A stretch of 64,000 nucleotides of DNA from Salinivirgaceae bacterium (GTDB lineage Bacteria > Bacteroidota > Bacteroidia > Bacteroidales > SZUA-534), in assembly GCA_024405635.1 (NCBI GenBank), contig JAKSOL010000005.1, positions 1 through 64,000 on the forward strand. The letters are read 5' to 3'. Below are positions 1 to 64,000 of the stretch, one piece after another (position 1 is the stretch's first letter; each line of letters starts with the position of its first letter). Both the position numbers and the translations under genes were made by a program. Under the pieces are notes generated by a model, which was not told the DNA's origin, made no database searches, and was given only the letters and a program-made list of their open reading frames with translations.

Positions 1-154
1 TTTTATTCGTTTTATGAATAACTTTTTTCAATTTTTATTAATGCACAACGGGTAATGTAAAAATACAATTTATTCTAACGCTCAAGATTACAATCTAGCA
101 TTATACACTAGCAAATATCCCTCAAAATTGTGGTAACAATTATTAGCATATAAC

Positions 155-190
155 ACAAAGCCGCCACCAATAATCCGATGGCGGCTTTGT
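155..190. terminator. Inverted repeat / probable bidirectional intrinsic terminator
   Basis: 12-bp stem acaaagccgcca / tggcggctttgt with A/T-rich flanks. Confidence 0.55.
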
Positions 191-282
191 TATTTAATGG
201 TTATAAGTTTAGTAGCCAACCACAACTCCAGTATTATATTTAGTTGCACCTTTGCACAATAAACCACAAAAAAAACTAAACA

Positions 283-1329
283 ATGCTCAATAGCACCGAT
301 GCTAGTATTAGCCAAATAATTGTACACCACATTGGCGACCATAAAGAAGACGACCGTACAATAATATCAACCCAGCCAACTACAATAACCGACGAGTCAG
401 TTGAACTTGTGCTAAAAACATACTTTTTGTCACACTTCAAAACCGATTTCATGTACAGCTTCATACATCCCGAAGATTTAGAGATGAACGAAATGTATAA
501 TGCTGCAGGTCAAATATTTGACAACCCAAACCAATTAGCGCAAACATCGGCAGAACTTGCAAACTTGCTATACTCAAAAAGCACCAACCCAAACATAAAG
601 TCGGGCGAGTTTTATGTGGTTTTTTTCAAAGACATAAACTTTAACGACGAATATGTTGATGCAATAGGCTTATTTAAATCCGAAAACAAAGACACCTACA
701 TAAAAGTATTTAACAAAGGAGACAACTACGCAGTAGAATCAGAAGCTGGCATAAACATAAAAAAAGTGGACAAAGGTTGCCTAATCATAAACTCCGACCG
801 CGAAACAGGCTTTCAAGTTGCCATAATCGACACCATAAATCGCAACAACGAAGCGCTATATTGGAAAGAAGATTTTTTGGGAGTAGCTCCACGCGAAAAC
901 GAATACTATCAAACCAGCCAACTATTTGACATCTGCAAAGCCTTTGGCAACGACGTACTCACAAACGAAAACAAGATAAACAAAACCGACCAAGTAACAT
1001 TTTTGAAAAATGCCGAAGACTTTTTTGCCAAAAACAACATATACGACACCCAAACTTTTAGCGAGCAAGTTATTGGTAACGAAGAAATTGCAAACGCCTT
1101 TTCCGAATATAAAGGCAAATACGAAACACAACGCCAAATTGCCCCAATCGACCAATTTGAAATATCAAGCGAAGCCGTAAAACGAGGCAAAAAATACTTC
1201 AGAAGTGTTATAAAACTCGATAAAAATTTCCACATTTACGTACACGCAAACCCCGATTACATTGAAAAAGGATTTGACGAACACAAAGGACGAAATTTTT
1301 ACAAACTATACTTTATAAACGAAGAATAA
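283..1329 (+). CDS. Nucleoid-associated protein (NA37/YejK-like, Bacteroidota type)
   Basis: 348 aa; N-terminal IIVHHIG, LYxxSxxPNIKSGEFYV, AIGLFKSE, KVDKGCLI, YWKEDFL, IKLDKNFHIYVH motifs typical of this family. Confidence 0.75.
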   Translation: MLNSTDASISQIIVHHIGDHKEDDRTIISTQPTTITDESVELVLKTYFLSHFKTDFMYSFIHPEDLEMNEMYNAAGQIFDNPNQLAQTSAELANLLYSKSTNPNIKSGEFYVVFFKDINFNDEYVDAIGLFKSENKDTYIKVFNKGDNYAVESEAGINIKKVDKGCLIINSDRETGFQVAIIDTINRNNEALYWKEDFLGVAPRENEYYQTSQLFDICKAFGNDVLTNENKINKTDQVTFLKNAEDFFAKNNIYDTQTFSEQVIGNEEIANAFSEYKGKYETQRQIAPIDQFEISSEAVKRGKKYFRSVIKLDKNFHIYVHANPDYIEKGFDEHKGRNFYKLYFINEE

Positions 1330-1350
1330 TCCATTAAAAAACAATACATT

Positions 1351-1632
1351 ATGTCAAGCGTTAGAGATTTAAAACACGATGTGAATTTTATTGCAACCGA
1401 ACTGATTGCTGAATGTTTAACCCACTGCTACATTCTTCCAGAAGAAAAAGAAGAAGAAATTTACAAGTTGATTAGCGACATTGCCGATTTTCACAACAAC
1501 ACACTTAACGAGATTAGCGCAGCTCGTTCAGCCGCTGCAAAAGAACGTGGCGATATTTTCAAAGCCATTCGCAACGGTTTAAACCAACAAATACCAGGGT
1601 TCATTGAACGTTTAGCAGGTTTATACAAGTAA
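1351..1632 (+). CDS. Conserved hypothetical protein (small helical Bacteroidota protein)
   Basis: 93 aa ORF, host-like codon usage, 21 bp after upstream gene, followed by terminator; N-terminus RDLKHDVNFIATELIAEC. Confidence 0.7.
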   Translation: MSSVRDLKHDVNFIATELIAECLTHCYILPEEKEEEIYKLISDIADFHNNTLNEISAARSAAAKERGDIFKAIRNGLNQQIPGFIERLAGLYK

Positions 1633-1653
1633 ATTCACCTACAACAATGCAAT

Positions 1654-1691
1654 AAAAAGCCGCAGCACACTTGTGTAGCGGCTTTTGTTTT
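1654..1691 (+). terminator. Rho-independent terminator
   Basis: Stem aaaagccgc-a-gcac / gtgt-a-gcggctttt followed by T-rich tail. Confidence 0.75.
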
Positions 1692-1744
1692 ATAAACCGC
1701 AAAAATTATATACAACTAATTACAAACCAAACAATAATAAATAG

Positions 1745-1752
1745 TACTTTTG
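1745..1752 (+). promoter_or_regulatory. Bacteroidota housekeeping promoter -7 element for thrS operon
   Basis: TACTTTTG matches TAnnTTTG, ~37 nt upstream of the thrS ATG. Confidence 0.65.
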
Positions 1753-1789
1753 CCCCACTTTTTTACAAGGCAAAAAACTAAATATCGAT

Positions 1790-3730
1790 ATGATTAAAAT
1801 AACCTTTCCCGACAACAGCACCCGCGAATACGAGGCAGGTGTTACTGGTTTACAAATAGCAGAGAGCATCAGCCCTCGCTTGGCAAAAGAAGTTCTTTCT
1901 GTGTCAGTTAACGACACTGTAATTGACCTTGACCGCCCTATCACCACCGACGCTGCAATCAAATTGCACAAATGGGACGATGCAGAAGGAAAACACACAT
2001 TTTGGCACTCGTCGGCTCACGTTATGGCCGAGGCACTTCAAAATCTATATCCAGGCGTAAAATTCGGCATTGGTCCTGCAATTGAGAATGGTTTCTACTA
2101 TGATATCGACCTTCCAGAAGGAACTCAAATTTCAGAATCGGACTTTGCAAATATCGAGGCTGAATTCATGAAAATAGCAGCAACAAAAACTCAATTTGTT
2201 CGTTGCGACGTTACCAAAGCCGAGGCTTTAAAATTCTTTGGCGATAAAAACGAAACCTACAAAGTTGAATTGATTAATGACCTTGAAGACGGCACAATCA
2301 GTTTCTACAAACAAGGTAACTTTACCGACCTTTGCCGTGGACCACACTTGCACGACTCAAGCGTTATTAAAGCATTTAAATTATTAAGCATTGCTGGTGC
2401 ATACTGGCGTGGCGATGAAAAACGTAAACAATTAACCCGTGTTTACGCTATTACTTTCCCACAAAAGAAACAACTTGACGAGTATCTTGTACTATTGGAA
2501 GAAGCCAAGAAACGTGACCACCGCAAAATTGGCAAAGAGATGGAACTATTCACATTCTCAGCCAAAGTTGGACAAGGACTACCTTTGTGGTTGCCCAAAG
2601 GAGCCGACCTTCGCGACCGCTTGGAGCAATTCCTTCGTAAAATCCAAAAACAATATGGATATCTTCAAGTTGTTACACCACACATCGGCAACAAAGAACT
2701 ATATGTAACTTCGGGACACTGGGCTAAATATGGCAAAGACTCATTCCGTCCAATTCAAACACCACAAGAAGGCGAAGAGTACTTGCTAAAACCGATGAAC
2801 TGCCCTCACCACTGCGAAATATACCGCTCAAAACCTCACTCATACAAAGACCTACCACTTCGCTTTGCCGAATTTGGAACCGTTTATCGTTATGAGCAAA
2901 GCGGTGAGCTACACGGTTTAACCCGCGTACGTAGTTTTACACAAGACGATGCTCACCTATTCTGCCGTCCCGACCAATTAAAAGAAGAATTCTGCAAGGT
3001 TATTGACATTATCTTGTACGTATTCAAAACATTGGATTTCAAAGACTTTACTGCACAAGTATCGCTACGCGACCCTAACAATCGCGAAAAATACATAGGC
3101 ACCGACGAAAACTGGGCAAAAGCCGAATCTGCAATTATTGAAGCCGCTGAAGAAAAAGGCTTACCTACAGTAGTTGAACTGGGCGAGGCAGCATTCTACG
3201 GACCAAAACTTGACTTTATGGTAAAAGACGCCATTGGTCGTAAATGGCAACTAGGGACCATTCAAGTTGACTACAACCTACCAGAGCGCTTTGGTTTGGA
3301 ATATGTTGGCTCCGACAACCAAAATCACCGCCCAGTAATGATACACCGAGCTCCATTTGGTTCACTTGAACGATTTGTTGCTGTTTTGCTTGAGCACACA
3401 GGCGGAAAATTGCCATTGTGGCTAACACCAGAACAAGTAAGTATTTTGCCTATAAGCGAAAAATACAACGATTTTGCGCAAAGCGTTTCAAATATTCTGA
3501 ATAATTACGATATTCGCGCCGCCGTTGACGAGCGTAACGAGAAGATTGGTAGAAAGATACGTGACAACGAAGTTAAACGTATCCCATACATGCTTATAGT
3601 AGGCGAAAAAGAGGCAGCAACAAACACCGTATCGGTTCGCCGACAAGGAGCTGCTGACTTGGGCAGCATGAGCATTGAAGACTTTGCGAAACTCGTAACC
3701 GACGAAGTAAACGAAATATTGAAAAAATAA
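1790..3730 (+). CDS. thrS: Threonine--tRNA ligase
   Basis: TGS N-terminus, HSSAH editing motif, [42 protein letters not shown]. Confidence 0.99.
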
Positions 3731-3737
3731 ACTAATT

Positions 3738-3743
3738 AGGAGG
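3738..3743 (+). promoter_or_regulatory. Shine-Dalgarno sequence for infC
   Basis: AGGAGG 8 nt upstream of in-frame ATA at 3752. Confidence 0.7.
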
Positions 3744-3751
3744 ACAAAACT

Positions 3752-4306
3752 ATAGCACTCACTAACAACAAAGGCCCGGTTCGCAACAACGAAAAAGAGC
3801 CAGCCAACAAGATTAATGAGAACATTAGAGCACCACGCGTACGCTTGGTGGGCGACAATGTTGAACAAGGTGTTTACAGCATTCACGATGCTTTAAGAAT
3901 ATCTGAAGAGCAAGGTTTGGATTTGGTAGAAATATCGCCAAATGCCGATCCTCCAGTATGTAAGGTAATTGACTACAGCAAGTTCTTATATGCTTTGAAA
4001 AAGAAGCAGAAAGAAATGAAAGCCAATGCCACAAAAATGGAATTGAAGGTTATTCGTTTCGGACCACAAACCGACGATCACGACTTCAATTTCAAGAAGA
4101 ACCACGCAATAAAATTCCTTGAAGAAGGTGCAAAAGTTAAAGTTTATGTATTCTTCAAAGGACGTTCAATTGTTTTCAAAGAGCAAGGCGAACTTGTATT
4201 GTTGCGATTGGCCAACGAGCTTGAAGATTATGGCAAAGTTGAACAAATGCCATTATTGGAGGGCAAACAAATGATTATGACACTAGTACCAAAGAAGAAA
4301 AAATAA
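3752..4306 (+). CDS. infC: Translation initiation factor IF-3 (non-AUG start, probably ATA at 3752)
   Basis: Frame is open upstream of the track start (3845) and encodes the conserved [15 protein letters not shown]-domain; [22 protein letters not shown]; canonical thrS-infC-rpmI-rplT order. Confidence 0.95.
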
Positions 4307-4331
4307 GTTTTGAATTTAAATTTTTGAGATT

Positions 4332-4529
4332 ATGCCAAAAATGAAAACCAATTCTGGTGCAAAAAAACGTTTTGTTTTGACTGGCACTGGAAAAATCAAA
4401 AGGAAACACGCTTTTAAAAGCCACATCCTTACTAAAAAATCAACAACTCGTAAACGTAACTTAACTTACTTTACTACAGTTGATCATGCCAACCTAAAAA
4501 GCATCAAGCTTTGCTTGGCAATGAAGTAA
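4332..4529 (+). CDS. rpmI: 50S ribosomal protein L35
   Basis: [14 protein letters not shown]...[11 protein letters not shown]. Confidence 0.99.
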
Positions 4530-4551
4530 TAAATTAAAGTTATTAAACCGC

Positions 4552-4601
4552 GAATGTATTAGCCGACAAAGAATCCGAAAGGTGAGGATCGCTAACCATT
4601 C
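4552..4601 (+). promoter_or_regulatory. Putative structured cis-element (candidate L20 autoregulatory leader)
   Basis: Nested pairings gaatg/cattc and ttagc/gctaa around an internal cc-gaaa-gg tetraloop, ending 15 nt before the rplT ATG. Confidence 0.5.
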
Positions 4602-4616
4602 CTAAAATGAAAAATT

Positions 4617-4961
4617 ATGCCACGTTCAGTTAATCATGTAGCATCAAGAGCGAGAAGAAAAAAAGTATTAAAACAAACCAAAGGCTACTTTGGTTCTCGT
4701 AGCAACGTTTGGACCGTTGCAAAAAACACCTTTGAAAAAGGTCAACAACACGCATACAACGACCGCAAGACCAAAAAACGTAATTTCCGCGCTTTGTGGA
4801 TTCAACGTATCAACGCTGGTGCTCGTTTGTGCGGAATGTCTTATTCAGAACTTATGGGCAAGTTGGCTAAAGCCAACATTGAAATTAACAGAAAAGCTCT
4901 TGCCGACTTGGCAATGAACCAACCTGAAGCTTTCAAAGCCGTTGTAGATTCTGTTAAATAA
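4617..4961 (+). CDS. rplT: 50S ribosomal protein L20
   Basis: [16 protein letters not shown]...[14 protein letters not shown]...[10 protein letters not shown]. Confidence 0.99.
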
Positions 4962-4989
4962 ATTGAACCCTAATTTGGTACTATAAACG

Positions 4990-5023
4990 AGTCTGTTCCG
5001 TTTTTCGGGACAGACTTTTTTTT
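4990..5023 (+). terminator. Rho-independent terminator of thrS-infC-rpmI-rplT
   Basis: Stem agtctgttccg / cgggacagact followed by a T run. Confidence 0.85.
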
Positions 5024-5178
5024 ATTCTTAAATGTTCAAAACAAAGGGATTTCACCTACTCGATGCATATTGCTTAAACAGCAAAAAATGCATTCCTTTG
5101 GCGCAGTTTTTCAAGCAATACAAATGATTTGTTTGAAATAAATAACGATGCAGAAATTATAACTAAAACACATATAAA

Positions 5179-5907
5179 ATGAAACTTGCAATTATTGGCT
5201 ACGGCCGTATGGGCCACGAGATTGAGGCTGCTGCTATTCAACGTGGTCACGAAGTTGTTATTACCATTGACAAAGATAACATGAACGACTTTGAAAGTGA
5301 GAAATTTAAATCGGCTGACGTAGCCATTGAGTTCACCTTTCCAGAATCGGCTGTTAGCGACTATCTAAAATGTTTCAAGGCTGGTATTCCTGTTGTATCG
5401 GGCACAACAGGCTGGTTAGACAAAAGACCAATGGTTGAAGACGAATGCAAGAAAAATAATTGCGGTTTTCTTTATGCATCAAACTTCAGTTTGGGAGTTA
5501 ACCTTTTCTTTGAATTAAACCGCAAACTTGCCAAAATGATGGGGCAATTTTCTGACTACTCAGTACGCATGAACGAAATACATCACACAAAGAAACTTGA
5601 CGCTCCTAGCGGAACTGCCATCACTTTGGGTGAAGACATTATAAAAGCTATTCCAAGCAAAGACAAATGGGTAAACACAGCCGAATGCAAGCCTAATGAA
5701 TTGTCAATCACTTCAGAACGTATTGGTGATGTACCAGGAACTCATGAAATATTCTACAAATCAGAAGCTGACGAAATAACCATACGTCACGAGGCGTTCA
5801 ACCGAAAAGGTTTTGCTTTAGGCGCCGTAATTGCTGCAGAATTCATGGTTGGCAAGAAAGGCATCTACTCAATGAGTGACGTATTCAATTCTATACTAAA
5901 TATATAA
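5179..5907 (+). CDS. dapB: 4-hydroxy-tetrahydrodipicolinate reductase
   Basis: IIGYGRMG, SGTTGW, ASNFSLG, EIHHTKKLDAPSGTA. Confidence 0.97.
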   Translation: MKLAIIGYGRMGHEIEAAAIQRGHEVVITIDKDNMNDFESEKFKSADVAIEFTFPESAVSDYLKCFKAGIPVVSGTTGWLDKRPMVEDECKKNNCGFLYASNFSLGVNLFFELNRKLAKMMGQFSDYSVRMNEIHHTKKLDAPSGTAITLGEDIIKAIPSKDKWVNTAECKPNELSITSERIGDVPGTHEIFYKSEADEITIRHEAFNRKGFALGAVIAAEFMVGKKGIYSMSDVFNSILNI

Positions 5908-5913
5908 GCAGAC

Positions 5914-7239
5914 ATGGAAAAACCATCTAGGAAAGCAATAATCAAATTCAGCATAATTACCGTTATATACATTCTTTGGATTATATGGAATGGCGGTTTA
6001 TTATGGTTACTGGGTTTACCTATCATTTTTGACATCTACATCACCAAAAAGGTTCATTGGAACTTTTGGATGAAAAAAGGTGTTGAAAAACAAACCAAAA
6101 GCGTTGAGTGGATTGATGCTATAATCTTTGCTGTAGTTGTTGCTTCTCTTTTGCGTACATTCTTATTTGAGGCTTACGTCATTCCAACCTCTTCAATGGA
6201 AAAATCGCTTTTAGTTGGCGACTATCTTTTTGTTAGCAAAGTTACATACGGACCTCGAAAACCTATAACACCTATTTCAGTACCTTTTGTTCACAACACA
6301 ATGCCTTTTACAGCAAAAACCCCATCGTATAGCGAGGCATGGCAACGCCCATACAAACGAATGGCAGGTTTGCGCAAGATAAAAAACAACGATGTTGTGG
6401 TTTTTAACTTTCCTGAAGGCGACACAGTTTGCCTTGAAAACCAAGCTCCAAGTTACTACCAATTGGTTCGCGATGCTGGTAGAAAAACAATTTGGAATTA
6501 CTATACAATTGGGCACCGTCCTATTGATAAGTGCGAAAACTATATTAAACGTTGCGTAGGTATTCATGGTGATTCGCTACAAATTATTGATGGTCAACTA
6601 TATGTAAATGGCAAACCGCAAGAAGAAGTTGGTCATAAACAATTTAGACACACCATTATAACCGACGGCACTCAATTAAATCCCAAAATGTTGCAAAAAC
6701 TTGGTATATCAAAAGAAGATATTGCTCAAGGCTACATTGAGCCTGGTCATTACAACATTCCAATGGACGATGAGTTGGCAAAACATTTCGCAACTTTCAA
6801 ATTCATAAAAAGCATAACAAAAGACAATGCTGGAACCCGATATGAACCTCGCGTTTTTCCTCACAACAAAAACTTCCGTTGGAACGAAGACAACTATGGA
6901 CCTATTTGGATTCCCGAAGCAGGAAAAACAATTGAGTTAACAGTTGAGAATTTGCCTTTGTACCAACGAATTATTGATGTTTACGAGAATAACACACTCG
7001 AAGTTCGTGATAGTAACATTTACATAAATGGCTCTTTAGCAACAAACTACACTTTTAAAATGGACTACTACTGGATGATGGGCGACAACCGTCACAACTC
7101 TCTTGACTCGCGTTATTGGGGTTTTGTTCCTGAAGACCATATTGTTGGTAGTGCATCTATGATTTGGTTCTCAAGCGACAAAGACAAACCTTTTCCTCAA
7201 AACATTCGTTGGCGACGTTTATTCAACTTCATCAATTAA
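5914..7239 (+). CDS. lepB: Signal peptidase I
   Basis: N-terminal TM segments, IPTSSME (catalytic Ser), YIKRC (Lys), MMGDNRHNSLDSRYWGFVP. Confidence 0.96.
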   Translation: MEKPSRKAIIKFSIITVIYILWIIWNGGLLWLLGLPIIFDIYITKKVHWNFWMKKGVEKQTKSVEWIDAIIFAVVVASLLRTFLFEAYVIPTSSMEKSLLVGDYLFVSKVTYGPRKPITPISVPFVHNTMPFTAKTPSYSEAWQRPYKRMAGLRKIKNNDVVVFNFPEGDTVCLENQAPSYYQLVRDAGRKTIWNYYTIGHRPIDKCENYIKRCVGIHGDSLQIIDGQLYVNGKPQEEVGHKQFRHTIITDGTQLNPKMLQKLGISKEDIAQGYIEPGHYNIPMDDELAKHFATFKFIKSITKDNAGTRYEPRVFPHNKNFRWNEDNYGPIWIPEAGKTIELTVENLPLYQRIIDVYENNTLEVRDSNIYINGSLATNYTFKMDYYWMMGDNRHNSLDSRYWGFVPEDHIVGSASMIWFSSDKDKPFPQNIRWRRLFNFIN

Positions 7240-7242
7240 AAA

Positions 7243-10206
7243 ATGCAAAAAAAACACATCTCCCATCATATCTTTTTTTTACCAATGCTGATCCTGCTGA
7301 TTATAGCAGAACCAGCATTGGCTCATTTTAACACCGACTCAATAGAAAATTCCTGGGTTGATTCTGTGATGAGTCAAATGAGTTTGCAGCAAAAGGTTGC
7401 TCAACTAATAATGCCAGCCGTTTACTCAAACAAAGACGAAGCATACAACAACAAGACAATTGAACAATTCTGCAAAAATCAATATGGCGGAATTATATAC
7501 ATGCAGGGAGACCCTGTTAATCAAATTCTGCTAAACAATAGGCTACAATCTGCACTAAAAATACCAGCAATGGTAGCTCTAGATGCAGAATATGGGCTTG
7601 GAATGCGACTAAAAGAAACCATTCGATTCCCTCGCAATATGGTTTTAGGAGCCATTCAGGATAATCAATTAATTTTTGATTTTGGAGCTGAACTTGCACG
7701 CCAATGCAAACGAGTTGGCGTTCACATAAACTTTGCACCTGTTATTGACGTAAATGTCAATGCCGAAAATCCAATAATAGGCAGCCGTTCTTACGGCGAA
7801 AATGTTGACTCTGTGGTAACAAAAAGCATTGCTTTCACTCAAGGTTTACAATCGGAACATGTTATGGCCGTGGCAAAACATTTTCCAGGGCATGGCGACA
7901 CCAACACCGACTCGCACCTAGCCACACCTATAATCAGCCACAGCCGTCAGCGACTTGATAGTATTGAACTAACTCCTTTCAGAAAACTGATAAACAACGA
8001 ATTAAACGGCATAATGGTTGCTCACCTAACAGTGCCTGCTCTTGAAGCCGACTCCACTCCCGCAACCTTATCTGCAAGAATATCAGACACTTTACTTCAA
8101 CAGCAACTAGGATTCAATGGGCTTGTGTTTACCGATGGATTAAACATGCGAGGTGTAACTAATCGTTTCAGCCAAAAAGAAATTGGAATTAAAGCTTTAA
8201 ACGCAGGAGCTGATATATTGCTATTTCCTGAAAATGCTGAAAATATGCTAAATGGTATAATTGAATCCATTGAAACTGGCGCAATTGACACCAACATAAT
8301 AAACCAAAAATGCCGCAAAGTTCTTAAAGCCAAATATTGGTTTGGGCTGAATAGTTACACCGAGATTGATACTTGCAATGTTTTATCAGACTTAAATAAC
8401 AATTACGCCAAGCTGTTAAATAGAAGAATAATTGAAAGTGGACTAACTCTAATTCAAAAACAAGATGTTTTACCAATCAAAACGCTAAAAGACAACAAGA
8501 TTCTTTCAATTGCCATTAGCGAAACTGTAACTGCGGAAAACGAATTTCAAAAGCAACTAAGTTTATATGCACAAGTTGACCATATACAAGTCAGTATATT
8601 TGCAACCGATAGTGCAATTGCTAAAATTGTTGACACGGCAAAGCAATACAACACCGTAATTATCTGCACATTAGGCACAAACGAAATTGCAAAAAGCAAT
8701 TACGGACTTGTTCCCGAATCAATAAAGTTGATTGACACGTTGGCAACTTGTTACAATCCCATTTTGGTTCATTTAGGAAATCCTTACGGGTTAGCAAAAC
8801 TTGCCCACTGCAATTTGTTCAAATCGATACTAATTGGTTATAGAGCAGACGAAATAACACAAAACATTGCCGCTCAAGCTGTATTTGGAGGAGTGATTGC
8901 GTGCGGGAAACTACCAGTTAGCATAAACAGCCATCTTAAACTCGGCATGGGAGAAAGCCAAACAACAACACCAATAAGGCTAAAATACACCACTCCCGAC
9001 GAACTAAATCTACCAATACAACCATTTGAAAAAATCGATTCAATAATAAACTGGTGCATAACTAACAATGTTATGCCAGGGTGCCAAATTCTATTGGCTG
9101 CTAAAGGCAATGTTATTTTCCACAAAGCCTACGGTCACCACACATATACCGATAGTACAAAAGTCAAACTAACTGATATATACGACATTGCATCAGTTAC
9201 AAAAGTTGCAGCAACCACAACTGCTCTTATGCAACTATACGATAACAAGCAGTTCTCGCTAAAACAAAAACTTTCAGCTTACGTTCCTGAATTAAAAAAT
9301 TCACAACTGAAAGAGGTTAGAATAAACAGCACAATGGCGCACCAAGCTGGATTAAAAAGCTGGTTACGCCTATACCAAGCCACACTTGACAAGAATGGCA
9401 ACTTACGCCCAGAATTGTTTGCAACACACGACTCTGCCGAATTCAGCATACAGTTAACGCCAAATTTATTTATGCGGAGCGACTATGTTGACACAGCTTT
9501 CTTCCGACTAAAAAACGAGCCATTATCAAACGAAGGCAAATATCGTTACAGCGACATTGGTTTTTATATGCTACCTAAACTTATTGAGAACCAAACAAAA
9601 CTGAAAATAAACGACTACTGCAAACTAAACATTTACGAACCAATGGGAATGAACAACACAAGTTATTTACCATTGCAAAAATTTGACACACTGCGAATTG
9701 TACCTTCAGAGATTGACAACGTTTTCCGAAAAACAGAAATACGAGGATTTGTAAACGATGCAGGAGCTGCTATGGTTGGCGGCATTTCGGGGCATGCTGG
9801 ACTATTTTCAAACGCAAACGACCTTGCAAAACTTGGACAAATGTTACTAAACAACGGGCAATATGCCAACAAACAATACATTAACGCAAGCACAATTAAA
9901 TTATTCACAACAAAAGCATTTGCAAAATCTGAAAATCGTAGAGCCTTAGGCTTTGACAAACCGCTTGAAGTGTATAATATAAATGGACCGACTTGCGAAC
10001 TGGCCTCACAACAAAGTTACGGGCACACAGGATTTACGGGAGCATACCTATGGATAGATCCAAAGAATCAAAGTGTTATGGTATTTGTTACAAATAGGAC
10101 ATACCCCGACCCCAACAACAACAAACTAGCAAAGCTTAATATCAGAACTGATATTCAAGCATTGTTTTACCAAGCATTGCTGCAAAATACAAACGGTTTG
10201 AAATAA
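7243..10206 (+). CDS. GH3 beta-N-acetylhexosaminidase (NagZ-like) fused to a beta-lactamase-like serine hydrolase
   Basis: Signal peptide; KHFPGHGDTNTDSH GH3/NagZ signature; C-terminal SVTK (SxxK), YSD and HTG motifs. Confidence 0.88.
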   Translation: MQKKHISHHIFFLPMLILLIIAEPALAHFNTDSIENSWVDSVMSQMSLQQKVAQLIMPAVYSNKDEAYNNKTIEQFCKNQYGGIIYMQGDPVNQILLNNRLQSALKIPAMVALDAEYGLGMRLKETIRFPRNMVLGAIQDNQLIFDFGAELARQCKRVGVHINFAPVIDVNVNAENPIIGSRSYGENVDSVVTKSIAFTQGLQSEHVMAVAKHFPGHGDTNTDSHLATPIISHSRQRLDSIELTPFRKLINNELNGIMVAHLTVPALEADSTPATLSARISDTLLQQQLGFNGLVFTDGLNMRGVTNRFSQKEIGIKALNAGADILLFPENAENMLNGIIESIETGAIDTNIINQKCRKVLKAKYWFGLNSYTEIDTCNVLSDLNNNYAKLLNRRIIESGLTLIQKQDVLPIKTLKDNKILSIAISETVTAENEFQKQLSLYAQVDHIQVSIFATDSAIAKIVDTAKQYNTVIICTLGTNEIAKSNYGLVPESIKLIDTLATCYNPILVHLGNPYGLAKLAHCNLFKSILIGYRADEITQNIAAQAVFGGVIACGKLPVSINSHLKLGMGESQTTTPIRLKYTTPDELNLPIQPFEKIDSIINWCITNNVMPGCQILLAAKGNVIFHKAYGHHTYTDSTKVKLTDIYDIASVTKVAATTTALMQLYDNKQFSLKQKLSAYVPELKNSQLKEVRINSTMAHQAGLKSWLRLYQATLDKNGNLRPELFATHDSAEFSIQLTPNLFMRSDYVDTAFFRLKNEPLSNEGKYRYSDIGFYMLPKLIENQTKLKINDYCKLNIYEPMGMNNTSYLPLQKFDTLRIVPSEIDNVFRKTEIRGFVNDAGAAMVGGISGHAGLFSNANDLAKLGQMLLNNGQYANKQYINASTIKLFTTKAFAKSENRRALGFDKPLEVYNINGPTCELASQQSYGHTGFTGAYLWIDPKNQSVMVFVTNRTYPDPNNNKLAKLNIRTDIQALFYQALLQNTNGLK

Positions 10207-10292
10207 AAAAGCGAGCCTCAATATTCAACCATTTTTACATTATTTTAAAGCAAAATACAGCTTAAAAAAGTTGAGTAAAATCAATTTATTTT

Positions 10293-10300
10293 TACTTTTG
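10293..10300 (+). promoter_or_regulatory. -7 promoter element for the T9SS two-gene module
   Basis: TACTTTTG ~57 nt before the ATG at 10358. Confidence 0.6.
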
Positions 10301-10357
10301 CACGATGCATTTTTAGCAGACATACAATTAGCATATTAACTAAAAAAACATACAATT

Positions 10358-10846
10358 ATGAAAAAGATTATTGGTTTTGCACTAGCAATGTTTGCCTTGA
10401 GCGTTTCGGCTCAACAAGTTGAATTACAAAGTTTTGTAATATCATCAGGTGGCGGTTTTGAAGAAAAAGACGGTTATTCAGTAAGCTACACCATTGGTGA
10501 AGTTGTAACAGGTACATTAGAACTTGGCGGTTACACCATAGTACAAGGTTTTCAACAAGCATTTATTGAGGACACCACATCATTACTAGCATCGCAAAAG
10601 TATATTGATATTAACATTTACCCTAACCCAGCAAAATCATACATCAACATTCAATTGAGCGATAGCGACAATGAAGTTGCTATGATTCATTGCTACGACA
10701 TGACTGGTAAAGAGGTTTTTGCGCAAGAAACAGAACTTGGACTTACAACCAAAATTGATGTAACCGACCTACCACAAGGACTTTACTTTGTTCGCATAAT
10801 TGCTGACGACCAAATACTTGCAACACAAAAATTTGCAAAACTATAA
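10358..10846 (+). CDS. Small T9SS type A sorting-domain protein
   Basis: Sec signal peptide, ~50-aa Gly-rich N-domain (VISSGGG...SYTIGE...QGFQQ), C-terminal IYPNPAK...GLYFVRI...QKFAKL CTD. Confidence 0.85.
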   Translation: MKKIIGFALAMFALSVSAQQVELQSFVISSGGGFEEKDGYSVSYTIGEVVTGTLELGGYTIVQGFQQAFIEDTTSLLASQKYIDINIYPNPAKSYINIQLSDSDNEVAMIHCYDMTGKEVFAQETELGLTTKIDVTDLPQGLYFVRIIADDQILATQKFAKL

Positions 10847-10858
10847 TCAACATAAATC

Positions 10859-12565
10859 ATGAAAAGATTTACCTTATTTGTTGCTCTATTGCTTTCATTG
10901 GTAGCAATAACAACTTCTGCCCAAAATTCAGGCTTTTCATACCAAGCTGTTGTTCGTAACACAAAAGGCGAAGCCGTTGCCAATAGCAAAGTTTTAATGA
11001 GAATGAGCCTTTCGGTTGACGAAACCGTGTACTACCAAGAAGTAGTTGAAACAACAACAAATGCATACGGTAATGTTAGCATAATTGTTGGTGAAAGTAA
11101 AAATGTTATTAAAGGTAGTTTTGATGCCGTTCCTTGGGAATCGATGGCAGTAATGATGAAAACTGAAATAGACGTTACAGGCAAAGGAGACAAATACATT
11201 GACTTTGGTAGCGTTCAAATAAACCCAGTACCATACGCTTACTACGCTGCAAAAACATCAAACGTTATTACCGCCACCAGCAACAATGGTGAACCAATTT
11301 TCTGTGTTAAAGACAAAGAAGGAAACATTGTTTTTGCTGTATATAACGACAGTGTAGTTACTTACATCAACAATAACAACGATGGAAGTAAAGCTGCAAA
11401 ATCAGCTTTCGCAGTACGTGGACGTAGCGGCGCTAAAGGCGAAATGGTTGATTACCTTAACATTGACAACAACGGTACAACCATCTACGTTGATGACGAA
11501 GACAATAGCAAAGCAGCAAAATCGGCTTTCGCAGTACGTGGACGTAGCGGTGCTAAAGACGAAGCAAATTATTTAAGTGTAAATTCTGACGGTACAACCG
11601 TTTTCATTGACACCGACGATAGCAAAGCTGCAAAATCAGCATTCGCAGTACGCGGTCGTAGTGGTGCTAAAGACGATAACTCTTCTAATTACTTTAACAT
11701 TGGCAACGAAGGAACAACCGTATATATTGACGGTGGCGATGGCGACAAAGCTGCAAAATCAGCATTCGCAGTACGCGGCCGCAGCGGTGCTAAAGGTGAA
11801 GAGGAAACTCAATATATGACTATTAGCACCGACAGTACTCGTTTTTATGTTAAAGACAACGATGGCGAAGCAAACGGTTTTGCTGTTGTTGGCAAAAACA
11901 CACAAGAACAACTATTTGCCGTTGACAAGAAAAACGTAACTATAAACTCTTCAATGTACGTTAATGGTAGCCTACACACTTCTACTGGTTCGGTTAGTAA
12001 AATTGGAGAAGAAGGCACTAAATATTTCTATGCTGAATACGACGTAGTTACTTATAACCTTGAAACTCAAGAACAAGAATCACATACTCTTAAATATGCT
12101 TATGCTTATTTTAAAGAGGATTATTATGAGGAAGGAAACAAAATAAAAGAGGTTGCCTTGTACGATAATGAACTTATAGATCAGTCTATTCACAATGAAC
12201 CTATTCTCATGAAAGTGTATCTTGGAGAAAACGAAGAACTCACCCCAGGTCGTACAGAAAACGGAATAACTACGTATGGAAGATACATTAGTGACTTTGA
12301 CAACTACTATGAGGGTTTTAGCATAACAAGCAACTATATAATAACTAACGATGCTTTATTAAACATCATTGAAGATGTTGAAAATTCAGAGGAATTCTAT
12401 TCCCTACTATTCACACGAACAAAACTATATGAATCATTAATTCTTGCTGAATCAGAAAAATTTATCTCGATAAATGCAACAAAAGTAATTTTAGGATTAA
12501 CTGGAGAAGAAGTAGTTAATAACGAAGGAATGTCTATTATTGAATTTACAAAGCAAGGAGAATAA
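10859..12565 (+). CDS. Secreted repeat protein (GFSYQAVVRN N-domain, four internal repeats, acidic C-terminal domain)
   Basis: Signal peptide; SYQAVVRN...VPYAYYA N-domain; 4x KAAKSAFAVRGRSGAK; no recognisable T9SS CTD. Confidence 0.7.
   Translation: MKRFTLFVALLLSLVAITTSAQNSGFSYQAVVRNTKGEAVANSKVLMRMSLSVDETVYYQEVVETTTNAYGNVSIIVGESKNVIKGSFDAVPWESMAVMMKTEIDVTGKGDKYIDFGSVQINPVPYAYYAAKTSNVITATSNNGEPIFCVKDKEGNIVFAVYNDSVVTYINNNNDGSKAAKSAFAVRGRSGAKGEMVDYLNIDNNGTTIYVDDEDNSKAAKSAFAVRGRSGAKDEANYLSVNSDGTTVFIDTDDSKAAKSAFAVRGRSGAKDDNSSNYFNIGNEGTTVYIDGGDGDKAAKSAFAVRGRSGAKGEEETQYMTISTDSTRFYVKDNDGEANGFAVVGKNTQEQLFAVDKKNVTINSSMYVNGSLHTSTGSVSKIGEEGTKYFYAEYDVVTYNLETQEQESHTLKYAYAYFKEDYYEEGNKIKEVALYDNELIDQSIHNEPILMKVYLGENEELTPGRTENGITTYGRYISDFDNYYEGFSITSNYIITNDALLNIIEDVENSEEFYSLLFTRTKLYESLILAESEKFISINATKVILGLTGEEVVNNEGMSIIEFTKQGE
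11390..11794 (+). repeat. Four intragenic repeats, period 38-41 aa, with an invariant 16-aa core
   Basis: 48-nt cores at 11390-11437, 11510-11557, 11624-11671 and 11747-11794 encode identical KAAKSAFAVRGRSGAK with synonymous differences. Confidence 0.95.
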
Positions 12566-12585
12566 GTATTTCTTATATAGTAATC

Positions 12586-12620
12586 ACTAAAAAGCCCGCT
12601 ACAAAGTGGGCTTTTTTAGT
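12586..12620 (+). terminator. Rho-independent terminator
   Basis: aaaaagcccgct / agtgggcttttt stem plus T tract. Confidence 0.8.
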
Positions 12621-12663
12621 TTACAACACAAAACATTTAGCATTTAAACGCAAAACAAATTGC

Positions 12664-12671
12664 TAACTTTG
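12664..12671 (+). promoter_or_regulatory. -7 promoter element, only 7 nt before the cdaA ATG
   Basis: TAACTTTG matches TAnnTTTG; ATG at 12679. Confidence 0.55.
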
Positions 12672-12678
12672 GCACACT

Positions 12679-13500
12679 ATGGACTATATATTTGAAACAT
12701 TCAAGTTCACCGACCTAATAGATATTCTTTTGGTGGCTTTTATATTGTACCAAATATACCGAATGGTTAAAGGTACATTAGCTATCAACATATTCATTGG
12801 CATGTTGGTGCTTTATGTGGGTTGGTTGCTTGTAAGTTTGCTCAACCTAACACTTGTTTCAACCATTTTAGGCGCCGTTATAAGTGTTGGTGTAATTGTG
12901 TTTGTTGTGCTCTTTCAACAAGAGTTGCGCCAGTTTTTTATACTACTAGGCAAACACGATTTTGTAAAACGATACTTCAGCATATTTAATAAGTATATAA
13001 ATAATAGCGATGTTACCGTTAGTAGCAATTCGCTACGTGACATTTGCCGCGCATGCCGTAATATGGCTCAAACCAAAACGGGTGCACTAATAATATTTAC
13101 CACTCATGGCGAACTGCCAACTTATGTACAAAGCGGCGACACGCTAAATGCCGATATTTCACACAGGTTGATTGAAAGCATATTCTTCAAAAATAGCCCA
13201 ATGCACGACGGTGCAATGATTATTATTGGAGACCAAATTAGGGCAGCTCGCTGCGTATTACCAATCAACGAAAGTCTTTCGCTTCCTGCACACTTGGGGT
13301 TACGCCATAGAGCTGCATTGAGCATGTCAATTGAAACAAACGTAATTGCCATTGTTGTATCAGAAGAAACCGGCAGCATATCAGTTGCACAAGATGGACA
13401 ATTACGCTACGATTTGTCGTCTGAAGAGTTGTTTGCCGTATTACACAATGAATTTATAAAGAAAGAGTTGTCTGGCGACAAAAAGACTAACGAGCAATAA
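12679..13500 (+). CDS. cdaA: Diadenylate cyclase (CdaA/DacA type)
   Basis: Three N-terminal TM helices, FQQELR, TGALI, SPMHDGA, GLRHRAA, VSEETG. Confidence 0.93.
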   Translation: MDYIFETFKFTDLIDILLVAFILYQIYRMVKGTLAINIFIGMLVLYVGWLLVSLLNLTLVSTILGAVISVGVIVFVVLFQQELRQFFILLGKHDFVKRYFSIFNKYINNSDVTVSSNSLRDICRACRNMAQTKTGALIIFTTHGELPTYVQSGDTLNADISHRLIESIFFKNSPMHDGAMIIIGDQIRAARCVLPINESLSLPAHLGLRHRAALSMSIETNVIAIVVSEETGSISVAQDGQLRYDLSSEELFAVLHNEFIKKELSGDKKTNEQ

Positions 13501-13544
13501 GCATCTATTTTTTTACGTATAGAAATACGCACGAAATTCAAGGA

Positions 13545-13988
13545 CTAGTGAGTCCAAGTTCTATCGTCAAGATATCCACCCGACAATGCAACCAAACGTT
13601 CATACTCTCCCCTAAAGGTTTTGGTTCGATGATAAAGTTTTTGCTGACGGATAAACTTAAACACATTATTATACTGACTTGGGCTACAAGTTATTGCCAC
13701 ATAATCATCACTCCAAGCAGTGAATTTTTCAAAATCGGGAATTAAACGCAATTGGGTGCGCGTTTCGGTTATTAGTTGCTCAACAAAAACAGTTACGGCC
13801 ATATCCTGCGGAAGACTAACAAGCAAATGAACATGTTCAATACTTCCGTTTGCAATAAACAACCTTGCTCCAACCTTTTCAACACTTTTGTTGAATACCC
13901 AAAAAAGCTTTTTTTGATTACCGTTTAAAGTTGGTGTATTAGCATGAGTGCGCAACACAATATGAAAGAGCAAACAACAAGCTGGCAT
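13545..13988 (-). mobile_element. IS200/IS605-family Y1 transposase (TnpA)-like gene, catalytic Tyr apparently replaced by Phe
   Basis: FHIVLRT, NGSIEHVHLL (HUH motif), WSDDY, FIRQQ at the YxxxQ position, TFRGEY; intact ORF; no tnpB adjacent. Confidence 0.75.
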
Positions 13989-13996
13989 TTTTAAAC

Positions 13997-15229
13997 TTAC
14001 TTATCGCCATTATAAACTTTTGTCAAGATGTGCCCCATGCGATCGCGTTTGGTTTGCATATAGAACGAATTGTATTTGTTTGGCTCTATTTCAAGAGCAA
14101 CATTTTCAACAATCTCCAAGCCATAAGCCTCAAGGCCAATACGTTTCTTTGGGTTGTTGGTCATCAGTTTCATTTTACTGATTCCTAATTCGCGCAAAAT
14201 GCAAGCGCCAACGCCATAATCGCGTTCGTCGGCATTAAATCCAAGATGAAGGTTAGCATCAACAGTATCAATACCTTGCTCTTGTAGTTTATAGGCTTCA
14301 ATTTTAGCCATCAAACCAATACCGCGTCCTTCTTGATTCATATAAACAATAACACCTTTGCCTTCGTTTTCAATCATTTGCATTGCTTTATGCAACTGTT
14401 CGCCACACTCGCAACGCATCGAGCCAAAAATGTCGCCAGTCATACACGATGAATGAACACGCACCAAAACAGGTTCATCTTTTTCCCAAGTTCCTTTTAT
14501 AATGGCAATGTGCTCCAATCCGTTGCTTTTTTGACGAAACGGAATTAGGCGAAAATCGCCATAAGCCGTAGGCAAGTGTACTTCAACACCAACTTCGATA
14601 AGAGATTCTAATTGCAAACGGTAAGCAATAAGGTCTTTTATTGTAATGATTTTTATTCCGTATTGTGCCGACAACGCTTTCAACTGTGGCATGCGCGCCA
14701 TTGTGCCATCTTCGTTCATAATTTCGATAAGCGCAGCAGCTGGGTACAAGCCAGCCAATCGAGCCAAATCGACAGCGGCCTCGGTGTGGCCAGCGCGGCG
14801 AATAACGCCTTTGTTTTGTGCATACAGCGGATTTATATGTCCTGGGCGAGCAAAAGTTGAAGGTTTTGAGTTTGGATCAGCAAGAGCTCTGATAGTAGCT
14901 GCACGATCGGCAGCAGATACACCAGTTGTGCAACCTTCAATTTTATCAACTGTAACTGTAAACGGAGTGCCAAGAATAGAAGTATTGTTGCCAACCATGT
15001 GACCAAGTTCAAGTTCTTCGCAACGATCGATAGTGATTGGTGCGCAAAGCAATCCCCTGCCATTTTTCAGCATAAAATTCACATCGTCGGGGGTTATTTT
15101 TTCGGCAGCTATAATAAAATCACCTTCATTTTCGCGGTCTTCATCGTCAACCACAATAACAAATTTTCCTTGACGGAAATCCTCAACAGCCTCTACTACG
15201 CTACTCAATTTTACTTCTTCACTATTCAT
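13997..15229 (-). CDS. ribBA: Bifunctional DHBP synthase / GTP cyclohydrolase II
   Basis: [55 protein letters not shown]; start placed at ATG 15229 because a -7 box overlaps the track's TTG. Confidence 0.97.
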
Positions 15230-15250
15230 TTCGTTGTTATTTAAGCTTGG

Positions 15251-15258
15251 CAAAGATA
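15251..15258 (-). promoter_or_regulatory. -7 promoter element for ribBA
   Basis: Minus-strand TATCTTTG, 21 nt upstream of ATG 15229. Confidence 0.6.
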
Positions 15259-15282
15259 CAAAACACAGTTATTATCGAAACA

Positions 15283-17910
15283 TTAGAATTTTTCAACAGC
15301 ATTCAAATTCCACTCTTGTATATATGCTTTTTTTAGGTTGTTATACCATTTGTCGTTACGAGTATAATCAAGCACTTTTTCGCGAGGGTCGGCATTGGGC
15401 GATTTACGGAAATCGCGACGGGCAAGTGCAATTCCCAATTCGGTTTGACACTCTTTTGCCCACATTGCTTCAAAATAACGGCGATACAACTCATCAAGCA
15501 TTTTGCAAGCATTATCCAACTCGTCGGTTGACGTGTAATAAAGCACTGCACTCACAATTAGTTCGCTGTATTTATTATGAATAACATAGTCAAATGTTGG
15601 TTTGTGTTTTATGCCGAATGAATTGTTACAACTATCGGCAAAGAACGATGTTGCAGCAATATAGGTTTCGAGTGCATCAGCAAATTGTTTTTCTTCGAGC
15701 ATTGGTTGAATTGAATTAACCAGGCGCTGGTATTTGCAAATTGCCGAAATAGCATACGTACGCGCAACAACAACCGAATCGGATAGGTTACACTTGTAGT
15801 TTGCCCTAGCAATAGCCGCTGCTCTTCCTAGCGATTGGCGAGCTTTTAAAAATTCTTTTTGGCGAATAAGACGATCGGCCGAACCTACTTGTATGTTATA
15901 GTCGTACCAAGCTTTGCTGCACTCGCCATCGTTCAACGCCTCAGACAATCGGCGCAAAGCATCAAGAACATCGGGATCTGAAGCAACATCGTTTGTCTCG
16001 GCCACACCTAATGCAAATTGGTATTGTTGTCCGGCCCGGCCCATTTGCAACAAAGCAGCATACGAAACTCCAAACTCGCACAACTGAACAGTGTATGTAA
16101 TAGCAGCGCGCTCGTTTTTCTCAAACCAAAGCGAATCGGGAGTTACTTTGCGACTATTGCTAATTGTTTGTGCCGACTTGTAAAAAGCTAAAGCCTCGCG
16201 TGGCTGATGGGCTTTCATTGCAACATCGCCCTCGTGCATCAAAGCATCGTATTTAATTTGAAAAGCACGAACATACAACTCATCAACTTTTGGCGATGCC
16301 TCAAGTTCCCATTCTGCTTGATATCGAGACGCTTCTGCCAACATTGATATTGCCGTATCAGCAAAATTTTCGTCAAGTTCTTTTGAAACTGCATCTAACA
16401 TTTGGTTGTATTTTTTGGTACGAGTTTCGCGACCTAATTTCTCTAATTCAGCCGAGCATTCAACCGACTTAAACTTGCGACAAATAAAAGTAGCGTGGTC
16501 AAACGCATTCAAAGCGTCGTCGGGTTTGTTGGTAGATAACATTTGTTTTCCTTGCTCAATCCACGCGTTGTAAAGTTTATTGGCCAACTTATCTTCTGCC
16601 GATGAATTGATGTTGTGTTGTGGATACTCGTTACGCAAATGGTTTGCCGAATCAATCATCTGATAGCAGAGTTCGTATTTTTTGTCATTAAAATGAGTTT
16701 GTGCTTGTTCAATTAACCGCGAGTAGATTGTTCCGTACAATTGTCCCGCAAGTTCTTCAAATTCAACAAATTGGCGAATACCTTTAATGTTTTTGCAGTA
16801 ATTTTTGCTTACCTCAAGTAGCGCAAAGCCCTCGTCAACCTTGCGAGCTGATATAAAGCCTTTAATTGAATCGATGTAGGTAAAAATCACTTTTTCAGCC
16901 AAACGAAGGGTGTTGTAACGAGTATCGCTATCGGGATCCATATCGCGAGTGATACGCACACACGAATCGAGCACTTGCGAATAGTTGCGCTTGTTCAAAT
17001 CGAGCAATGATAATTGATAATGAGGTGGCGCATAGTTAAGTTTAACCTCAATTGACTTATTGAACATTTTTACAGCTTCGCTCTCATTGCCCCACTTCAA
17101 CCAATCTAAACCTTTTTGATAATACGCCTCGTACAAGGTTGCTAGTTTTGACTCAATACTTTTTTTAATGGCGCGGTTTTGTTGTTCAGTGCGACTGATA
17201 TGCGAAATCAAATCAACAGGATCTTTTGTTTCGAGATCGAGTTTGCTAGAAAAGCGTTCCGATTTCATTTTATTAAGCACCGACACGTTGTTGATTGTTA
17301 TTTGGCGATACTCATCAAGAGCCTCAACCGAATCGACACGAATGGTTGCAAGTTCTTGTTCCATAAGCAACAAACGAGCATCGGCATTGTAATAATCTTC
17401 AATAATGCTAATGTGTTTGTCAATGTCGCGAACGCCTGATTTGTCGTAATGTAAGGCAAAACTATTGATGCGAATTTTGCAACTTGTACCCACTTCGCCA
17501 ACAATATTTTTGGAAACCAACGTTCCGCCTTTGTAAAATTCGTTATTAGAATCAACGGTTTCGCGAATTTCTTTTCCGTCCGATTTAACAATAGTGTAAT
17601 CGAGGTCAAATACTTGTGGTTCAACAAACTGACTAATATCAAACCCTTTATATTCGCAAGGAGTGTCAAGTTTTAGGTTTCCGTTTTCAATCGTAACATT
17701 CAACTTATTACCTGCACGCGAAATTTTGCTATACAAATTCAGTTTAAAAGTCACGCTTTTAACCCCTATAACTCCCAAATAATCAGCATCATAACCTTCG
17801 ACTGATTTTATTTGCACAGTAACTGGAGTTACCTCTTCAAATAAGGTTTGAGAAACAGCCGATACGACAAACATCAGCGACATCAATATGGCAGAAATGG
17901 TTCTTTTCAT
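15283..17910 (-). CDS. Large secreted/periplasmic TPR-like alpha-helical protein
   Basis: Signal peptide from MKRTISAILMSLMFVVSAVSQ (ATG 17910); beta-rich N-domain then TPR-like repeats (YYQKGL...AVKMFNKSI; WIEQGK...ALNAFDHA). Confidence 0.7.
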   Translation of the reverse strand: MKRTISAILMSLMFVVSAVSQTLFEEVTPVTVQIKSVEGYDADYLGVIGVKSVTFKLNLYSKISRAGNKLNVTIENGNLKLDTPCEYKGFDISQFVEPQVFDLDYTIVKSDGKEIRETVDSNNEFYKGGTLVSKNIVGEVGTSCKIRINSFALHYDKSGVRDIDKHISIIEDYYNADARLLLMEQELATIRVDSVEALDEYRQITINNVSVLNKMKSERFSSKLDLETKDPVDLISHISRTEQQNRAIKKSIESKLATLYEAYYQKGLDWLKWGNESEAVKMFNKSIEVKLNYAPPHYQLSLLDLNKRNYSQVLDSCVRITRDMDPDSDTRYNTLRLAEKVIFTYIDSIKGFISARKVDEGFALLEVSKNYCKNIKGIRQFVEFEELAGQLYGTIYSRLIEQAQTHFNDKKYELCYQMIDSANHLRNEYPQHNINSSAEDKLANKLYNAWIEQGKQMLSTNKPDDALNAFDHATFICRKFKSVECSAELEKLGRETRTKKYNQMLDAVSKELDENFADTAISMLAEASRYQAEWELEASPKVDELYVRAFQIKYDALMHEGDVAMKAHQPREALAFYKSAQTISNSRKVTPDSLWFEKNERAAITYTVQLCEFGVSYAALLQMGRAGQQYQFALGVAETNDVASDPDVLDALRRLSEALNDGECSKAWYDYNIQVGSADRLIRQKEFLKARQSLGRAAAIARANYKCNLSDSVVVARTYAISAICKYQRLVNSIQPMLEEKQFADALETYIAATSFFADSCNNSFGIKHKPTFDYVIHNKYSELIVSAVLYYTSTDELDNACKMLDELYRRYFEAMWAKECQTELGIALARRDFRKSPNADPREKVLDYTRNDKWYNNLKKAYIQEWNLNAVEKF

Positions 17911-18224
17911 TTGTTTACAGAATGTGATATTCGGGTTAAAATTACCCAAAATCAACCTTCAGAAACAGACGATAGCACAAAGGTTTCAACCGCAGAATGT
18001 TGATAGACCTATCGGTGATTAATGGGTTTTAGTGGTTAAGAAATCTTTAATGACCTATAGCCAATTATAACCCAATCAACACATCATTCCAAACAGCCAG
18101 GTAACTATCAGTCACTACTTTATTTGATTAAAAAAGCTTGGTTTTGCCTTCCACTTCAAACAATAGCAAAAGCCGTTAACATCACTCTTATTTTACAATT
18201 ACCTTGGTGGCCCCGCCGCGATGG

Positions 18225-18302
18225 TCACTTGGGGCCTCGTATGTGAGCAGCCATATCTAGCTTAATAAACTTTTTCAAACCAGAACCGTCATTAATTGTC
18301 AT
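18225..18302 (-). CDS. Putative 25-aa small ORF/leader peptide MTINDGSGLKKFIKLDMAAHIRGPK
   Basis: Below the track cutoff; preceded by A/C-rich leader and CACATTTG -7-like box (18332-18339); stop codon inside a GGCCCC/GGGGCC stem. Confidence 0.35.
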   Translation of the reverse strand: MTINDGSGLKKFIKLDMAAHIRGPK

Positions 18303-18364
18303 GTTGGGTGTTGTTATGGTTTCTTACTCATCAAATGTGACGATATATGCCAGAAAGCAATTCT

Positions 18365-18380
18365 TTCCATTATAATGGAA
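18365..18380. promoter_or_regulatory. Perfect 16-bp palindrome, candidate operator
   Basis: TTCCATTATAATGGAA is its own reverse complement; intergenic. Confidence 0.45.
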
Positions 18381-18470
18381 TCTTTAACATTCAATCTTTC
18401 TGTTATAAAGGAAAAATTATCAAGTAATGAGAATAAAATCCACTACTCTGCTCCCGTTCCATAACCACAC

Positions 18471-18506
18471 AAAAAAAAGCAGACACCTAAACCGATGTCT
18501 GCTTTT
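18471..18506 (-). terminator. Terminator of the xylan operon
   Basis: Minus strand aaaagcagacat ... gtgtctgc followed by 8 T, ~25 nt after the GH43 stop. Confidence 0.85.
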
Positions 18507-18530
18507 CTATTTATTGCAATTGGTTTTTGC

Positions 18531-19571
18531 TTACTCGTCGATACCTTCAATTGTCTTAATCTTGCCGTTGGCATCAAACTCAAGTTCGCAAACTTTCAAG
18601 CTACGAAGCCATGACTTGCCGCCTGATGGAACTGAGTCGTGATGGAACAAATACCATTTACCTTCGTATTGAATAATAGCGTGGTGAGTTGTCCAACCAA
18701 CAACTGGAGTAAGAATTACACCTTGGTATGTGAATGGGCCATATACGTTGTCGCCAGTAGCATAGCAAAGAAGGTGGCTGTCGCCTGTTGAGTAGGTGAA
18801 GTAATACTTGCCATCTTTTACAAATGTCCAACTTGCCTCAAAGAAACGGTGAGGATCGTCGGCTTTCAATGAGTTGCCGTTTTCGTCAACAACCACAATT
18901 GGGCGTGGAGCCTCAGCGTAGTTCATACCATCTTTGGTTAGGCGTACGCAGCGGCTTGGAAGAGCATCTTGTTTACCCTCTGGCAAGTATGGAGTTTCAA
19001 GATGAATGTTGTCTTTGTAGCGTTGAAGTTGGCCACCCCAAAGTCCACCAAAGTAAACATAAACCTCACCATCGGTTGGGTTTTTAAAAGCGCACATGTC
19101 GATGCTGTATGAACCAGCCATTGGAGCTGCTTGTGGAATGAATGGGCCCTCTGGATTGTCGGCAATTGCAGCGCCCCAGTGGAACACATCGTTGCGGTCT
19201 TTCAATGGGAAGTACATAATGTACTTTTTAACCTTTTTGCTGAAACCCATGCCAGCAGCTTGCTCCTCAGCGTTTGTTGGAACTTCTTGCTCGTACTCTT
19301 GCACGTCGCAGTCCCAAAGCTGACGGCCTGCCCATGGAATATCTTCTTGACGAAGAACGCAACCGCAGTCAACAACCTCACCAGTCATTGGGTCGCCATC
19401 GATGCGGAGCACGTGGTAATCCTTCATAATGTATTGGTCGCCATTGTCGTTCTCAACGTTTGATGCCTCCCAGTCGTGTGAAGGATAGATATAGATTTTG
19501 CCGTTGAAAATATGTACTGAAGGGTCAGCCATGTAGTCGGCAGGGAATAAGTAACGTTTTTTTGTAGCCAT
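18531..19571 (-). CDS. GH43 beta-xylosidase/alpha-arabinofuranosidase (GH43_1-like), cytoplasmic
   Basis: YMADPSVH, YIYPSHD, SYSID, FGGLWGGQLQ, RFFEASW, YSTGDSH, WTTHH; no signal peptide. Confidence 0.9.
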   Translation of the reverse strand: MATKKRYLFPADYMADPSVHIFNGKIYIYPSHDWEASNVENDNGDQYIMKDYHVLRIDGDPMTGEVVDCGCVLRQEDIPWAGRQLWDCDVQEYEQEVPTNAEEQAAGMGFSKKVKKYIMYFPLKDRNDVFHWGAAIADNPEGPFIPQAAPMAGSYSIDMCAFKNPTDGEVYVYFGGLWGGQLQRYKDNIHLETPYLPEGKQDALPSRCVRLTKDGMNYAEAPRPIVVVDENGNSLKADDPHRFFEASWTFVKDGKYYFTYSTGDSHLLCYATGDNVYGPFTYQGVILTPVVGWTTHHAIIQYEGKWYLFHHDSVPSGGKSWLRSLKVCELEFDANGKIKTIEGIDE

Positions 19572-19595
19572 GTTTATAAATTTTAAATGTTGATT

Positions 19596-20792
19596 TTATT
19601 TTTCAGTCTTTCTCAAATCAATAAGTTTCTGAATGGTACGCTTAGGATGACTATTGCGGTCAAAAAGTGTAGCATAGTCGCTGCGACCACGAATTGGGAA
19701 GTCGTTTCGCCAAGAATTTGCATCGTTGAAACACCAGAAAGAAACACGGTTAACGGTCTCTTTGTGAGTAAGAAGCATTTTGTAGAAACCAATCCAAAAA
19801 TCGTCAAACTGAGTTTGAACCGAGTCAGGAAGCGCATCTTTGTAAGGATCCATCTCTGGGCGATATTTGAATTTATCGCCATCGGCAATGTTAGCGCCAG
19901 AAAAACCGTAAGGGTTTGGTAACATCGAAAGGTCAAGTTCCGAAAATGCAGCGTTTACACCCAATTCTTTAATGCAGTTGATTGAATGGTCGTACTGATT
20001 GATGATAACATCAGCACCATCTTCAAGAATTATGTGACCTTGCATGCCAATTGCGCTCACCTTCATGCCGCCATCGATAAGTGGTTTGAAGAATTTGCAA
20101 ACAGCCTCAACCTTGGTTGCCTTGTTCATCGAAAAGTCGTTGTAGAACAAATCGATTGTAGAGTCGGCATCATAAGCACATTTAAATGCCCATGGAATAA
20201 ATTCCTCGCCCATAATTTGATAGAAGAAGCTGTTGCGGAAACTGCCATCGTCTTCAAATGCCTCGTTTACAACGTCCCAAGCGTCAACTCTACCCTTAAA
20301 GTGGTTTACAACTGTGGTAATGTGCTCTTTCATGCGGACCTTTAGTGTATCGGCCGATACAAGATTGCCGTCTTGGTCGTGATGAAACCACCAAGGGCAT
20401 TGCGAGTGCCAAATAAGGCAGTGCCCCATTACCTTCATGCCAGCCGCTTTGGCCTTATCAACAAACTCGTCGGCAAGGGTAAAGTCGTAGCGGTTTTGTT
20501 CGGGATGGATAACCTCGCTCTTCATGCAGTTTTCGGCCACCACCCAGTTAAAGGTGTTGGTAATCTTTTCCCAGTTGGTAGTTTGGTCGGCCGATACCAT
20601 TCCGGTATAGTTGCGACCATCGGCCATCTTGCTATCGGCGGCCACCTCCCACTGGTTTACACTGCAACCAGTGTACCAGCAATCGGCGTATGCCTCGGCA
20701 AGAGAGGTTGTTTCTGAAGAACTATTACCACCACTACAAGAGGCCAACATTGCCACTGCAGGGAGTACAAGCAATAAAGTCTTACTCTTCAT
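19596..20792 (-). CDS. GH10 endo-1,4-beta-xylanase, lipoprotein
   Basis: Lipobox LASC; AENCMK, GHCLIWHSQ, WDVVNE (acid/base), YNDF, IGMQGH, SELD (nucleophile). Confidence 0.93.
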   Translation of the reverse strand: MKSKTLLLVLPAVAMLASCSGGNSSSETTSLAEAYADCWYTGCSVNQWEVAADSKMADGRNYTGMVSADQTTNWEKITNTFNWVVAENCMKSEVIHPEQNRYDFTLADEFVDKAKAAGMKVMGHCLIWHSQCPWWFHHDQDGNLVSADTLKVRMKEHITTVVNHFKGRVDAWDVVNEAFEDDGSFRNSFFYQIMGEEFIPWAFKCAYDADSTIDLFYNDFSMNKATKVEAVCKFFKPLIDGGMKVSAIGMQGHIILEDGADVIINQYDHSINCIKELGVNAAFSELDLSMLPNPYGFSGANIADGDKFKYRPEMDPYKDALPDSVQTQFDDFWIGFYKMLLTHKETVNRVSFWCFNDANSWRNDFPIRGRSDYATLFDRNSHPKRTIQKLIDLRKTEK

Positions 20793-20798
20793 AAGTAA

Positions 20799-22205
20799 TT
20801 ATTTCTTGTTACGAGCCTCAATCTCCATGTTCATTTCGTCAAGTTTCTCATCGGTAAGAGGATACTTATAGATAAGGAAACCAACAACGATAAGAAGAAT
20901 GGCAGGAATAATGGTAGTGAACCAAAGAATAGCCTCTTTAGCAGTTGCTGAGTATTCGGCAAGGTTTGGATAGTAAGCATTTACTGGTGCACTGATAAAC
21001 GATGCCAAGAACACTGTGATGAAGATAAGAATCATCAATTGCAAGCATTTGTTTGCTGCAAATTCTTTGAACATATCGCTGTACGAAACTGGTTTTTCTG
21101 GTGTGGTTGCAATGCGCTCTTTGCATCCTTTGAAGCAATAGAACAAAAGAACAAAACCAACAATTGCAAAGATTGATGTTACTGTAAACCATGCTTTTGG
21201 CGCAGTTGGAAGAGCTGAAGCCTCGCTTGCAAGGTTGAAACCTACCCAACCCATTACAAGTGGAGTGATAAATCCAGCCAAAGAGAAGCCTGCCTTAAAT
21301 GCAACACCAGCAAGTGCGTTAACTGTTGCAGCAGGACGGTTGCCTGTACGATATTCTGCCTCGGTAATTACCTCTGGAACCAATGCCCACATAAGCGAAC
21401 CTACCAAAAGGCCAACGCCTGTCATAACTTTTGCACTTTGAACCAATACGTTTAGTTCGGCTACATTAAAGAATTTGCCAATAACGTAAAGAATTGCAAA
21501 ACCTACAAAACCGATAGAAAGAAGCAAGTAATAAAGTCCTTTTTTGCCAAACATTCTCTTCAATGCTGGTAGCGAAGGAAGAATGATGAAAGCAGGAATG
21601 GTACCAATAGCCATAAACAAAGCTTGGTTCCAGTTAACTGACTCGCTGATAACAAGTGCCAAACCGATAGGGAAACCTGCTTGAACAATGATTTGACCAA
21701 TGTTTGCGCAAACCATACGAGTTGAAGTAAGTTTTAGAACCTCGTCGTTGTCGCGGGTCATACTAGCCATAATAGAACCGTAAGGAATGTTTACTACTGA
21801 GTAAATCATACTCAATACGGTGTAGCTAACTGTTGCATAAACAATTTTTGCGGTGTAGCTCCATTCTGCAGCTTGAGGAAGCATAAGCAAACATGCTGCA
21901 ACAGTCAATGGAATACCACCATAAAGAAGATAAGAACGATATTTTCCAAGTTTTGGATTGCTGTTGTCGATGTATCGACCTACGACAGGACTCCATACAC
22001 AGTCGATAAGACGTACGGTAAGAATAAGTCCACCAACAAAAGCTGGATTAATTTTCAATACTGTAGTTAAATACAACATTAAGTAGCAAGCTACTGTTTG
22101 GAAAATAAGGTTTTGAGCAAGGTCACCAGAACCGTAACCTATGCGTTGGGCCCAACTAAGTTTGTAGAAGCCATTTGCCTCTTCGGCTTTGTTTACTGAA
22201 TTCAT
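20799..22205 (-). CDS. GPH-family MFS xylo-oligosaccharide transporter with apparently permuted helix order
   Basis: GYGSGDLAQNL, GKYRSY, NIPYGS, TSTRM, EAEYRTGNR motifs; 12 hydrophobic segments; co-oriented with GH10/GH43. Confidence 0.9.
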   Translation of the reverse strand: MNSVNKAEEANGFYKLSWAQRIGYGSGDLAQNLIFQTVACYLMLYLTTVLKINPAFVGGLILTVRLIDCVWSPVVGRYIDNSNPKLGKYRSYLLYGGIPLTVAACLLMLPQAAEWSYTAKIVYATVSYTVLSMIYSVVNIPYGSIMASMTRDNDEVLKLTSTRMVCANIGQIIVQAGFPIGLALVISESVNWNQALFMAIGTIPAFIILPSLPALKRMFGKKGLYYLLLSIGFVGFAILYVIGKFFNVAELNVLVQSAKVMTGVGLLVGSLMWALVPEVITEAEYRTGNRPAATVNALAGVAFKAGFSLAGFITPLVMGWVGFNLASEASALPTAPKAWFTVTSIFAIVGFVLLFYCFKGCKERIATTPEKPVSYSDMFKEFAANKCLQLMILIFITVFLASFISAPVNAYYPNLAEYSATAKEAILWFTTIIPAILLIVVGFLIYKYPLTDEKLDEMNMEIEARNKK

Positions 22206-22570
22206 ATAAATTGGTTTTAATTAATTAATTTTTACTCAAAAGCTCATTATTCTCCCATACAAAAACGCATTCGGCTTCTTTTTGAAAAAAACTGAGAATT
22301 GCTTGTTACAGAAAAACAAAGGGCCTTTTTGTTAAAATGGTTATACTACTGCAAATAGAATGTATTATTTTGATAAAAGCAACACACAATGTCGATTTAT
22401 ATGGCACACAAAAAGCTTATCAATTGCAAAAAACTCATATCCATCGGCTTACCCTAAATTCTAATCGTAGTCCTTTATCAAGCACTTACCACTTCCCCAA
22501 ATGGCATTCAATCGATTATCAAAAGATTTGTAAATTAGCGGCACAAAAATCAATCTCAAAAAACATATTT

Positions 22571-23230
22571 ATGAAAAGATTATTAATGATTTCAGCAGCG
22601 CTTATTATGACATTTTCGTCGTTTGCGCAATTTCCACTTGGCTTTAACTATGGTGTTAAAGCCGGTTTTGGCATAAAGGGTATTGAGGCTAGTAGCCCAT
22701 TCATTGCAAGTGATGCTACAGAACAACTCAGTTTACATGCTGGTGCTTGGGCTCGTGCTCATGTGTTGTTTTTGTTTGTTCAACCCGAAATTTACTACGA
22801 GTACCGCGATGCTTCGTTTGATGTGTACTCAGTTGTTGATGGCAAAGTAACAAGCAACATTGAAAGCACAAAGGTTAAAAGCAACCAAATAAGCATTCCT
22901 GTTCTTTTTGGTTCTTCGTTTGGGCCTTCGCGCATTTATGCAGGCCCAGTTTACACTCGCACTCTAAAAAACAACGAAGGTTGCATGGAAAAATGGCCTA
23001 GCGAGAATATTGAATTCATTCCAAAAGAAAACACTTGGGGCGCTCAAATCGGTTTAGGTTTTGACATTTTCCGCTTGAGTGTTGATGCTCGCTACGAGTT
23101 AAACCGAAATAACACAACCCGTAAAATTGAAGATGGAATAGGTGCTATCTCAGGAAAACCTATTTATAAAAAATCGTACATTGACACAAAAGCCAACTAC
23201 TTTACAATAAGTCTTGCTTGGGAATTGTAA
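22571..23230 (+). CDS. Outer-membrane beta-barrel (porin family, 8-stranded type)
   Basis: Start moved to ATG 22571 (MKRLLMISAALIMTFSSFAQ signal); YGVKAG, FVQPEIYY, IPVLFG, VDARYE, C-terminal ISLAWEL. Confidence 0.8.
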   Translation: MKRLLMISAALIMTFSSFAQFPLGFNYGVKAGFGIKGIEASSPFIASDATEQLSLHAGAWARAHVLFLFVQPEIYYEYRDASFDVYSVVDGKVTSNIESTKVKSNQISIPVLFGSSFGPSRIYAGPVYTRTLKNNEGCMEKWPSENIEFIPKENTWGAQIGLGFDIFRLSVDARYELNRNNTTRKIEDGIGAISGKPIYKKSYIDTKANYFTISLAWEL

Positions 23231-23249
23231 GTTTTACTGAGTTACATAC

Positions 23250-23288
23250 AAAAAGCGCCGCACCCAAATAATGGATGTGGCGTTTTTT
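23250..23288. terminator. Bidirectional terminator between convergent genes
   Basis: aaaagcgccgca / tgtggcgttttt stem. Confidence 0.75.
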
Positions 23289-23358
23289 GTTTTCGGCTAC
23301 TCTTGCCTCTTTTGCAAGTTGTTCAAGTAGCCTACTAATAATATAAATCCTTTTAAAT

Positions 23359-25533
23359 CTATTGCTTAACCAATTGTTTACTTACTACACCTGCCTGTGT
23401 TTCAATAACCAAAGTGTAAATTCCTTTGCGCAAGTGCTCAACCGAATATTGGTTATCGGCCATTTGGTGTAGATTTTCAACCGAGCCGTTTGAGTTTATT
23501 ACCGAAACGTTAAGAGACTCAGCTCCTTTAATGTTTACAACCGAAGTTGTGGGATTTGGATAAACAACCACATCAATTTGCTCGTCAATTGCATTTTCAA
23601 CCTCAACTGCCACAACATCAAAACTAGTGGTTGTGCCGTTGTAGTCGGTTTGCGAAAGGCGGAAATAAACGGTGCCTTGTGGCAAGGTGCTTACAGCAAC
23701 CGAGGTTGAATATTCGTTTGCTAGTTGAGTAGTGCCAGCGCCTGCTACTATTTTAGCCTCGTACCAAATTTCAACGTTGGTTGAATATTCAATGGTAAAG
23801 TAGTCGTTGTTCAACTCCGATGCAGTTTCCCACTCAAATACAATGGTATTGTCGTCTTGTTGAGCCGAGAAATAAACCAATTCTATTGGAAGCGCCACTG
23901 ATATTTGTCGGATAATTTCGGCTATAACCTCCTCATTCATAGGTTTGCCATTGTATTGATTTTGGATTTCTTTAATTGCCTCTTTTGCAGTACTAGTACC
24001 ACCAGCCCATTCTGCTAAATTATTCCAAAATCCAGTAGTTATTGTCGGCATTTCATAATTATTAGTTCCCAAAACAATATTCGCATTTTCCTTCATTTTA
24101 AAACTGATGTTAGTAATTGACCCAGTAATCAACGTTCTTTCAACATCCAACCCCCAATCTGGATGATAAGTGTCTAAATCTTCCACCTCGTCAGTATAAG
24201 TTCCTGACACAATCAAATTTCCCTTTCCTCCATTTTGAGATTTTATATATGCCGTTTCTCCTCCATTCAAATTGCCACGAACCTCAACATTTGACACTTT
24301 ACCTGAATTGTTATTATAATACAATTTTGAGCCATTGTTTAATGTTAAATTGCCACCTTCAAGACTTCCATCTGCTGCATACGAACCAATACGCATTATA
24401 CCACCATTCATGTTGATTGTAGCATTATTGTTATTGGTAACATCACCTGCCACTTTTAGGTTTCCTTCTATTGTAGCGGTACCATTATTAACAAAGTCAC
24501 CAGGTATATCTAAATCAACTCCTTCACCAATAGTAAAAGTGGAACCATTAGTAAAATCATCGGCAACTGCTATCGTGGTGTTATTACCAAATGTTCCGCC
24601 TGTTGTTTTAAGGCTACCTGCCGATGTTATGTTTGAGCCTGTGCCAACGGTCAATCTTGCAAGTGTCAAATCTCCTGCAGTGGACGATATGGTTGCATTA
24701 TTTCCCATAGTAATCGCACCTGTAGCATTAGCACTAGATGCTGTTATTGTTGCTCCACTGCCTGCCATTTTCAAACTTCCAGTGTTTGATAATTTTCCGT
24801 CAACTATAAGACTTGCATTATCGCCCGAAAATGTTGTTGTAGCTCCATTTGTAAAATTACCAGATGCTGTAACTCGTCCACCACTTACATTTAATGTACC
24901 ATTGGTTGTTATATCTGTTCCTTGCATCCCGTCGCCTACAGTAACGGTTCCTGATGTGGAAATTGTTCCTCGTGAAGTTAACGCACCTGATACTGTTGTT
25001 TTACTAGTGCCTCCTGTAATCGAAATAGATTCTGCACTCACGTTTCCATTTGACACTTCAAGCGTTTTACTATTTGTCAACACTCCCGATACAATTAAGT
25101 TTCCTCCCGATATAGTAGCATTACCACTATTAGTAAAAGATTCTGCATTCAATCCTGTTGAAGAACTAAATGTTCCTTTATTTTCATAAGTTCCACCAAC
25201 ATCAATTTTTCCTGAGATATTATTAGTACCATTATTAGTAACAGAACCCGTTACTATTAAATTTCCTTTAACATTAAGTGTCTGATTATTATTGATAGTC
25301 AAATTGCCATTTATAGTTACGGTTACCCCTGCAGGAATTGTTATGGTGCTATTTTTAGTTTGGGGGATAATTCCTGTAGTTCTATAAGTTGAAACTACAA
25401 CATCCTCTGATATAACACCCTCGCCTATTGATACGTTGCTTCCACTCCAAGTTGTTGCACCCAATGCCATACTACTAACCATAACTAGTATGCTTGCAAC
25501 AAACAATTTATATAAATAGCTTTTCATCCTCAT
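23359..25533 (-). CDS. T9SS cargo protein with Gly/Thr/Asn-rich beta-solenoid region
   Basis: Signal peptide; recurring G(N/D)(F/V/L)TNxG-like motif; LPIELVYFSA...WETASELNNDYF domain; VYPNP...GIYTL...KQLVKQ CTD. Confidence 0.8.
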   Translation of the reverse strand: MRMKSYLYKLFVASILVMVSSMALGATTWSGSNVSIGEGVISEDVVVSTYRTTGIIPQTKNSTITIPAGVTVTINGNLTINNNQTLNVKGNLIVTGSVTNNGTNNISGKIDVGGTYENKGTFSSSTGLNAESFTNSGNATISGGNLIVSGVLTNSKTLEVSNGNVSAESISITGGTSKTTVSGALTSRGTISTSGTVTVGDGMQGTDITTNGTLNVSGGRVTASGNFTNGATTTFSGDNASLIVDGKLSNTGSLKMAGSGATITASSANATGAITMGNNATISSTAGDLTLARLTVGTGSNITSAGSLKTTGGTFGNNTTIAVADDFTNGSTFTIGEGVDLDIPGDFVNNGTATIEGNLKVAGDVTNNNNATINMNGGIMRIGSYAADGSLEGGNLTLNNGSKLYYNNNSGKVSNVEVRGNLNGGETAYIKSQNGGKGNLIVSGTYTDEVEDLDTYHPDWGLDVERTLITGSITNISFKMKENANIVLGTNNYEMPTITTGFWNNLAEWAGGTSTAKEAIKEIQNQYNGKPMNEEVIAEIIRQISVALPIELVYFSAQQDDNTIVFEWETASELNNDYFTIEYSTNVEIWYEAKIVAGAGTTQLANEYSTSVAVSTLPQGTVYFRLSQTDYNGTTTSFDVVAVEVENAIDEQIDVVVYPNPTTSVVNIKGAESLNVSVINSNGSVENLHQMADNQYSVEHLRKGIYTLVIETQAGVVSKQLVKQ

Positions 25534-25546
25534 TCATTCTTTGCGG

Positions 25547-25554
25547 CAAAATTA
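25547..25554 (-). promoter_or_regulatory. -7 promoter element
   Basis: Minus-strand TAATTTTG 13 nt upstream of the ATG at 25533. Confidence 0.5.
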
Positions 25555-25949
25555 CTTGCCATTTGCTTACCCATTACGGATATTTGACATTAAGGTTGCG
25601 CATGTTTTGAATAACACTTTTATCAAAACCAATCAACACTCACCAATGCTATTTTAGCTAACACATTATATATCAACACAATAAGCACTCAATACAAGCA
25701 AACAAAATATCAACTACAGGCATTGTAGGCATAAGAAAACTATGACCAACGGCGCAATTAATAAGACAAATAGTAAAATCAACCTTCGACCAAACAAATT
25801 GTAAACAGCACCAAAACAATTTTTGTCCGATTTATGTGGCAAAAAATATTTGTCAAAATCACCTTTCCATTTTCCCATTTCGTGCCTATAAATCAGAGAT
25901 TTTGCACGATATTTGCGCCAAGTATCCCTAAAAAAGAAAAGCAACGTTG

Positions 25950-28856
25950 ATGAAAACATTTCTTGAATGCGTAACCAATTATCTTTTAGATAATTACACC
26001 AACGATCTCCGCGATATTCTTTTAATTTTTCCCAACCAACGACCAAAGGCTTACTTATTCGAAAAAATAAAAGAACGCCTTAACGGGAAAACCTGTTGGC
26101 TACCTCAAACAGCAACAATCGACCATTTTTTAACCAAACATAGCGGTGTGGCAGTTGCAAGTCAAGAGACTTTGCTTGCCTTGTTGTTTAAGGTTTACCA
26201 AGACGTTTCGGCCAACAACAACGAAACGTTTGACCATTTTTATCCTTGGGCCGAAACATTGTTAAAAGACTTTGACGACATTGACAAATACATGGTTGAT
26301 GCTCAGTCAATTTTAAAGTGCATTGAGGATATTAAAGAACTTGACGACAAGTTTGACTACATAACCGAGGCGCAGAAAAATGCCATCATAAAGTTTTTTA
26401 CTAGTTACAACAATAGCCAACAAGACTCAGAACTAAAAAAACGTTTTTTAAGCATCTGGCACATCATTCTTTCGCTTTACAATCAGCTGAATGCCGAACT
26501 TGACAAACAGCACATTGCCTACCAAGGCAAAGCGTACCGAATGGCTGTTGAAAAAATTGGCGACAGCGAACTACCTTTCAAAAAAGTATGTTTTATTGGA
26601 TTTAATGCCATAACGCAAGCCGAATACCGCATTTTTCAAATATTGAAAAATAGGAAACAAGCCGTTTTCTTTTGGGATGCCGACAAAAACTTTATCAATA
26701 TTGACGACAACACACCCGGAGCCAACAAAGAGGCAGGACTATTCTTGCGCCGATACATGCAAGAATTTCCCAACCCAAACGGATTTGAATGCCCATCGGT
26801 TCCAATGAGCAACAAGCAGATACGTGTCATTGCATCGCCATCGCAAATGGGACAACTTGACGCGGTTGCATCGTTACTAGCCACAAACCAAAACGACATT
26901 CAAGACTCGGCCGTGGTGCTAAGCGACGAATCGCTACTTGAAACACTAGTTGACCGCATATCAGCCACCACTAGCAACATAAACATAACAATGGGCGCGC
27001 CCGTTAAAAACTCACTTTCGGGCCAATGGATTGAGGCAATTATTCGTTTACAAAGCAATATACAAGCATCAAAAGACGGCAGTTCAACCTTTTACTACAA
27101 AAACGTAAACGAGGTTTTACGCCACCCATTTTACACAATTGCAAACAACAACTTTGTAAAATCGACACTAGATGCCATCAGCAGCGAGCACTACTTTCAA
27201 GTGCCAATGAACAACCTGATTGACGATAACGACACTTTCTCAAAAACTGTTTTTACGCCAATAACCAACGCCGATAGCCTATTTCAATACATTAGAAATG
27301 TGCTGCACTTATTGATTGAACTATTTACCAACAACGATGAGCCACAAAACGAGAACTTGAAAGTTCACACAGAAATGCTTGTCAAAATTTGGAAGCAAAT
27401 AGGTCAACAATATGCTGAGATAAAGAAGAACAACATTACAATGGAAGTGGCCACATGCATAAAGCTTTTGCGCCGAACCATATCGTCAATCACAGTGCCT
27501 TACGAAGGAAAACAAACCGAAGGACTACAAGTAATGGGTTTTCTTGAAACTCGTGCACTCGACTTTAAAAACATATACATAACCAACGTAAACGAAGGCA
27601 TTTTGCCACTTGATGGAAAAGGTCCAAGTTTTTTACCCTACAACTTGCGAAAAGGATTTGGATTGCCCACCAACATTGAGCGCGAGGCTATGTATGCCTA
27701 CTATTTTTACCGACTAATTCAACGCGCCCAAAATGTTACTCTAATTTATTGCAACAGCAGTTCAGACCAAGCGCTTGAACGTAGCCGCTACATTTTGCAA
27801 CTAATTTATAGCAACGCAAAAATTGAGCAACTAACAATGCCAAGCACCATTCGCCTTTCGGCGCCAAGCAACCTTTGCATCGAAAAAACCGACGAAGTGA
27901 TGGCCTGCATGACAAAATATTTGGTTGACGGCAACAACGATAACGCTAAAGCCCTGTCGCCCAGTTCGTTAATAACATACCAAAAATGCCCATTGTTGTT
28001 CTATTTGCAATCGGTTTTGTCGTTGCGCGAGGGAGATGAAATTGAAGAAGAAATTGACGCCAGAGTGCTTGGAAACATTTTTCACAAGGCAGCCGAAACG
28101 TTATACAACGAAATAAGCAACGAAAGAAAAACAACAATTACCGAAGAAATATTGGACCGCACCGCCAGCAATAACGAGTTGATTGACAAGCATCTGCAAA
28201 ACGCTTTTATTTGCGTGCTACAAAACAACAAACACAACAACGATTTTAAAATTGAAGGCCGCAACGCTCTGATTTTCGAAATTTTACACGACTACATTGT
28301 TGCAACTTTGAAATACGACAAGCAACACGCTCCAATAAAAATAGTAGCACTTGAAGAAAATTATTACGCCACAATTGATGTACAATTCAACAACCAACAA
28401 CACAAAGTAAAAGTTGGCGGAACCATTGACCGCGTTGACATTGACAAAAACGGCACGCACCGAATTGTTGACTACAAAACTGGCAGCAACGACATCCAAT
28501 TTGAAAGCATCAACAACTTTTTCGACCACACAAAAATAGACAAAGCAAAAGGTGCATTACAAACCCTCATTTATGGTTTGTCGTACCAACAACAAACCAA
28601 AACCGATGCCAACATAAATGCATATTTATATATGATAAAATTGGCAAAGACTAACAAACCCGATTTTTTAGTTCACACAAAAAGCAAATCAACCGACGAG
28701 TTTTCAGAAGGTAACTTTGTGCGAATAAGCAACTTAGTACAAGAAAATACAACCAATATTATAGCCGAAATATTCAACAGAAATAACCCTTTCACTCAAA
28801 CAGAAAATGAAAAAAATTGCACACACTGCTGTTTTAAGCTTTTTTGCAGCAAGTAA
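25950..28856 (+). CDS. AddB-like inactive helicase / PD-(D/E)XK nuclease with 4Fe-4S ligands
   Basis: IFPNQRP, IGFNAIT, GLQVMGFLETRALDF, LSPSSL..YQKCP, GTIDRVD, IVDYKTG, C-terminal CTHCCFKLFC. Confidence 0.85.
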   Translation: MKTFLECVTNYLLDNYTNDLRDILLIFPNQRPKAYLFEKIKERLNGKTCWLPQTATIDHFLTKHSGVAVASQETLLALLFKVYQDVSANNNETFDHFYPWAETLLKDFDDIDKYMVDAQSILKCIEDIKELDDKFDYITEAQKNAIIKFFTSYNNSQQDSELKKRFLSIWHIILSLYNQLNAELDKQHIAYQGKAYRMAVEKIGDSELPFKKVCFIGFNAITQAEYRIFQILKNRKQAVFFWDADKNFINIDDNTPGANKEAGLFLRRYMQEFPNPNGFECPSVPMSNKQIRVIASPSQMGQLDAVASLLATNQNDIQDSAVVLSDESLLETLVDRISATTSNINITMGAPVKNSLSGQWIEAIIRLQSNIQASKDGSSTFYYKNVNEVLRHPFYTIANNNFVKSTLDAISSEHYFQVPMNNLIDDNDTFSKTVFTPITNADSLFQYIRNVLHLLIELFTNNDEPQNENLKVHTEMLVKIWKQIGQQYAEIKKNNITMEVATCIKLLRRTISSITVPYEGKQTEGLQVMGFLETRALDFKNIYITNVNEGILPLDGKGPSFLPYNLRKGFGLPTNIEREAMYAYYFYRLIQRAQNVTLIYCNSSSDQALERSRYILQLIYSNAKIEQLTMPSTIRLSAPSNLCIEKTDEVMACMTKYLVDGNNDNAKALSPSSLITYQKCPLLFYLQSVLSLREGDEIEEEIDARVLGNIFHKAAETLYNEISNERKTTITEEILDRTASNNELIDKHLQNAFICVLQNNKHNNDFKIEGRNALIFEILHDYIVATLKYDKQHAPIKIVALEENYYATIDVQFNNQQHKVKVGGTIDRVDIDKNGTHRIVDYKTGSNDIQFESINNFFDHTKIDKAKGALQTLIYGLSYQQQTKTDANINAYLYMIKLAKTNKPDFLVHTKSKSTDEFSEGNFVRISNLVQENTTNIIAEIFNRNNPFTQTENEKNCTHCCFKLFCSK

Positions 28857-31299
28857 ACAAAAAACCTTGCTAACAATACTGCTTGCCCTATCGTTTGTAG
28901 CAAGTTATGCAAGCAACAACGCACCCGCAGCCCGCAAAAACGGCTCAGTTTCCGGACTAGTTATTGATGCGCAAACCAACGAGCCTGTTGAATTTGCCAC
29001 CATTGCACTTTACAAACAACCCGACAACAAACTATCGGGCGGTTGCATTACCGACATGGACGGAAAATTCTCAATGAAAGACATTGAACTAGGCACCTAT
29101 CGTGTTGATATTGCATTTGTTGGCTACAAAACAAAAAGCATCGACATTAACATTACCGAAGCTAACCATAGTTCGAACTTGGGAAAAATTCAGCTAAAAC
29201 AAAATGCACAAGAACTTGGCGAAGTAAACGTAGTTGCCGACAAAGCTGCCGTTGACTACAAAATAGACCGCAAAGTAGTTAATGTAAGCCAACAACTTAA
29301 CGCCATTTCAGGAACTGCCGTTGATGTACTTGAAAACATACCATCAATCCGCGTTGATGTTGATGGCGGAGTATCGTTGCGAGGCAGCTCGTCGTTTACC
29401 GTACTTATCGATGGCCGCCCCACTCCACTTGACGCTTCTGATGCTTTGGCCCAAATGCCAGCCAGCGCCATTGAGAACATTGAAATAATTACCAACCCAT
29501 CGGCTAAATACGAACCCGATGGTGCTTCGGGCATTATAAACATCATTACCAAAAAGAACGCACTTTCAGGCTTAACTGGTGTGGTAAACGGTGTTGTTGG
29601 CTACCCCGGCCGACTTGGAACCGACTTTACACTTGACTATCGCCACAAAAAATTGCACTTGTTTGGTGGTGCAAACATTCGCTACGGAAAATCGCTCAAC
29701 GAATCGGAAGGCTACCGTTGGCTATCGGATGGAACAACAACAAACTACACCGAATCAAACGGCGAATCGACTCGCAAACGCAAAAACTGGGGAGTGAACG
29801 GTGGTGCTGACTACTCGTTTACCGAGCGCACAAACCTTGGTTTTAACGTTCGTTTTGGTTCGTTCAGCAACAATAACAACAACACTCGCGACTACTTAAA
29901 ATACACAAACTTTGGCGACTCAAGCGAATACAAAAACGTTGGATTAAGCGACAACAACGGAAAATTTCAATCGTTGAACATATTCTACAAACAAACATTT
30001 GAAGACAACAAAGAGCATATTTTAGAAGCCCAAGTAAGCGTTAACAACAACCACCGCGAATCGATTTCAGATACCGAAACAAAAACAAACACCGACAAAA
30101 TAACCGAAGGCATTGAAAACGAAGACATTTCAGACGGAAAAGGCATTCGTTTTAAAATTGATTACGTGCATCCAACCATCGGCACTCAAAAATTATCGTT
30201 AGGCGCACAAGGTCGATTCAACCCTAGCGATCAAGATTTTCTTGTAAGCTACTACGACACCACAACCAATGGGTATGTTTTTCAACCAACATTTAGTTAC
30301 GAAACCGAATACTTGCGTCAAACATATTCAGTTTACGCAATTTACGATGGCGAGTGGGGCCAATTTGGCTACCAACTTGGTTTACGCGGCGAGTACACAT
30401 ATCAAGACTTGAAACTATCGAACGGCAATGGCAACTATCATTTTGAAGACCCTGCAGTTTTCCCAACCATCCACTTGTCGTACAACGCAAATAGCGATTT
30501 ACAAATGATGGCAGGCTACACACGACGCATAAATCGCCCACGCCCATTCCAACTATCGCCAAACTTAACTTGGGAAGATGCCTACAATGTTCGTCAAGGT
30601 AATCCTGAAATTGCCCCAGAGTACATTAACTCATTCGACTTGAGCATGCAAAAGAAATTTGGAGCAAACTTTATTTCGCTCGATGCTTATTGCCGAATTA
30701 CCGAAAACACCATTGAACGTGTGCGCCAAGTTTACAGCAACGACGTTATTCTTCACACCATGGCCAACGTTGGAACCGACTATGCTATTGGTCTTGAGGG
30801 AACTATAAACTACTCAGCTGGTAAAATTTACCAAGTAAACCTAATGGGAAACATGTACCAATACCAGAAAAAAGGAGAACTGCTTGGTCAAGATTTTTCG
30901 CAAAGCAGTTTTAACTGGAACATGCGACTAAACAACGTATTCAAATTCCCTACAAACACCAAAGTTCAAATGGACTTTGACTACTTCAGCAAAACAGTAA
31001 CATCGCAAGGAACAAATGGTGGATTCTTCTCAGCAAGCGTTGCAATACGTCAAGAAATGCTAGACCGCCGACTATCGGCAACACTAAAGATGCGCAACGC
31101 CCTAGGAACCATGAAGTTTAAAAACATTACAAGCGGCCCAGATTTTTACACATCTAGCACATTTAAACCAAGTTGGCCACAGTTTAACCTCACCATTTCG
31201 TACAAGATAAACAACTTTAAACTAAACTTTGACGACGAAGACGATAACAACCGTAGTCCACTTCAAGGTGGCGGCGAAGGCGGTGGCGGCGACGAATAG
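28807..31299 (+). CDS. TonB-dependent receptor-like outer membrane protein
   Basis: Carboxypeptidase-regulatory-like N-domain, plug motif IENIEIITNPSAKYEPDGASGIINII, beta-barrel with YTRRINRP, GNPEIAPE; start uncertain (50-bp overlap with upstream gene). Confidence 0.85.
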   Translation: MKKIAHTAVLSFFAASKQKTLLTILLALSFVASYASNNAPAARKNGSVSGLVIDAQTNEPVEFATIALYKQPDNKLSGGCITDMDGKFSMKDIELGTYRVDIAFVGYKTKSIDINITEANHSSNLGKIQLKQNAQELGEVNVVADKAAVDYKIDRKVVNVSQQLNAISGTAVDVLENIPSIRVDVDGGVSLRGSSSFTVLIDGRPTPLDASDALAQMPASAIENIEIITNPSAKYEPDGASGIINIITKKNALSGLTGVVNGVVGYPGRLGTDFTLDYRHKKLHLFGGANIRYGKSLNESEGYRWLSDGTTTNYTESNGESTRKRKNWGVNGGADYSFTERTNLGFNVRFGSFSNNNNNTRDYLKYTNFGDSSEYKNVGLSDNNGKFQSLNIFYKQTFEDNKEHILEAQVSVNNNHRESISDTETKTNTDKITEGIENEDISDGKGIRFKIDYVHPTIGTQKLSLGAQGRFNPSDQDFLVSYYDTTTNGYVFQPTFSYETEYLRQTYSVYAIYDGEWGQFGYQLGLRGEYTYQDLKLSNGNGNYHFEDPAVFPTIHLSYNANSDLQMMAGYTRRINRPRPFQLSPNLTWEDAYNVRQGNPEIAPEYINSFDLSMQKKFGANFISLDAYCRITENTIERVRQVYSNDVILHTMANVGTDYAIGLEGTINYSAGKIYQVNLMGNMYQYQKKGELLGQDFSQSSFNWNMRLNNVFKFPTNTKVQMDFDYFSKTVTSQGTNGGFFSASVAIRQEMLDRRLSATLKMRNALGTMKFKNITSGPDFYTSSTFKPSWPQFNLTISYKINNFKLNFDDEDDNNRSPLQGGGEGGGGDE

Positions 31300-31348
31300 C
31301 CTATAACGTAACGTCAAAAAGAAGTATCTTGCCGAACATTTTTAGACT

Positions 31349-32782
31349 ATGAAAAAAGAATACGACGACTCGTACGATAAAGAAATTCAGGAACTTGTAA
31401 AGTACTACGAGAATGCTTGCCAAACCAGTGGCACTCCATATCTCGATGTTGAGGACTTTATCGACCTGATAAACTACTACATGTCAAACGGAGTAGACGA
31501 AAAAGCCATTGACGTTTGCAACCGTGCGCTCGTTGTATATCCAAATGATGCCGACATCTCGCTAAAACTAGCACAGATATACGCCTTTAGAGGCGATGTT
31601 GACAATTGCGAAGATATTTTGGGGCCAATTGAATCGCTACACACCGACAACTACGAGCTTTATCTTACCAAAATGCTTGTAGAACTTCAACGTCGAAACA
31701 TAACAAAAGCTAAAATTCATGCTAAAAAAGCCTTAAAACTTGGCAAAAGGAGCAACCAAGACGAGTATCTTGACTTGATAATTTCAATTGGCGAGGCTTT
31801 TGAAGACAATATGTACATTGACGAAGCTTTTGAAATATACAAAAGCGCGTTCAACGACTTTAAAAACGAAAACGAGCTATTGCTACGAATGGGCGATAAC
31901 CGCTGCCATTCAGGAAAGATTGAAGAGTGCTTTGATTACTACAAAGCAGCTCTTGACATTGACCCTTTTCAAACAAACGTATGGTTCAACATTGGTCTAA
32001 CTTACAATTTGATGCAAGAATACGAGCGTGCCATTGAAGCATACGACTATGCCATTGCAATTGACCCTAGTTTGTCTGAAGCAATATTTAACAAAGGCAA
32101 TGCACTTTGCGCTCTTGAGCATTATACCGAAGCCATTGAGTGTTACACCGAGCACTTAACTGCTAATCCACAAAACCCAATTGCAAAGTGCTACATAGGC
32201 GACTGCTACCTGAAAATGGAAGAAATAGACACCGCTGAAAAATATTTTCTTGAGGCAAACCAAATACAACCAACCGCCGAAGCCTATGTTGGATTAGCAA
32301 GCATCAGCATATACCGGGGACAAGACCAAGAAGCTTTAGAATATAGCCAAATGGCTCTTGAAATTGCACCCGAAATGGAATCGGCAGTGTTTGTTAACGC
32401 TCAAGCAATGTCGCTAACTGGCGATTTTGAAGCGGCAATAAGAACCTACAAGCAGCTGCTTAACAACAAAAAAGACGACATAAAAACCCACTTACTTTAC
32501 ATTTTTGCGCTGCTAATTGCCGAACAATTTGACAACGCTTTTGAGGCAGCCAACAATGCTCTTGAAATGTTTCCTGAGCATGCTCAACTGCAATACATTA
32601 TCTCGGCTTTGTTATATAAACGAGGCGAAATAGAAAAAAGTTTTGAGCTGTTTGAAACCGCCTACTCGCAAGCTCCCGAATTTGATAATGTGTACTTTGA
32701 AATTGTACCCAGCAATAAAAAACTTGCCGAAATAAAAGAGATAAGAAAACGTTTAAAGCCAAAAGGCCGACGAAAAAAATAG
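31349..32782 (+). CDS. Tetratricopeptide repeat protein
   Basis: Many TPRs (VWFNIGLTY...YERAIEAYDYAIAIDP); N-terminal YLDVEDFIDLINYY. Confidence 0.88.
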   Translation: MKKEYDDSYDKEIQELVKYYENACQTSGTPYLDVEDFIDLINYYMSNGVDEKAIDVCNRALVVYPNDADISLKLAQIYAFRGDVDNCEDILGPIESLHTDNYELYLTKMLVELQRRNITKAKIHAKKALKLGKRSNQDEYLDLIISIGEAFEDNMYIDEAFEIYKSAFNDFKNENELLLRMGDNRCHSGKIEECFDYYKAALDIDPFQTNVWFNIGLTYNLMQEYERAIEAYDYAIAIDPSLSEAIFNKGNALCALEHYTEAIECYTEHLTANPQNPIAKCYIGDCYLKMEEIDTAEKYFLEANQIQPTAEAYVGLASISIYRGQDQEALEYSQMALEIAPEMESAVFVNAQAMSLTGDFEAAIRTYKQLLNNKKDDIKTHLLYIFALLIAEQFDNAFEAANNALEMFPEHAQLQYIISALLYKRGEIEKSFELFETAYSQAPEFDNVYFEIVPSNKKLAEIKEIRKRLKPKGRRKK

Positions 32783-32786
32783 GCAA

Positions 32787-33695
32787 ATGAAAAACTACAT
32801 TACACTTTTTTTAAAAGGCATGGCCATGGGCGCCTCCGATGTTGTTCCTGGAGTTTCAGGTGGAACAATAGCTTTTATATCAGGAATTTACGAGCGCCTT
32901 ATTAACGCCATTAAAAGCATAAATGTAACCAACTTAAAATTGCTCTTCACTGGCAAATTTGGTCAGTTTTGGCGCAATGTTGACTGCAACTTTTTGCTAT
33001 GCATCGTGTTAGGCATTGCATTTAGTTTTTTAACCCTAGCCAAAATAATAACCCACCTACTCGAAACTCAACCCATTTTCATTTGGGCATTTTTCTTTGG
33101 GTTAGTAATAGCATCAACCTTATTTGTTGGTCGCGATGTAAAATGGAATATTAAAACCATTGCCACATTTGCAGCAATGGCAATTCTTTCATTCTTCATC
33201 ACATCGCCACAAAACCAACCAATGATGCAAAACGATGCTTTGTGGTACATCTTTTTATGCGGAGCTATTGCCATTTGCGCAATGATTTTGCCAGGAATTT
33301 CAGGCAGTTTTATATTGGTACTTCTTGGCCAATATCAGTTTATGTTGCAAGCCATTTCAACACTTAACATTGTTGTACTTGTAACATTTATGTGCGGTGC
33401 CATTATAGGCATAGTAAGTTTTGCAAACATATTGTCGTGGCTGTTTGCCCACTTTAAACAAATAACATTGGCTGCGCTTGTAGGTTTTATGTTTGGCTCG
33501 CTTAACAAAATATGGCCATGGAAAAATACACTACAAACCTACACCGACTCGCACGGCACAATAAAACCACTTATACAAGAAAACATTTTGCCAACAATTG
33601 ACGCAAATTTTGCAACTGCACTATGCCTAACAATTGCTGGCTTTGCAATCATATTCACCATTGAGTTTGTCTCAAAAAAAATGCACAAAAAATGA
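32787..33695 (+). CDS. DUF368 protein (undecaprenyl-phosphate translocase family)
   Basis: GMAMGASDVVPGVSGGTIA and AMILPGISGS repeated motifs. Confidence 0.92.
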   Translation: MKNYITLFLKGMAMGASDVVPGVSGGTIAFISGIYERLINAIKSINVTNLKLLFTGKFGQFWRNVDCNFLLCIVLGIAFSFLTLAKIITHLLETQPIFIWAFFFGLVIASTLFVGRDVKWNIKTIATFAAMAILSFFITSPQNQPMMQNDALWYIFLCGAIAICAMILPGISGSFILVLLGQYQFMLQAISTLNIVVLVTFMCGAIIGIVSFANILSWLFAHFKQITLAALVGFMFGSLNKIWPWKNTLQTYTDSHGTIKPLIQENILPTIDANFATALCLTIAGFAIIFTIEFVSKKMHKK

Positions 33696-34432
33696 AAAAC
33701 TATGGTTTAGTAGGCTTTCCTTTAGCCCAATCGTTTTCGCAGAAATACTTCACCAAAAAATTTGCCGATGAGCAAATTGATGCACAATACCTTAATTTTT
33801 CAATTGACGACATTGAAAAATTTAAAACCGAAGTGCTCACCACTCCCGATTTGTGTGGTATAAACGTAACCATTCCATACAAACAAAAAGTTATGCCAAT
33901 GCTTGATGGACTAGACGAAACCGCTGCAAAAGTTGGAGCTGTTAACGTTGTTAAAATAAACCGCACCGGCAACAAACTAACTCTAATTGGCTACAACTCA
34001 GATGTGGTTGGCTTTGAAAACTCACTAAAACCACTACTCAAACCTTGCCACACTCATGCACTTATTCTTGGCACTGGCGGGGCATCAAAAGCAGTACGCT
34101 ACGTGCTTGAAAAACTAGGCATTGAATTCAAATTCGTATCGCGCACCGCAAGTGCCGACACCTTATCGTACGAGCAACTCACTCCCGAAATAATGGCAAG
34201 CCATAAACTTATTGTGAACTGCACACCACTCGGAATGTATCCAAAAATTGAAGGTTGTCCCAATATCAACTACACACAAGTTGGCCCAGACCATCTTTTT
34301 TACGATTTGGTTTACAACCCCGAGGTAACCGTATTTTTGCAACGAGCTTTAGACCATGGCGCTCAAATCAAAAACGGGTACGACATGTTAGTTGGGCAAG
34401 CCATTCGCGCTTGGGAAATATGGAATAGTTAA
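33692..34432 (+). CDS. aroE: Shikimate dehydrogenase
   Basis: GINVTIPYK, GAVNV, GYNSD, ILGTGGAS, NCTPLGM, DLVYNP. Confidence 0.95.
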   Translation: MKNYGLVGFPLAQSFSQKYFTKKFADEQIDAQYLNFSIDDIEKFKTEVLTTPDLCGINVTIPYKQKVMPMLDGLDETAAKVGAVNVVKINRTGNKLTLIGYNSDVVGFENSLKPLLKPCHTHALILGTGGASKAVRYVLEKLGIEFKFVSRTASADTLSYEQLTPEIMASHKLIVNCTPLGMYPKIEGCPNINYTQVGPDHLFYDLVYNPEVTVFLQRALDHGAQIKNGYDMLVGQAIRAWEIWNS

Positions 34433-34495
34433 TACAATTCTGATTATCAATAAAATAGCAGCCACACAAATCATTTTTAATCAGCAAAAAACAAG

Positions 34496-34530
34496 AAAAC
34501 GAGTCAAGAAAACCTTGGCTCGTTTTTTTT
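34496..34530 (+). terminator. Rho-independent terminator between aroE and pyrB
   Basis: aaaacgagtcaag / cttggctcgtttt stem then T run. Confidence 0.8.
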
Positions 34531-34644
34531 GTGCAAAACACCAAGCAATAAGTTTTCAACAAAAATTAACACACTAACAAAAATCGACTCTATATTCTAT
34601 CTTTAACTAATTTATATGAACACAAATATTCAAAACATAATAAA

Positions 34645-35553
34645 ATGAAAAACAGAAGTTTAGTAGCCATCAGCGATTATTCAAAAGACGACTACTTGGA
34701 AATTATGGAACTTGCTGCGCAGTTTGAAAAAAATCCAGTGCAGAAAATTTTAGATGGAAAAGTTGTTGCAACCTTGTTTTTCGAGCCATCAACTCGCACA
34801 CGTTTGAGTTTTGAGAGCGCAGTAAACCGTTTAGGCGGCAAAGTATTAGGCTTTTCCGACACCTCACAAACTAGCGTATCAAAAGGCGAAACACTAAAAG
34901 ACACCATAAAAATGGTAAGCTGCTATGCCGACTTAATTGTTATGAGACACCCACTTGAAGGCGCGGCTCGCTACGCATCTGAAATATCAAAAGTGCCAAT
35001 TATCAATGCCGGCGACGGAGCAAACCAACACCCTACCCAATGTTTACTTGATCTTTATTCAATAAAAAAGACACAAGGGACACTCGACAATTTGAAAATA
35101 ACAATGGTTGGCGACTTAAAATACGGACGCACCGTTCACTCGCTACTAATGGCCATGTCGTACTTCAATCCATCGTTTAGTTTTATTGCTCCCGAAGAAT
35201 TGCGACTACCAGACGAATACAAGCAATTTCTTAAACAACGCAACATTAAGTTTGAAGAACATACCGAAATGGCACCAAACATTAACGATGCCGACATTAT
35301 TTACATGACCCGCGTACAACGCGAACGTTTTGCCGACCCTCTTGAATACGAGAAAGTTAAAAACGTTTACGTACTACGAAACAGCATGCTCGACAACACT
35401 AAACCTAACGTAAAAATTTTGCATCCGCTACCTCGTGTAAACGAAATTAGCACCGATGTTGACGACAACCCAAAGGCCTACTACTTTGAGCAAGCACAAA
35501 ATGCGGTTTACACCCGTCAAGCCATTATTTGTAAAACTCTACAACTGTTGTAA
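34645..35553 (+). CDS. pyrB: Aspartate carbamoyltransferase catalytic subunit
   Basis: [40 protein letters not shown]. Confidence 0.98.
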
Positions 35554-35555
35554 TT

Positions 35556-36020
35556 ATGGAAAACGAAAAAGTACTTAGCGTTTCGGCTATCGAAAACGGA
35601 ACAGTTATTGACCATATTCCAGCCCAAAGCCTTTTCAAAGTTATTTCGCTACTTAACCTTGATAAATTGGCCGACAATCAAGTAACCTTTGGCTACAACC
35701 TAAAAAGCAAGCAACTTGGAATGAAAGCCATTATTAAAGTGTCTGAAAAGTTTTTTGAAGATATTGAACTTGACAAAATAGCACTTGTAGCTCCAAACGC
35801 AAAACTCAACATAATAAAAAACTACAACGTGGTTGAAAAACGCTTGGTTAAAGTTCCCGAAAAAGTTATTGGCATTGCCCATTGCATGAATCCAAAATGC
35901 ATAACAAACCACGAAAAAATACCAACCAAATTTACAACATCAACCACAGGCGGCAACATTGTACTACGCTGCTGCTACTGCGACAAGTGCACCGATATTG
36001 AGCACGCCGAAATATTTTAA
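35556..36020 (+). CDS. pyrI: Aspartate carbamoyltransferase regulatory subunit
   Basis: VSAIENGTVIDHI; Zn ligands CMNPKC and CxYC. Confidence 0.96.
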   Translation: MENEKVLSVSAIENGTVIDHIPAQSLFKVISLLNLDKLADNQVTFGYNLKSKQLGMKAIIKVSEKFFEDIELDKIALVAPNAKLNIIKNYNVVEKRLVKVPEKVIGIAHCMNPKCITNHEKIPTKFTTSTTGGNIVLRCCYCDKCTDIEHAEIF

Positions 36021-36030
36021 CCCATTGACT

Positions 36031-37341
36031 ATGAGTTCAAACAAATTCCAAATTACTGGCGGAACCAAACTCAGCGGAACCATAGTGCCTCAAGGTGCCA
36101 AAAACGAGGCTCTGCAAGTACTTTGCGCTGTGCTACTTACCGACGAAGAAGTTATTATAGATAACATTCCTAGCATTCGCGACGTCAATACTCTTATTGA
36201 CATTATTAGCGAAATGGGGGTTACCGTAACCAAACTTGCCAGCCACAAATACTCATTCAAAGCCGACCACATTCAAGCCGAATACCTACACTCGCGCGAG
36301 TTTGTTGACAAAACAGCACGTATTCGCGGCTCGGTTATGTTAGTGGGACCTATGCTAGCTCGTCTCGGTCGCGCCTACATTCCAAAACCAGGTGGCGACA
36401 AAATTGGACGCCGAAGACTCGACACCCACTTTATTGGCTTGCAAAACTTGGGCGCCGAGTTCAACTACGACCCCGATGGTAAATTCTATACCGTTGAAGG
36501 ACAAAACCTTAAAGGCACATACATGTTGCTCGACGAGGCCTCGGTAACAGGAACAGCAAACATTATTTTGGCTGCCGTAATGGCCAAAGGCACAACCACA
36601 ATTTACAACGCCGCTTGCGAACCTTACATTCAGCAACTTTGCAAAATGCTGAACAAAATGGGGGCAAAAATTAGCGGCATTGGCTCAAACCTACTCACCA
36701 TCGACGGAGTGGACAAATTGCACGGATGCCAACACCAAATTCTGCCCGACATGATTGAAATTGGTAGCTTTATTGGTTTGGCTGCCATGACTGGATCTGA
36801 AATACGAATAAAAGACGTGTCGTATCCTAACCTTGGCATCATTCCTCGCGCCTTTCAACGCTTGGGCGTACAAATGACACTTGAAGGCGACGACCTTATT
36901 ATCCCTGCACAAGACCACTACACCATCGATAGTTTTATCGACGGCTCAATACTCACTATTGATGACGCACCTTGGCCAGGACTAACCCCCGACCTAATCA
37001 GCGTGATGCTAGTTACCGCATCGCAAGCAAAAGGTAGCGTGCTAATTCATCAAAAAATGTTTGAAAGCCGATTGTTCTTTGTTGATAAACTTATCGACAT
37101 GGGCGCTCAAATTATTCTTTGCGACCCTCACCGCGCCACCGTCATCGGTCTTGACAAACAACACCAATTACGAGGCATTAACATGACTAGCCCCGATATT
37201 CGAGCTGGAATGGCATTGCTTATTGCCGCAATTTCAGCAAAAGGAACATCGGTTATTGATAACATTGACCAAATAGACCGCGGATACGAAAAAATTGACG
37301 AGCGACTCAACAAACTTGGAGCAAATATTATTCGACTATAA
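36031..37341 (+). CDS. murA: UDP-N-acetylglucosamine 1-carboxyvinyltransferase
   Basis: GAKNEAL, RGSV, PGGDKIGRR, SVTGTAN, PDMIE, PDIRAG, IDRGYE; start moved to ATG 36031. Confidence 0.96.
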   Translation: MSSNKFQITGGTKLSGTIVPQGAKNEALQVLCAVLLTDEEVIIDNIPSIRDVNTLIDIISEMGVTVTKLASHKYSFKADHIQAEYLHSREFVDKTARIRGSVMLVGPMLARLGRAYIPKPGGDKIGRRRLDTHFIGLQNLGAEFNYDPDGKFYTVEGQNLKGTYMLLDEASVTGTANIILAAVMAKGTTTIYNAACEPYIQQLCKMLNKMGAKISGIGSNLLTIDGVDKLHGCQHQILPDMIEIGSFIGLAAMTGSEIRIKDVSYPNLGIIPRAFQRLGVQMTLEGDDLIIPAQDHYTIDSFIDGSILTIDDAPWPGLTPDLISVMLVTASQAKGSVLIHQKMFESRLFFVDKLIDMGAQIILCDPHRATVIGLDKQHQLRGINMTSPDIRAGMALLIAAISAKGTSVIDNIDQIDRGYEKIDERLNKLGANIIRL

Positions 37342-37352
37342 AAAATACAATT

Positions 37353-38375
37353 TTGGAACATATATCAACATTTGCGCAACAAGCAAAAAGCCTAATATCC
37401 AACGCTAACAATATTATTATTTTGGCTCACAAAAATCCCGATGGCGATGCTATTGGTTCTGGATTAGGCATGTACCACCATATTAAAACTATGGGTAAAG
37501 AGGCTATTTTTATTTTGCCCGACCAACTACCCAAAAACTTACTATGGATGCCTGGTTGCGACAAAATTTTAGTACACAAAAGTCCAGAAAAAGAGCAAGC
37601 TGAACAAGCTATTACCAAGGCTGACCTAATTATTATGTGCGACTTTAACAACTTAAGCCGATTGGGTGGCGCAGCTCAATTAGTAGAACAATCAACCGCA
37701 AAAAAAATACTAATTGACCATCACCTTGAACCTAGTGTAGTTTGCGACATTAAATACAGCCGACCTGAGGCTAGTAGCACTTGCGAAATGGTTTACCAAG
37801 TTGTGTCAACCATGCGCGGAACCCCCACCATCGATTCTACCATTGCAACATGCCTTTACACTGGCATAGTTACCGACACTGGCGGTTTTAGCTACAGTTC
37901 GTCGAACCGTCTGACTTTTGACGTAGCTGCAAACCTAATCGAATCGGGCATTGACAAAGATTATATTCTTGACAATCTTAACTACCACTTTTCAGAGCAA
38001 AGGCTGCGACTACTTGGATATTGTTTAAACAACAAGCTAACCGTAATTCCAGAATATCATACAGCATACATTTGGCTCACCCAAAAAGAGTTACGCAAAT
38101 TCAACTACCAAATGGGCGATACCGAAGGCATTGTAAACTACCCACTAACTATTGACGGCATTGAATTTTCGGCAATCTTTACCGAAAAAGAAAAAATAAC
38201 CAAATGTTCGTTCAGATCTCGAGGCTCATTTCCTGCAAGCAAAGTTGCTGGCGACCATTTTAACGGAGGCGGACACTTAAACGCAGCGGGAGGAGAATCG
38301 CCTCTTTCAATAAGCGAAACCATTAAAAAATTTGTATCGATACTACCACAGTACGAACAATACATTGAAAAATGA
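37353..38375 (+). CDS. nrnA: DHH/DHHA1 phosphoesterase (NrnA-like)
   Basis: HKNPDGDAIGS, IDHH, TDTG, SFRS, GGGHLNAAG; TTG start. Confidence 0.88.
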   Translation: MEHISTFAQQAKSLISNANNIIILAHKNPDGDAIGSGLGMYHHIKTMGKEAIFILPDQLPKNLLWMPGCDKILVHKSPEKEQAEQAITKADLIIMCDFNNLSRLGGAAQLVEQSTAKKILIDHHLEPSVVCDIKYSRPEASSTCEMVYQVVSTMRGTPTIDSTIATCLYTGIVTDTGGFSYSSSNRLTFDVAANLIESGIDKDYILDNLNYHFSEQRLRLLGYCLNNKLTVIPEYHTAYIWLTQKELRKFNYQMGDTEGIVNYPLTIDGIEFSAIFTEKEKITKCSFRSRGSFPASKVAGDHFNGGGHLNAAGGESPLSISETIKKFVSILPQYEQYIEK

Positions 38376-38881
38376 GAATCATCGGCACCATATTGCTTTG
38401 TGTAGTTTTTGCAGCTTGCAGTTCAAACTCAACAAAACGTCAACCAGTAACCGACGAAATGTTGGTTAACATAAACCGAACATTGGTTGACATGGACCAA
38501 GAACGAATTGAAAGTTATGCCGAACGCCACAATTGGGACATGAAAGTATCGCCCACAGGAATGTGGTACCAAATTTACGAGCATGGCAATGGCGACTCTG
38601 TACGCGTTGGCAAAGTGGTAACACTTAACTACAAACTATCGCTACTTAACGGCAAAGAATGCTACTCGTCCGATAGTTTAGGTAGCAAAGTATTCAGAGT
38701 AGGACAAGGCGGTGTTGAAACCGGACTTGAAGAAGCTGTGCTACTAATGCGCGTTGGCGACAAAGCCCGACTAATTATGCCCGCATTTATGGCACACGGG
38801 CTCATTGGCGATGGCAATAAAATTCCAGCTCGAGCCACCATTGTTTACGAAACCGAAATAATCTCACAATCCGACAACTAA
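38372..38881 (+). CDS. FKBP-type peptidyl-prolyl isomerase lipoprotein (GldI-like)
   Basis: Lipobox FAAC; GLEEAV..MRVGDKARLIMP..AHG..GDGNKIP. Confidence 0.82.
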   Translation: MRIIGTILLCVVFAACSSNSTKRQPVTDEMLVNINRTLVDMDQERIESYAERHNWDMKVSPTGMWYQIYEHGNGDSVRVGKVVTLNYKLSLLNGKECYSSDSLGSKVFRVGQGGVETGLEEAVLLMRVGDKARLIMPAFMAHGLIGDGNKIPARATIVYETEIISQSDN

Positions 38882-38892
38882 CACGCGACCTT

Positions 38893-39816
38893 ATGAACCG
38901 AAAGTCGATAAACATAACATTTGCAGCATTAACCATTGTAGCAATACTTTGTTGCTCATGCTCAAGCAAATACGAAGGCTACTCACACAAAAACGGCTTA
39001 TACTACAAGCTAATTACAATTGGCGACAGCATTAGTACAGCAAAAGTTGGAAACTATGTAACAACCCACCTACGCTACTCTACCATTGCCGATTCCGCAT
39101 TCTTTGTTGGCAACCGAACTTTCCAACTCACCGAACCTGAATTCAATGGCTCAATTGACGAATGTTTTCTTATGATGTCAAGCGGCGATAGCTCTTCGTT
39201 CATTATTGACGCATACAAATTTTTCACCATCACGCTACAAAGCCCACTACCAAGTTTCCTTGCGCAAGGCGACATGATGAAAGTAGATATAAAAATGACT
39301 GACATACGCACCGAAGAGCAATATCGCCGCGACAAAGAAGAATTTTTGAAATGGATTGAAGACTTTGGCGAGTACGAAAAACTTGTTTTACAAAACTTTA
39401 TCGAACGAAAAAAAATAGATATAGAACCAACGCCATCGGGGCTTTATTACATTCAACTAACACAAGGTACCGGCAAAGCTGTTGAACTAGGCGATTTGGT
39501 AACCATCAACTACGAAGGCCGATTCTTAAACGGAAAATTCTTTGACTCAACAATAAAACTCAACCAACCATTTGAATTTGTTTATGGCACCGAGATGCAA
39601 GTAATAGCTGGACTTGACGAAGCTATTGGCCGCATGCGTGAAGGCGAACGCGCACTTGTTATACTGCCTTCAGAATTAGCTTGGGGCGACAAAGGTTCAT
39701 CAACTGGAATAGTGCCACCGTTCACCTCAGTTATTTATGAGATTGAGTTAATTAGCGCCGTTGCTCCTGGTTCAGAAACCACATCAGAAATAGTTGAATC
39801 CGACACAATAGATTAA
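38893..39816 (+). CDS. FKBP-type peptidyl-prolyl isomerase, two FKBP domains, probable lipoprotein
   Basis: YEGRFLNGKFFDS, VIAGLDEAI..MREGE, ELAWG; N-terminal hydrophobic stretch with Cys. Confidence 0.88.
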   Translation: MNRKSINITFAALTIVAILCCSCSSKYEGYSHKNGLYYKLITIGDSISTAKVGNYVTTHLRYSTIADSAFFVGNRTFQLTEPEFNGSIDECFLMMSSGDSSSFIIDAYKFFTITLQSPLPSFLAQGDMMKVDIKMTDIRTEEQYRRDKEEFLKWIEDFGEYEKLVLQNFIERKKIDIEPTPSGLYYIQLTQGTGKAVELGDLVTINYEGRFLNGKFFDSTIKLNQPFEFVYGTEMQVIAGLDEAIGRMREGERALVILPSELAWGDKGSSTGIVPPFTSVIYEIELISAVAPGSETTSEIVESDTID

Positions 39817-39820
39817 TTGC

Positions 39821-40705
39821 ATGTCGGCAAACAATTGGATATCGGGCAAATACAGCGTTGCCATTTGGACATGGGCGCTATTCTCGCTCATAGGTTTTGC
39901 CATGTGGGCCATTCGCGACATACGCTACTTTGCACTATTTGAGTGCATTGGCACAAGCGAACTAATTGCCCGATCGATAGTAATAAAACATCCAAGCACC
40001 CGCCAATTGGTGCGCCGACTTATACAGGTTTTTGTTGGCGGAATGCTGCTAATTATGGTCAGTTTGATTTTTTGTGTCAACTTTCAGTTTATCGAGATTT
40101 TTTTTGATTACCAAGCAGCTGTTGTAACTGGCGCTTTTATACAACTTGTAATTGCAAGGCTAATCATTCCATTTATATTCGGCAATGCGTTTTGTTCCCG
40201 AGCATGTTGGGATGGTGCTGTTTTTGAAGCCATTAACGGATTAGCTCACTGCAGCAAACCAACACCACGCAAACCTTGGTTAGCATGGAGTTACCTTTTG
40301 TTGCTAATTATAATATCAATAGTAATTGTACACATAGCAACCAACCCAGCCACTGACGATGCTTTGCGCCGCAAATGGATAATAGGAGAAAATTTATTTA
40401 TCTGGGCAGTTGGTTTTGCCTTATCATTTGTACTAGGAAGCAGAGCATACTGCCGCATGCTTTGTCCGTTTTTAACCATTTCAAGCCAACTATACCGATT
40501 TTCGTTTTTAAAAATAACACCCATCAAATCAGCCGACTGCATAAACTGCAACAAATGCAACAAAACATGCCCAATGCTAATTGATGTGCACAAATCGGTT
40601 GTTAAGAAAAGTAAAATTGACAACAACACTTGCATTTTATGCGAACGATGCGTTAGTGCTTGCCCTAAAGGCGTGCTCGATGTAACCTACAAGCATGCCG
40701 AATAA
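39821..40705 (+). CDS. Membrane-bound 4Fe-4S binding protein (polyferredoxin/NapH-like)
   Basis: TM helices, CSRACW and CRMLCP motifs, two CxxCxxCxxxCP ferredoxin motifs. Confidence 0.85.
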   Translation: MSANNWISGKYSVAIWTWALFSLIGFAMWAIRDIRYFALFECIGTSELIARSIVIKHPSTRQLVRRLIQVFVGGMLLIMVSLIFCVNFQFIEIFFDYQAAVVTGAFIQLVIARLIIPFIFGNAFCSRACWDGAVFEAINGLAHCSKPTPRKPWLAWSYLLLLIIISIVIVHIATNPATDDALRRKWIIGENLFIWAVGFALSFVLGSRAYCRMLCPFLTISSQLYRFSFLKITPIKSADCINCNKCNKTCPMLIDVHKSVVKKSKIDNNTCILCERCVSACPKGVLDVTYKHAE

Positions 40706-40714
40706 GAAAGGTAT

Positions 40715-41230
40715 TTAAAACAACTCTCGAATCTCGTCCTTAAGACAAGCCAATGCCTTTACAGTTGGATCTTTTCCCTCTGTCATCATTGTCTCAAGAA
40801 TAAGTTTGCTTAAATGAATTGAAGGCTGATTTGGCTTTACCAATAATGCAACCCTATTAATAAGCAACACACAGCCATCTTTTGCCATGCGCACTTGCTC
40901 CCAAGCATTGTCGCTTATGTATAGTTGTTGCGTAAGGTTATGGTCAAACTCGCTGCGAATAGTTTTAAGCATCAGCAATTGAAAATCGCTACACGACATG
41001 CCTTCTTGCTGGCAACGCATAACCAAAGCATTAGGTTGAATACGCTCAAGCAATAACACCATACGCTCGTAGGCTTGCAAACGTAACGGAGCAATAATTT
41101 TCTGATTATCGCGAACCGCCTCTGACTTTAACTTCAAACGTTCGTTTACTAAAAACTTATGCATCACCAAATATGTTGCCAAAAAGGTAAACAACGCGGG
41201 TAATGTATATTTTAGGACTTCTTCAACCAT
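40715..41230 (-). CDS. Conserved Bacteroidota membrane-anchored hypothetical protein
   Basis: N-terminal TM; PLRLQAYERMVLLLERI, IRSEFDHNLTQQLYIS; ATG 41230 behind a TACATTTG -7 box (41254-41261). Confidence 0.75.
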   Translation of the reverse strand: MVEEVLKYTLPALFTFLATYLVMHKFLVNERLKLKSEAVRDNQKIIAPLRLQAYERMVLLLERIQPNALVMRCQQEGMSCSDFQLLMLKTIRSEFDHNLTQQLYISDNAWEQVRMAKDGCVLLINRVALLVKPNQPSIHLSKLILETMMTEGKDPTVKALACLKDEIRELF

Positions 41231-41284
41231 AAAGCACAAAATTTAATAGAATGCAAATGTAAGCAAAGAGATGTTTGTTTAACA

Positions 41285-41323
41285 AAAACGGCTGCAACCG
41301 ACAATATCGATTGCAGCCGTTTT
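41285..41323 (-). terminator. Terminator after siaC
   Basis: 13-bp perfect stem aaaacggctgcaa / ttgcagccgtttt. Confidence 0.8.
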
Positions 41324-41344
41324 ATGATTATGATGCTCGTGCAA

Positions 41345-41716
41345 TTAAATTTGAACCATTTGGAATGGAACTTTGATGATAGATTGGTAATCTTCACCAG
41401 CTTCCAACATATCCTCATCGTCCTCCTCGTAGTGCCAAAGAACTAATACATCGTTGTTGCTTTTATAAATAGCCTCAAGTTTTTTGAACACATCAAGAAT
41501 ACATTTTGAACTACTAGTATTGAAATACTCAAGTTTCATATTCACTTCAGTCAAAGCTGCAGGTGATGAAAAATATGCCTCCAACCAATCAATAATTGGT
41601 TTGTAGAACTCAACCGAATTCTCTGGAATAGAACGTCCTTTTAGTTCCAATTTACCATTTGGATCCAAAGTAACCGATGGAGTTTTTGCTGAACCTTCAA
41701 TAATTAATGATTCCAT
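41345..41716 (-). CDS. siaC: SiaC-family regulatory phosphoprotein (DUF1987)
   Basis: TPSV, GRSIPEN, EYFNTSSSK, WHYEEDDEDMLEAGEDY. Confidence 0.88.
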   Translation of the reverse strand: MESLIIEGSAKTPSVTLDPNGKLELKGRSIPENSVEFYKPIIDWLEAYFSSPAALTEVNMKLEYFNTSSSKCILDVFKKLEAIYKSNNDVLVLWHYEEDDEDMLEAGEDYQSIIKVPFQMVQI

Positions 41717-41736
41717 ATTAGTTTTTTTTAAGATTA

Positions 41737-42273
41737 TTATTCTGTTATTAGTATATCCGTTGAAAATAGTGTCATATTATCTGGCACTTGAATAAACTCA
41801 CATTTTAGTTTGTTGCTCGATTTGCGGGCCATATCTATCAATCCTAAGCCACCTCCACCTTTTTCAGAAAAGGTTTGGTTGCTCAAAACATCTTTGTAAA
41901 AAGCACGTAAACCATCTTTGTCTAACGAGTTTATTTTTTCTATATGTTTTTCAAGAAACAAGGTTTGCTTTTGTGTAGCATAGTTACACATTTTAATATG
42001 GTAACTATTTCCGTCGCTCACCATAGCGCATACTCCTATTCTAATTTCTTTGCCATTACGAAATATTGGAGAAGCATGGAAGAACAAATTTTGCAAACAT
42101 TCAACCATAATGTTGTAGGCTTTTTTCTTGATTCCTTGCGACAGATCTTTGGTTTGAGCCTCAACACGAACCATAGAATCCTCAACTATTCCATCGCCTA
42201 TTTCGCCACGGAATGCAAAGATTACTCCATCTTTTACGTGTTCGTTATACCAATCGTCTATCTCTAAAGCCAT
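41737..42273 (-). CDS. siaB: SiaB-family protein kinase (DUF6272, GHKL-like)
   Basis: MVECLQN, SEKGGGGLGLIDMARKS; adjacent to siaC; TATATTTG -7 box at 42294-42301. Confidence 0.82.
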   Translation of the reverse strand: MALEIDDWYNEHVKDGVIFAFRGEIGDGIVEDSMVRVEAQTKDLSQGIKKKAYNIMVECLQNLFFHASPIFRNGKEIRIGVCAMVSDGNSYHIKMCNYATQKQTLFLEKHIEKINSLDKDGLRAFYKDVLSNQTFSEKGGGGLGLIDMARKSSNKLKCEFIQVPDNMTLFSTDILITE

Positions 42274-42387
42274 TTATCACAAATGTTAGCACACAAATAT
42301 ATTAAATTTATAATACATCGTCTTTTTCAAACTGCGTTTAGCGTCAAACAACTTTTTATTTTTATCAACAAAGCAAAACCATACCTA

Positions 42388-43902
42388 TTAATAATGCTCC
42401 ATCAAATTTTTATTTGTGACTTGAGCGCCGCGCACATAATCGCCCGAAACATTTTGTCGTTCAACATTATACAGCATCGACTCTACAAGATTTGCATCAT
42501 ATTGCGTTGGTGCTATTGCAAAATCTGGCAAATTGTACGATTTTAGTTCTTGGTCGTAATAATCGCGTGGGTTTTGTTGTGGAAGAAGAAAAGCCTTGCC
42601 TGCATTTCCTTGTTCATCGATATGGGCTAAATAAGGCAGCGAAAAATATCCGTCATCGCGACGAGAGGTGAATACTATCCACCGAGAGTTTGATGACCAA
42701 TTGTGGTACGATTCGGTATTAGTTGAGTTTGCTAGTACAAGAGGATGTGTCTCTTTGGTTTGCAAATTGTATATCCACAAATCAGCCTCAGGGTGCCAAA
42801 TCGCAAACTGCCCATAATTAGCCAATGTATAAAGTATAAACTTGCCGTCGTACGATGGTTTTGCCCATGCGATTGATTTACCCTGAGAGCGTGCATCAAT
42901 CAAAGTATCAACAGTTTGACCAAATTCGCCTGTTTCAGCATCAAAAGCAATTGAGCATAGAACATATTTTACTTTGTCGTAATTGATTTCAAAAGTATCG
43001 CAAGGGGCAGCGGTATTGAAATACATTGTTTTGCCATTGGGCGAAAAGGTTGGAGACGACTCAAAGTATTTGGTTTGCAAAAGCGGAGACGAAAGCAGTT
43101 TGTTTGTTTCGATATCAAGCACTACAACATCTGACTCTAAATCGAACACTTCAATTTTCTGATTATCAGCAATAAAATACACTTGCCGTGTTGCATTTTG
43201 GCTATATCCAACATATCGTCCGCTGGGGTGCCAATACGAATATACGCAAGGTAAAGCATCGGCCTTGGGTTTCAAATTATACGCTTTGTAGTCGTTTCCT
43301 CTACGAATAATTGTTGCACCATGAGCGCCTCGAAAGTGTGTGCTTGAATAGCGAGTGTCGCATTGTTTCGATGTATGACAATTCATGCACCCTCCTACTA
43401 ATTGCTTATCGGAATATATGGTTGACACTTCAAAATTTGACAAGTTGCGCTCAACAACCTCCATTGGACTAAAATATCCATATCCTGGAGCAATAAGCCT
43501 ATAGTGCAAAGCATAATCGATGCTATCGGCACTTATGTAAATAGGAAATTTTTTGAATGTTTGCCAATTTCCCTCTTTCAAAGCACTAACACTCACCAAT
43601 ATACTATCGCCCACATTTTCAGCAAGAAGTGTGTGCCATTTTGCCTCATTTATGTCGATGCATTGCGCTCCTGAACAAGTTAATTGCAATTTTTTTCCAC
43701 TAAAAGTTGCGCTAATAGCCTCAACTGTTGAATCTTGTAATTGAAAGTTCAGCGGTGCAATTGTTGATGGAACAGTTACAAAAGTGTAGTCGGGATATAT
43801 TGTCGGAAATTGGTCAACTTGTTGTGCATTTTTTACCTCAAAACTGCTGCAAGCCACAAACAAAAACGCCAAAAGAACAAACTGCAAGTATTTCATTATC
43901 AA
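42388..43902 (-). CDS. Lipoprotein with TolB/PD40-like beta-propeller and a CxxCH motif
   Basis: Lipobox FVAC; PTIYPDY..VTVP..IAPLNF; GCMNCH; YWHPSG, PTFSPNG, YHNWSSNSRWIVFTSRR. Confidence 0.8.
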   Translation of the reverse strand: MIMKYLQFVLLAFLFVACSSFEVKNAQQVDQFPTIYPDYTFVTVPSTIAPLNFQLQDSTVEAISATFSGKKLQLTCSGAQCIDINEAKWHTLLAENVGDSILVSVSALKEGNWQTFKKFPIYISADSIDYALHYRLIAPGYGYFSPMEVVERNLSNFEVSTIYSDKQLVGGCMNCHTSKQCDTRYSSTHFRGAHGATIIRRGNDYKAYNLKPKADALPCVYSYWHPSGRYVGYSQNATRQVYFIADNQKIEVFDLESDVVVLDIETNKLLSSPLLQTKYFESSPTFSPNGKTMYFNTAAPCDTFEINYDKVKYVLCSIAFDAETGEFGQTVDTLIDARSQGKSIAWAKPSYDGKFILYTLANYGQFAIWHPEADLWIYNLQTKETHPLVLANSTNTESYHNWSSNSRWIVFTSRRDDGYFSLPYLAHIDEQGNAGKAFLLPQQNPRDYYDQELKSYNLPDFAIAPTQYDANLVESMLYNVERQNVSGDYVRGAQVTNKNLMEHY

Positions 43903-45681
43903 CTAATTTCTTGAAGATGTAAACATATAATACCAAACAGTGTTAGCATATCCATTTTCAAGTACTTGTGCTGCTGTATGCTGATTTTTTTGGTATGTAT
44001 TCATAAAAAACTTAAACCTATTTAAGTTTATTTGCGACACTGTATATGGCATCGAATTAAAATTTGGATGCGACATTGACCAAGCCAACAACAATGCCTC
44101 TTGATAAACCTGCGGCAATTCGGAAGCCTGTTTTGCGTAGTTGACAAAAGCTGGAATGAATTCGTTCAAATTTTTGTCGAACAAAAAATGCGTTAACAAA
44201 TAGTCCCACGCCATGCGATTTTGCGGATTGTGCAAAACCAATTCAACTATTGTATTGCTATACTGCTCATCTGATACAAAGTTTTTGTCTAGTTTATAGC
44301 TTTTAATTCTTCCGTACTCGCTATTGCTGTCAAAATTGGTTTGCTGATTGCAATATGCAAGCCGCTCGGTTGCCCATTTTTTGTAAAAAAGTGTATGTTG
44401 CAAATGACGCAGATATTTAGCTGCCGATTTCCAATCGCCATTTATCATATCAATCTCAGCTATGCGCATTGTGTAGCGAGAACTTAAATATCCGTTTGGA
44501 ATTGCATCTTGCGACTCGCAATAATGATGACGAGATAGATGCGTAAGTCCAAGATAGTAAAACACTTCGCCTGCTGCAATAGACATTGTATGGTGACGCA
44601 TAAAGGGGACATAAAGGCTTGGCGAACCTTGCGGATCAAAGTTGAAAGCCCTTGCTGATAGTTGATTGGTTTGCGCAAGAGCCAAGTTAAGGTAATTTTG
44701 ACCTATAAACCAAACAGGTAACCGTTTATCGGCCAATGCAACAATCTGCGACCATTTTTTTTGTCGGCAAAGGCAATCGTATTCCAATAATTGTTCGCGG
44801 TCTTTGTCATAACTAATTGTTACAGAAGCTGTTCCCCCAAGCAAAACCGCAACCAATATCACAACCGATATTATTTTTTCTTTTTTTGTATCGATAGGAA
44901 TAAACCTTACCAAAACAAATGTTGCAATTATCACAAACACTGTTACATATAGCATTGTGGGGAATTCGGTTGGAATACGCATATAATATATGCCTTTTAG
45001 GAACAAACCGATGCTATGCGAACCTAGCATGCGCGAAATGCCAACTGCCGAAACCCATACAATTAAAGCAATGCAAGACCACAATAAGGCCGATGACATT
45101 TTAATTCTTTTCGAAGAATAACAAACTGCAACACAGCCAAATAAAACGACAAACATTGCTGCAGTACCTGCCAAATAGTAATCAACCAAACCTACAACTA
45201 TTGCGCTAATTGTAAGCAATTGCAAATTATTGATATTAAGCACTATGCGCAAACCAATAAGCCCCATAACCAACGCTACTAACGTTGTTGGCATAGTTTC
45301 GTAATAATCTAAAACGCAATAAGCAGCAACCGATGGCACAAAACTAGCAAGGAAACCGCTATTGGTATTAGAAATTGTTTTGATAACGCAATGAGCAAGA
45401 CTCTGCACCAAAACGACCAACATAGCCACAATTGCTGCGCCTAACCATTGTATTACAAAGAATTGCGTTAGAAATTGTGACACATAATCGGCAAAACCAC
45501 CAACATTGAAGGCTGTGTTGCAAAAGAACTTTGGTGTAAACAAAAAGAGCTGCAACTGCTCATGATAATTAAGTTGGCCCCAATGAAGAAAACGCCATAA
45601 CAGGCATACAACTACAAACCAAGCAACCGTTATAGTTCTTTGCAACAATTTATTCTTCATACCAAAACAATTAACGGTCAT
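43903..45681 (-). CDS. DUF6057-like integral membrane protein with C-terminal TPR-like domain
   Basis: YHEQLQLFLF, GGFADY.SQFLTQF, ~9 TM, YLNLALA, HTLFYKKWA, NRMAWDYL. Confidence 0.75.
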   Translation of the reverse strand: MTVNCFGMKNKLLQRTITVAWFVVVCLLWRFLHWGQLNYHEQLQLFLFTPKFFCNTAFNVGGFADYVSQFLTQFFVIQWLGAAIVAMLVVLVQSLAHCVIKTISNTNSGFLASFVPSVAAYCVLDYYETMPTTLVALVMGLIGLRIVLNINNLQLLTISAIVVGLVDYYLAGTAAMFVVLFGCVAVCYSSKRIKMSSALLWSCIALIVWVSAVGISRMLGSHSIGLFLKGIYYMRIPTEFPTMLYVTVFVIIATFVLVRFIPIDTKKEKIISVVILVAVLLGGTASVTISYDKDREQLLEYDCLCRQKKWSQIVALADKRLPVWFIGQNYLNLALAQTNQLSARAFNFDPQGSPSLYVPFMRHHTMSIAAGEVFYYLGLTHLSRHHYCESQDAIPNGYLSSRYTMRIAEIDMINGDWKSAAKYLRHLQHTLFYKKWATERLAYCNQQTNFDSNSEYGRIKSYKLDKNFVSDEQYSNTIVELVLHNPQNRMAWDYLLTHFLFDKNLNEFIPAFVNYAKQASELPQVYQEALLLAWSMSHPNFNSMPYTVSQINLNRFKFFMNTYQKNQHTAAQVLENGYANTVWYYMFTSSRN

Positions 45682-46492
45682 CGCGCATTAACCACATTGG
45701 GTCATTCATGTGTGTAGCAGGATCTAAATCTTGCATTTGACCAATGTTGCGTTCAAGCTCATTTATTTCCTTGTTTTGCTGCTCGTTCAGCTCCTCGCAA
45801 ACGCCATGTTTATATGTGTAAAGGCGATCAAAACCGCCACTAGTTTTATAAATCTGCCACGAGCCCTCCATTAAATCGTTAACATACTTGCCTTTTTTGT
45901 GTAACACACCCGACTCGTAATACATTTTTCCCTCGCCGTGCAACTTGCCATCAACATAAGGCACCTCAAACTGAACTTGCCCGTTGATGTAATAACGTCG
46001 CCAAATGCCGTTTTTTACACCATGAACCCAATCAATCTCCTCAAACTTTTTGCGTTCTGAAGTAAATTGAGTAGATCTGCCATGTAATAAGCCATCTTGA
46101 TAGTTTTCTTGTAAATAATAAACTCCTGTTGCTGCGTAATAATTCCAAGTACTATCTTTTTTGTGATTCAAATAACGACCTTTAGCGCTTACTCGGCCAT
46201 TGCGATGGTAGAATGTAACATCGGCATCTTTTCCTTCGTTTTTATAAAACAGGTGAGCATACAAATCGCCATTACGAGTGTATCGCTTAAAATCGCCAAC
46301 CGGTTTATTATCAACAAAATAAGCCTCATATTCAACAACACCGTTGGTATATTTTTTTACCCAATGGCCTTGTTTAAGTCCGTTGATATCAATGTAGTTG
46401 AGCAAAGTATCGCCCTCTTGTCCAACGTTTTGCGCCTTAGCTCCAAAGGCAAATGACACCACAGCTACAAGCGCTAAAAATGTATGTTTCAT
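45671..46492 (-). CDS. Secreted MORN-variant repeat protein (YwqK-like)
   Basis: Signal peptide from MKHTFLAL (ATG 46492); repeats of G.W..YY.NG.....G.Y..G.L.G. Confidence 0.8.
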   Translation of the reverse strand: MKHTFLALVAVVSFAFGAKAQNVGQEGDTLLNYIDINGLKQGHWVKKYTNGVVEYEAYFVDNKPVGDFKRYTRNGDLYAHLFYKNEGKDADVTFYHRNGRVSAKGRYLNHKKDSTWNYYAATGVYYLQENYQDGLLHGRSTQFTSERKKFEEIDWVHGVKNGIWRRYYINGQVQFEVPYVDGKLHGEGKMYYESGVLHKKGKYVNDLMEGSWQIYKTSGGFDRLYTYKHGVCEELNEQQNKEINELERNIGQMQDLDPATHMNDPMWLMRDDR

Positions 46493-46612
46493 AATGGAAA
46501 TGCGGTTTTTAATTGGGGTAAAAATAATTAAAGAACCGATAGTTGGAGAAAAATCACTGGGCATTATTTAATACCCATTTTGCTTTGCCTAAAAAAACGG
46601 CATTCAATTCTT

Positions 46613-47188
46613 CTAAACAAACGTTTTGATTATCAGTTTAATATCACCAATCAAGGTGTGATTTTCATAATAATCAAGATTTATCTTAACCTTATCGGGA
46701 TAAATAACTTCATTATTGTATTCTATTGGATTACTGACCTTTGCAAGCAATTGTTCCTCGTTTTTGTATTTGATTGATGCAGGACCAGTTATACCCGGCC
46801 TCAGTTCCAAAATTTTTCTGCTATCACCTTCAAGTTTATCAGCATAACCAGGCACATCAGGACGTGGACCAACAAAACTCATATCTCCAATAAGAACATT
46901 CCAAAGTTCCAACAATTCGTCAAGTTTGTATTTACGCAAAAACTCTCCTATTGGAGTTATTCTTGATTCGCCTTTAACCGATATTGTAGAACCTTGATGT
47001 CCGGTTTTCATTGTTCGGAACTTGTATATAGTAAATGGCTTAGCAAAACGGCCAATACGCACTTGCTTATAAACAACCGGTTCTGATACCGATGTTACTT
47101 TTATTGCTACGGCAATAATTATCAACACGGGCCACAAAAAAAGCAAGCCTACAAGCGACATTGTTCTATCAAAAATCCATTTTGCCAT
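46613..47188 (-). CDS. Bacterial sugar transferase (monotopic phosphoglycosyl transferase, PglC/WcaJ C-domain type)
   Basis: KWIFD, YKFRTM, RITPIGEFLRKYKLDEL, GDMSFVGPRP, RPGITG. Confidence 0.93.
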   Translation of the reverse strand: MAKWIFDRTMSLVGLLFLWPVLIIIAVAIKVTSVSEPVVYKQVRIGRFAKPFTIYKFRTMKTGHQGSTISVKGESRITPIGEFLRKYKLDELLELWNVLIGDMSFVGPRPDVPGYADKLEGDSRKILELRPGITGPASIKYKNEEQLLAKVSNPIEYNNEVIYPDKVKINLDYYENHTLIGDIKLIIKTFV

Positions 47189-47381
47189 TTATTGCACTAT
47201 TATATAAAAGAAATACCATGTTAGTCCATTAACTTAATGATTTCCACTCGGTGCAAAAGAAAACAAAAAGCATCGTACCACAATAATCACTTAATAAAAA
47301 GAGTCATTAAAAGCTTACGATTAATCGTCGATGCGACACTCAATGACAAAAAAAGTTTTGATTTGTGAAAATTATTTTGCT

Positions 47382-49238
47382 TTATGCCTCAATCGAATTT
47401 GTTTTAAATGCTTCCAAATCAGAAGTTTTTCTTTGTTCCACAAAAGGCAAGAACGACAGGAACACGAACAACGGGAAACTGAAATGGCTACTGCCACTGA
47501 ACATGCAGAAGAACATGCAGCAAAGGTACATAATGAAAAATATGCCCAAATCGGACCTTTTCTTCCAATATAGCCACAAACTCATCGCCAGGAACCATAT
47601 GTAAACAACACCACCAATAATGCCCGAATACAAGAATGCCGAAATAATTGGATTATGAGGGAAATCGTATCGTTTTGGATTATTGTAGAATTTTTCGCCA
47701 TACCATTCCAAATAGTCAAAACCATGACCGAATATTTTTTGTTTCCAGTTGTATTTGGTTTGCCAAAGTTCCCAAGCATATGACCAACGGTCGGTGCGGG
47801 GTGCAATAAAATTATTTTTGGAACTTGCAGATTTTTTGAATGTTAATTCATCAATGAACATTGGCAATCCTATAGTATCATTACATTCCATCTTGATATC
47901 TTTTATATCTACTATGGTTTGAGGTTGTAAAGAATTTAAAAAACATATGGCATTACTTTGATTTTCAGCAAATTCATGAGATGTAAAGTAAGAGTACCAT
48001 CCAGACTGATCAAGTGTGACCGTTGCTGGAGTATTCCTAATAAATTTTCCATCTTCCTCTATTTCCCACCCCACACTAAATGGAAGTCCGCCACCCTTGA
48101 TTATTCTATATTTGAAAGAAATACTATATGTTAGATTTTTATGATAATATATTGGTCTACCAATGTAATATAGTTGCCAAAAACCATTTCCGCTATTTCT
48201 ATTAATCCTAATAAATCTAGAATTTACAGAGTCTGTAATGACATTCATGCTTATGTCATCATTATTTGATTGTATACTACTCCAATATTTCAAATCATCA
48301 TAGAAATCAGAATTATAAAACAAATTATTGCAATCGTGAATCTCGTTTTCCCAATCAACTTTCCCATATGTCAATTTGTTTTGAAATGTAGGCAATGATG
48401 TTTCTGGGCTAAAGAATGTATACACTTTATAGTATTTCCAAAACAAAGGAGAACTTGTATTTAAAGACGACCTATTAACATTGTAATGATGTAATGCAAT
48501 AGCAGTGGCAATCACAATGCAAGCAATGGTTGATAGTACCATATATTTGTACATCTTAATGATCTTTTTCTTTTCAAATGCTATTAATAACAAATAATAT
48601 ATAATCATTATTCCGTACAATATATATCCTCGTCTAGATGCGCTGAACAATATATTTATTGACGATATAACTGTATTTATTACAAATATTCTCTCCGAAA
48701 TCTTTTGAATAGAAAGAAGATAGATTGATATTGGGATTGTCAGCAAAAAATATAGCGAGTAAAAATTATTGTCCAATGTCAAAGGAAAAGAATCCGATTC
48801 GAACAGAAATTTTGGATATGGAATATCAACACCGACAAGTGTCAAAATTGATCTAGTTATAGCAATCACACCAGCTATATCTACAAACAACATAATCTGT
48901 TTAAAAAAAACAGCACCATGTTTATGTGGTTCAAATAAAAACAGGAGAAAAATCGTAACAAAAAGATTGATAAATTCCTTTATAAGCAAGGGCCGTTTTG
49001 AAAAATTGCAACAAAAAATCACGACAACCAATATCGCAGAGATAAACGATAGAAATTGATTACGTGTTACATGCCATTTAATTTGGGCTGTTTTGTTATA
49101 GCATATATATATTAATGGTAATACAGATGCAAAGAAAAAATACTTGTACCCAAGGAAAATCGTTCGCACAAAAAACAACACTACAATCAGTGTTATAATG
49201 TATGATCCATTATTGTCTATAAATTTCTTGACCCTCAT
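47382..49238 (-). CDS. O-antigen ligase-family (WaaL/Wzy_C) membrane protein with inserted soluble domain
   Basis: Multiple TM, SASRRG, R..RW, IFGHG, PHNPII...SGIIG motifs. Confidence 0.75.
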   Translation of the reverse strand: MRVKKFIDNNGSYIITLIVVLFFVRTIFLGYKYFFFASVLPLIYICYNKTAQIKWHVTRNQFLSFISAILVVVIFCCNFSKRPLLIKEFINLFVTIFLLFLFEPHKHGAVFFKQIMLFVDIAGVIAITRSILTLVGVDIPYPKFLFESDSFPLTLDNNFYSLYFLLTIPISIYLLSIQKISERIFVINTVISSINILFSASRRGYILYGIMIIYYLLLIAFEKKKIIKMYKYMVLSTIACIVIATAIALHHYNVNRSSLNTSSPLFWKYYKVYTFFSPETSLPTFQNKLTYGKVDWENEIHDCNNLFYNSDFYDDLKYWSSIQSNNDDISMNVITDSVNSRFIRINRNSGNGFWQLYYIGRPIYYHKNLTYSISFKYRIIKGGGLPFSVGWEIEEDGKFIRNTPATVTLDQSGWYSYFTSHEFAENQSNAICFLNSLQPQTIVDIKDIKMECNDTIGLPMFIDELTFKKSASSKNNFIAPRTDRWSYAWELWQTKYNWKQKIFGHGFDYLEWYGEKFYNNPKRYDFPHNPIISAFLYSGIIGGVVYIWFLAMSLWLYWKKRSDLGIFFIMYLCCMFFCMFSGSSHFSFPLFVFLSFLPFVEQRKTSDLEAFKTNSIEA

Positions 49239-49271
49239 TTAACCATAATAATATGAATTCTGATTGCATAG

Positions 49272-50297
49272 TTATTTGTTGTTATACACGTGCTCGTAAA
49301 ACGATATAGTATTGCTTATCGTTTTATCCCATGAAAACCGTTTTACATTTTCCAAAGCATCATGTTGCAACTCTTTATAGAATGTTTTTTCTTGTAACTG
49401 TTTTATTCTAGTTATGGATTCTTCAACATTTGTTGGATCAATGTAGATACATTTTCCTCCGCTTATCTCTGGGATTGATGATTTTTCTTGACAAATCACG
49501 GGACACCCACATGCTTGCGATTCAATTACAGGGAAGCCAAACCCTTCATACGAACTAGGATAAAATAGAGCAAATGATTTATTGTATAGTTCAGCCAATT
49601 CTAAATTACTAATGAATGACAATTTACAATATCTATTTGGTATGTGTTCGTTTAACATTTTTATTTCATCTTTAGTCAAATCTCCTCCACCAACAATAAC
49701 CAAAAATAAATCTTTCAAGCCATTTATCAGTTGAACTGAAAGGTTAAACCCTTTATATGCCGCCCTAGATCCAACAAAAATCACATTGTTGTTTCTTTGG
49801 CTATCAGTAAAATTAAATGTTGATTTGTCGTAACCATGGTAAATAACCGTACTCTTCCCGTTATAATTAGGATACATTTTTCTAAAATCAGACAAAGTGT
49901 TCTGCGATATGCATATAACACCATCAGAATGTAAAATGGCATTCTTTTTTTGCCACTTGTGCAAATTTGAAAGTAAATCTTTTCTAAACAATTCATATGT
50001 AAAATCATGAATTGTTGTCACGTTTATTGCATTATTGTTTTTGCAGTAACGATAATAACTTGAATGGAACACAAATGGTTCAGGTTCTTCAACTCGAACA
50101 TTTTGATATCTTTCAATTAATACATTCCTGTCTTTGTGTATACTATTATTCCGGGAATGATAAAATATATTTTCGCTGCAGTTTCTATACAGAAATCTAT
50201 TATTTACAGAAATATAATTCTCTAAATAATTCCAATAGGCAGATATGCCACCACTTTTTTGAAGGGAATATATAATATCATCGTATATGATTTTCAT
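49272..50297 (-). CDS. Glycosyltransferase family 4
   Basis: GGISAY, TIHD, FVGSR..YKG, YEGFGFPVIE. Confidence 0.92.
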   Translation of the reverse strand: MKIIYDDIIYSLQKSGGISAYWNYLENYISVNNRFLYRNCSENIFYHSRNNSIHKDRNVLIERYQNVRVEEPEPFVFHSSYYRYCKNNNAINVTTIHDFTYELFRKDLLSNLHKWQKKNAILHSDGVICISQNTLSDFRKMYPNYNGKSTVIYHGYDKSTFNFTDSQRNNNVIFVGSRAAYKGFNLSVQLINGLKDLFLVIVGGGDLTKDEIKMLNEHIPNRYCKLSFISNLELAELYNKSFALFYPSSYEGFGFPVIESQACGCPVICQEKSSIPEISGGKCIYIDPTNVEESITRIKQLQEKTFYKELQHDALENVKRFSWDKTISNTISFYEHVYNNK

Positions 50298-50308
50298 AAA
50301 AAGAAATT

Positions 50309-51715
50309 TTATTTGTTGATATTTGAATCTCCGCGTTTCGCAGGAATTAGTATTTTACCAAATTTTCCAAAAACCAACATTCCAAATAGCAAGGCATAAG
50401 ATAACCTACTTATTGCGTAAAAGTAATCACTGCGAACTATATACACAGAGAACCCAATCATTCCCAAAAATAATATTTTATGATAAATGGAGCTTTTGTT
50501 AACGTTTGACGAAATATAGGATATGAAAAAACCAAATAAATACATAAAAAATATTGTTCCCCAAAAACCTAAAGCCAAATATGTAGAGGCTATAATATTT
50601 GTTCCAACGCCAAAAGTTGGATTTTCTCCCATTGCTAAATAAGAAAAAAAACGGGCTGAACTTGTTTCCCAGATGGGGATATTCAAAGCATCAACTACAG
50701 CCCCCTGCAAAAAAGGAACAATACTTAATAAAGAACCAAACAATGTAAATGGAATTGTTCCTGAAGACTGAACATAGTCGTATCCAGTGTACAATGTATA
50801 ATTTGTTATTATTAAATCCATTCCCATATCTAGCATGTTGAACGAGAACTTGAAAATACCATTTGATCTCGCCACCAATATTAGCCTCATGCAACATAGG
50901 CCACATAGAATTAGTAATAATATCTGTTTTAGATTAATGCCTTTATTCAACATTGCATAACCGGCAAAAACCATAAGTGCAATTTGAATAGCAAATGTTC
51001 TTGACCCAGATATCACTCCAGATGCAATTTCAAGAGCTAATGCAATCCATAATAGCAAATTGTGTTGCCACCATTTTTTTATAATTCCCTTCAATAATAA
51101 ATTGTGGAATTCAATAGCAATAGCCACTATTATTATGCTATTAGCGAGTATGCCAAAGTATGCAAATGTTCCACTTTGCATCCAAGGGTTTGTCCCATAA
51201 TATTGAATTTTACTTGTCGCAATTATGACTAAATGAATTAAGGAGTATATGAATGATATTACAGTTGGCAATATATTTGCTATGTATTGTGATTTATTGA
51301 CGTTAAGAGAAATGCTGTTATTGCCTTTACATAGGTGCCCCATTATGAAAAAGTTATACCCAATAAGTGCTAATAATGTTGATTTAGTGATAACATCTTC
51401 ATTAAACCCTAGAGAAAACATGAAGTATTGATGTTTATTTATTGGATAAATAAATATAGGGTATAGGAAATAGACAAAAGTGAATGTGACAGTGAAAAGA
51501 AACTCAAAGGAAAAATAATTGTTGTTTTTCCTATATGCAAAGAAATTAATGGCAGTAATGATAAAAAGTATAAATGCAGCAACAACTATTGGGTACGAAT
51601 AATAGTTTGGGGATAATGCATATAATAGTAGACTTGCAAAAAAACTAATAAGGATTAATATCAAGTTTGTTTTGCTTGATATATAATATTTTTTAGTTGC
51701 AGAAATCTTACTCAT
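50309..51715 (-). CDS. wzy: Wzy-type O-antigen/capsule polymerase
   Basis: ~11-12 TM, SGSR motif, GVGTNIIA..YLALG; position among GTs and flippase; start placed at ATG 51715 overlapping the upstream stop. Confidence 0.72.
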   Translation of the reverse strand: MSKISATKKYYISSKTNLILILISFFASLLLYALSPNYYSYPIVVAAFILFIITAINFFAYRKNNNYFSFEFLFTVTFTFVYFLYPIFIYPINKHQYFMFSLGFNEDVITKSTLLALIGYNFFIMGHLCKGNNSISLNVNKSQYIANILPTVISFIYSLIHLVIIATSKIQYYGTNPWMQSGTFAYFGILANSIIIVAIAIEFHNLLLKGIIKKWWQHNLLLWIALALEIASGVISGSRTFAIQIALMVFAGYAMLNKGINLKQILLLILCGLCCMRLILVARSNGIFKFSFNMLDMGMDLIITNYTLYTGYDYVQSSGTIPFTLFGSLLSIVPFLQGAVVDALNIPIWETSSARFFSYLAMGENPTFGVGTNIIASTYLALGFWGTIFFMYLFGFFISYISSNVNKSSIYHKILFLGMIGFSVYIVRSDYFYAISRLSYALLFGMLVFGKFGKILIPAKRGDSNINK

Positions 51716-52791
51716 AAAGACTCTATTAAAGAGTTCCACAATAAAAATATATTTTGTGGATGATACTTTTGTGCATTACTATATGCTTCCGTACCAAAAG
51801 ATTTCAATTTGTTAGGTGATTTGGCTAATTCTATCACTTTGTTAGCAAATCCGTCTATATCGTTAGGCGCTATAATAAACCCATCTTTTTCATTCTCAAT
51901 AACGTCTGCAGGTCCCTCCGGGCAATTAAAGCTTACGATTGGGAGTCCACAAGCCTTCGCTTCAAGCAGAACCATTGGCAGACCTTCTCTTTTTGATGTC
52001 AGTACCAACAGGCTTGAATTCAATAGTTCTTTTTTGATGTCGTTTGTTACAGGATTTATCGTAACAAAATCACTAACATCATATTCCTTCATAAGTGACA
52101 AGAGATTACCATGTTCTTCACCCTCTCCAAAGATGTCTATATGCCAATCAGGAATTGACGACTTTAGTTCTTTGGCGATTTTTACAAGCATATCGTATCC
52201 TTTTAGTTTGACTAGCCGACCAACAGCTATGATACGTTTGTTGCTCAGTAAAGATGGTGTATCGCAGGTGAATGACAGGGAATTAGGAATGATTGCTAAT
52301 TTGTCCTTCTTTATGATTCCATAGTAGTGTTTTGCATCGCTTGGTGTTAGTACAACGACTTTGTCTAGTAAAGGATATACCAATCTTCGAATAATTCTGC
52401 TGTATATAGGACATGCCGCGAAATTGGAATGTTCACAAGCTATTTTTTTTGCATTATGGCCATAGAATAGAGATAAACAATTGTGGGAGTGGGCGGTACT
52501 TATTGTGATGTCTATATTGTTTAATTTGACAAATCTCCTCATTGAGAATATTAGCTTAATGTAGCTAAACGTTCTCAAGAATAGATTTGCCTTCTCTATT
52601 CCAAGGTGTTTAATCTTTATTTCGGGATTTAGTTCATAGTAGCATTTGCCTTCATCGTGCGAGTTTATGCTAACTATTGAAACCTTATAGTTGCCGTATT
52701 CTGTTAATAGATTTGCCAGATTGGCGACAGCTCTTTCTGTGCCAGATGGCGATGTTATGTCAAATAATATTATGGCAATGTTCTTATTCAT
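51712..52791 (-). CDS. Glycosyltransferase family 4 (AmsD-like)
   Basis: SGTER, VGRL..LKGYD, EGLPMVLLEA. Confidence 0.92.
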   Translation of the reverse strand: MNKNIAIILFDITSPSGTERAVANLANLLTEYGNYKVSIVSINSHDEGKCYYELNPEIKIKHLGIEKANLFLRTFSYIKLIFSMRRFVKLNNIDITISTAHSHNCLSLFYGHNAKKIACEHSNFAACPIYSRIIRRLVYPLLDKVVVLTPSDAKHYYGIIKKDKLAIIPNSLSFTCDTPSLLSNKRIIAVGRLVKLKGYDMLVKIAKELKSSIPDWHIDIFGEGEEHGNLLSLMKEYDVSDFVTINPVTNDIKKELLNSSLLVLTSKREGLPMVLLEAKACGLPIVSFNCPEGPADVIENEKDGFIIAPNDIDGFANKVIELAKSPNKLKSFGTEAYSNAQKYHPQNIFLLWNSLIESL

Positions 52792-53698
52792 GTTTTAGAT
52801 ATATTGTCAAAAAATCATTAATATATGTTCTAAAATGCAAGTAGCATTTTAGATGCAAAAACAATTTGCAAAAGACTAAAAAATTTTTTGTTTCAAAAAA
52901 TCGAATTCTTGCATTCAGCCATTTCCGAATGTCGCTTATCGTCTTTACTTTTCTTGGATTGTCAACGCTGGGATTTTCGCTTAGGAATTTTTCAAACATG
53001 TCGCATATTGTCAGGTTGAAATAAGGAATCTTCTTGAATTTTGCGATATACTCATTGCTTGAATTGTTTTCGTGAATCCTATGTTTTATTAGAGGCGCAT
53101 CAATGGTGTAGAATGAATCAGTCAACAGCGAAAAAATGTAAATAAATGCGTCATGTGCTATGTCTTCAATGTAGTATGGCTTTATAGAATCAAAAAAAGT
53201 TTTTCTGAAACAGAATGTACAGCCCAAATACTGAATATATAATGTTTTATGGTCAAAGAAATGCCTTTTTAATTTGATACTTTTCAATGGATTGAAATTT
53301 GAAGTCAAATTACCTTTTTCTAATGTAAAATTAGAAGCCAATAGGTTAATGCTTGAATCATTAAAATAAGGCAACATGGTTTCAATCTTTTTGGTATCCC
53401 AAATGTCATCTTGGTCACAAGGGAAAATCAAATCGGCGTCACAATTGTCAATAAGGTCGTAGAAACTTTTTTTCCAACCTTTATTTTTCTCATTTTGCGT
53501 CAGTCGCCAATTGGATAATTCATATTGCTTGATGTAATCGCTAATTATTTCATATGTTTTGTCAGTTGAACAATCATCAGTAATAATGACTTCATCTGGT
53601 GAAACGGTTTGGCATCTGATAGAGTCGAGTTGTTGAATGATGTATTTTTCTCCATTATATGAAGATAACACGACCGCTGACCTATTTCTTTCTCTCAT
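52784..53698 (-). CDS. Glycosyltransferase family 2 (rhamnosyltransferase-like)
   Basis: SYNGEKYI, DDCSTD, CDQDDIW, AHD, HRIHENN. Confidence 0.9.
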   Translation of the reverse strand: MRERNRSAVVLSSYNGEKYIIQQLDSIRCQTVSPDEVIITDDCSTDKTYEIISDYIKQYELSNWRLTQNEKNKGWKKSFYDLIDNCDADLIFPCDQDDIWDTKKIETMLPYFNDSSINLLASNFTLEKGNLTSNFNPLKSIKLKRHFFDHKTLYIQYLGCTFCFRKTFFDSIKPYYIEDIAHDAFIYIFSLLTDSFYTIDAPLIKHRIHENNSSNEYIAKFKKIPYFNLTICDMFEKFLSENPSVDNPRKVKTISDIRKWLNARIRFFETKNFLVFCKLFLHLKCYLHFRTYINDFLTIYLKHE

Positions 53699-54309
53699 TT
53701 CTTGTGCTTGTTGAGGAGTTCTTTTAATGTGTTTTCGGTTAATTGGCTATAAATTAAGTCTATGTCTTCTTTTTTTAGATTGTCGAATAATTCACATATA
53801 TTAATAGATAATAATTTCTCGATTAAAGGTTCTGAAAATCTTTTTTTTATGACTTTAGCAGGGTTGCCTACGGCAATTGAATAAGGAGGAATGTCTTTTG
53901 TCACAACTGAACCTGCACCAATGACAGCACCTTGCCCGATTGTTATTCCAGAACAGATGATTACATTTATCCCCACCCAAACATCATCACCGAGTATGAT
54001 ATCACCTTTTGACAAGGCTTCGTTCCCCATATTGAATTTTAGGCATTTGAATGGGTATGTCGTTATGGTATTTAAATAGTGTCCTCCACCTAATAGGAAA
54101 TGAGTGCCAGCTAAGGAACAATAATTGCCAATGATGAGATTGTTTCTTGAAACACTATTGTCTTCGACATATAGGGTGCCATAAGAATTCTTGCCAACAT
54201 GTATTTTTGTTATGTCGCAAAAATAGTGTATTGACGTTTGGTTGTGCTTGTTTTGCTTCCGATATTTTCTCCTGAATAGGAGCAGTCGTATTATTTCTAT
54301 GATGCTCAT
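53695..54309 (-). CDS. CatB/Vat-like hexapeptide-repeat O-acetyltransferase
   Basis: [32 protein letters not shown]...GNPAK. Confidence 0.88.
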   Translation of the reverse strand: MSIIEIIRLLLFRRKYRKQNKHNQTSIHYFCDITKIHVGKNSYGTLYVEDNSVSRNNLIIGNYCSLAGTHFLLGGGHYLNTITTYPFKCLKFNMGNEALSKGDIILGDDVWVGINVIICSGITIGQGAVIGAGSVVTKDIPPYSIAVGNPAKVIKKRFSEPLIEKLLSINICELFDNLKKEDIDLIYSQLTENTLKELLNKHKK

Positions 54310-54371
54310 GTGTCTAATGTATGGTGCGCCTATTAATAAATTGCATGAGAGAAATATTTGTTATGCACAAT

Positions 54372-55847
54372 TTAGATTATGCGTAGCAATTTTTTCCCTA
54401 TTAGAATCGCATATTTGAGAATATGTTTTTTGAATATTAGCAGTAATTTAAAATCTCTTTGCAGAAGTGTGTGATAATATGTGTACAAGTTGCTATTATA
54501 TCTACTTATATATGTTTGTGCAAATTTATTTATGTCAATGTGATATTTAGTGACTGGTAATTTGTTGGTTGGATTATCTAAATAATAGAGTAGAAGTTCG
54601 TTGAAATAACTTTCAGACATTATTGCGTTTGCTATTTTTTTTGATTGATCGAATAAAAGGTCTGGATGTTCTATATAGTTGTCTACTTCGGCATTTAATT
54701 CGTCAATATTTTTAAATTGCAGATTAATATTGAAATGTTCATTCATTAATTCATATATATCATTGCATGGGTCGTGTTCATCATTTAATGTCATTGGTAG
54801 TTTCCCTGCCACGCAAGCATATTGAGTCATTAATCCACCAATTAATGGGTATGTGTTAATGTATAGATAGCAATGTTTGAACACTTCGAAAATGTCTTTC
54901 CTTTCATTCCTGAAAAAGAATCTATTTTGGTATTTGTTCTTAATGATAAAGTTATTTATGTCACAAGAGTCTCCATTGCCCAAAAAGAGAAAGATTGTAT
55001 CTTCGTGTTTGTCTAATATGTGTTTTGCAATTTCGAAAAATTTGTTGCTCCCAGATATTTTGTATGTCGATCCTCCTGAAAATATGATTTTTTTCCCCTG
55101 ATAAGGGAAATCAAATCCAGAGAAAGGAATGTTCTTGTTGATTATCGGATAATAAGGTAGTTTAAGTAGCCTTGATTCTTCGATCTCTCTATAATCTCGT
55201 GAAATATTAAAACCATAATCTCTGAATTCAAAAAAGAAGTCAAAAAAGGTTTTTCCGATCCAAAATGCATGATCGGTGATGTTTATCAAAAACTTTTTAC
55301 AAGGATCTTTGAATGGAATTTGGCACATAAGTCCACAAACATCCCATGGCGCAGTATGTGAAATTATTATTGACGGAGAAAATTGGTTAATGGTTTCATA
55401 TAGAAATTGCGTAGTGTCAATGTCGTTTAATTTAGGAACCATTACCTTCTTAATGTTGTTGCTGTTGAGTTTTGTGATTATTTCTTTTGAACAGTCATTA
55501 AAATTGCCGATGAATAGGATTTCATGGTTTGAATTGGCTAGGGCATTTAAATATTGCTCAGTCAATCCGCGGTTGTCTAATACAAAATAGTCGTAAAAAA
55601 CGACGCGGTTATTTTTGCCTATGCATGATGACGGTGCTCCTTTTTCGCATATTATTTCCCGTCCAATTGTATGTAGCGCTTCTTCTAAATAGTTGTCATA
55701 ATAAATCAAATTTGTTGAGTACATTAATTGTGCGGCTCTACGAATAAGGGTGCATGCATCGCTAAACTTTTTTTTGTTAATGTAAGTCGAAATGCAAATT
55801 TTCAACTTGTTATAGTCGTCTATAATTTGTTTTTCTGTTACTTCCAT
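54372..55847 (-). CDS. Hypothetical GT-B-fold glycosyltransferase
   Basis: Located in the polysaccharide locus; NITDHAFWIG and YINTYPLIGGL...AGKLP motifs. Confidence 0.55.
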   Translation of the reverse strand: MEVTEKQIIDDYNKLKICISTYINKKKFSDACTLIRRAAQLMYSTNLIYYDNYLEEALHTIGREIICEKGAPSSCIGKNNRVVFYDYFVLDNRGLTEQYLNALANSNHEILFIGNFNDCSKEIITKLNSNNIKKVMVPKLNDIDTTQFLYETINQFSPSIIISHTAPWDVCGLMCQIPFKDPCKKFLINITDHAFWIGKTFFDFFFEFRDYGFNISRDYREIEESRLLKLPYYPIINKNIPFSGFDFPYQGKKIIFSGGSTYKISGSNKFFEIAKHILDKHEDTIFLFLGNGDSCDINNFIIKNKYQNRFFFRNERKDIFEVFKHCYLYINTYPLIGGLMTQYACVAGKLPMTLNDEHDPCNDIYELMNEHFNINLQFKNIDELNAEVDNYIEHPDLLFDQSKKIANAIMSESYFNELLLYYLDNPTNKLPVTKYHIDINKFAQTYISRYNSNLYTYYHTLLQRDFKLLLIFKKHILKYAILIGKKLLRII

Positions 55848-57301
55848 TTTGGATTATCTGTGTTTCGAGTTTTTGACATTAGGACTTTCATGAAGTATAT
55901 AATCTCGCTGTCCTTTAAAAGAGATAGTACGCCACAATAAACAAGCATTCCTATTATTATTCCTATTATCAATTGTGCTAAATATGATTCAAATAAACAT
56001 GATATTACAAGGACAATTATGCCCATTATTGCTGAAGCTAGTATATATTTCCAAATACAAATAATTTGGTGTATTGGCCCAAATCCATATAATTTCCCTG
56101 GCATATATGAATTAATAATATAGTAAACAATTGCCGTGACAGCCTTTCCTATTGCAACTGCCTTTATGCTTATTGGAAAAGTTACCATCATGGTTATTGC
56201 TATAATAGGCACTTTTAAAAAGTCTATTTTCATAAATAAATCAGACCGCCCAATCGCGTTTAATAAGTTTAGGTTAAGTGAACTTAATGGAATAAACACG
56301 TAACTTAACGCTAACCAAAATAGCAGATTTGAAGCAGGAAGCCATTTGTCGCCTAATAGTACAAGTATAATTTGGTCAGACAACATTGCTAATCCTACCA
56401 TTGCAGGGAACACCACTAAAGCCGAAAGTTTTATCAATCGACTGAACGTTTGAATAAGTTCATCCCTTTTGTCTTGCAAGGTTGCCATCATTGGGAAAGT
56501 AGCATTATTTAGAACGGAATTTAATGTTCCAGCTGTCAGTTCCGGAAATTGTTGTGCTCTAGTATAATATCCCAAACTTGTTGAATTGTATGCCTTTCCT
56601 ATTACAAGATTGTATATGTTGGTTACTATTGTTGACAAAAGTCCGCAAGCAAGTAGTTTTGATCCAAATCCAAATAGTTTTTTGAAACTTTCTTTGTAAA
56701 ACCCAGTTTTGGGAATCCACTTTCCCTTGACCCAAAAACAGACTACTGACACAAACGACTTAATTAATGCCTGAAACACCAGCGCCCATACTCCAAATCC
56801 ATTATATGCCATAAAAACAGCAATGCCACCAGACAATATTGTAGCAATGGCATTTATTAGTGCTATACTTTTAAAATCAACCTCTATTTGAAATTTAGCA
56901 TTATGAACTACAATTAAAGAATTAAGTATAATCTGCAAAAAGAATACCCTTTGCAATGAGACTAATTCAGGAGTTTCATAAAAATTAGCAATGGCTGGTG
57001 CCGCAAAAAACAATACTAAATAAAGCAGAATGCTAATGAAAATATTAAAAATAAGAACTGTAGAAAAATCCTTCTCGGTTCTATTCTGCCGTTGTATCAA
57101 TGCTCGTGAAAATCCACTTTCGACAAACACATTAGACAGCGCCAAGAAAACTAAAATCATTCCAATGGCACCATAGTCATGGGGAGAAAGCAAGCGAGCA
57201 AGGATAATATTTAGGACAAAAGAGAGACCTTGGACTGCAACTTTTTCAAAAGCATTCCACAAAATACCAATCTTTGTTTTTTGCTTGATATCTCGGTACA
57301 T
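55838..57301 (-). CDS. wzx: Wzx flippase (WzxC-like)
   Basis: LARLLSPHDYG, GVWALV, LGYYTRA, many TM. Confidence 0.92.
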   Translation of the reverse strand: MYRDIKQKTKIGILWNAFEKVAVQGLSFVLNIILARLLSPHDYGAIGMILVFLALSNVFVESGFSRALIQRQNRTEKDFSTVLIFNIFISILLYLVLFFAAPAIANFYETPELVSLQRVFFLQIILNSLIVVHNAKFQIEVDFKSIALINAIATILSGGIAVFMAYNGFGVWALVFQALIKSFVSVVCFWVKGKWIPKTGFYKESFKKLFGFGSKLLACGLLSTIVTNIYNLVIGKAYNSTSLGYYTRAQQFPELTAGTLNSVLNNATFPMMATLQDKRDELIQTFSRLIKLSALVVFPAMVGLAMLSDQIILVLLGDKWLPASNLLFWLALSYVFIPLSSLNLNLLNAIGRSDLFMKIDFLKVPIIAITMMVTFPISIKAVAIGKAVTAIVYYIINSYMPGKLYGFGPIHQIICIWKYILASAIMGIIVLVISCLFESYLAQLIIGIIIGMLVYCGVLSLLKDSEIIYFMKVLMSKTRNTDNPKWK

Positions 57302-57336
57302 TAGTAAAAATACACAATTAATTTTTTATTCTAATG

Positions 57337-57765
57337 TTACCTTTTTAATTCATCTTTTATCTGACTTGTAGAAATCCCTTTCGTATACGGAAGATATTCG
57401 ATGGAAACCCCTAGTTCAGCAAAATCTTTTTCTGTTTTATTATAACGCTCAGTACCTTTCCAATCATCGCCAGAAAACAAAACATCAAAATGGAACATAT
57501 TTAATGCAAGCATTTTGTCATTAGTCGTATCTATATCAACCAGATAAGCGGCATCTACAACTTCAATCGCATTTAGTATTCTTTGACGCTCTTGCTCTGA
57601 AAAGACAGGCTCCTTATGCTTAATGTTACGAACATAATTATCATCACATATACCTACAATTAAAATGTCACACATGCTCTTGCATCGCTCCAAAAGGTTC
57701 AAATGTCCTATATGGAACAAATCAAAAACACCACATGTATAACCTATCTTGTATTTTTTATGCAT
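57337..57765 (-). CDS. Glycerol-3-phosphate (polyol-phosphate) cytidylyltransferase, TagD-like
   Basis: GVFDLFHIGH (HxGH), GDDW, PYTKGISTS. Confidence 0.88.
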   Translation of the reverse strand: MHKKYKIGYTCGVFDLFHIGHLNLLERCKSMCDILIVGICDDNYVRNIKHKEPVFSEQERQRILNAIEVVDAAYLVDIDTTNDKMLALNMFHFDVLFSGDDWKGTERYNKTEKDFAELGVSIEYLPYTKGISTSQIKDELKR

Positions 57766-57783
57766 GGTATAAACCTCCTATTT

Positions 57784-59094
57784 TTAATATTCAAATTTAG
57801 ATAAAAGATTATTTAGTATAAAATTTGACACGTTTGGATAATTAATCATAATATTATCTTGAATCTCGGAAGAAATATTTGATGGCTTTTGACTTTTTTC
57901 CAAACTTTTTAAAAAGGCAATTATATCATTACGATTATACGCGAGTGTATGGTAATCTAAGGCTTTGTTCCCCAATATATCCAATTGTTTTCTAACATGT
58001 TTTCCTTTAACAACATAACAACAAGGTTTCCCTGTGTAAAGCCACTCTACCATATAAGAACCGCAATCATGTACAATAGCATCGCACTCACAAAATAAAC
58101 GAAAGTAATCTCCGCCTACCGAATATTCAATGCCCGATTTTTCTATGTTTAATAGATAATTGTCAACTTGCTTTTGTGTCCATGTTTTAGTGTTTAAAAT
58201 ATTGGTAAACAATAAAGGATGAGGACGAAAAACAAAATCCATTTTAGGGAATAAAGAGGGTAGTTCAAGTATCAAATTATAATACTCTAAGAAGTTAGAT
58301 AAATCCAAAGTTTGGTTTATTCCTTGAATTGTGTGATGAGGACTGATTAAAACTTTTAATCTATCTCGTTTTTCATTTGCCTGCTCATTATATAACGAAT
58401 CCATCTTTGCATAACCAGCCAATACTGTATTTTTGCCATGAGCCAGTTGGTATTTTTTTACTTGTTCTAGAGTATAGGTTGTATCAACATAGTATTTGAA
58501 AAATAAACTCATTTCCATGTTGCTTTCGACGTTTGTATAGTGCCATTTGGATATGGTATAACCATAATTAATATATATGGGCAACACGTTTTTAGTTGAT
58601 AAATACTGTACCCCATGAACTTCATTAACCATACTATCATACGGATTGGCAAGATAAATTATATCAAAAGAATCTGAATAATCTAAAAACTCACCTGTTT
58701 CTTCGTGCCATCCATCTAATACGACGTCTTTCCCATATTTATTTATAAAGAAAGCTTTTGTTTTATTATATTGGTCAACTAAATGTTCTACACCACGGCA
58801 TGTATCGGGAATAACAACAATTTTGCACTCATATTTATCTTTTTGAGACAACATCAAATCCATTAAACCATACGCCCCGAATGTTGAATCAAAAACCACA
58901 TAAGATGCAAATCTTAAGGGACGATCTCCGCTGGTCCTTATTCTTTCGGCAACGTCATGATAATGTCTATAAGTGTCATTTATGAGTTGACGGTGTTTTA
59001 AGGCATTATATTTACGATACATGAAAAACCGGAACGAATAATATTTGTCCAAAACAAATTTTGGACATAGTTTTTTTATAAATGATTGTAACAT
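57784..59094 (-). CDS. CDP-glycerol:glycerophosphotransferase family protein (TagF-like)
   Basis: GYAKMD, ISPHH, FRPHP, HDCGSY..EWLYTGKP; next to the cytidylyltransferase. Confidence 0.78.
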   Translation of the reverse strand: MLQSFIKKLCPKFVLDKYYSFRFFMYRKYNALKHRQLINDTYRHYHDVAERIRTSGDRPLRFASYVVFDSTFGAYGLMDLMLSQKDKYECKIVVIPDTCRGVEHLVDQYNKTKAFFINKYGKDVVLDGWHEETGEFLDYSDSFDIIYLANPYDSMVNEVHGVQYLSTKNVLPIYINYGYTISKWHYTNVESNMEMSLFFKYYVDTTYTLEQVKKYQLAHGKNTVLAGYAKMDSLYNEQANEKRDRLKVLISPHHTIQGINQTLDLSNFLEYYNLILELPSLFPKMDFVFRPHPLLFTNILNTKTWTQKQVDNYLLNIEKSGIEYSVGGDYFRLFCECDAIVHDCGSYMVEWLYTGKPCCYVVKGKHVRKQLDILGNKALDYHTLAYNRNDIIAFLKSLEKSQKPSNISSEIQDNIMINYPNVSNFILNNLLSKFEY

Positions 59095-59096
59095 CT

Positions 59097-60197
59097 TTAA
59101 TACTGATTTATAACTCTTACAACCTCTTTTGCTTCCTCCATGGTTAAAACAGGGCTAATAGGCAAACTTAGCTCCTGATTGTGGATTTTTTCTGTTATGG
59201 GTAACGAAATACAATCCCATTCATTATAGCACTCTTGCTTATGAGGAGGAATAGGATAATGAATTAGAGTTTGAATTTCATTCTCTTTTAAATATTGTTG
59301 AAGACTATCCCGTTGCTCACAAAAAACAGGGAACAAATGATAGACATTATTTACGTCGTTCAAACGCTCTGGCAGAGTAATTTTAGGATTGCTAATATTT
59401 TCGTAATAATACTTTGCTATCTGCTGGCGGTTGTGATTGTCATTATCTAAATATTTGAGTTTTATGTCCAAAACCGCTGCCTGAATTTCATCTAGGCGGC
59501 TATTACGACCAGAATACTTGAAAACATATTTCTTTTGAGAACCATAATTTGCCAATGCACGAATACATTCAGCAAGTTCTTGGTTGTCTGTAGTTACAGC
59601 ACCAGCATCACCCAATGCACCTAAATTTTTACCAGGGTAGAAACTATGTCCAGATGCATCTCCTAAAGAACCTGTTCGTTTATCTCCAAATTTGCAACCA
59701 TGAGCCTGAGCGTTATCTTCAATTAATTTGAGATTATGTTTTTTACAAATTTCGCCTATTCTCTCTGTGTAAGCGCAACGGCCATAAAGGTGAACTATCA
59801 TTATCGCCTTGGTTCTAGGTGTGATTCGTTCTTCAATTTTCGAATCGTCAATCTCCAATGTTTCAAAACGAGGTTCGACCAAGATTGGCTTCAAATTATT
59901 TTCTGTAATAGCCAATATTGAGGCAATATAAGTATTCGCAGGAACAATAATTTCATCACCGTCATGAAAATATCCCAACTCCTTATATGCTCTAACAATC
60001 CAAATCAATGCATCCAGCCCATTTGCACAGCCTATTGCATGTTTTGTCCCGATATATTTTGCATAGTCGGCTTCAAATTTTTTATTTTCCTCGCCTTGAA
60101 GATACCACCCACTATCAATAACACGGCTGACAGCGCTGTGTATTTCTGAAGAATATTTGCCTGTAACGTCTTTTAAACTTAGAAACGGTATTTGCAT
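59097..60197 (-). CDS. DegT/DnrJ PLP aminotransferase (FdtB/QdtB-like)
   Basis: [45 protein letters not shown]; clustered with ketoisomerase. Confidence 0.92.
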
Positions 60198-60200
60198 TTT

Positions 60201-61253
60201 TTATAATTTGATTAATGTCGGTAATTTTTGAAATATATTGGTCCTACGTTTATCCCAAGTACGATTTATAAGAATGTCTATCAGTATGGAAAACAAAAAC
60301 ATTGAAATGACTGCAATTGCAGTGTATAAGGCTGTTGTGTATATGTTGCTTGTTAAATGGTCGGCAGTAATACAATACTTTTTCCATAAGTATATCGCGA
60401 ACCCAGATGTATGAATACAAAATACAGCAAAAACAGATTTAGCCATATAATTAATAATACTGCTTTTGAAAGAAATTTTGTTGAATAAAAGGAATAGGCA
60501 AACGGCCGATGCAACGGTGAAAAATGAACAATAATTTAATAATGACGGTACTCTTTCGCAGAATAAGGCAATGGTTAAGATTGATACCAAATATGCGGGT
60601 ATAAGTTTTGAGACTTTTATTTGTACATTTTCTTTTTTTAATACCATTCCAATTGTAAGGCAATATATGAATTGAACCACATTGTATCCACCGAAATCAC
60701 CATGTATTGTAATTGCGTTTATTGATGACAAATCGGCACCGAATAAATCATGCATAATGTCAGTAATTGTTGGGTATACAATAAAAATGCTTGTGATAAT
60801 AAAAGAAAAAACAAGACATTGCTTGTGGCTCAACTTTTCTATTGCCAGATTTATATATGGAGACAATATGTATGATATAATGTAATATATGGCGAAATAA
60901 TTGTATGGAATAAATATTAATATAATACTTTGAATGGAAAAAGGCTGATTTTGTATGAAATGTGTTACCAAAAAATCCAATAGCCTGTATATGTATACAA
61001 TGAATAATAATTCTGCGACTTTGCTAAGTTTTACCTTTTTGGTTCCATATAAAAAGAATCCGGATATTATCATAAAACAATTAACAGCACATATACTTAT
61101 GCTTTCAAGAAAAAGTAGCAATGTGTAGCTTGAGTCTTGGGCATACCCCAAAGCATTACCCATTATTCTATTGTTGTAGTGCAATAGAATTACCATTAAT
61201 ATCAATATTATTCTTAACAATTCGGCGCCAGATTCTCTGTTGTTCACATTCAT
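60201..61253 (-). CDS. Acyltransferase family 3 (membrane O-acyltransferase)
   Basis: RESGAELLR...VILLH, AVNCFMIISGFF, SVFAVFCIH; ~10 TM. Confidence 0.85.
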   Translation of the reverse strand: MNVNNRESGAELLRIILILMVILLHYNNRIMGNALGYAQDSSYTLLLFLESISICAVNCFMIISGFFLYGTKKVKLSKVAELLFIVYIYRLLDFLVTHFIQNQPFSIQSIILIFIPYNYFAIYYIISYILSPYINLAIEKLSHKQCLVFSFIITSIFIVYPTITDIMHDLFGADLSSINAITIHGDFGGYNVVQFIYCLTIGMVLKKENVQIKVSKLIPAYLVSILTIALFCERVPSLLNYCSFFTVASAVCLFLLFNKISFKSSIINYMAKSVFAVFCIHTSGFAIYLWKKYCITADHLTSNIYTTALYTAIAVISMFLFSILIDILINRTWDKRRTNIFQKLPTLIKL

Positions 61254-61254
61254 T

Positions 61255-61707
61255 TCAAATCTTTCTTAAAAATTTTGCTGGATTTCCAATCCAAACTTCA
61301 CCATCTGGAACATTTTTTGTCACAACACTTCCTGCGCCAATCATTGCATTTTCGCCTATAGTAATTCCTGCAAGTATAGTTGAGTTGGCGCCTATGCTTG
61401 CTCCTTTTTTTATTGTTGTTTTTGATAAATACCAATTGGGATTTTTTGATCTGGGGAATAAGTCATTAGTAAAAGTTACATTAGGACCAACGAAAACATT
61501 ATCTTCAATAGTTACTCCATCCCAAATTTGCACGCCAGACTTTATAGTGACATTATTGCCAATGATTACATCATTTTCTATGAGAACATTGGCGCAAATG
61601 TTGCAATTGTCACCTATAATGGCATTAGGGAAAATTACACAAAACTGCCATACGTTTGAGTCCTTCCCAATATTTTTTGATTTACAATCTGATAGTTCGT
61701 GAATCAT
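61255..61707 (-). CDS. Hexapeptide-repeat N-acyltransferase (WxcM/QdtC-like)
   Basis: [39 protein letters not shown]. Confidence 0.88.
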
Positions 61708-61710
61708 GAT

Positions 61711-62109
61711 TTACTTCTTCAAACTAGCCAAAAAATCATCATAGTTGCGTATGTATTCTTTTTCATCGTAGTATTTACTCGCAAGAACTACTAATTTACA
61801 TCCATAGCTAAAATCATGCATTTCTCGCCACATTCCTGGGCCTATATACAATCCTACATCAGGTCTATTCAGAAGGATAGTTTCTCTATTGACTCCATCA
61901 TCTAAAACAAACCGACAAGCACCATCCATGGCAATAATGACTTGTTCCAAATCTTTGTGCGCATGATACCCTCGACTCTCGTTAGGCAAGGTGTCAAACA
62001 TGTAATACACACGTTTTATCTCAAACGGAATGTCCTTTAAATTCTCTATGGCGACTAGCTTTCCGCGTTTGTCTCCATGTACTGGCATGTCTATTAATTT
62101 GTAATTCAT
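61711..62109 (-). CDS. dTDP-sugar 3,4-ketoisomerase (FdtA/QdtA cupin)
   Basis: DKRGKL, PFEIKRVYY, RGYHAHK, WREM, YIRNY. Confidence 0.92.
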   Translation of the reverse strand: MNYKLIDMPVHGDKRGKLVAIENLKDIPFEIKRVYYMFDTLPNESRGYHAHKDLEQVIIAMDGACRFVLDDGVNRETILLNRPDVGLYIGPGMWREMHDFSYGCKLVVLASKYYDEKEYIRNYDDFLASLKK

Positions 62110-62137
62110 GGCAGAAACTTCAGAATTTCTTTTCTCG

Positions 62138-62226
62138 CAAAAGTATAAATAGTTCGTAAATGTTCACATTATACTATATGTGATAAGTTTATTATGTTTT
62201 TTTTGGAATGTCTTAGTTTATATTTG
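62138..62226. promoter_or_regulatory. Divergent promoter pair of the polysaccharide locus
   Basis: Minus-strand TACTTTTG (62138-62145), plus-strand TATATTTG (62219-62226), and TCACAT-N8-ATGTGA (62164-62183) between them. Confidence 0.6.
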
Positions 62227-62243
62227 TGAGGTAATATTTTTTT

Positions 62244-62993
62244 ATGAAGATATCTTTAATTACAGCAACATTTAATAGCGCCAAAACAGTTCGAGATACA
62301 TTCGAAAGTGTCTTACATCAAACATATTCTGACTATGAATATTTAGTGATAGACGGAGCGTCTAATGATTCTACCATTGAAATAATTAAGGAATATGAGC
62401 CAAAGTTCAAAGGCAAAATGAAGTGGATTAGTGAGCCAGACAAAGGCATCTATGACGCAATGAACAAAGGATTCAAAATGGCAACAGGAGATGTGTTGGC
62501 TCTTATTAATTCTGATGATTTGTTTTCAAGGGCCGATTCATTGCAAGTGGTTGTCAATACGTTCGAGAATCATAAGGAAACAGATTGCGTGTATGCAGAC
62601 TTATATTATGTATCGCAGTCGGATACAAATAAGATTGTCAGAGTGTGGAGAACGGGGACGCAAAAGCCTTTTAGAAAAGGATGGTTGCCTGCTCACCCTA
62701 CATTCTACGTGAAGAGATCGGTGTATGAAAACTATGGTTATTTCAATTTGAACTATCCGCTAGCTGCAGATTTTGAATTGATGCTTCGTTTCGTTGAACG
62801 ATATGATATAAAGCTTATATATTTGCCAAAGCATATCGTGAAGATGCGCCTTGGTGGTGCAACGAGCAAAAATCTCAAAAACATATACCAACAAAATAAA
62901 GAATGCTATAGGGCATTTAAGGAGAATGGGTTAAAAGTAAGTCCTTTTTACATTGTATATAGAATGCTTCCTAAAATAAAACAATTTTTTTAG
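62244..62993 (+). CDS. Glycosyltransferase family 2 (WcaE-like)
   Basis: IDGASND, SEPDKGIYDAMNKG, INSDD, PAHPTF, AADFE. Confidence 0.92.
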   Translation: MKISLITATFNSAKTVRDTFESVLHQTYSDYEYLVIDGASNDSTIEIIKEYEPKFKGKMKWISEPDKGIYDAMNKGFKMATGDVLALINSDDLFSRADSLQVVVNTFENHKETDCVYADLYYVSQSDTNKIVRVWRTGTQKPFRKGWLPAHPTFYVKRSVYENYGYFNLNYPLAADFELMLRFVERYDIKLIYLPKHIVKMRLGGATSKNLKNIYQQNKECYRAFKENGLKVSPFYIVYRMLPKIKQFF

Positions 62994-62995
62994 GT

Positions 62996-63889
62996 ATGAA
63001 AAAACTATTATTTACAGGCGGAACAGGATTTCTTGGTGCGAATGTTCGCCCGATATTGGACAAATTGTATGAAGTCACGACATGCGGTATAACAAACAAT
63101 GATGACATAAAGGCCAATTTGGCAAAAGAAATACCTGTTTTTGAAAAACAATACGATATTGTACTTCATGCCTGTGGAAAGGCTCATATAGTACCTAAAA
63201 CTGAGGCAGAGAAACAAGCGTTTTTTGATGTTAATTACCAAGGCACGGTAAATTTGTGTAAGGCCTTGGAGGGAAACTTACCATCAGCAATTGTCTTTAT
63301 TAGCACCGTAGCAGTTTATGGATGTGAAAAAGGAGACCTTATTACGGAGGAACATCCATTAAATGGAGAATCGCCTTATGCTAAAAGCAAAATAATGGCA
63401 GAACAGTATCTTACTGAATGGTGTTCAAAAAACAACGTAAAACTTGGCATATTGCGGCCATCGTTATTAGCTGGCCATAATGCCCCTGGTAATCTTGGAG
63501 CAATGGTAAAAGGAATACAAAAAGGCTTTTATTTAAACATTGCTGGCGGCAAGGTAAAAAAGAGTATTTTAATGGCAGAAGATATTGCAAATCTCTTGCC
63601 TTTAATAATTGAAAAAGGAGGCGTGTATAATGTTTGCGACTCGTACCAACCAACATTTGGACAGTTGGCAGAATCGGTTGCCAAGCAATTGAACAAACAT
63701 AAGCCAATATCAATACCATATTGGATGGCATGGTGTATGGCAAAAGTTGGCGATTTACTAGGAAATAAAGCTCCTATAAATAGCTATAAACTGTCTAAAA
63801 TGACAGATTCTCTTACTTTTTCTAACGAAAAGGCAATAAAAACGTTAGGTTGGGAGCCTTTGGATGTTTTAAGTAATTATAGAATATGA
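62996..63889 (+). CDS. NAD-dependent epimerase/dehydratase (nucleotide-sugar reductase-like)
   Basis: TGGTGFLG, HACGKAH, ISTVAVYG, YAKSK. Confidence 0.92.
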   Translation: MKKLLFTGGTGFLGANVRPILDKLYEVTTCGITNNDDIKANLAKEIPVFEKQYDIVLHACGKAHIVPKTEAEKQAFFDVNYQGTVNLCKALEGNLPSAIVFISTVAVYGCEKGDLITEEHPLNGESPYAKSKIMAEQYLTEWCSKNNVKLGILRPSLLAGHNAPGNLGAMVKGIQKGFYLNIAGGKVKKSILMAEDIANLLPLIIEKGGVYNVCDSYQPTFGQLAESVAKQLNKHKPISIPYWMAWCMAKVGDLLGNKAPINSYKLSKMTDSLTFSNEKAIKTLGWEPLDVLSNYRI

Positions 63890-64000
63890 CATACATTCTT
63901 CTTATAGTAACATTGCTTGCCCTCGAACTTATCTATTTCCGCATAGCCGATAAGTTCAACATAATAGACAAGCCAAACATGCGCAGTTCTCATACTCGAA
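63886..64000 (+). CDS. 5' part of a MraY/WecA-like polyprenyl-phosphate HexNAc-1-P transferase (runs off window)
   Basis: ATGA overlap with upstream stop; MTYILLIVTLLALELIYFRIADKFNIIDKPNMRSSH. Confidence 0.75.
   Translation, partial: MTYILLIVTLLALELIYFRIADKFNIIDKPNMRSSHTR

Follow-up and report, generated by a model that had tools for sequence, protein, structure and literature searches.

The question raised by this locus is whether a sugar transporter encoded next to putative xylan hydrolases carries its transmembrane helices (TM) in an order different from that of its family and, if so, whether the product still folds and works as a transporter. Of the families of secondary carriers, the largest is the major facilitator superfamily (MFS), and its mechanism is explained through two six-helix bundles that are joined once, on the cytoplasmic side. 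A preliminary description of the 64,000-nucleotide stretch of DNA analysed here (hereafter, the window) proposed that, in the product of one of its genes, the block comprising TM6 and TM7 has moved behind TM11.

The gene in question (20799..22205, minus strand) starts with ATG and encodes 468 amino acids (aa) followed by a stop codon, exactly as originally described, and all the quoted peptide stretches were found in the translation at the residues given for them. Also as described, the frame is intact and the gene has an operon context, with a GH10 gene starting 6 nt downstream. By its profile matches, the product is a member of the GPH:cation symporter family (TC 2.A.2): PF13347 (MFS_2) scored 204.1 bits (cut-off, 27) and TIGR00792 scored 231.6 bits, passing its cut-off of 231.35 by a marginal 0.25 bits, each in four stretches. 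The loop motifs of GPH proteins, namely, a basic TM2-3 loop, K-E-R after TM6, P.L.K..GKK in loop 8-9, and EY.TG.R in loop 10-11, are all present in the window protein and, in the alignments, stand opposite those of UidB and of the canonical consensus; residues G87, K88, Y89, R90, E363, K221, E284, R290, and K304 show little or no variation across 100 permuted sequences. The canonical N-to-C helix order of the family is not followed, and the whole gene is annotated here, from the ORF list, PF13347, and TIGR00792, as encoding a permuted GPH/MFS_2 symporter. It is the sole strong MFS_2 gene in its genome, a 36-contig draft that is 99.8% complete. Inspection of the upstream region by eye revealed no evident Bacteroidetes-type promoter motif. 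The protein sequence is present in the ESM Atlas, where no model accompanies it.

Sequence comparison confirmed the proposed helix order, TM1-5, TM8-11, TM6-7, TM12, in every profile and pairwise test, with helices numbered by the hydropathy peaks of UidB and MelB (in UidB, peaks 6 and 7 fall within 184-247, peaks 8-11 within 263-392, and peak 12 at 408-424). The protein can be divided into four blocks and three junctions, all encoded on the minus strand. Block A (aa 5-182; 21660..22193) corresponds to canonical TM1-TM5, as determined by comparison with the canonical profile, UidB, and MelB (3-140). It is followed by junction J1 (aa 183-194, ALVISESVNWNQ; 21624..21659), delineated from the translation and DSSP, where the end of TM5 is fused directly to TM8 through a loop of six residues (186-191, according to DSSP of the AF2 model). 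Block B (aa 195-330; 21216..21623) matches TM8-TM11 of the canonical profile, UidB, and MelB and includes the P.L.K..GKK and EY.TG.R loops. Junction J2 (aa 321-335; 21201..21245), a periplasmic linker of 15 residues as assigned by DSSP, leads from TM11 to TM6. Block C (aa 336-412; 20970..21200) consists of the displaced TM6, the cytoplasmic loop, and TM7, as identified from the translation, the profiles, and UidB, and is connected by the DSSP-defined periplasmic linker J3 (aa 410-419; 20949..20978) to TM12. Block D (aa 413-468; 20802..20969) includes canonical TM12 and the cytoplasmic tail, as delimited by the canonical profile and UidB. Linker lengths are largely conserved among the 100 permuted sequences, with 6-7 aa for J1 in 94, 15-16 aa for J2 in 88, and 10-11 aa for J3 in 95.

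The canonical profile, built from 71 colinear 50%-cluster representatives and Escherichia coli UidB, matched the window protein in four segments: aa 5-182 to profile positions 2-177 (224 bits), aa 195-330 to 274-405 (78 bits), aa 336-412 to 186-262 (55 bits), and aa 411-468 to 398-454 (31 bits). The second and third of these are the off-diagonal blocks anticipated in the preliminary description. The same layout emerged when the Pfam MFS_2 profile was compared with the DNA (aa 23-179 to 1-155, aa 193-355 to 260-414, and aa 313-412 to 154-250) and in Smith-Waterman comparisons with UidB, where aa 15-169 paired with 4-157 (z 39.5), 200-323 with 275-391 (z 11.8), 343-412 with 186-254 (z 9.0), and 432-467 with 411-446 (z 11.1); for each of these four segments, the observed score was reached by none of 200 composition-preserving shuffles. 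When six block orders were tried in silico, moving aa 334-412 back to yield A-C-B-D was the only arrangement that gave a single end-to-end match (5-468 to 2-454, 410.5 bits), whereas the native order and four control orders split into three to four profile pieces. In a profile-profile alignment (hhalign) that paired 100 permuted with 91 canonical sequences, two reciprocal block-sized gaps appeared. Among the relatives, all five permuted proteins searched contained two to three Pfam stretches, and all four canonical ones contained a single stretch covering profile positions 1-427.

A comparison with MelB (PDB 4M64, 7L17, 8T60), the structurally solved GPH member, which is of canonical order, had been suggested as a check; MelB by itself does not reveal the permutation. 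TM1-5 (58 bits) and TM8-11 were matched, with about 29% identity, a value that pertains to the N-terminal part only; block B aligned with MelB 281-396 (z 6.5, Smith-Waterman), and positions 207-354 of the permuted profile aligned with MelB 280-427. The moved block and the TM12 segment were not detectable alone in this distant homolog by Smith-Waterman comparison (z -0.4 and 0.5 for blocks C and D), and the moved block is not alignable with MelB by sequence. The alternating-access mechanism of MelB is expected to be common to the window protein. Read against MelB residue numbering, the alignment suggests that the residues of the MelB Na+ site may not all be conserved.

The permuted order is not confined to the window. 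The best 80 of the 584 related loci in species-representative genomes, including that of the cultured Prevotellaceae bacterium MN60, are all colinear with residues 1-468 of the query at 77-91% identity, two of them being interrupted by contig ends. The same split pattern within one frame of approximately 472 aa was found in 16 of the 33 genomes of the window's family, and the permuted arrangement occurred in 8 of the 401 genomes that were drawn from across the taxonomic order. Among the matches listed from NCBI, JGI, ENA, and Logan, all 120 protein clusters share this order (82-95% identity). At least 271-274 of the proteins retrieved do so; some of them are named proteins from anaerobic gut fungi, with scaffolds of Piromyces, Neocallimastix, and Anaeromyces carrying fungal copies, and permuted relatives extend down to 31-36% identity. 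Judging by these sequences, the permuted order is common to a whole clade that includes proteins of many gut bacteria and of anaerobic gut fungi. The preliminary description anticipated neither this clade with its fungal members nor the canonical-order relatives of about 80% identity described below. In two runs from another study, contigs span J1, J2, and J3; in individual records, J1 is bridged by X2 record 5, X3 record 11, and X6 record 15, J2 by X3 record 11, and J3 by X2 record 1. The contigs of some runs end inside the gene.

In the phylogenetic trees, the window clade is nested within the one containing the Leuconostoc XynT cluster and adjoins the Levilactobacillus brevis and Dysgonamonadaceae proteins, which places it in the xyloside branch with supports of 97-99 / 93-96. 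In all trees, the canonical branches closest to it are the Leuconostoc 'xyloside transporter XynT' (P0132), an MFS transporter of L. brevis (P0142), and a protein from a Dysgonamonadaceae metagenome-assembled genome (P0127), which are 42-47% identical to the window protein over the matched or aligned positions. The canonical transporters of the XylP/XynT type, whose association with xylan or xylosides is taken here from the source names, share with the window protein the family, motifs, length, and 12 helices but contain one MFS_2 stretch (profile 1-427), whereas in the window protein TM6-7 follow TM11. The biochemistry of XylP was reportedly characterized by Heuberger in 2001. A second relevant set is a Prevotella group (P0360, P0370, P0373, and others; 47 clusters at least 60% identical to P0370) that has the canonical helix order and one Pfam stretch and is up to 79.5% identical to permuted Prevotella/fungal proteins and 46-47% identical to the window protein. 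Both orders occur within one genus, where genome G389 encodes the canonical form and G168 and G287 the permuted one. Among ten canonical-order loci examined, GH10 was adjacent in six and GH43 in three.

Two explanations would do away with the permutation altogether. MFS proteins possess internal pseudo-symmetry (their N and C halves resemble each other, as do TM6 and TM12), and the off-diagonal matches could reflect this in a protein that is colinear but divergent. HMMER does pair aa 237-357 with MelB 305-431, setting the TM6-like helix opposite MelB TM12, and BLAST can be forced into one colinear alignment to UidB. The middle 240 residues of that alignment, however, are essentially unmatched, with almost no identities across residues 190-430, whereas the off-diagonal segments score 78, 55, and 31 bits, with z of 9-12, and a single re-ordering restores one 410-bit match. 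No colinear profile alignment scoring as high as the re-ordered one was found, and the colinear end-to-end alignment to canonical GPH proteins that the preliminary description had named as contrary evidence does not exist. Moreover, in canonical relatives that are 79.5% identical to permuted ones, the TM6-7 block (81.8% identity) is found where the canonical order puts it, and the reciprocal gaps in the hhalign alignment are those of a moved block; we consider pseudo-symmetry extremely unlikely as the cause. The other explanation, a block swap produced by misassembly or a chimeric contig in one genome, could draw on the draft state of the source assembly, with its 36 contigs, and on the possibility that the best-matching public DNA run is the source sample itself. 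It had likewise been named beforehand as a way in which the claim could fail, provided that no independent genome carried the order, and is refuted by independent genomes: the order recurs in all 80 best loci of other species, in 16 of 33 family genomes and 8 of 401 order-wide genomes, in at least 120 protein clusters and relatives down to 31-36% identity, and in the contigs of another study that span all three junctions. The chance that an artefact explains the order is accordingly negligible.

With the permuted order taken as real, the next issue is how the chain is arranged in the membrane. The window protein has 12 hydropathy peaks and 12 long helices in the AF2 model and is predicted to have twelve TM with both termini cytoplasmic. 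The assertion that every helix keeps its orientation agrees with the positive-inside rule, with 27 K+R among 158 residues in predicted cytoplasmic loops compared to 5 among 84 in periplasmic ones. Compared to all canonical members of the family, a block consisting of TM6, the long cytoplasmic loop, and TM7 has left its place and now lies in the TM11-TM12 loop, amounting to a non-circular permutation; because all three new joints are periplasmic, each helix would keep its orientation. The AF2 model, obtained with 100 permuted sequences, has a mean pLDDT of 86.4 and a pTM of 0.83; the displaced TM6 reaches a pLDDT of 95-97, and the least confident part is J2 (pLDDT about 62 at residues 321-330). 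Canonical P0360 and permuted P0326 share 79.5% identity across 440 profile positions, with 81.8% in the moved block, so that the packing interfaces would consist of essentially the same residues. Likewise, the block-wise identity to canonical-order relatives is 66-92%, implying that interface residues are conserved. The column pairs between the moved block and the rest of the protein that covary most strongly in canonical sequences ranked at a mean percentile of 0.62-0.63 in permuted sequences, compared to the null value of 0.50, an enrichment that no more than 2 of 1000 partner shuffles attained and that was equal to that of the unmoved-block control; the effect is modest, with an effective number of permuted sequences of 26. 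The reverse test, in which the top permuted pairs were scored in canonical sequences, was not significant for either moved or control blocks.

Taken together, these data suggest that the helices occupy their canonical spatial positions, in a two-bundle MFS fold with rewired loops. The usual two six-helix bundles would then be formed by helices 1-5 and 10 (N) and by helices 6-9, 11, and 12 (C), counted along the chain. Three covalent links instead of one would connect the bundles, namely, periplasmic tethers of 6 and 15 residues and the retained cytoplasmic loop, and alternating access would be the working mode. As the preliminary description proposed, the two periplasmic tethers may affect this cycle.

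The surroundings of the gene point to xylan utilization. The GH10 endoxylanase-like gene that follows the transporter after 6 nt (19596..20792, minus strand; PF00331, 253.7 bits) encodes an N-terminus that, on inspection, resembles a lipoprotein signal (…LASC). A GH43 gene with no evident signal peptide lies 24 nt after GH10 (18531..19571, minus strand; PF04616, 44.8 bits). Linkage to xylan/xyloside hydrolases, as expected of the XylP/XynT branch, recurs in 66 of 80 orthologous loci, which have GH10 and/or GH43 in the flank, 62 of these downstream on the same strand: 31 loci carry both genes downstream, 27 GH43 only, and 4 GH10 only; in 4 others, one or both are differently arranged, and the remaining 14 contain neither. 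A review mentions an MFS transporter beside GH10 in the xylan polysaccharide utilization locus of Bacteroides ovatus and the XynD-XynA-XynB set in Prevotella bryantii (PMC8002723). Across 77 orthologues, all with intact frames, pN is 0.132 and pS is saturated at 0.759, with a pN of 0.161 in the displaced block; the gene is under purifying selection. Contigs from an RNA library cover the gene in parts, a weak hint of functionality. The most likely substrates are xylo-oligosaccharides, with transport probably coupled to a cation. Short xylo-oligosaccharides released by the neighbouring GH10 would be imported and passed to a cytoplasmic GH43.

Thus, with a probability of about 0.78, we interpret the window protein as a functional sugar:cation symporter of the xyloside branch of GPH, with the usual two-bundle fold and a relocated TM6-7 block. 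An improbable alternative is that the protein is permuted in space as well, its helices being placed by chain order or packed anew to form a fold variant; the short six-residue J1 tether would suit neighbouring helices in either scheme. A new packing is at odds with the retention of interface residues (66-92% block-wise identity to canonical relatives), with inter-block covariation as well preserved as it is between unmoved blocks, with the preserved family motifs of each helix, and with the overall confidence of the AF2 model. More doubtful still is a relic that is in decay or no longer transports and that might persist in the operon as, for instance, a pseudogene or a sensor. The barely passed TIGR00792 threshold would fit this, but 77 orthologues retain intact frames, with a pN of 0.13 against saturated pS, no other strong MFS_2 gene exists in the 99.8% complete genome, the GH10/GH43 operon position is conserved, and anaerobic fungi harbour a spread and diversified set of such proteins.

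Permutation by duplication and deletion has been described for soluble proteins, and a plausible route here would begin with TM6-11 being duplicated in tandem and end with two deletions. Three 14-helix proteins of 561-565 aa (P0291, P0393, and P0394), which contain TM6-7 twice, at the canonical place and behind TM11 (72-74% identity between the copies), were considered as duplication intermediates and rejected as mosaics. In P0291, the TM1-11 blocks are 90-93% identical to canonical proteins, and the second copy with TM12 is 99-100% identical to permuted P0337; P0393 and P0394 share the N-terminal part (98-99%) but not the C-terminal part. Each is a singleton on one or two short ENA contigs, and a search of 33 + 401 species genomes revealed no 14-helix form, nor did one of 80 metagenome loci, the 83 ORFs of which are all canonical. 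Probably, these proteins are recombinants or assembly chimeras of co-occurring canonical and permuted genes, and they are unusable as evidence of the route. A reversion to the canonical order, suggested by a FastTree tree that included the mosaics, was not upheld by IQ-TREE. Under LG+G4, IQ-TREE placed the Prevotella canonical group at the base of the Prevotella/fungal permuted clade and the window clade in a different position, so that two changes of order are implied. Under the mixture model, the canonical group and the permuted lineages were not separated with resolution; the tree shows three changes (two to four in bootstraps), and none of 200 bootstrap trees has a single change. A single permuted clade was not rejected by AU tests (p 0.177 under LG+G4 and p 0.292 under the mixture model), and a tree of the block alone contains too few columns for a decision. 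We tentatively propose, at somewhat less than even odds, that the TM6-loop-TM7 hairpin is a movable module that moved at least twice within the xyloside clade (two relocations, or one and its reversal), after which anaerobic gut fungi acquired the gene from rumen Bacteroidales and it diversified there. If so, there would be natural transporter pairs with about 80% identity and the same operon role, helix order being their sole difference, and the connectivity of the MFS fold would be evolutionarily labile in this lineage.

In the portions of the literature that were searched, the queries for a permuted MFS or GPH transporter returned only unrelated papers. The stem 'permut' is absent from the available text of an MFS review (PMC8154325) and of a 2026 review of glycoside transporters, and 'circular permutation' occurs in PMC9952236 solely in unrelated reference entries. 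A review attributes the same 12-helix topology to all glycoside MFS/GPH transporters in its accessible part (PMC13543919), and the deviations mentioned in the MFS review are added or lost helices only, such as the 14-TM PepTSt, with two extra inter-bundle helices, and the 11-TM ENT1, both keeping the two-bundle core (PMC8154325). In those proteins helices are added or dropped and the order is kept, whereas in the window protein the number is kept and the order is changed. Among experimental systems, split and 'mix-and-match' MFS proteins are said to assemble their helices without native connectivity (work attributed to Bibi and Kaback in 1990 and to Madej and Kaback in 2013). Such engineered splits and conceptual re-orderings of repeats differ from the window protein, a single natural polypeptide whose helices are literally re-ordered in a non-circular way.

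That a protein with a moved two-helix block occurs in nature, is widespread, and is under selection would mean that the MFS fold tolerates non-circular permutation, with bundles that, in the arrangement proposed here, are tied three times, two of the ties being on the periplasmic face. Because canonical relatives about 80% identical to permuted proteins occur in the same operon context, nature provides matched pairs with which the roles of loop connectivity and tethers in folding, in the order of membrane insertion, and in the rocker-switch cycle can be addressed, including the consequences of making the helix that normally inserts sixth the tenth. The permutation also affects annotation: domain-based methods split such proteins into several partial MFS_2 matches, and in colinear alignments and trees that include them, the middle third is wrong. 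The host of the window protein is a herbivore-gut Bacteroidales bacterium, in which the importer is part of a xylan locus. The permuted protein is a candidate for a main inner-membrane sugar importer of abundant xylan degraders of the rumen and hindgut.

The minus-strand ORF 20799-22205 encodes a GPH/MFS_2 transporter in which the helices occur in the order TM1-5, TM8-11, TM6-7, TM12. The protein matches PF13347 at 204 bits and TIGR00792 at 231.6 bits (cut-off 231.35), in both cases with the match broken into four separate stretches. When the Pfam MFS_2 profile was run on the DNA, aa 23-179 corresponded to profile positions 1-155, aa 193-355 to 260-414, and aa 313-412 to 154-250. A comparison set of 150 representatives of 50%-identity clusters was assembled, 87 of them 400-560 aa long; all but five of these 87 (P0121, P0123, P0129, P0135 and P0153) follow the sequence of E. 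coli UidB in ascending order, and in 71 of the 87 the alignment is one stretch covering more than 400 residues of UidB. With the canonical profile (458 positions) derived from these 71 representatives and UidB, the match to the window protein fell into four parts: aa 5-182 to positions 2-177 (224 bits), aa 195-330 to 274-405 (78 bits), aa 336-412 to 186-262 (55 bits) and aa 411-468 to 398-454 (31 bits). The hydropathy peaks of UidB and MelB place helices 6 and 7 in profile positions 186-262, helices 8-11 in 274-405, and helix 12 in 398-454. Smith-Waterman alignment by segment against UidB yielded the same map, with z scores of 39.5, 11.8, 9.0 and 11.1, and for each of the four segments none of 200 shuffles equalled the observed score. 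Against MelB, which is more distant than UidB, only the first two segments were significant, and the permuted-clade profile jumps from residue ~198 to ~280 of MelB.

When the four blocks of the protein (A, TM1-5; B, TM8-11; C, the moved TM6-7; D, TM12 and the tail) were re-ordered in silico, A-C-B-D alone produced one end-to-end match (5-468 to 2-454, 410.5 bits), whereas the native order and four other block orders left the match split into 3-4 pieces. In an hhalign comparison of 100 permuted with 91 canonical sequences, 372 columns were aligned at 47% identity, with two reciprocal gaps the size of a block: the canonical TM6-7 block faces the junction at residue 189/190 of the permuted query, and query residues ~328-417 face the canonical TM11-12 loop. 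Pfam's MFS_2 model covers canonical relatives in one stretch over profile positions 1-427 (4/4) and permuted relatives in 2-3 stretches (5/5). The profile, segment, re-ordering and hhalign results thus demonstrate the helix order proposed in the preliminary description, and the local alignment to canonical GPH proteins suggested there recovers the off-diagonal blocks, aa 195-330 to TM8-11 and aa 336-412 to TM6-7.

Misassembly of the window contig is ruled out as the source of this order by independent genomes and bridging contigs with the same arrangement. The best 120 protein clusters, originating from NCBI, JGI, ENA and Logan and including WP_028911091.1 of Prevotella sp. MA2016, are 82-95% identical to the window protein over 98-100% of its length. 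A locus search with one genome per species returned 600 candidate stretches, 584 of which encode relatives; the best 80 of these 584 loci, two of them cut by contig ends, are all colinear with the window protein at 77-91% identity and come from MAGs of cattle, buffalo, yak, sheep, goat, deer, reindeer and horse, as well as from an isolate, Prevotellaceae bacterium MN60. Within the window's family, the permuted pattern was found in 16/33 genomes, 15 of the 16 belonging to one genus and the other being the window's own genome; in an even sample across the order, it was found in 8/401 genomes and 5/236 genera. The preliminary description had called for a look across the junctions, and contigs from two runs (X2 and X3) of one study, separate from the probable source of the window genome, bridge all three: X3 record 11 (21008-21722) spans both the TM5-TM8 joint (J1) and the TM11-TM6 joint (J2), X2 record 1 (20700-21254) spans the TM7-TM12 joint (J3), and X2 record 5 spans J1. 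One contig from a metatranscriptomic library of a third study also crosses J1. In a set of 77 orthologues, pS has reached saturation (0.759) at a pN of 0.132. By region, pN is 0.106 in block A and 0.118 in block B, the constraint on the moved block (0.161) being only a little weaker; variability is greatest in the three linkers (0.19-0.32).

The description of the ORF as intact and in operon context also holds: it is 468 aa long with an ATG start, and is followed directly, on the same strand, by a GH10 gene (19596-20792; PF00331, 253.7 bits) 6 nt downstream and a GH43 gene (18531-19571; PF04616) another 24 nt downstream. By inspection of the sequences, the GH10 protein carries a putative lipoprotein signal, and the GH43 protein apparently lacks a signal peptide. 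The transporter is the sole strong MFS_2 gene of its genome (2.66 Mb, 36 contigs, 99.8% complete). Among the best 80 of the 584 loci, the transporter gene is followed by GH10 and GH43 in 31, by GH43 only in 27 and by GH10 only in 4; a further 4 loci show other arrangements, and 14 contain neither GH10 nor GH43. Such an operon corresponds to the inner-membrane step that is conserved in Bacteroidales xylan use. For B. ovatus, PMC8002723 describes an MFS transporter adjacent to GH10, and for P. bryantii the set XynD-XynA-XynB; according to PMC13543919, an uncultured Bacteroides has an MFS transporter that imports up to xylotetraose. The closest named canonical relatives of the window protein are xyloside transporters. 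Given the operon context, the orthologous loci, these precedents and these relatives, the protein is most likely a xylo-oligosaccharide/xyloside:cation symporter.

Several other ORFs were noted in the window. Directly downstream of the GH43 gene lies an 890-aa ORF (15283-17955, minus strand) for which no Pfam match reached E <= 1e-5 and the NCBIfam result was a faint TPR-lipoprotein-like match of only 19.8 bits. Divergent from the transporter is a small OMP_b-brl_2 beta-barrel ORF (22337-23230). A 724-aa protein (23359-25533, minus strand), rich in G/T/N/S repeats, carries a T9SS C-terminal sorting domain and is therefore a secreted or surface protein. A 987-aa ORF (7243-10206, plus strand), in which a GH3 part (NagZ-like beta-N-acetylhexosaminidase) is fused to a beta-lactamase-fold/PBP4B-like serine hydrolase domain, every NCBIfam match being under its cut-off, probably functions in cell-wall recycling.

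Among 415 retrieved proteins of at least 400 aa, 274 are permuted, 138 are canonical and three contain TM6-7 twice. The permuted proteins divide into the window's clade, a Prevotella/Bacteroidaceae group that shares about 45% identity with this clade and, nested in the Prevotella/Bacteroidaceae group, a third one that includes named proteins of anaerobic gut fungi (Piromyces sp. E2, P. finnis, Neocallimastix californiae and Anaeromyces robustus) encoded on scaffolds of 26-201 kb. In the tree, 3/13 rows of this third clade are named fungal proteins, the others coming from short contigs; an Atlas cluster next to the window protein is annotated "Eukaryota 50%, commonest Chytridiomycota". According to a Piromyces sp. 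E2 preprint (10.1101/514042), sugar transporters are enriched among genes of bacterial transfer; the family found here is not named in it. Linker lengths are nearly constant among the 100 aligned permuted sequences: 6-7 aa at J1 (94/100), 15-16 aa at J2 (88/100) and 10-11 aa at J3 (95/100). The junction sequences of the window clade resemble those of the other permuted groups.

A canonical-order Prevotella group (P0370, P0373, P0360 and others; 47 clusters sharing 60% identity or more with P0370, which itself occurs on 126 contigs) reaches 79.5% identity to permuted proteins. For canonical P0360 and permuted P0326, identity is 92.3% in block A, 81.8% in the moved block, 72.6% in B and 66.1% in D. 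One genus contains both orders (canonical in genome G389, permuted in G168 and G287), and one genome of the window's family, G025, encodes both on separate contigs (C64 and C87). A GH10 and/or GH43 neighbourhood is common to canonical and permuted genes.

In the three proteins with two copies of TM6-7 (P0291, P0393 and P0394; 561-565 aa, 14 helices), the block occupies its canonical place and recurs behind TM11. These proteins combine, as mosaics, an N-terminal portion of canonical type with a C-terminal portion of permuted type, all three are singletons from short ENA contigs, and no 14-helix form was found in 434 species genomes or 80 metagenome loci, so that we reject them as duplication intermediates. 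Recombination or chimeric assembly probably accounts for them, and they show that crossing over between canonical and permuted genes in the conserved TM11 region gives a 14-helix product. The loops serving as breakpoints in permuted GPH proteins seem to be general insertion hot spots. Among other GPH cluster representatives, inserts lie exactly in the TM5-TM6 loop of P0212 and P0265 (~280 aa) and of P0262 (~100 aa), and P0260 and P0186 cover profile positions ~281-315 (TM8/9 region) twice. A 621-aa canonical-order relative from a metagenome locus (L178:46-1908) contains a ~120-aa hydrophilic, non-membrane insert in the same TM11-TM12 loop that takes the TM6-7 block in permuted proteins.

The window protein has twelve hydrophobic segments. 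With the N-terminus inside, the predicted cytoplasmic loops contain 27 K+R in 158 residues, versus 5 in 84 for the periplasmic loops; each helix is therefore predicted to be oriented as its canonical counterpart, with the three new joints all periplasmic, in agreement with the initial proposal. An AlphaFold2 model based on the alignment of 100 permuted sequences (mean pLDDT 86.4, pTM 0.83) contains twelve long helices, with the displaced TM6 at pLDDT 95-97, a 6-residue J1 loop and a 15-residue J2 loop at pLDDT about 62. The top 50, 100 and 200 MIp column pairs between the moved block and the rest, selected from 137 canonical sequences, had mean percentiles of 0.619, 0.628 and 0.594 in 271 permuted sequences (partner-shuffled null, about 0.50), values reached by 2, 0 and 0 of 1000 shuffles and similar to those of an unmoved-block control (0.629, 0.619 and 0.583). 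The reverse test was not significant for either the moved or the control set because the effective size of the permuted set is only 26. The near-identity of the blocks between canonical and permuted relatives, along with the retained covariation, provides indirect support for a fold in which the moved block would keep its canonical neighbours.

Trees built without the moved block disagree between models. Under LG+G4, the Prevotella/fungal permuted clade has the canonical Prevotella group at its base (99/98 and 98/94) and the window clade joins the long-branched Leuconostoc XynT, a topology that implies two changes of order. Under a mixture model, the canonical group and the permuted lineages collapse into a single unresolved set whose sister is the window clade (97/93), with 3 changes on the tree, 2-4 in bootstraps and no single-change trees (0/200). 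In AU tests, a single permuted clade was not rejected (p 0.177 and p 0.292), and a common origin is favoured by the fact that linker lengths are equal and the junction motif is shared. The order may have arisen once, twice, or once followed by reversal. A "reversion" to canonical order seen in a FastTree tree was withdrawn, as the signal came from the three mosaic sequences.

A permuted MFS or GPH transporter was not found described in the searchable full-text literature, which includes few subscription journals and no supplements. The stem "permut" is absent from the accessible portions of a 2021 Chem Rev review of MFS structures (PMC8154325), where the deviations in architecture named are 14-TM and 11-TM only, and of a 2026 review of bacterial glycoside transporters (PMC13543919). 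By both homology and descent, the window protein belongs to the GPH family, but it lacks the colinear helix order that implicitly defines this family. The finding extends beyond one gene to a whole clade of rewired MFS transporters that is conserved, selected and horizontally spread, with canonical-order relatives close enough to act as natural controls.
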